Assembly: GCF_018977255.1 (NCBI RefSeq) | Contig: NW_024704753.1 | Span: 62,001 to 126,000, forward strand | Reading direction: 5' to 3' | From: Callorhinchus milii | Taxonomy: Eukaryota | Length of the DNA stretch: 64,000 nucleotides | Shown here: in pieces, positions 1-64,000 of the stretch | Numbering within the stretch: position 1 is the first letter of the stretch | Layout of the letters: the number at the start of each line of letters is the position of its first letter | The notes under the pieces: generated by a model | Database searches by the model: none | What the model was told of the DNA's origin: nothing | What the model saw: only the letters and a program-made list of their open reading frames with translations | Position numbers and translations under genes: made by a program

Positions 1-97
1 ATAAGTTTGTGAGAAAGTCTCTGCCGTTGTGTGCAAAGGTTAGGGTTCCAAGGATTGGTTTACACTTTGAATGTGTTTTTCTGCTTCCCTTTTCTAG

Positions 98-6325
<6,228 letters not shown>

Positions 6326-7127
6326 GCGAGGAGGAGCCTGTGGTGAGTGTCACTGGGTGTCGCCCACTAACAGGAAACGAACAACAGTGAATGCAGCAAG
6401 CAACCCTCCACCTGAAGCTCAGTCACAAGGGTTCTGGTCTATTTTTCATTAATTACAATCAGGACCAAAACTGAGACTTGTTTATTCTTCCTGACTGGCC
6501 ATGATGCATCAAAACATTTGTTTTTTTTCCCCCCGGTTTCTCATGAAATTCAATGTGAACATGTGCACATGGCTCATTGTAGGCCAGCAACAAACTGTGA
6601 CATGAATAGTTACTATTGCCTGATCATTGATCCTAGCACAATGTCTGGAGATTTGTTAAATAATTTGTTTTAAACATGGAGATACTAAAAAAGCAAAGTG
6701 CATGTATAGGCAATGGCGCTGAAGTCCAACATTAACAATGTAGGAACAATAGTTAGTAATAGTTAGTTGCTGGTCCATTGAACTTGTCTCAACATTTTAT
6801 TAGGTTGCGAAAGGTTTTAATACTTTCATTCACAACAAACTCTCTTTTAAACATCCCAACTGATTCTGCATCTATAGCCTTTTGGTAGCGTTCTGTGTGA
6901 AGAAATCTTTTCTGATTTCACTTCTAACTACCAAACCTCTAATTTTAAGATTATGCTTCCTAGTTCTAGATTTACGTAACAACGGCGTTCCATAATGCAA
7001 TGACCTGCGCAAAAGGCTGATTAGGACACAGTTGCAATATTGCATGTATTCTAATTTATTAGTTTGAATTAGATGCTATTGGAATCACAGTGCAGTGAGT
7101 CCAGCTCCACTTAGCATCTAAACTCCC

Positions 7128-7460
7128 GAGTAGGCGGTCGCACTCTCACCTAGAGTCAGAAGGTTTGGTTTCAGGCCCACATCAGGACTTGGAACTCGTA
7201 ATCTAGGCTGACATTTCTATGCAGGGCTGGGGATGTGCTGCAGTGTTGGAGCCTGTGCAGATGGATGCTGAAGGAAGATCCTGTGGCACTATGTGAAAAG
7301 ACAAGTTTGTCTGATCAACAATCTTCCAAATCAAAGTGGTCATTCACTTCATGGCTGTCAGCATCTGCATCTAGTTCACTGGATTGTCACCTACACCATA
7401 TCAGAAATAACTTGCTCTTGTATATGGTTTTGTAAAACTTACATTAGGGACATTGCCACT
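7128..7460 (+). mobile_element. Degraded tRNA-headed Deu-type SINE between the NPRL2 and DCAF1 3' ends
   Basis: CACTCTCACCTAGAGTCAGAAGGTTTGGTTTCAGGCCCAC head, then ATCTAGGCTGACA and Deu-like segments. Boundaries are approximate. Confidence 0.5.
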
Positions 7461-8633
7461 TGTGAAAAAGAGGTGGAGAGAAAATAAATCCAATAACATT
7501 ATTCTTGAGTTCTAGTCTTCAGAACCTGGCAAAAAATAAATCAAACAGATCAGGTGATGAGGAAGAGGGTCATTTGAGTTTGAGACAAACTATGTGTCGG
7601 GTCTCTTTATGATAACAAAACAATGCCCATTGTATCGGAAAAGGGCTCTTAAAACTCAAGAAGTGGTGTACTTCACAGCTTTCTGCAAACCCTAAAGCAG
7701 TTTGGATACCTCGTGCACCTCCAATTGGGAGACAAAACAAAATCAGGCTTTTAGTTTGCATCTTAAAACACTCAAATATCTATTCATAACTATTATGTAA
7801 GGTTTGTGCTAAAAGAAACAATGCTCCCAGCTATATCTCCATACAACGGGAGGTAGTTGAGAAAATGAGACATCCTAATATCTCAACTGTCAGTAAAATT
7901 GGATAATGCTGATCCAAAATAAATACAGTCCTAATCATACCCATTATATAGAAGTTCTGATCAAAGCTGAACGTTTATTCAAAAAATGGTTTGCGTTGCA
8001 AGATTTCACTGTATGTTTTAACAAATGTATTTTATCAACAAGGCTATTCCAGCATACGTACCTAAAGCAAATAGTATTTACTGTTACCACAAAGCGTTTC
8101 AAAATCAAGCAGGTCCCAAACATTGCAACATCAACTGAGGTAAAAGGATGTTATGCCTCCTGGTGAAGTGTCAGCCAATGTTTAGATGTAAAATTATGGT
8201 GATTTCTCATTTATACAACCACCCTTATTATATGGATCTCTGTATAAAAGTTGACTTTTTTTTTACACATATAAACAAATGTATCATAAAAAAAATCCCC
8301 CAAAACAAAATTATTCTTTTTTAACCACTCCAAGTGCTCGTGCACACGTGAGGCCAAGCTGTCAGAGGCTGCTCGCAGTCACCACACACACGTGATGGCC
8401 TCACTGAGCCCAGGGTCTGCACCTCATCAACCAACCAGAGTTCAGCATCACAGGAACCAGTGGCCTGGTTCCCAGGAGCATTGCAATCAGACTAATTTAC
8501 TTTCCGTCTCACTCTGTCTGTCAGGACTTAAAACATGTCTCCTGCAGTCAACACGATTCTTTCTCACTAGCTCAGATGGGCACCTCTTTTGAGCTTAGAT
8601 CTTCATTCTCTTCACCTCCTTTCAACCACAGCC

Positions 8634-32911
<24,278 letters not shown>

Positions 32912-32979
32912 TGCTGAGCTGCAGGAGCACAGACACACACACACACACTGAGCAATGGCAGCCGCAGACACATGGACCC

Positions 32980-33420
32980 TCTCGGCGCCGCGGGAACCAC
33001 ACAGCTACACGTTTACAACCGCGAGAGATGGAAGAATGAGAAACACTCAACACCCCCCACCCCCCGCGCGCGTGTCCCCGTGTGTCTGCCCACCCCCACC
33101 CCCCTCTCTGCCTCACCCCGTGTCTCTCTCCCCCCGAGGCCCCGGGCTCTCTCTCGGGTCCCGTTGCTTTACCGTCTCTGTCGGGGAAAGGCTCCTGTGT
33201 GCTCGAGGGCCTCCCGCGGGCAGCACGTGCCGCTGAGGCGCCTTCAGCCCGGCCCCGGCTCCGAGCTCTTACCTTATTTCGCGGCTCCACGCTCCCGCTC
33301 CAGGCCCCGAATGGCGGCGCCCTGACGCTGATCGACGTCCTCACGTCCATGCGTGACCTCACAAAGCATGCCGGAACTTGTAGTCCGGGTCAATCTATTT
33401 CCTGCGCATGCGTGCCAGCA
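32980..33420 (-). promoter_or_regulatory. DCAF1 CpG-island promoter and non-coding first exon
   Basis: CpG-rich. Candidate first-exon donor AAG|GTAAGA at 33273/33272; the acceptor of the ATG exon is at 32919-32920. Motifs: YY1-like AATGGCGGC (33310-33318), GGACTACAAGTTCC (ZNF143/THAP11 GFY-type, 33373-33386, minus strand) and NRF1 TGCGCATGCG (33403-33412). Confidence 0.75.
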
Positions 33421-34920
33421 CCGATGCCAGCCTGTGAGCTGCAGGGTGGCACAGCTCACTTGGCAGGTATCTCACTTTCCTACCGTGTATGTTACTCCTC
33501 TTCTGAAAATTTATGGTGTTACATTTTCCCTCTGTTTATTATCTGACTTTGGCTTCTTTCCGCTTTTCTATAATACACCAACTCACAGGAATGACATTTA
33601 CTGAACACAAACATTCATTCATTTAAATGGTACAATTTGCTGCTCATTTGCCCAATCATGTCTGTGCTATTGCCATCTACATTTCTGAATCACTTTTTTT
33701 TATTAATCTCAGTTCCAGCACTCTTCCCACGTCTTATATTTGTGTTGCATTTCTTTTTAAATGATTTATAGATCCCGCCTCTGACATTCCTGTTACCTCT
33801 TCCCTAATATTGAAAGGGAGACAATGCCCCATTGTTATTGATTCCCAAACTAAAAGAAATCCTTTTTCTTATCGCGCTCCTTCAGTACTCCGTTACATCA
33901 TAAAGAGGGGCGGTGCAGTGAGGGGACAATATGTACCGTGTAAATAAAGAGCATCAGAACACAAGACAGGAACATCTTGGTCCCTCTACCTGAATGGGCT
34001 GTTCGGAGGCAGTCACAAGGGGATGGTTCATGTGTGGATTGTACCGGACAGTATATGTGTTGCATTTTCTTTTTTGTCAAGAGAATTTTTTAATGCAAGC
34101 CAAATACTAAATACTGCAATAACTATACTTTATCAATAAATATATACTTTGTTAAAAACTATCATCTCTCAATATCTTCTGCTCCAGCAGAAAAAAAAGC
34201 CACATGTAAGCTAATTATTTCGACCTATAGAATGGTAAATTTTCAGATTTTTGAAAAAAAGGAAAGAGAATACTCCTTTGCACAAGATCATTAGTATTTA
34301 TTTCACATCAGTAATTCTCCAATATCAACACTATATGCCTCAGCCAAGATTTTCACCAACCTCACTCGTAGCCCCTTCTGTGGGATACATATCTAATTAC
34401 ATATTATAGTCAACTGTATAACTTCTGCAGCAATTATGAAAGAAACCTCAGGGAAGATAGTTTCTACGAAGCTACAGCAGCCAATACAGATGGCATTATT
34501 GCAAGAACCTAGCATAAATTGCGCAGCTGCACGACTCACATTATTCATTGGTGTTACACAACTGTAACAGTAGTATACGTCCATCAATGCACTCAGATTG
34601 GAGAATACTACTAGAAACTTCCACAGGATAGACAGTGCTACAAAACCTTTCTTCTACTGTTTCAGAATGATAGGTAAGATCATGTCACTTGTACTGCTGA
34701 GACATCATTTGAAAACGACTGATCTACAGGTATAAGTGAGACATAAAATCAATAAAACTTCCCTGAATCATATTGTCAGAGATAATTGGGTGTTTCAACT
34801 CCTTCTCAAATGTGACAAACTATTTGACAAACATTGAACTGGATTCTTGTTGATTGTGTTGCTTCCTTGTAGATTTTGCATGTAGATTTGATGTCAAATC
34901 ATATACAGTTGCAAAAGCTA

Positions 34921-36710
34921 ATAATACTTCCTTTTGATATAGCTCCTTATTATGTCTTCAGGATTTCTCAAAGCACTTCACAGAATATCTGTAAAGTGAA
35001 TTGACTGTATTTTGGAAGAAACGTGGCAGCCAATTGCACACAACAACAACAACAAGATTCCATTTATTGAGCGCCTTTCACGTCGGGAGGACGTCCCAAG
35101 GCGCTGTACAGTTGGGTCAGGACCCGAGCAGGGGGGAAATGGTCAGGGGGAGGGAAGGGAGGGAGCGAGGAGGGGGTAGAGAGTCGAGAAGGGAGCTGAA
35201 GGCACGGTCAAAGAGAAAGGTCTTGAGACCGGCCTTGAAGGAGGAAAGGGAGGAAGCGGCGAAGGCACTGGGGGATAGAGTTCCAGAGCCTAGGGGCTGA
35301 GAGGCTGAAGGCCCGGCCACCGATAGTAGGGCGGTTGGGGCAGGGGATGTGGAGCAGACCGGAGCCAGAGGAACGGAGGGTACGGGCGGGTAGGTAGGGG
35401 GATAGTAGGTCGGAGAGGTAGGAGGGAGCGAGGCCGTGAATGGCCTTGTAGGTGAGGATCTTGAATTCGATCCTCTGGGGGATGGGGAGCCAGTGGAGGC
35501 GAGCGAGGGTGGGAGTGATGTGTTCCCGAAGCCTGGTGCGGAACAGTACACGAACTGTAGAGTTCTGAATGACCTGCAGTGTGGAGGGAGGGCCGGGAAG
35601 GCCGGCGAGGAGAGAGTTCCCATAGTCCAGCCTTGAGATGATAAAGGTGTGGACCAGAGTTTCAGCCGCGTGAGGGGTGAGGTAGTGCCGTAGTCTGGCG
35701 ACATTCCGGAGGTGATGGAAGGCGGTGCCAGTTGTGGCGCGGATATGGGGAGAAAGGACAGCTCAGGGTCGAACAGAACCCCGAGGTTCCTGACTGGCTT
35801 TGAGAGGTGGAGAGTGCAGCCTTGGATGTTGATGCTGTCAGCGCCTGAGGTGCGGAGGCGCTGACGTGAGCCAATCAGGAGGGCCTCCGTTTTGCGCATG
35901 TTGAGCTGGAGAAAGTTATCTCTCGTCCAGGACTCAATGTCGGACAGGCAGGCTGTCAGGACATCGGTGGTCGTGGAGTTGAGGGTAGAGGAGGAAAGGT
36001 AGAGTTGGGTGTCATCCGCATACATGTGGAAGTTAACCCCATGTCTGCGGATGATGTCACCGAGGGGGAGCATATAGAGGGTGAAGAGGAGGGGACCGAG
36101 GACAGAGCCTTGAGGGACACCGCACGAGACAGTGCGGGGGCCGGAGGAAAAACCATTTGTGGAGACAAAGTGAAGACGGTGGGAGAGGTACGACCTAAAC
36201 CACTCAAGGACAGGGCCTTGAAGGTTTAGGTGGGAGGACAAGCGGTGGAGGAGGATAGCATGGTCGACCGTATCGAATGCTGCCGATAGGTCGAGGAGGA
36301 CGAGGAGGCAGAGGGAGCCCTGGTCACAGATGGTCAGGATGTCATTGGTGACCTTGACCAGGGCAGTTTCTGTGCTATGGGCAGCACGGAAACCCGACTG
36401 AAGGGGTTCGAATAGTGAGTGGTTGGAGAGGAAAGAGCGCAGCTGGGAGGCCACAACTCGTTAAATAATGTCCCACAATCAGTCGTGGATTGAGTGACCA
36501 AATTATTTTTAAAAACATTTTTGAAGGGATTATTACCCCTGGCAAACCAATCCACCAATTGACTAAAAGCTGGGTTCTGAGTTACTGCTAGGTAAACAGA
36601 GACATGTGGAGTAAGGAAACATGCTTGATGTTTCACCCTGACTGGGAATCAAACCCAGGTCCTCTCGCTTGTGAGGCGAGTACTCTAATCACTACCCTAC
36701 AGGACTCCAC
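34921..36710 (-). mobile_element. Older long-subfamily tRNA-SINE split by an L2 insertion (tail 34921-35040, head 36465-36710)
   Basis: The SINE sequence GCAGCCAATTGCACA stops at 35040 and resumes as AATGTCCCACAATCAGTCG after the L2. The tRNA head ends CTACAGGACTCCAC at 36710. Confidence 0.8.
35041..36460 (-). mobile_element. L2-clade LINE, 5'-truncated, relatively young, with RT domain and a frameshift
   Basis: ORF 35117-36454 carries RT motifs [42 protein letters not shown] and [10 protein letters not shown]. An apparent 1-nt deletion near 35747-35750 shifts the frame; the downstream frame reads [11 protein letters not shown]...[10 protein letters not shown]. It has a 3' hairpin and a (TTG)n tail. 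Confidence 0.93.
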
Positions 36711-37752
36711 ATAACAAAGGGTGTAACTTGGTTCATACCTGATAGAACTGTAACAAACATTCAGTGGTCAGGTATAGGAACCTCTTTTAGTGCGACTCTG
36801 CCTCTGGCATTGATACTGTGTTTCTATAGAACCTCAGTTGCCACACAATCATTTCAACACAGAACATTAATTTTGGACTAAACAGCACCACTGTCAGAGT
36901 CCTAGTAGACAGCAGCCTCACTGTGCAGTGCAGATCCAGCCATCATGGACATTGCTTAGAGAATTCACACCCTCGATGCTGTACTAGTTCAAGAGTCTTA
37001 CAGGTCTAATGGGACCTCAAAGTCCTTGTGCTGGTGTGAAAGAGACTACATGAATCTCTACCACTTGCTACATTATAATTATCCAAACCTCTATGCTTTC
37101 ATTGGTGTAACATTAAATAAGCTCCACTTTTATACAATTACGCCCATCACTCTTGAAACGTTACACTGTGAAGTAATAGCACTAAGGAAACCTCGCACCT
37201 ATGTGCTTAAGAAACACTACTAGCACGTTACACACCAAGGTAACGCCACTATAGAAACCTCAGAGCTTACAGGACTCCACACCTATGTAACTGTATGTCT
37301 ACACGATACAGCTCTAGCTTTGATTGGAACAGCTAGTGGAGAGCACTGGTTACTTCATCATCATTGTCTGGCTCCTACATTAACAAAATCAGAATATGAG
37401 TTTTTTTCTGCTCTAAAGTTTAGCGTTGTACATTTTTTGGGAGTATCACAGTTGCTATATGGGTTGCTGAGGGACATCAATAACACAACAATAGTTTACC
37501 CACTTTGTACTCTACTAGCATTGCAACTTGGAATAGTAAAATGTTAGCAATCTCCTGAACCTACTCAGACCTCATTTTTGACCCGTTGTTGTACTCCTTC
37601 AAACACAATTCTACAAATAAAGTTCACAATCATAGTAAATACAATGAGCCATGTTATTCTGTCTGTCCACTTAGGCTCCTATATTTTAAAATATTCTCAA
37701 TATCCAGATTTTGGATGCTCAGTGCACTGGGTTTGGATTTAGTACTGAACTA

Positions 37753-38079
37753 TAATAATAATATAATAATAATCCTTGCATTTGATATAGCGCTTTTCAC
37801 GTCGGGAGGACGTCCCAAAGCGCTTCACAGAACACACTGTAAAGTGAATTGACTGTATATTTGTGGGCGAACGTGGCAGCCAATTGCGCACAGCAATATC
37901 CCACAAACAGTCATGGATTGAAAATGACCAATTTATTATTGTTTTTGGTTTTGAAGGGATTATTATTAGGCTCTGTGTGGAGTAAGGAAACTTGCCCAAG
38001 GTTTCGCCCTCTGCCTGGAATTGAACTCAGGTCTCTCGCTTGCAAAGCGAGTGCTCTATCCACTGAGCTACAGGACTCC
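37753..38079 (-). mobile_element. Young tRNA(Ala)-derived SINE (short subfamily), just 3' of the KLHDC8B stop codon
   Basis: Full-length copy nearly identical to 56405-56730, in the same orientation as KLHDC8B and probably within its 3' UTR. Confidence 0.9.
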
Positions 38080-38221
38080 ACAAACTAATTAGAACTAATT
38101 CTAAGACAAAACATTATTTGAGAGCTTCTCACACTGTCACACTGATGTCAATATTCTTCACCAGAATCAGACCACAATGGCACATAATCCACGTTGCTGC
38201 TATTTCAGAGTTTCTCCAAAG

Positions 38222-41200
38222 TTAGCTGCTTTCTCGGACACTCAAGGCCTCCACAGCATTACTGGGTCCCTGAGACACCCCACCAATCACAAAGAGCATA
38301 TTGTCACCTTGGAGACTGGCACAGGAACAACGAGGGCAATTCATTGCTGGTAGACTCTCCCATTTCCTCTTAGTTGGATTAAACCCTTCTACAGACCCAA
38401 GCGGCGATGGTTGGTTTCCTGCAATTGAGATGAAATATAAAATGGGATGATTGGCTATTGAAAGATTATCCCAAATTTGAGATGGGACAGATCAATTATA
38501 TCTCTGTTAATTATTGCAGATGAGATGAAATATCTAGCCTGGAAAAAGGAGATAGAATAGATACTTAGAAAGTAAGAGTATTAAGGGATCGAAAAAAGAG
38601 CAGAGGAATTGAATTAAAGTAAAAACTGCCATAATCTAATAAACACAGCAGGCACAAATAGTTACTTTAAAAGAATTGTCTGCAGATTTCAAATGGTTTC
38701 TATCTGTACAAACCCTCGATTGGCCAGCACCTTGAGATGTCCTCCCGATGTGAAAGGTGCTATAAAAATGCAATCTGTTGTTGTCGTACTAATATACAGA
38801 GCATTCCTATGTCTTTCCTTATCCAGCAGCACCTGGTAATGGGCAATTACAGCCTTTGTATACAGGCAGTTAGAACATTTGTAGGATTGGGATCGTGACT
38901 AGAGGAGGAAAAATAGTATGTCATCCATATACATGTGGAAGTTGATCCCATGTCTGCTGATTGTATCACCAAAATGCAGCATATAAATGAACAAAAGGAG
39001 GAAGCCTAGAAACAGCCTTGCAGTAAAACCATAATCAAAGCACTAGATGGCATGTCCTGTTCCCCAGACAGGCTTGCTGAGCCCTGACTGTCTGTCCACT
39101 TTGGCTGACTGGAGTTTACTTCCCCAGAGTCTGTTATGTGTTGAACAAAATCAGTCATCATTTATGGCTGCATAGTTGATAGTAGTATTTTAAACTATAT
39201 CTATGACAAAGATTTACAAAGAATGTAAAGCATGGAAACAGGACACTCAGCCTAACCAGTACTTTCTGCTGTTTATACTCCACATGAGTTTCCGTCCATT
39301 CTTTACTCCTTTCCTATAATCTATTCCCCTCTCCCTTGTGTGAGGATTGAGATTCCTCTTGAACACATTTATACTATCTGATTCAACCATTGCTTCAGGC
39401 AGCAAGTTCCACATTCTCACTACCCTCTCCGTGAAGTACTTCCTCCTAAATTCTCTTTTATGTTTTATGAAAGCATTGAAAAATTATATTTTGAGACTCA
39501 GACAAAGTAAGAATCAGGGCTATGTCCTGACAAATGGCCTGATGAAAATGTGCAGCTCATATGTAGTGATACCTAAACCTCCAGCAGCAACCACTCGACC
39601 TCCAACATAACCCACAGCAAAGTCTGCTCGTTTCTCTCTCATCCGTGTGCAGCGGGACTGCTTGGTCCAAAGCCCTGAAAAAAACAAAATTAATATTTAT
39701 AAACTTTCAAATGTAGTGATATTTGTAATGCAAGGGTTTTCAAAATTATGAAAATTTTAATAGGGGGAAATGGCAGATAAATGGAATTGGAAGGATTGCT
39801 CTTAAAAGAGCAGCACAGACACAATGGTTCTAATAGCCTTCTTCTGTGCTGTAAATTTCTATGGTTCTGTGGTAAATATAGAGAAAGACTATCAACTAAT
39901 TAATGCGTCATATAAAAAAAAACTGAGGGATATTACTAAAAGAAAAAAGGGAAATTAGAAGCAGTTTTATTGTACAGTCATTAGAATTTGGAATACTTCT
40001 CTACAAATGGCTGTTGTAGCCAAATTGGTAACAACTATTTAAAAGAGAATTGGATGATGACATGAGAAAATAAAATTGAAGGGGATAAGAATAATATTAG
40101 AGCCAATTGTTTCAATTGATAAATGAGCACCAGTACAGGCACAATGGGGAAAGAGGAGGGGAATGAGATAAGTACAGATAGCTCCAGGTTTTAGGAGATC
40201 TTAGTCACTTCAGTTACCATGGTAGCACAATTTCATTATTTTAGGTAACATGATGAATTCACTGTGGGCTGGAGCATTTATGACAAAACAGACTAAAAGT
40301 CTTCCCAGCTCCACCATGCACAGCATCCATCTGATCCTAAACTCTGCCGCCCACATACAACAACAAGATTCCATTTATAAAGCGCCTTTCACATCAGGAG
40401 GACGTCCCAAGGCGCTGCATACACACCCACTCTAAATTCCATACCCCCATTATACCAGTTCTAGCCAAACTCCATTGGCTCCCTATCACCAAATTGATCG
40501 ATTTCAAGATCCTCACACTCATTTTCAAATCCCTTCATGCCCTGGCACTTCCCTACCTCTACGACCCGCTTACTCCCCAACCCTCAATCCGCTGCCTCCG
40601 CACGACTGGCTCCAGCCTTCTCCATGTCCCTTGTGTCCTCTGTTCCGCCATTGGTGGCTGCTCTTTCAGTCACTACACAACAAAACTCTGGAACACTCTT
40701 CTCCTCTCCCTCTGCCTTGTCCCTTCCTTCCTTAAATGCAAGTTATTGTTAAATGATAGTTGTTGTTTGAGATTTCGCAATTATTCACTAATATCTTTAC
40801 TTTGTGGAACATCAAATAGCTTCCTTTCAAATATCTATTTGCAATAATAGCTGGTCTATACCTATTTCCGAGGTGAATGCAGGATACTGGAACTCACTGA
40901 AATCAGATAATCTAACACATTGACTGGATTCCATAAGATGGCTGAAGGCTATCTCTCCATTGAAGTGTAAACATCAGTACAATTCATAGAACTGTGCAAG
41001 AATGACCTTAACAGGGGTAATATATGTCATATTTAATCAACCCAAGAAAGTCTGTGCGTAGGAGGGCCAGCCTGAAACGCAACATTGAACAATGTACTCT
41101 GTGTCTCCACTTTTCTACCAGGGTAGCATGAGATACTACAACAACAACAACAAAATTACATTTGTAAAGCGTCTTTTTTGTCAGGAGGATGTCCCAAGGC

Positions 41201-44200
41201 GCTGGACAGTCAGAGTTTCGGACCCGAGCTGGGGGTCGGGATCGGAGAGGATGGAGGGCAGTGGAGGAAGCAGGGTGATCAAACGCACGGTCGAAAAGGA
41301 GGGTCTCGAGACGGGTCTTGAAGGTGGCAAGGGAGGGGGCGAGGCGGAGGGGGTGCCGGGTGGAGTTCCAGAGGGTGGGGGCAGAGTGGCAGAAGGCCCG
41401 CCCGCCAATAGTGGAGAGAGCAAGGCAAGGGACGTGAAGCAAGCCGGAGCCTGCTGAGTAGAAGGAGCGAGCAGGATGGTAGGGTGTTAGGAGGTCACAG
41501 AGGTCGGGGGCAGGAAGACCATGGAGGGCTTTGAAGGTGAGGATCATGAGCTTGAACTGTATCCTCTGTGTGAAGGGAAGCCAGTGGAGTCAGGCGAGGA
41601 TGGGAGTGATAGGGTCGCGGAGCCTGGTGCGGGAGAGGACACGGGCTGCAGAGTTCTGGATGATCTGCAGCCTATGGAGGGAGGAGTTGGGGAGGCCGAC
41701 AAGCAATGCGGTTACATAGTCAGGCCTCGATGTAATGAAAGCATGTATGAGGTCTTGGTGGCCTCCGGTGTGCAACCATGGATGGTGATGCTGTCAGCGC
41801 CTGAGGTGAGGAGGCGCTGTCAGGAGCCAATCAGGAGAGCCTCGGTCTTGTTGACATTCAACTGAAGGAAGTTTGCTCTCATCCAGGACTTGATGTTTGA
41901 CAGACATTCTGTCAGAACAGCAGTGGTCCTGGAGTCAAGGGTGGAGGCAGCTGGGTGTCATCCGCATACATGTGGAAGTTGGCCCCACATCTGCAGATGA
42001 TGTCACCAAGAGGGACTCTGGATATCAAAGAAAGCATTGCAAGAGTTGTGGCCATACATAGCCAGAGTGCAGTGGTGAGTTTACTAATTTTGCCTCTACT
42101 TGATGACCAAGGCTCTGCAGTGTTTGTGTCCTGAGAGGAGCCTTCAGGTGTGGCCCCCTATTGACAGCCCCACACTTTGCAACTCACATAGCAAATGCAT
42201 TTCTTGACCTGTACTCCCTTGTCTCTGTACTCCCTCTACCAAGTGCTCTGAGGGTTGCTATATAAGTGCAAGTTGTTGTTGTCTCCTTTCGTGATCCCCA
42301 TGTTTTTGGTGCTGGAGCTCCTGTGTCTCCTGTGTCTCCTGGGTTGAAACTGGACCTGCACATTTCCCAATTCTAAGAACAGAATGAAAGGTCTCAAGTG
42401 CTCCTGAGTATTACAGATTTCTAACAATAATCCTTGCATTTCATATAGCGCCTCACAGTCAATAATTATCACAGTGCTCTGTACCTCACTCCAACCTTGT
42501 GCTTCACAATAGACATCTTATTCCCAGTCTCAGCTCATTGCTGTCGCTAGTGCCAAGCAGAAGTCAAGTGGTTTCCCACAGCAGGGAACTGTTCTTATTG
42601 TGTCTTGGCCAGCCAGGTCAATGTGGCATTGGCAGAGGTTTGGGAATAATAACACATTGATATAGTGCCTTTCAAGTCAGGAGGATGTCCCAATGCGCTG
42701 GAATAAGTTGCCTCAATAAGTAATGCAACCTGCTCCACTCAGTTGCAGTTAAGTGTATCGACCAGATATGAAAAGGGAAATTAGAGGTCATTCCGCCTTG
42801 AATGAAACAATAATAATAATCCTTGCATTTGATATAGCGCCTTCTCACTTCTTCGAGACACCCTAAAGCGCGTCACAGAATATACTGTAAAATGAATTGA
42901 CTTTACAAGGCTAGAAAAAGAGATTAAACATTTAACTTGCCTTGATCTGTGTCAAACACTTCCACTGTATTGACAAAGTGTGGCCGGGAGTAGAAGTTGT
43001 GGGGGCCTGGCTGCTGAAGCCCTCCCAAGCTGTAAAAGCATTTCTCCGTCATGGTACAATTTGCAAATGCCCGCCGGCTAGGAATGCTGGGGTATCGGGT
43101 CCAGCTTCGTGTTTCCAGATCCAAGGACTCAAAAGCTGTCACAGGAAGTTTACTCTGCCTTCCTCCTAACAACAAATAGAGGTTTAGGTCACTTTCCTTG
43201 CTCTGTATACTTTTTCTGGACACAAGTTTATTTCTTGGAGACCTCCTGTTATTGAATGATCTAAAACTATTCCCCAAATCTTGAGTGAAGTAAAGCACAC
43301 TTTGCCAGCTTTATGTTCTTTTAACAATTTCTGAATGTATTGTTTGAATGAACTGTGAATATATGTTACGGTGAGATTAAACTGTTATTAAATTCAGGAC
43401 AATCATATTTTGTTTTACTTCAAAGTGGACAAACGAACAGGGCTCACCAAACTCATCTACAAATCCCTTCATGCTCTGGCACCTCCCTACTTCTCACACC
43501 ATGCCAAATGTCACCTACCCCTGCTCGAAGTCAGGCTCTGTCACTGTTAAGAGCTCCGAGACTCTATCCTGCGTGAAGGGCGCGATATAAATGCAAGTTG
43601 AGTTGTTGCTGTATTGTTAGTCAGAACTGCCTGAGGTTACACATATGTTGGTATTAGCTGATGAAAGATAGTTTCATTTTAAGATAAACATGGGATATGA
43701 CTATCATTCATCATTGTTTCTGTGGCTAGCATTGCATTACCATGCATATATAGCACACAATACTTACATGACTTCAGTGTTAGATCTAGAGAGGTGATAA
43801 TAGTATTGGATACAATAATTAATGCAAACTATGCAAACTCCCTGCTTGTCAGCCTCCCCAACTCTTCCCTGCATAGGTTGCAAATCATCTAGAACTCTGC
43901 AGCCCGTGTCCTCTCCCTCACCAGGCTCTGTGACCCTATCACCCCTATCCTCTCCAGACTCCACTGGATTCCAATCACATAGAGAATACAGTTCAAGATC
44001 CTGGTCCTTACCTTCAAAGCTCTCCATGGGCTCACTCCCTCCTACGTCTGCGACCTCCTAACCTGCTCCCTCCGCTCAGCGGGCTCCAGCCTGCTTCACA
44101 TCTCCCGCCTCGCCCACCCCACTGTTGGTGGGAGAGCCTTCTGCCACTCTGCCCCTGCCCTCTGGAACTCCATCCTGCAGTCCCTCCACCTCGTCCCCTC

Positions 44201-47200
44201 CCTTGCCTCCTTCAAGACCCATTTCAAGACCCTCCTCTTTGACTGCCGTTTTGGTGACCCTCCTTCCCCCCCTGCCCTCCACCCTCCCCGATCCCAACCC
44301 CCAGCTCGGGTCCGAACCACTGACTGTCCAGTGCCTTGGGATGTCCTCTCAACATGAAAGGTGCTATACACATGTAATTTTGTTGTTGCTGTTGTTGATG
44401 GTATGCTGGCACATTTAATTAATATAATTTTGCAAGCACTCTGGACACTAATGTTGATATTATCGTTACGCTCAGTATTGATTTCCTGAATGTTAGATGT
44501 GAAAATCTGAATGAACTCTGGATCTAAAAATGGCTCGCACTGAAACAGACAGCTGTTCAGCAGCAAGAGTTGTTTTACACTCTACACCATGAGAGCAAGG
44601 GCTGGGCATTTACCTAGGACATAGATCTTATTGCCCCGCAGGAAAGCAGATGCTGCATATTGTGGAGTAGGCATCGGTGGCAGAGATTGCCATTGATCTC
44701 TGGCTGGATCATAAAGACGGACCAGTGCCTGTGGAGCTGCATCTGAGCCCATCCCTCCAAGGGCGAACACTTTGTCATCTGAAACAAAGCATAAGTATAA
44801 TCTTAGAGTTGATCAAGACAATCTGGGAATGACATTATTATAGTTGCATCAAATACTGTACTGGATCCAGGAGCCGAGCACCTCATCCCTGGCTCTTCAT
44901 CCCCCAAACCCTCAACTGTCCAGCTTCCTGTGACGTCCTCCTGATGTAAAGGTCCTATATTAATGTAATTTGTTGTACCAGTATAGTTAAGATGATTAAC
45001 AGGTAACAAATCTACATTTTAACTAGTACCACTAACATTAACTAATACCTACAACACCAACTGCATCACTCACATCCATGGTCATTCCCTCGACCTGGTG
45101 ATTATCTGGGGACGCACCATCTCGGACATCACCATCACCAATAAAGCCATTATTTCGTCTCCCTTAACTCTTTCATCCCATTCCCTGCTACTCAACCCAC
45201 TTCTATCTCCTACCGCCCCTGTAAAATAAATTGCTGCTCCCTCCCTCCGTCTTTTCCGCCCTCGAGTCATCCAAACTACTGCCGTAACGACCTCACCTCC
45301 TCAGTCACTCTCCTTCACTACTCCCTCTCTGCTACCCTAGACACACTTGCCCCATCCCTCCTGCACCGCCTTCTACTCCACAAATCCCCTTGGCACACCA
45401 GTCACCTCCACTCACTGACGTCACAAGTGAATGCCACTGAACGCACCTGCCACAAATCCAATCTTACGGTCCATCATCAGATCTGGCTGGACCACATCAA
45501 ATTCTACTGCTCCTATCTATCAATCTACCATTGCCTCAGCTAAATCGTCCTTCTACTCTAAAATTATCTGAGAGGCCAAGGAGAAGTCACAGCGACTCCA
45601 TGGGGCCCCAGAGGACCTTTTCCTCGCTCAAAACTCTGGATAACTAGTCACTGAACCCTTTTAATAATAATCCTTGCATTTGATATCACAACTTATCACA
45701 TCTTCGAGACGTTTCAAAGAGCTTCACAGAATATACTGTAAAGTGAACAGACTGTATATTTTGTGGGCGAAACATGGCAGTCAATTTTCCCTTGGAGTGA
45801 TGAGTTATCAGGAGTTTAATGTGTATTACTATTGTAGAGTGTTCAAACAAATCATTCGTATGTGAAAGGTGCCATATAAATGCAAATAGTTGTTGTTCGT
45901 GCTCAATGACAGTGCAAAAAATGGGGGGAAAAAAATTATTCAATGATCCAATTCGGCTATTTCTCAGGATCTGTATTGACTATTTATTATTAGATGTTTA
46001 ATAATCTGGAATTCATATGAATTGGTCAAAAGATGTTCAGTCTAATGAACAAATGGCATGTGTGTAGATGCTCATGTAGAAGGCCAGGTTTAATGTTCTG
46101 CTTTGTTGCTGAACTTCAAAGATCCAACTGCAGGATTCCTAAGGGTTAAAGGATATAATATCTCATTTACTTAAACGAGAGACTTGTGTCGTCTGGTTGT
46201 CAGGGTGTCTCCAAGGAAACAGGTAGTTGGGAAAGAAGAGCAATACAATAATTAGAGCTGATTTGTACTCTCCTCTGGGGGTAGCTTGACCTTTGTGTAT
46301 GCGTGGGAGGAATTGTGTCCTTCATCACAGGAAGCAAACTTTTTCTAAAAAAGCCTGGAAAAATCAGGGCTGAGAGCATTCATCTATTTTCTTTGCAGCA
46401 GAATATTATCTACAGACAATGACATAGGAAAGAATGTGAACACTGGAGAATTCCTTGCATCAAAGCATCAATTCAGTATTTCTGTAGGTCAAAGACGATG
46501 TGAAATCCACCATTTTCTAAGTGCATTCGGTCAACAAAAAGGATTAAAAATCTTTAGATTGATAGATGGATACAATCTGTGGAAAATTGGGATGGGTTTA
46601 CTCCCTGAAATTGTTACTGAGCTTATTCCTGTTCAGATGATCCATTGGGGAATAATCAGTGGAACTTAGTGAGGAGTTGTTCTGAAGCTTATGGGTGGTT
46701 AAGCTGGGGAACCAACGAATGGGCATTGGAAAATCTCTTTCTTCGAGTGAGCCTTTCATCCAGCACCCTCCCACACTGATTTTGCATTCACTCCGACTCT
46801 GTAAAGTGCTTTGAGACAAGAATGTGAAAAGCACTATAAATGTGTGAGTTGTTGTAGCATCATAAATTAATGCCCTTACTGCCAGTCCTTCTGATTCTCA
46901 ATTGATTGGAGCTGGAACAATGCCTGATTATATTGAGGGTACCTTAGAGAGTTGTTTTTGAAAAATCTGTCAAGTCTCAGTTAGGCTTTCGGGAAGAATA
47001 ATTAGAAAAGATGCAAATCAGAGAGCTCTGCCTTCCTTCTAAGCACCAGAGCTCCGTACCTGTTGCTTGCCGTTCGCAAACGCAACTGAAGTCCTTTTTC
47101 CTTTCTTTGAGATTTAGACTGTGTTTACATCTATTTACAGCTGTAGTATGTAAGTGATCCAAATTACTCAAACACACAACAGCCAAATAATAATAATAAT

Positions 47201-50012
47201 CCTTGCATTTGATATAGCGCTTTTCACTTCGGGAGAACGTCCCAAAGCGCTTCACAGAACACACTGTAAAGTGAATTGACTGTATATTTGTGGGCGAACG
47301 CGGCAGCCAATTGCGCACAGCAATGTCCCACAAACAGTCGTAGATTGAAAATGACCAATTTATTATTGTTTGGGTTTTTGGAGGGATTATTATTAGGCTC
47401 TGTGTGGAGTAAGGAAACTTGCCCAAGGTTTCGCCCTCTGCCTGGAATTGAACTCAGGTCTCTCACTTGCAAAGCGAGTGCTCTAACTACTTAGCTACAG
47501 GACTCCTAGAAGGTTTATTGCACACATTTTAAGTTTACAATAAATTTGAGCAGCATGTGACATGGCAAACATTGCTGCACATTACACTCTGCATTTAATT
47601 GTAAAGGAACTGAGACATCTTCTAAGAGCTGCATATTCCTTTCCTTTCAGAAAACCCACCCTACTGTCCTTCTCATCACAGCATCAAGCTTTCTTTTAAC
47701 AAGCCCAAGTATCCTGTCCTCAACCACCCTTAGGCGCTGTACAAATGTAATTTTGTTGTTGTTGCTGGCAACCTGTTCCAGTCATTAATTACTTTCTGGA
47801 TAACTGATTAACACCCAGGTTCCTACTTACTGCTAGGTAAACAGGGGCGTGTGGAGTAAGGTTTCGCCCTGCCCGGGAATCAAACCCGGGTCCTCTCGCT
47901 TGCGAGGTGAGTGCTCGAACCAATACACTACAGGATACATGTATACGCATTTGCACATATATGTCAGTTAAACAAGCACATAAAGTTACAACACTTGGAA
48001 TATCATCAAATATTTACATTTAGGGTGTCAGCCTGGCTCAGTTGGTCGAACCTTCTGAGTCAGTCAGAAAGTTTTGGATTCAAGCCCCACATTGCGTCTT
48101 GGGACATCCTCCTGACGTGAACAGCGCTTTACAAATGTAATTTTATATTGTATTGTATTTGAACTCACAGTTTACGTGATACTCCAAACAGTGCTGGGGT
48201 TTGCTGCATTGTTAGAGATGCTGTCCTTTGAATGTGATACTAAAGATTAAACATCTTAAAGAGTTTCACAGGTGTGAAGTGAGAGACTTGTATTTGTAGG
48301 CAAATAGGGCAATCTTTTTGTACACAGCAAAATTCCACAGTTGTGAAGTGAATGACCAATTCATCTGGGGAATTGTTAGGCAGGACATTTGAAGAAACTC
48401 TATTCTCTTTTCCAACAGTGTCATGAGCTCTCTAAAATTCACCTGAACAAGCAGATGGGATCTCAGCTTAACATTTTATCCAGGAGTCAACAAACCCAGC
48501 AATGCCGTGCTCCTCAGCACTGCACTGGAATGTCGGCCTAGAATGAAAGTCTCAACATGGGGCTTGAACTATGTCCACCTTCTGACATAGTGCTGAGATT
48601 GCTTCCAAGGAGTGCTGAGCCAGTTAGCGATCAAACTTCTATATATTTTTTAACACTTTCTGGGATACATTTTAATTTTATTAAAACTTCAAATTTTAAG
48701 TCTAAGGAAAATTAAATATTAATTTGTTACTTAAAAGTAATCTATTTAAACTCTCATATTTAATACCCAGTTTATGTTAGCCTAAATTTTACAATTTGGA
48801 GTATTTTCAAATTTAGTGCAATAATAATTATAGTCCTATCTTTAAAACAATTAATCAGTCAGTCAGTGAGTCACTCAATTAGAAAAAGTCAGAGAATCAG
48901 TTGGGAGGCTGATGTTAGTTATAGAAATGCTTTACAGCAATTTCATCAAGGCATTTCCCAATCATTTGTACAATCTGGTCAATGGCCAGACAAGTCTTTG
49001 GCAATTCTTTGCTGCCAAAGCAGATTATTTTCTGATTCCTGAGCTGTCTTACATTTCCAACGCTTTTACCAAAGCTCTTCAGGGAAACTGTGTGGCAGGA
49101 AAACAGCAGTTTTGTTTTCTGACTTCCAAGAATTGGCATGACTGCTCCCACAAGGTAGAATTAAAGGATTAAAAAGAATTTTAAGAAAAGGAATCTCAGT
49201 CCAGTGAAAAGCAAGATAAGCCCAGTGTCCTATTTCTTTAAAAGAAATTGCCATTCAGAAACCGTAATAACATTACATTGGTATTGAAGCCTATATCTGT
49301 GTAAAGACAATCCACAATTATGTGGAAGAAATTATATTTCTTGCTATCCAGCAGCCTCAATGGTTATCCATACATATCTGATGCCAAACCCAATCCAATT
49401 GTAAGGTTCAATGAAGGTTGAAACCTTCTGTTGTAAATGATCAGAATTGCCCGACGCTGAAGGCACATTCAATGAAAGTTAAATAGAGTGGTAACAATTT
49501 CAGGCAATTCCCCTCAAGATTCCTTCAATGTATGTATCTACGTCTAGTATAATAACTATGAATTCTGGCCAGCTCACTTTTGAAACCGCTTGTCGTTTCA
49601 ACCTCAAGAATGATTAATAAACATGAGGTGACTTACCTTTCTTTACAGCTGTGATTCCCATTGAAGGTTGTCCTAAAGGTGCCTTCTTCTCCCACTTTCC
49701 TTCATCCATGTTAAACACCTCGAGTGACCCCAGCGGGCTCTGCTCTTCATTCATTCCTCCAATAATGAGGAGTTGTTTGCTCAGAACCACTGCTGCTGCC
49801 CCGGCACGAGGAGTGGGCATTGGTGGGAGCCCGGTCCATTTCTGACTAACGACATCCAACATTTCAACTTTGTCCAGGGGCAATCCTGTCTCGCTACAGC
49901 CCCCCAGAACAAAGACTTGCCCATCTTGGTAAAGTGCAGTGCAGTATACACGCCGAGTAGACATTGAAGGGAATACTTCCCAATGCATCGTCTTTACAGC
50001 AGGCACTGCCAT
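38222..50012 (-). CDS. KLHDC8B: Kelch domain-containing protein 8B, complete CDS, 354 aa
   Basis: Exons 50012-49637, 44778-44614, 43165-42941 (GC donor), 39674-39573 and 38418-38222 (TAA) sum to 1065 nt. Kelch repeats with GG motifs are present. The segments GGRQSKLPVTAFE, GGLQQPGPHNFYSRPHFVNTVE, MREKRADF and GNQPSPLGSVE match KLHDC8B rather than KLHDC8A as I recall them. Confidence 0.93.
40290..40750 (+). mobile_element. Old L2 fragment containing a 58-bp inverted tail-only insertion (40360-40417)
   Basis: Decayed ILNSAA...IDFKILTLIFKSLH...LWNTL sequence. The insert is flanked by CATACA direct repeats (40354-40359 and 40418-40423). Confidence 0.75.
41138..42015 (-). mobile_element. L2 LINE 3' fragment (RT C-terminus to tail)
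   Basis: HMYADDTQ-encoding sequence at about 41950-41975, LHRLQIIQNSAARVLSRTR, ILTFKALHGL, then hairpin and (TTG)n tail. Confidence 0.9.
43825..44400 (+). mobile_element. L2 LINE 3' fragment
   Basis: Homologous to 41138-41720 in the opposite orientation, with tail ...TGTAATTTTGTTGTTGCTGTTG. Confidence 0.85.
45055..45570 (+). mobile_element. L2 ORF2 endonuclease/linker fragment
   Basis: ACTCACATCCATGGTCATTCCCTCGACCTGGTGATT encodes THIHGHSLDLVI, the APE-endonuclease TH..GH.LDL motif. The composition is C-rich like other L2 copies. Confidence 0.7.
47186..47506 (-). mobile_element. Young tRNA(Ala)-derived SINE (short subfamily)
   Basis: Full-length copy nearly identical to the other three. Confidence 0.9.
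47795..47938 (-). mobile_element. 5' half of a long-subfamily tRNA-SINE
   Basis: tRNA head followed by CCTTACTCCACACGCCCCTGTTTACCTAGCAGTAAGTAGGAACCTGGG, the module also seen at about 36560-36625 and 54322-54380. Confidence 0.7.
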
Positions 50013-50999
50013 CCCTTAAATAACTTAACTAGTAGATGCCAGTCTCACTGAGTCTCCACAGAACATGAAGTTCCATTATTCAGATATTATTCCAGAGTAT
50101 TGAAACAGCATTCGCCAAACTTGACATATGACCAATAACTCATTGGAAAGATAACTGGAAACACTGGGATTTCACTGAATCCAATCTTAACATTGATTTA
50201 AATGCAGGTTCTGGGAGGACTGTTGGTCTTCTATGTGTACGAGTCCAAGGACAAGATGCGCCAGTGGATGTCTGAGGGAGCAGGAGGAGCACAAAATCTC
50301 AATTCTGTGTTTCAACTCAAATTCTTCTCAGGCAGGTTCACCTTCGACCTTCATAACATAAGAAATAGAATAGATATCACAACTGGAATTCCTACTCTCA
50401 GACTTTACTCAGATGGATAATAATAACATTTCAATTGGACAAATTATTTGGATATCTGTGCTAAAATACCTCAGTACCTAAATACAAATAGGGTAGTACC
50501 TGAAAACATAAATCCAGAGCAAAAAATGTTAGCGATATTTTTTCTCATTTGGGAAGACACAAAAGTCTCTTTTATCCCAAAATGTTACACTTCAGCATTG
50601 TGATGATCCACTTCAAATGATTTGTCTCATCTACTTTGCCCTTTCGTCCCTAAATACTATTAAAACTAGATAGAGTAATAAAAATGGATTCCCCTTTCAT
50701 TACCACAAAGATCTATTTAGTTTATTTTAGGCTTAATCCTAGACTAAAGTTTGTTCAAATAAATATGGGTCTAAACTGACTCAAAGATAAGGTTGCTTAT
50801 TTTACGTTTCAAAAAAGTATATTTTAAAAGAAACGTTGTTGTGAAACAATGCAGTGGATTATTTTTCTGTAAATGTCTGTACACAGGTAATAAAGTTGGA
50901 GAGGAGCACTAAGAAAGTTACGCTATTTATGTAGATTAATATACCTGGCAATAACACCATTACATGTGAACATCCAGTCGGCTCCACAGCTGCAGCTCT

Positions 51000-51600
51000 G
51001 ATGTGCCAAACCGGGAGTTGGTCAGGATGTGAAGCTTACTCCTGGTTCCCAGCAAACCTGCTCGTGTCGGGCAAGTGTTCGCATTTCCATTTGAAAACTA
51101 ATTGGCTTTCTCGCAGCCTCGGCTTTGGAGACTTTGGAGAAACGCTCCTTCTCTGTGTTGCCTTTGATGGTTTGCACTTGTGGCCGTCACTGCCCTCTCC
51201 CCCCGGGATCCCCTCCCGGTACCGCCGCTGTGGCTGATCTGATCTGATGGCTTTCTCGGGTGTGGTTTTATCGGATTGCTCTCAGATTGGGTAAAGCGCT
51301 TCTTGTTCGCTGCCGCTTTGTGCGGGGATTTCCTCCCGTTACATTTCTCCTCCTCTCGGCACCTCACTCTCTCTTACATTTCCAATGACCTCGTCCTCCA
51401 GTTGGACATTCTTTCCGTTCATTTGTTTGGTTGTTTTTCTATGGATTTACTGCTGTTTCCATGTGCACTTCGCTTTCTGTCGCGTATTGATGTTGTTCAG
51501 CTTCCCCGGGAGCCAACCGACAATCACGTCACCCATTTTAACCCTTACAGCCTCTCATCCTTCCTGATTTCCCATTTATATTCAACCACTTGACGTCACC
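51000..51600 (-). promoter_or_regulatory. Probable KLHDC8B promoter and 5' non-coding exon
   Basis: Locally CpG-enriched, about 1 kb upstream of the ATG exon. Candidate donor GGA|GTAAGC at 51040/51039, CCAAT-like boxes, and a palindromic CRE TGACGTCA at 51591-51598. Confidence 0.45.
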
Positions 51601-51854
51601 GCATTAAAAGCCATAATATTTTCAGATATCTGGATTTTAGCACTATACATTCAGGATGTAAGTGAAGTATCCGACTCCTAAGCAGAAAACAGCACAAATT
51701 GAACCTTTGAACCGTCATTATGTGTTCACCCATTTAAAGGGATGGTGCACTTTATAACATTAGTGCCAGAAACCTGTGCCACACAAGTGGCATTAAGGTC
51801 AGGACAGGAGGAACATGTCATTCACATTGTCCATCCGAAAACAACTGATCACCA

Positions 51855-52265
51855 GGCGCCTTTCACCGCTAATTGGCTCCACTGGCTCCCCCTCCTATCG
51901 GATTGACTTCAAGATGTATTTAAATCCCTTCATGGTCTCACATCTCCCTATTTCTGCACCCTCCTGCACCCCCAGCCACTCACTCAGTTAACACTGAACC
52001 CCTACCATGCCACTCCACCATTAGTGGCTGACCTTTGGGCCACTCTGCTCTGAACGACTCCATCCCATAGTCTCTCTTCCTAAATCCATCCCCATCTTTA
52101 AAACTCACTTGAAGACCTTTCTTTTCAACCGGGCTTTTGGTCACTTTTCCCTCCCTCCTTTCTCAGCTCCCCCAGTCCCCTGCTCAGGCTCCCTGCTGGC
52201 TCTGTGAAGTGCTTTGAGAGGTCCCACTGACATAAAAGGTGGCGTATAAATGTAAAAAACTATTA
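51855..52265 (+). mobile_element. L2 3' fragment (old)
   Basis: CTCCACTGGCTCCCC...GATTGACTTCAAG (LHWLP...IDFK) followed by a decayed tail. Confidence 0.7.
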
Positions 52266-52972
52266 TTGTGTTGATCAAAATACAACATCCATTTAGATAA
52301 TAAACCAATGTTTCCTAATTGTCAACTTACAAGCTGAGAACAAGATCCTTCTCGTAGCGACATCACCTGAATAGCGATAACCATCAATATAGACCAATAT
52401 TGATCATTTTTCCTGCTATTCACAATCTTATTTTTGGCTGCATTACGATAACAAGGGTAAAATATGGATTAGGAACTAAAAAAAATAAGAAAACAGGATA
52501 ATCATTATGAAGTATGTAGAAATAGTGGGAGGGACTGAGTTCACACCCCCTCCTAATTCCAATATGAATGACACAACTTTGCACTCAGCGAAATTCACAA
52601 ATGATAAAGGATGTAGTTAAGATTTTACAAAGAGCAAAATATGCAACTGTAGAAATCACTGGCAAGCATGGTCCAAACCACAAAAGTGAGGATCATGTGT
52701 ACAATAACTTGCATTTATATCAGGCCTTTCATGTAGGATAGCTTCTCAAAGTGCTGTCCAGTGGTGAGGTTGGACACTGAGTAAGGGAGAAGGGAGAGGT
52801 AACCATTAGGTGCGGCAAAGTGATAGCTTTTCAGGTGAGATAAAGGGTTGATGCAGGTTCCACAGATTCAAGGCACGGCACAAAGCATGGCCACTGATTG
52901 TGATGTGAAGGGTTGGGGAACACGCAGCAGTTCCACAGTAGCTGAGTGAAGGGGACAGGCAGAGGAGGTGGG

Positions 52973-53757
52973 TGTTAGAAAAGGTTGATTTTAATATAGT
53001 TTGTAAGAAGAGCAATAGAAGAATTAATAGTGAATATATATATATTTATATATTATATACTTGTATATGCATGGCAGTAGGAAACAGGGAAGAAAGAAAC
53101 TGGTTTACTAACATTTTAGGAATTGGCAGAATAAGCCATCCTGGTACTGAAAGGCCAACGGTCAGTCAGTTGTGATGGTGAGAGATGGCATAGAACAGGC
53201 TTCAGGAAGGGCCCAAGAAATCTGCATTCCATGAGGGCACCTAAGTAAAGCTGCTGAGTACTCTGTGAACACATGCCGATCGCGTTAAATGTTTCTACCA
53301 GACAGAGACAGGCTTCGGCCTTGGAAGGGAGAAGCAAGATGTCATGTGTTGAAGAATAATGAGCAAACTTCTTTGTCTCGAAAGGGTCTGCTTATCTAGA
53401 AGATATGGGTACAAGGATGTGCAAGGGTCAAATATATTGGGTACGCGCTAAGATGCTTGACTGGAGAAGGGGGGAAGATCCCTAGGTGGAAAAAGTATAA
53501 CTACCCTGACTTTACACAAGTTAGACAGCAGATCCAGTCAGACAAAGAGGGCAGCCGAACCATCGGAGAGAAGGTGTGCTGAAACCATCGCAACTGACTG
53601 ACTGACTGCTCCAAAACTGGTAGTATAAGTTCTGTTACTTGTAGTGGCAGTATTATTTTACTAGTTTTGTATGTGTTACTTTGATTAATAAATCTCTATT
53701 ACACCTTAATTGGATTGTCGGGTCATTATTTGAACCTCAGGATCGGAAATCCCAACA
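52973..53757 (+). mobile_element. Solo LTR (785 bp) inserted in an L2 fragment
   Basis: Termini TGTT...AACA with 4-bp flanks TGGG/CGGG (a target-site duplication with one CpG-type change). GTATAA at 53495-53500 and AATAAA at 53687-53692. The host L2 (about 52705-52972) resumes at 53758. Confidence 0.75.
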
Positions 53758-55512
53758 CGGGTATGAGCAGGTCAGAAAGGTAGGGAGATGCAAGGGTGTG
53801 AAGGGATTTCAGTGCAAGGGTAAAGATCTTGAAATTGATCCATTTGCTAGTGGAGCCTAACAAGATGTGAAGGTTGTGGAATTGGGCAAATGTATTGCCA
53901 ATTGATCCACCTGATACTTAAGGTTTACTGCTATTTGAAGTATAATAGAAAATGTTCAATTTCCCAACTTCAACAAATATTACACATATTACCCCCAACA
54001 TTTTAAATACATTTTGAGCTTCCTTTTTAGCTGCCTATCAATACCCAGCAAATTTTCAATATTGATCAACTTTATTTTCAAAATTTTACCTGACCAAAAT
54101 TTTTTTATTATATTGATTTATAAAATGTTAGTTGATTGGCCCTTCCTTTGCACCATTTACATAGAACAGTCTACTTGAACCCACATACAGAATGGCTCTT
54201 CAAATAGCACTTTTCCTTCCATGCTCCTTGTTATTATTTCTATGTATCAATCTTATTCCAAATATCTAAATCCTAGTAGACGTGTGTGAAGGTATTTAAG
54301 GAAGTTCAGTTTGTGAAAATCTGTTTACCAGCATTAAGTAGGAACCTGGTTGTTAGTCGATTGGTGGATCATTTTTCCAGGGATAATAATTTCTTAAAAA
54401 TTATTTTGTCCACAAAATATGGTCGATTCACTTTACAATGACAGCTTGCAATCCAGGCCAGGTAGGCTCTCAGAGCGCTTAAACAGTGGTGGAGCCTGAC
54501 TCCGAGCCAGTGAGTGGGGGGGGGGCAGTGGCCGTAAGCACGGTTGACTTTACAGCACATTCTCACATTCTGTGAAGCGCTTTGAGACGTCTCGAAGGTG
54601 TGATAAGGCACTGTATCATATAAGAATTAGTATTATTTGATATTGCGCCTTATTACGTTGTTGTGACGGCTCCAAGCACTTCACAGAATATACTGTAAAG
54701 TTAATTGACTCTATTTTTGGAGTAAAAGATGGTGATATCTGCCTTATTACCATCAATTCACTTTAAGGGATATATTCTGTGAAACGCTTCTTTGAGATGC
54801 CTCAAATATGTGATAAAGTGCTGTATCAAATGCAAGGATTATTATTATTATATACTGAGAATTGCACGGGGAAAACAGACAAGTTTTTCTCCTATTAAAA
54901 GGACCAACGGGTAGAAATGATAAAATAAAATATGGATCTGCAAAAAATACAAAATATGATGAAATTGAAATTGTCCAAGTCAGGAATACAGTGTGGTCCC
55001 TGTATCTGATTGCTGTGCAATTCTGCAACCAATGAATAGATTTCACTTGAAAAATATAAATGGTGTTTGGTTAGTATTAACAAAAGCACTAGACATGCAT
55101 TCAGTTTACAATGTGAAGTGCTTTATTCAGGAAGCAAATGGATTCAAGGATTCTTCACAACATTTGTTGTATAAACATATAAGACAGTTTGTTAAAGATG
55201 TACACTAAGCACTTTCCTCTGTTAAAGGCAACAATTCCATAGTACTCTTAACAGACATACATTTATATAAATATATTTGTAAACCCTTTAGGGAATAAAA
55301 CTTATTAAATTTGATCTTATATGATTTGAATAGAATTTTTACACCTTGATAAGCATGCCAATATAAAGTACAGTGAAATTGTTTCCACAGCAAACCTTTC
55401 AGAGAAATTGGTTGTAGCAAAGTCGAAGTTACACTACAGTTTCACTAATATCTGTCAGCCCCTACATCTAGTTAACTCTTCTACTATTTGTTCTAAGATA
55501 AACAGTCCTATA

Positions 55513-58500
55513 TCAGCTAGTTGTCGATTTGTCTGAGGTTGTTACGGCATCTTGAGCAGCACATTGCGCTGTGTATTTGATAAAATTCTCCTCACAATGC
55601 TGCACGCACTTGATGAAGTAATTCCGATCACATATGGCCTTCACAAGGTTTGTCTGAACCAGACAAATGTTATACAGCTCTGCAGTGGGAGCAATTCTGA
55701 TTCCATCCTTGACAAATACCTGTTTTAAACGCAAAGTGACATTGTTGGTTTCAATCTAAATAATAACTGCAGGTGGTTGTAATATAAATTGAATAGATCA
55801 CAAACATTTCACCAAGAATGGAGAGTTGCAGCTCTCCATTCAATCTAAATTCAAATTCAATCTAAAACACATTGGGTGATATAAAAATACAATTAATTAT
55901 TAATATGATGTAACAAAGTACCACTATAAGAAAAAATATGGACCACTGACAAACCTAGAATGTAGACCATGAGTTAACACTAAATGTGCTGATGAGGCTG
56001 ATTTGTTTAATGGGATAATGGGATTAATGAGACTGATTTGTACGTTACAACCTTTTATTGTTTTGATAAATGGGACTGTTATTAAAATTAATATATTTCA
56101 TATCAATGTGGCATGACCACGATACCTGTGGATTGACAATGCTGTCAGAATCATTCAGACGGATATTATCATCTATGAAGATATGATGTACACCAGTGTG
56201 GGAAGGATCAATCCACAATGGCTTACCGCCTCTGTTTGAATAATTATTGCGAGCCCACCTTGAAAAAAACACAGAATGTGCAAACTGTAAATTTAGTGTT
56301 CAGCTTGGACTGAGAAATCACAACCGCATGGACGCTTTGAATCACAGTTAGGCAATTTGGTAAGAAATTATTAAGCTATTAGTTATTTATTATTAGGTAT
56401 TTGTGGAGTCCTGTAGCACAGTGGTTAGAGCACTCGCTTTGCAAGCGAGAAACCTGAGTTCAATTCCAGGCAGAGAGCGAAACCTCGGGCAAGTTTCCTT
56501 ACTCCACACAGAGCCTAATAATATTCCCTCCAAAACCCAAAACAATAATAAATTGGTCATTTTCAATCTACGACTGGTTGTGGGACATTGCTGTGCGCCA
56601 TTGGCTGCCGCGTTCGCCCACAAATATACAGTCAATTCACTTTACAGTGTGTTCTGTGAAGCGCTTTGGGACGTCCTCCCGACGTGAAAAGCGCTATATC
56701 AAATGCAAGGATTATTCTTATTCTTATTATTTAAGGCATGTCACTAATAACTTAGTCCAGCCACCCAGTTGTTAACTATTTCTCATAATCACTAATAATA
56801 GTTGGGACTCCTCCCAACGTGAGAAGCGCTATACAAATGTAATTTTTTGTAGTTGTTTCATTTCATTATTATTAAACTGTGCGATTGTCAAAGTAAATAT
56901 AATTATCTGTATTCAATGGGGTAATCTAATGCTAAACGTAGGAACAAGAGGTTCTTTAATTCCTCCCGTCAGTTTATTAGGTCATTGCAGATCTTTTAGT
57001 ACCATTTCGTCATACCTGTTAGTACCCCTAATTTCCAGTATCTATCTCTAAACATAACAAAAGCAGGTAAATTTAGGACTATTGTTTTGCCCAAAATTAG
57101 ATGTAAACTTTCTCTTTAGAATTCCAGAAGTGCATGTTAAAGTTAACTATTGCCATAATACAATATTAAAATGCAATTAGCATCCAATAAGTACCAGAGG
57201 TGAGGTAGTATTTGGCTGAGTCCACTTTTACTAACTCTATAGCATATTGCCAAGATGCAAATTGGCATGTGAGAAATTGCGTATCCGAGTTGTCACAGAA
57301 CACTTATGTTCATTATAAATCACCAGTTCCTTATTAGCGCTATTCTACTTGTGCTTTAATAGATTTACCCATTACTCTGACTGAATGCAAAAATATTTTG
57401 CACATTGCACTGAAAATTGAAATAAAAATACTCCATAACTCACCAGTCAAAATGATCCTGAAAACCTACAATTCCCTTCAACGAGGAAAAGTAATTATAG
57501 AGGCCTCTGCTCTCTGATTTTAAAGAAATTTGATCAGATCCTACAGTCAGAACCACATTATCTGGACTGCAGCGGATCCGTCCCTCGACCATGCTGATTG
57601 GAAGCTAGAGAAAAAAATAGTGAAAACTTTATTTATTAGTTGGCTTAACCCGATAAAAATGCAACAAAGCTGGCTAGTGGGAAAATACACCACCTGATGC
57701 ATTTACCTATTCAGGTTAGAAGGTTGTAAATTTGATTCTACAGTAAGTAATAATAATCCTTATATTTGATATAGCGCCTCTCATGTAAGGACAGCTCAAA
57801 GCACTTCCCGGGATTTACTATGAAGTGTAGTGACTGCGTATTTTATAGGCAAACATGGCAAACAACCTGTGCACAGCACCAATATTTAGGTGCAACGAGT
57901 AGAATGGCATTCTACTATGCTCTAATGTCTAAGATTTATTTACTTCTAACTTCACTTACTTGCTTCATTTGCAGATGTTTATATTCAGGGTGATTGCCTG
58001 ACAGGGCAAACTGAATTGTTTCCAAAGTTCTGCACAGATCTGTCCCAAACGTTCGAAATATTATTGCAAATTCTCTATTCTGTGATAACAAGTCATCAAT
58101 GAACTCGAAAAAAGCTGGTAGGATCCAGTGATAGTGTTTCCCATCCTCTCCAGTAGTAGACAGTAGCTCATCATATGGATTTTGCCATTCCAGTTTCTGC
58201 AGACAGTCACTGTGAATCTTTTTAAAGGGTTGTCCATCAGCCGTCTCTGTGAAGTCCAGCACCCTCCCAAACTGTGAATAATAGCTCACAGCACCATCGC
58301 AAGGAGGGTTTAGAGAGAGTACACTACTTAGCCATTCCCACCTGCCTGAAATAAAAGTTAAATCAGAGTTAGTTGAACTTTGTTGTCAATGCTGCCTCCA
58401 GTTCAATTCAGTCAGGGAGTAATGTTAGGAAAGCGACTCTGATAGAGGTGTTTGAAATCATGTGGAAAATAGGGAAAAATGAAATCCACTGATCAATAAA

Positions 58501-60704
58501 TCAGTAACAAGACATAAATTTAAGATCATTATTAAATTTAAATATTATTATTATTGTCATGACCAAAAGGCAAAGGGAGAGTATGTTTTTTTGATAAACA
58601 ATTCTTTACATACAATTATTAAAATAAAATTACTCACTCAATGGCTTTTTGTGGGACATTTCTGTGCGCAAATTAGCTGCCATGTTTGTCCACAAAATAT
58701 ACGGTCACTCCACTTTACAGTGTATCCTGTGAAGTGCTTTGAGACACCCAGACAAGGTGATAAGGTGCTATATCAAATGCAAAAATTATTATGTTTATTA
58801 TGAGGACATGGAATGCCTCACCGTAATAGCTTTTTAAAGGAAATTAGAAAATGTTTGAAATAAGGTATTAAAAGTGTTTTGGGGTAGAAGAGCAGGGGAA
58901 TAGGACTAAACAGGAGTTCTTTCAGAGACGGCACCGGCATTACGCCTCCTCTTATGCTGTACAATTTTGATCTTAAGTTCTATACTTAAAAAACTCACAT
59001 GTTCTCTCTTCCATCAGGGTGCCTCTAAAACAAATGTTAAGACTCACTCGTCTGTAACTTCCTGGGTGATCATTTTGCCCGCTTTTGTAAATTGGCACCA
59101 CTCCCATTTCCATTGAATTCAACAACTTGCACTTGTATAGAGGCAGGGTAGCATCTCAGAGCGGAGCCCGACTCCAAGCCGGGGTGAGGGAGCGATAAGC
59201 ACGGTCGCACAGGCAAGTTTTCAGATGGGACTCTGAGAGTATTCCAGAGTTTTGGGGCGTAGTGGCTGAAAGCACGATCTCCAATGGTGAGGCGGTGGGT
59301 GTGCGAGGGACGAGCAGGAGGCTGATGCCAGTCAAACGGAGGTTCTGGATGGTGGATTGAGGAGTGAGGAGGTCAAGAGAGATAGGGAGGTGCCGGGAGT
59401 GAATGGAATTGAATACAAGAATGAGGATCTTGAAATTGATCCATTCGGTGATGGAGAGCCAGTGGAGCCTGGGCCAGACTTTGGTCCAGGTCAGTATGCG
59501 GGCAGCAGAGTTTTGAATGAGCTGATTTTGTGAATGGTGGAGCTTGGGAGACCAGCAAAAAGTGTGTTGGAATAATTCAAGCAGGAGGTGATTCCTCCCA
59601 TTTGGATTACTCCAACTCCTACATGAATAATTCATGAAATAAGTTTTTTATACTTGAAATTTGAAAGTAACTGTAATGTGTCACGGCCAATATTTCTAAT
59701 TCAAATTCAACGCATTAATTCCAATTTATTAAGCTACTCATTTAATTGTTTGTGAAATGTTGCTGACACAAATTAGCTGCCATATTTGCCTACATATGAT
59801 TCATTGCACTTCAAGGTGTGCTCAAGAGTAGCTTTTTTAAGTGAGATGTAAACACAGAGAGGGAGTTCCAGAGGTAAAGGGCAAAGTTGCTGGGGACATG
59901 TATCAAGCTCAAATATCTGAGCAAAGCGGGCAAGCAGAAAAGTGGGGTAGAAGATGAAGTGATAGGCATGCAGTTTCCTCCAGGTGAGGATACAGACACC
60001 AGAGGTTTGCATCAGCTGGTGAAACTGGGGAAGCAGCAAGGAATGGGTTTGAGACATTTAGACGAGAAGCAACAAAGGTGAGGGTTTCAAAAGCAATTGG
60101 TATGAGATACGGGCAGAGGCAGATAGTGGAGAAAGGTGAATGAAAGGTTCAAATGAGAAAGTGCTATAAAGAATGGAAGTATTATTAATCATCGTAAAAC
60201 AAGTATGTCATGCTCTAAATGAACACAACCCATATTGCAATTGCTCTTTTGTAAGCTTCTCCACAGCTGTACTACAAAGTTTGGTTCCTGTTGACAGGTT
60301 CTCCACCACCAAATGAAACGTGTTCAAAGAACGTAGCTGGATTTAAACATTAGTGGAGGATGGCATTTTTTAATCTTTGCTTTCTGCTAGTCTCATTACT
60401 TACCACTGAATTCCACTATATTAATTTTATGTGTTCTATCTCTGCAGATTTGTAATGATTGCTGCTTCTGGCACTTACCTATCTGGTTCATCCGACCCCA
60501 GGTCACAGTGGATAGAAAGGAATTAAGAGCATTGCTGGGTCCCTGGCCAGTGACTGTGTCACACAGTAGGATTGTGTTATTTAAATCCAGATGCACAATC
60601 AGTTTTGTTTTTTTGCAATTTAAAGTTGTGGGAATCTCAGTAACTGTTCGGCTTGAATCAGATTTCATATCTTCCATATCTGGATTTGAAAGGAGTGATG
60701 CCAT
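55513..60704 (-). CDS. Uncharacterised HAD-superfamily-like protein, 370 aa (resembles the zebrafish si:dkey-32e6.3 family as I recall it)
   Basis: Exons 60704-60479, 58345-57960, 57604-57444, 56258-56126 and 55719-55513 (TGA) are all GT-AG, phase-consistent, total 1113 nt and have no internal stops. Motifs: KLIVHLDLNNTIL, FAIIFRTFGTD, GGKPLW, HIFIDDNI. The acceptor of the ATG exon is at 60814-60815; a minus-strand AATAAA lies at 55122-55127. Confidence 0.88.
56405..56730 (+). mobile_element. Young tRNA(Ala)-derived SINE (short subfamily), used here as the reference copy
   Basis: A-box TAGCACAGTGG (56414-56424), anticodon-like arm CTCGC-TTTGCAA-GCGAG (56433-56449), B-box GTTCAATTCC, Deu-like GTGGGACATTGCTGTGCGC, tail hairpin at 56660-56695 and a TTA-rich end. 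Confidence 0.92.
59120..59590 (-). mobile_element. L2 3' fragment (old)
   Basis: Translation includes QLIQNSAARILT...LHWLSITEWINFKILILVFNSIH. Confidence 0.75.
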
Positions 60705-60970
60705 TTGTGGAGTTTAATTCTATTTAATTCTTAATTCTAATCAAAAGATTTTTCAGCCGAGATTCCGAGTTTCACGAGATCCAAACATGTGGATTGTGTC
60801 CACGTCCCAATCGCTGTCAACAAAAGAAAAGTCGGTGAAGCTCTGCAAACATCAGAACAATTGTAATTAGTTCAGTTGTTTGTTTACTTTTTAGGATCAA
60901 CATTTATATATAACGTCCCTCAGCGGAGCGGAGCGAGAGGGGGAGGCCGGGGGCGTGGATCCGGGGCGCG

Positions 60971-61487
60971 GGCCCGGTGTGGGGGGGGGGGCCCGGTGTG
61001 GGGGGGGGGGGGCGGGGGGGGGCCGGTGTGGGGGGCGGGGGGGCCCGGTGTGGGGGCCCGGTGTGGGGGGGGGGCCCGCTGTGGGGGGCGGGGTCCCGGT
61101 GTGGGGGGGCCCGGTGTGGGGGGCGGGGCCCGGTGTGGGGGGGCCCGGTGTGGGGGGCGGGGGGGCCCGGTGTGGGGGGGCCCGGTGTGGGGGGGGGGGC
61201 CCGGTGTGGGGGGGCCCGGTGTGGGGGCGGGGGGGCCCGGTGTGGGGGGCGGGGGGGCCCGGTGTGGGGGGGCCCGGTGTGGGGGGCGGGGTCCCGGTGT
61301 GGGGGGTCCGGTGTGGGGGCGGGGGGGGCCCGGTGTGGGGGGCCCGGTGTGGGGGGGGGGGCCCGGTGTGGGGGGCGGGGGGCCCGGTGTGGGGGGGGGC
61401 CCGGTGTGGGGGGCGGGGGGGCCCGGTGTGGGGGGGCCCGGTGTGGGGGGCGGGGTCCCGGTGTGGGGGGCGGGGTGGTCCCGGTGT
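60971..61487 (+). repeat. G-rich minisatellite, about 28 units of (G)n-CCCGGTGT-(G)n with optional CGGGG
   Basis: I count 27 CCGGTGT cores plus one CCGCTGT variant, separated by variable G runs. The strand G skew is extreme. Confidence 0.95.
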
Positions 61488-61489
61488 AA

Positions 61490-61700
61490 TATTATTTACT
61501 ATAACCGCCAAACCTCTCTCCCGGGCAGATGGCGGGAAGTCGGTGTGCGCATGCGCGTATTGCAGTGTCCGGTGTATCCGGGGGTGTGGCCGGTGACGCT
61601 GTGTGACGCTGCCTCTGATTGGCTGCCGCTGATTGGCTGCCTCACGGCCCGGTTCGCGTATGTGCAGTGACGTCATCAGTCAGCGCCGAAAGGCCCACGT
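61490..61700. promoter_or_regulatory. Bidirectional CpG-island promoter shared by SURF6 (+) and the HAD-like gene (-)
   Basis: YY1-like AGATGGCGG overlapping E2F/ETS-like GGCGGGAAGT (61527-61540), NRF1 TGCGCATGCGC (61546-61556), two ATTGG/CCAAT boxes (61618-61622, 61632-61636) and CRE TGACGTCA (61668-61675). It lies between divergent ATGs at 60704 and 61885. Confidence 0.8.
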
Positions 61701-61742
61701 GCAACTGCAGCCGAGAAGCCGAGCGCGACCCCCGACCCCGAC

Positions 61743-61818
61743 CCGCCGCACCCCCCGACCCCGGGCCGCCGCACCCCCCGACCCCGGGCCGCCGCACCCC
61801 CCGACCCCGGGCCGCCGC
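61743..61818 (+). repeat. Perfect 23-bp tandem repeat, 3.3 copies (CCGCCGCACCCCCCGACCCCGGG)
   Basis: Units at 61743-61765, 61766-61788 and 61789-61811, plus a partial unit at 61812-61818. Confidence 0.92.
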
Positions 61819-61884
61819 CTGTGTCCTGTGAACATCGTCCCGTTTCCTGTTTGAAGCCTCTGAGAGTTGGTTATCGCTGACACA

Positions 61885-64000
61885 ATGGCGGACCTGAGTC
61901 TCGCCGCTAAAGACAAGTACCTACAGCGTCTGGGAAGCAAAGTGTGCGCCGCTCAGCGCCAGGAGCCACACCAGCGAAAACTTGGTAAACATTGTTGCAG
62001 AACCCTATTTCCCAGAGGATTGACTGAGTTTCTGGTGAAACTGGTTCTGGATATTAGATTTCAGTGAATTTGGACAGTGATGTTACAGTAAAGAAGATAT
62101 AGAGATTGGCCGAAAGTATTAATACATGAGATTTGGTTTGTGTTGAAGTTCATGTTACAGAACTGTATAATATCTTTCTAGAAATGCTATCTTCAGGATT
62201 TTTTAAAATATTTGAACATTATAAATATGTAAAAATTATTTACATTTGATATATCACCTGTATTTTTTAAATGTCTCAAATTTATGTATGTTTTCTGACT
62301 ATCCAGTGCCTTGGAAGCCATTTGCAGTTTTACGTCCACCTTAAAAAAAACACTCAAATATTTGTGAAATTAGCATAGATTGTTTCCAGTTAAATATAAA
62401 TTGTTTAAAAAGCTCACAACCAGAGGAATTACCTGAAGTTATACCTTAAAGTGGCTGCTGATTACTAATCAGAAATCATCGCTTTGACCCTGTGTTGGTG
62501 TGTGAACGCCCCCCAAAATTTTTTTTATGTAATTTCTTTAAAATTACAAGTTTCCAGAAAGATGGGCACTGAGGAGAGTCATCAACTTAAAAAGAAAAAA
62601 AGAAAGAAGCAGCCTCTGAAGGAACAGAGAGGTTTTCAGGCAGTGAGAGTCGATCTGTCTAAACCTGCTCAGGTGGGAATAAAAGAAAATCAAAATTTCA
62701 GAGGTGAGAAAATTAAAGGTGAAACATGCATGTTAAAATCCACTTGAGATGTTTATATTTATTTCACAAGTTAAGTACTTCAATTGAGTGCTCTTGCTTT
62801 CTCGTCTTCTCTTGCCTGTTGATAGTGACAGTGTTGTAGAAGTGGATTCCACTCCTGGAAATGTGAATTAATAACACCTGAAAATTTAGAAGGAATTTAC
62901 TTTTCTCAAAAGTTAATTGAAAAAGAAATCCAAGAAAATATACAGCAAATTTCAAACAGATTATTTTTGTATAAATGAGATTTAAAGACGGACCCTGAAA
63001 TGTTATTAATGAGCAAAACCTATTTGTAGACTGTGCCCTCCTTCCCCCCACACCCCACTCTCCCCGATCCTGATCCCCAGCTCAGGTCCAAAACACTAAT
63101 TGTCCAGCACCTTAGGACGTCCTCCCGATGTGAAAGGCGCTATACAATGTAATTTTGTTGTTGTGGAGAGATGCTGAGTTGGTCATATATCCTTTCTATT
63201 CTGCAGTTATTTATTGCAGAACTGACTAATTTTACTTATTATCTGGAAATAATACATGTATTTTTAGAGCTCAGTGTTAGTAAGGTATAAAATGAATTGT
63301 CATTTGCAACTTGTGTAAATAGTGCAGTTAAAAAAATTGAAAACTTCATTCATGTAACTGGGACAATTTATAGTGTATTATTTTATGTCACTACAATGGC
63401 TTAATAATAAAAAAATCTTTCAATTGATATAGCTTATTATGTGGTTGAAACATCTCAAAATGCTCACAGGCTTTACAGTAAAATAAGTGACTTTGTATTT
63501 ATGAGGTTAAGACTGAGCTACGACTGTAGCATTATTATTGCGACAGTTGACCTCTTCTTTTCTCTCACAGTTAGCAAAACAGAATTGGGCTCCTTCTCAG
63601 CGGTAAATCTTCTTCGCCAGAGATTGCATGACAAAATTGAAGAATCCCGTGGACAGGTGAATTCAAAAAATTATGTTTCTGTGAGAAGCAAAGCAATGTC
63701 TTCCTTTCCAGTCGCTGCGTTAGTCGTATTGCATCTTGCCTTTTTTGAAAAAAATCAACATAGAATATATACTTTTTTTGAATAGGTCAACCAGAGAGGC
63801 TTGTCATCTGAAGAATTAAAGAAGTTACGTCTGCGTAGAAAACAGGAACGGGAAAGAAAAAAACGAAAACGAAAAGAATTGCGGATAAAGAAAGAACAGG
63901 AGACATTGCCTCAGGAAGAGTGTGTGGCATCAGACACTCAAAAAGGAGAGACAACGCAGGAGTGCAGGAAAGTGGAGGAGCAAATAATCTTCAATAAAAT
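61885..64000 (+). CDS. SURF6: Surfeit locus protein 6 (nucleolar, RRP14 family), 5' part; continues beyond the window
   Basis: Exons 61885-61984, 62551-62703, 63571-63656 and 63786 to the window end. The translation MADLSLAAKDKYLQRLGSKVC...KKKKRKK...FSAVNLLRQRLHDKIEESRGQ...RLRRKQERERKKRKRKELR...IIFNK parallels SURF6 (SLLAKDAYLQSL, LRQRLHEKIQEARGQ, RRKQERDRKKRKRKELR, LIFNK) as I recall it. Confidence 0.92.

What the first reader, a model, noticed from the sequence alone, without database searches (positions are those of the whole stretch)
55513..60704. Uncharacterised vertebrate HAD-fold enzyme gene with a non-canonical DxN motif
Seen: an intact five-exon 370-aa ORF with the four HAD motifs in order: I (LIVHL-D-L-N-N-T), II (AIIFR-T-FG), III (GG-K-P) and IV (HIFI-DD-N). 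About 130 residues lie between motifs I and II, at the C1-cap position. Established: HAD phosphatases use DxDx(T/V), and the second Asp is the general acid/base; substitutions there mark different chemistry (Thr in P-type ATPases, Ala in phosphonatases, Tyr in haloacid dehalogenases). I recall similar proteins in fish, invertebrates and protists (si:dkey-32e6.3-like) but no mammalian orthologue; this needs checking. Inference: an ancient phosphotransferase or hydrolase of unknown substrate, possibly with a long-lived phospho-aspartate, co-regulated with a ribosome-biogenesis factor. It is the best candidate for undescribed biology in this window.
Basis: partly seen in the sequence, partly recalled or inferred. 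Interest (0 to 1): 0.72.

Follow-up and report, generated by a model that had tools for sequence, protein, structure and literature searches.

The report
Acid-free HAD enzyme missing from placentals
This spliced elephant-shark gene belongs to an old, unstudied enzyme family that keeps the phosphate-cleaving residues of the HAD superfamily but never has the usual acid catalyst, so it likely cuts an activated phosphate from a small metabolite; it is found from bacteria to marsupials but was not found in placental mammals.

The parts
61514..61544 (-). Non-coding first exon (5' end not defined), in the CpG island shared with SURF6
   Evidence: Contig of run X7 joins 61514 to 60813, skipping 700 nt with GT-AG ends on the minus strand; loose end of an X3 contig at 60844 carries the same letters. 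One study.
60970..61471 (.). G-rich minisatellite (unit about GGGGGGGCCCGGTGT, 31 copies) inside the 5' UTR intron
   Evidence: Tandem Repeats Finder
60479..60813 (-). First coding exon: UTR 60813-60705, ATG at 60704, residues 1-75; motif I D40-L-N42-N-T44, D49, start of cap
57960..58345 (-). Coding exon 2: residues 76-204; rest of cap, motif II R173-T174-F-G176-x-D178, H194
57444..57604 (-). Coding exon 3: residues 205-258; beta-meander insert, strand 248-253, D254
56126..56258 (-). Coding exon 4: residues 258-302; W259, motif III K270, motif IV D287-D288-N289
55513..55719 (-). Coding exon 5: residues 303-370 and stop; contigs continue to at least 55358
61545..61831 (.). Candidate bidirectional promoter: NRF1-like 61547, two CCAAT boxes 61618 and 61632, CRE 61668, E-box 61696 (consensus motifs recalled; matches are not evidence of function)
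   Evidence: contig ends at 61544 (-) and 61832 (+) are 288 nt apart
61832..64000 (+). SURF6 gene, head-to-head neighbour, runs past the window end
   Evidence: PF04935 match, E 5.7e-39, starting at window 63810; spliced contigs
58997..59113 (-). Alternative first exon of annotated isoform X2, which lacks motif I; 3' end approximate
   Evidence: P0001; low-depth contigs cover it

Best explanation
The gene encodes a predicted Mg2+-dependent HAD-superfamily hydrolase that likely removes an activated phosphoryl group (phosphoanhydride or P-N bond) from a small, possibly nucleotide-like metabolite. Shown: gene structure, splicing, conservation, absence of Asp at +2. Predicted: HAD core plus a ~105-residue cap at the C1 position. 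Inferred steps: D40 attacks phosphorus to form an aspartyl phosphate; T174 and K270 hold the phosphoryl oxygens; D287/D288 with D40 hold Mg2+; because residue 42 cannot donate a proton, the leaving group must be one that needs little acid help (ADP/NMP-, pyrophosphate- or amine-type); the cap and the D254-x-F-x-x-W259 helix close over the site and select the substrate; water then hydrolyses the intermediate, slowly or helped by D49, D178 or D254. Odds: active small-molecule phosphohydrolase of some kind about 0.75; the activated-substrate version 0.45.
For: Fold: pLDDT 92; D40, T174 and D287/D288 lie at the ends of strands 34-39, 168-174, 281-287. 46 of 50 top VIA rows are HAD-superfamily chains by my reading of the titles, partly recalled. 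Range starts put D40 on D8 and N42 on D10 of beta-PGM (33 to 1) and D40 on D533 of ATP13A1 (33 to 526, title 'D533N'), if strand 1 is ungapped. In beta-PGM D8 is phosphorylated and D10N cannot protonate the leaving group (PMC11283535, passages). Position 42 is never Asp: N319, R48, H4, Q3, G1 of 375; N44, K1 of 45 bacterial. Precedent: LHPP has Ser at +2 and hydrolyses phospholysine, phosphohistidine, pyrophosphate and imidophosphate (PMC11277029, passages). Context in Chlamydiae: fusion to an EEP domain (L163) and to a calcineurin-like phosphoesterase (L162, split pair in L166); LysR gene beside it in 7 of 48 loci, 5 directly divergent, on several branches of the tree, in genomes with 1-3 LysR genes; hydrophobic N-terminal stretch in 24 of 45 bacterial against 14 of 279 mostly eukaryotic sequences (crude hydropathy). 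Neighbours include an ITP/XTPase, PPK2, 5'-nucleotidase, HIT, ATP/ADP translocase and a nucleoside-deaminase-like gene.
Confidence: 0.45

Rival explanations
1. Ordinary phosphomonoesterase (nucleotidase or sugar/lipid-headgroup phosphatase) whose general acid/base has moved from motif I to another conserved residue (D49 on the flap, D178, D254) or to the substrate.
For: Three extra Asp residues are near-invariant in eukaryotes and bacteria; fusion or pairing with phosphoesterases; exported chlamydial forms resemble scavenging acid phosphatases (recalled).
Against: D49 lies where C1 HADs have a hinge Asp and D178 at a helix start (role recalled), so they may be structural; no geometry was measured.
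Confidence: 0.3
2. Phosphotransferase or mutase with a long-lived aspartyl phosphate: D40 is loaded by a nucleotide or acyl phosphate and passes the group to an acceptor.
For: Loss of the base would slow hydrolysis of the intermediate; P-type ATPases, which also lack Asp at +2 (recalled), are among the top fold matches; one dinoflagellate member is fused to two P-loop kinase-like domains.
Against: P-type hits tie with other HADs within 1 Z unit; signal-peptide-like ends in over half of the bacterial members point to a compartment poor in ATP (inference).
Confidence: 0.1
3. Catalytically dead or near-dead Mg-phosphate binder that traps a phosphorylated metabolite, like an engineered D10N mutant, and serves as a sensor.
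For: DxN copies the substrate-trapping mutant of beta-PGM (PMC11283535); EF-hand and Dpy-30 fusions in protists suggest regulatory settings.
Against: The nucleophile, Lys and DD stay fixed from Chlamydiae to marsupials; stand-alone, apparently exported bacterial forms beside LysR genes suit an enzyme better.
Confidence: 0.08
4. Protein phosphatase (phosphohistidine, phosphoarginine or pSer/pThr), akin to baculovirus 38K, FCP/SCP or MDP-1.
For: A baculovirus chain (recalled as 38K), Fcp1, MDP-1 and SCP1 rank 2, 5, 6 and 7; weak atlas leads to NIF and plant EYA-like clusters (0.75-0.76).
Against: Those enzymes are DxD and have little or no cap (recalled); this protein has a large cap, which usually excludes protein substrates.
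Confidence: 0.07

Closest known systems
LHPP (NagD-clade HAD phosphoamidase/pyrophosphatase)
   Same: HAD nucleophile Asp with a non-acidic residue at +2 (Ser in LHPP; PMC11277029, passages); the likely chemical logic.
   Different: Asn/Arg rather than Ser; cap at the C1 position rather than C2 (LHPP cap type recalled); no sequence match; LHPP is not among the listed fold rows.
C1-capped HAD phosphatases and mutases (beta-phosphoglucomutase, HDHD1)
   Different: No acid/base Asp; cap is alpha/beta and unmatched, not a four-helix bundle; extra ~55-residue insert before strand 248-253.
HAD subfamily IIIC-like enzymes (MDP-1, baculovirus 38K, FkbH domain) and FCP/SCP phosphatases
   Different: They are DxD and essentially capless.
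P-type ATPase P domain
   Same: Aspartyl-phosphate site in register; no Asp at +2; large insert after motif I.
   Different: No membrane, N or A domain; the cap alone does not match an N domain.
si:dkey-32e6.3 family (database label only; a PANTHER family PTHR36960 is recalled, not checked)
   Same: This is that gene.
   Different: Records carry no domain or function; the HAD assignment, the Asp-free motif I, the chlamydial and viral branches and the absence from placentals were not found in print in ten searches.

Membership tests
HAD superfamily | Rossmannoid alpha/beta core | tested here: met
HAD superfamily | Nucleophile Asp at the end of strand 1 | tested here: met
   D40 ends strand 34-39, 106 of 106 and 45 of 45 conserved, in register with beta-PGM D8
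HAD superfamily | Motif II Ser/Thr, motif III Lys, motif IV acidic pair | tested here: met
   T/S174 106 of 106, K270 106 of 106, D287 105 and D288 106 of 106
HAD superfamily | The four motifs converge on one Mg site in three dimensions | not testable with these tools
   Model coordinates are not returned; only strand-end positions seen
Canonical HAD phosphatases (DxDxT/V) | Second Asp as general acid/base | tested here: not met
   0 of 375 and 0 of 45 have Asp at +2; role of that Asp from PMC12212127 and PMC11283535 (passages)
Canonical HAD phosphatases (DxDxT/V) | Mg-dependent phosphatase activity through phospho-Asp | not testable with these tools
   Needs assay
C1-capped HAD (subclass I) | Cap inserted between motifs I and II | tested here: met
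   Residues ~46-150 fold as a separate unit; a homologue's cap alone folds at pLDDT 91
C1-capped HAD (subclass I) | Cap of a known type (helical bundle or alpha/beta) | tested here: inconclusive
Any curated Pfam or NCBIfam family | Profile match above cut-off | tested here: not met
   No family matched by more than 1 of 100 aligned members at E<=1 in Pfam or NCBIfam
L-2-haloacid dehalogenases and phosphonatases | Tyr or Ala at +2; no DD Mg site (dehalogenase) or invariant cap Lys (phosphonatase); features recalled | tested here: not met
   +2 is N/R/H/Q; DD intact; no conserved Lys in the cap among columns conserved at 60% or more
P-type ATPases | DKTGT motif, membrane, N and A domains (recalled) | tested here: not met
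   370-aa soluble protein, DLNNT
LHPP/NagD clade | Ser at +2 and C2 cap (cap type recalled) | tested here: not met
   Asn at +2, cap after motif I; 'works like' remains open

The most novel reading that the evidence does not exclude
The family is a separate HAD subclass, with an acid-free motif I and a cap of previously unseen fold, that hydrolyses a phosphoanhydride or P-N metabolite; it moved between protists, Chlamydiae and giant viruses, was kept by every other vertebrate lineage sampled and was lost in the ancestor of placental mammals, so it marks a piece of phosphorus metabolism that humans lack.
Probability: 0.3. Interest if true: 0.75.

Novelty: new variant of a known kind. Interest (0 to 1): 0.58.

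Why it matters
HAD enzymes without the second Asp are few and each does different chemistry. This family has 1557 clusters at 50% identity (E<=0.001), no curated profile and no paper found, probably because it was not found in placental mammals. A natural DxN/DxR enzyme tests directly how phosphoryl transfer works without the canonical acid, its cap may be a new fold, and naming its substrate would name a metabolite handled by fish, birds, marsupials, protists and environmental Chlamydiae but apparently not by humans in this way. Zebrafish, chicken and Xenopus orthologues make it testable now.

Tried and rejected
Sequence searches of PDB with P0110, A2 and A6: only chance hits. Pfam and NCBIfam: none. 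Foldseek against PDB: none at E<=0.001 for the whole model or the cap; absence of a cap match is no proof of a new fold. First scans of viral and prokaryote collections with the animal-weighted alignment found nothing; the protist-weighted one did, so the early blanks were a sensitivity limit. Degenerate DNA patterns in viral contigs gave 4 and 24 loci, all chance matches. Plasmids: no match. No paralogue found in the shark genome with two queries. Ten paper searches: no paper on this gene or family; the four '32e6.3' rows are unrelated by title (listing only). Supplementary tables of zebrafish, chicken or protist screens were not searched and may list the gene. Two papers I wanted were not held. 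No run was on record as RNA; the RNA label is the tool's guess. A cilia role was considered from Dpy-30 and EF-hand fusions and set aside as lineage-specific, since Chlamydiae carry the family. Four look-ups of earlier findings returned nothing. No complex prediction was run, as no binding is claimed.

Full report
Observation. The product is identical to the Callorhinchus milii record si:dkey-32e6.3 isoform X1. Contigs of four runs that the tool guesses to be RNA skip introns 1, 3 and 4, and one 1292-nt contig passes through all five exons. The same contig starts in a non-coding exon at 61544-61514, so the gene has six exons. SURF6 (PF04935) starts on the other strand; contig ends lie 288 nt apart across a CpG-rich stretch. 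No second copy was found in the genome.

Conservation. A profile search found 1557 clusters at E<=0.001, of which I saw the best 150. Of 460 sequences aligned, 375 were kept as full-length (under 70 gaps, a residue in the D40 column). Position 42 is Asn 319, Arg 48, His 4, Gln 3, Gly 1 and never Asp. Among 106 representatives under 60% identity D40, T44, G176, K270 and D288 are invariant, T/S174 is 106 of 106, R173, D254, W259 and D287 105, D49 and D178 101. In the tree the vertebrates form one clade and the Arg forms one derived clade among unnamed, mostly intronless animal-like sequences. What is selected is thus the lack of an acid, not Asn as such.

Range. Orthologues occur in hagfish, sharks, ray-finned fish, coelacanth, amphibians, reptiles and birds. 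A marsupial query gave 193 hits, 120 listed: seven marsupial species and platypus and echidna lead (an eighth marsupial), no placental is listed, and the ten unnamed rows are nearest to fish. The 73 weaker hits were not shown and pseudogenes cannot appear, so loss in placentals is an inference. All mammalian forms with a full C-terminus keep the motifs. Relatives occur in a mussel, dinoflagellates, diatoms and ciliates, a giant-virus contig with DINKT, eight prokaryote genomes, mostly titled Chlamydiae, 46 of 400 genomes of that phylum and 2 of 113 in the class of L121. Chlamydial and vertebrate profiles align end to end (probability 99.5). Of 57 bacterial ORF hits, 45 were unique and at least 280 aa: D40, W259 and K270 45 of 45, Asn at +2 44, Asp 0.

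Context. In Chlamydiae 24 of 45 members have a hydrophobic N-terminal stretch against 14 of 279 mostly eukaryotic sequences (crude hydropathy). A LysR gene lies beside the gene in 7 of 48 loci, directly divergent in five, on several branches, in genomes with 1-3 LysR genes; 0 of 16 control loci had one, which alone is not significant (p 0.12), and shared ancestry inflates the count. One member is fused to an EEP domain, one to a calcineurin-like phosphoesterase that stands as a separate adjacent gene in a relative. Genes for phosphoester and nucleotide turnover are 16 of 176 neighbours against 2 of 98 controls (p 0.017), but 17 against 6 (p 0.22) on a liberal count, and I chose the categories after seeing the target set; this is a hint only. 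Protist members carry Dpy-30, EF-hand or ankyrin plus P-loop fusions.

Mechanism. Established: HAD phosphatases use DxDx(T/V), with the second Asp protonating the leaving group and activating water (PMC12212127, passages); the D10N form of beta-PGM cannot transfer that proton (PMC11283535, passages); LHPP has Ser at +2 and acts on P-N compounds and pyrophosphate (PMC11277029, passages). Inferred: with nucleophile, phosphate-binding residues and Mg site fixed and the acid absent, the enzyme most likely takes a phosphoryl group from a donor with a good leaving group, held under the cap by conserved aromatic and acidic residues, and releases phosphate (0.45). The main rival is a monoesterase with a relocated acid (0.3), then transferase (0.1), dead binder (0.08) and protein phosphatase (0.07).

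The HAD call and the oddity of motif I stand. 'No mammalian orthologue' should read 'none found in placentals'. Co-regulation with SURF6 is untested; a Polypterus gene model fuses USP19 to the 5' side, which suggests another upstream neighbour there.

Novelty. The gene is annotated but functionally blank, and ten literature searches found nothing on it; supplements were not searched. It belongs to the HAD superfamily but fails the defining test of canonical HAD phosphatases and of the other known Asp-free groups. Verdict: new variant of a known kind, interest 0.58.

Noticed in passing
window 61640 onward and G000:C12 about 139,000-158,000 (L113-L116): The SURF6 region is repeated in tandem: window 61640-70000 (extended numbering) matches 87942-96326 at 99.2%, and 64135-70000 matches 77274-83150 at 98.7%; two full PF04935 matches and one partial. 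Recent duplication or assembly artefact; the copy starts inside the shared promoter and leaves out the HAD gene. ITIH-like fragments (recalled) lie in the repeat.
   Followed up: partly
window 14753-33000 (-), 38225-50015 (-); L118: Neighbours: a DCAF1-like gene (LisH match; name recalled), a kelch gene like KLHDC8B (Kelch matches; name recalled) and a NEK4-like kinase further on. From memory these map to human 3p21, where a decayed copy of the HAD gene could be sought.
   Followed up: partly
window 60970-61471 and 61729-61818: Two GC-rich minisatellites flank the shared promoter; the first is G-run rich and may form G-quadruplexes (inference).
   Followed up: no
window 59113 (-): Annotated isoform X2 starts in intron 1 beside a repeat and lacks motif I; it would be inactive or is an annotation artefact.
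   Followed up: partly
window 60844 and 60761-60726 (-): A second splice acceptor for the UTR intron near 60844 (X3 contig) and an 11-codon upstream ORF in the 5' UTR.
   Followed up: no
L121:4989-6101, P0245: A member in a high-GC bacterial genome groups inside the protist clade (support 1.0 with P0245) and occurs in 2 of 113 genomes of its class: likely a separate eukaryote-to-bacterium transfer, untested.
   Followed up: partly
L150:1480-2460, L123:4890-5923: One chlamydial copy has lost motifs II and IV (DLKET, no DD) and another is split over two frames.
   Followed up: no
L165, L169, L176: DUF2608, recalled as another uncharacterised HAD-like family, lies near the gene in three chlamydial loci.
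   Followed up: no
Atlas clusters; P0235: Two ciliate clusters (53 and 56 members) carry a Dpy-30 motif in 96-100% of members, suggesting anchoring of this enzyme in cilia in that lineage; scores 0.81-0.87 are leads only.
   Followed up: no
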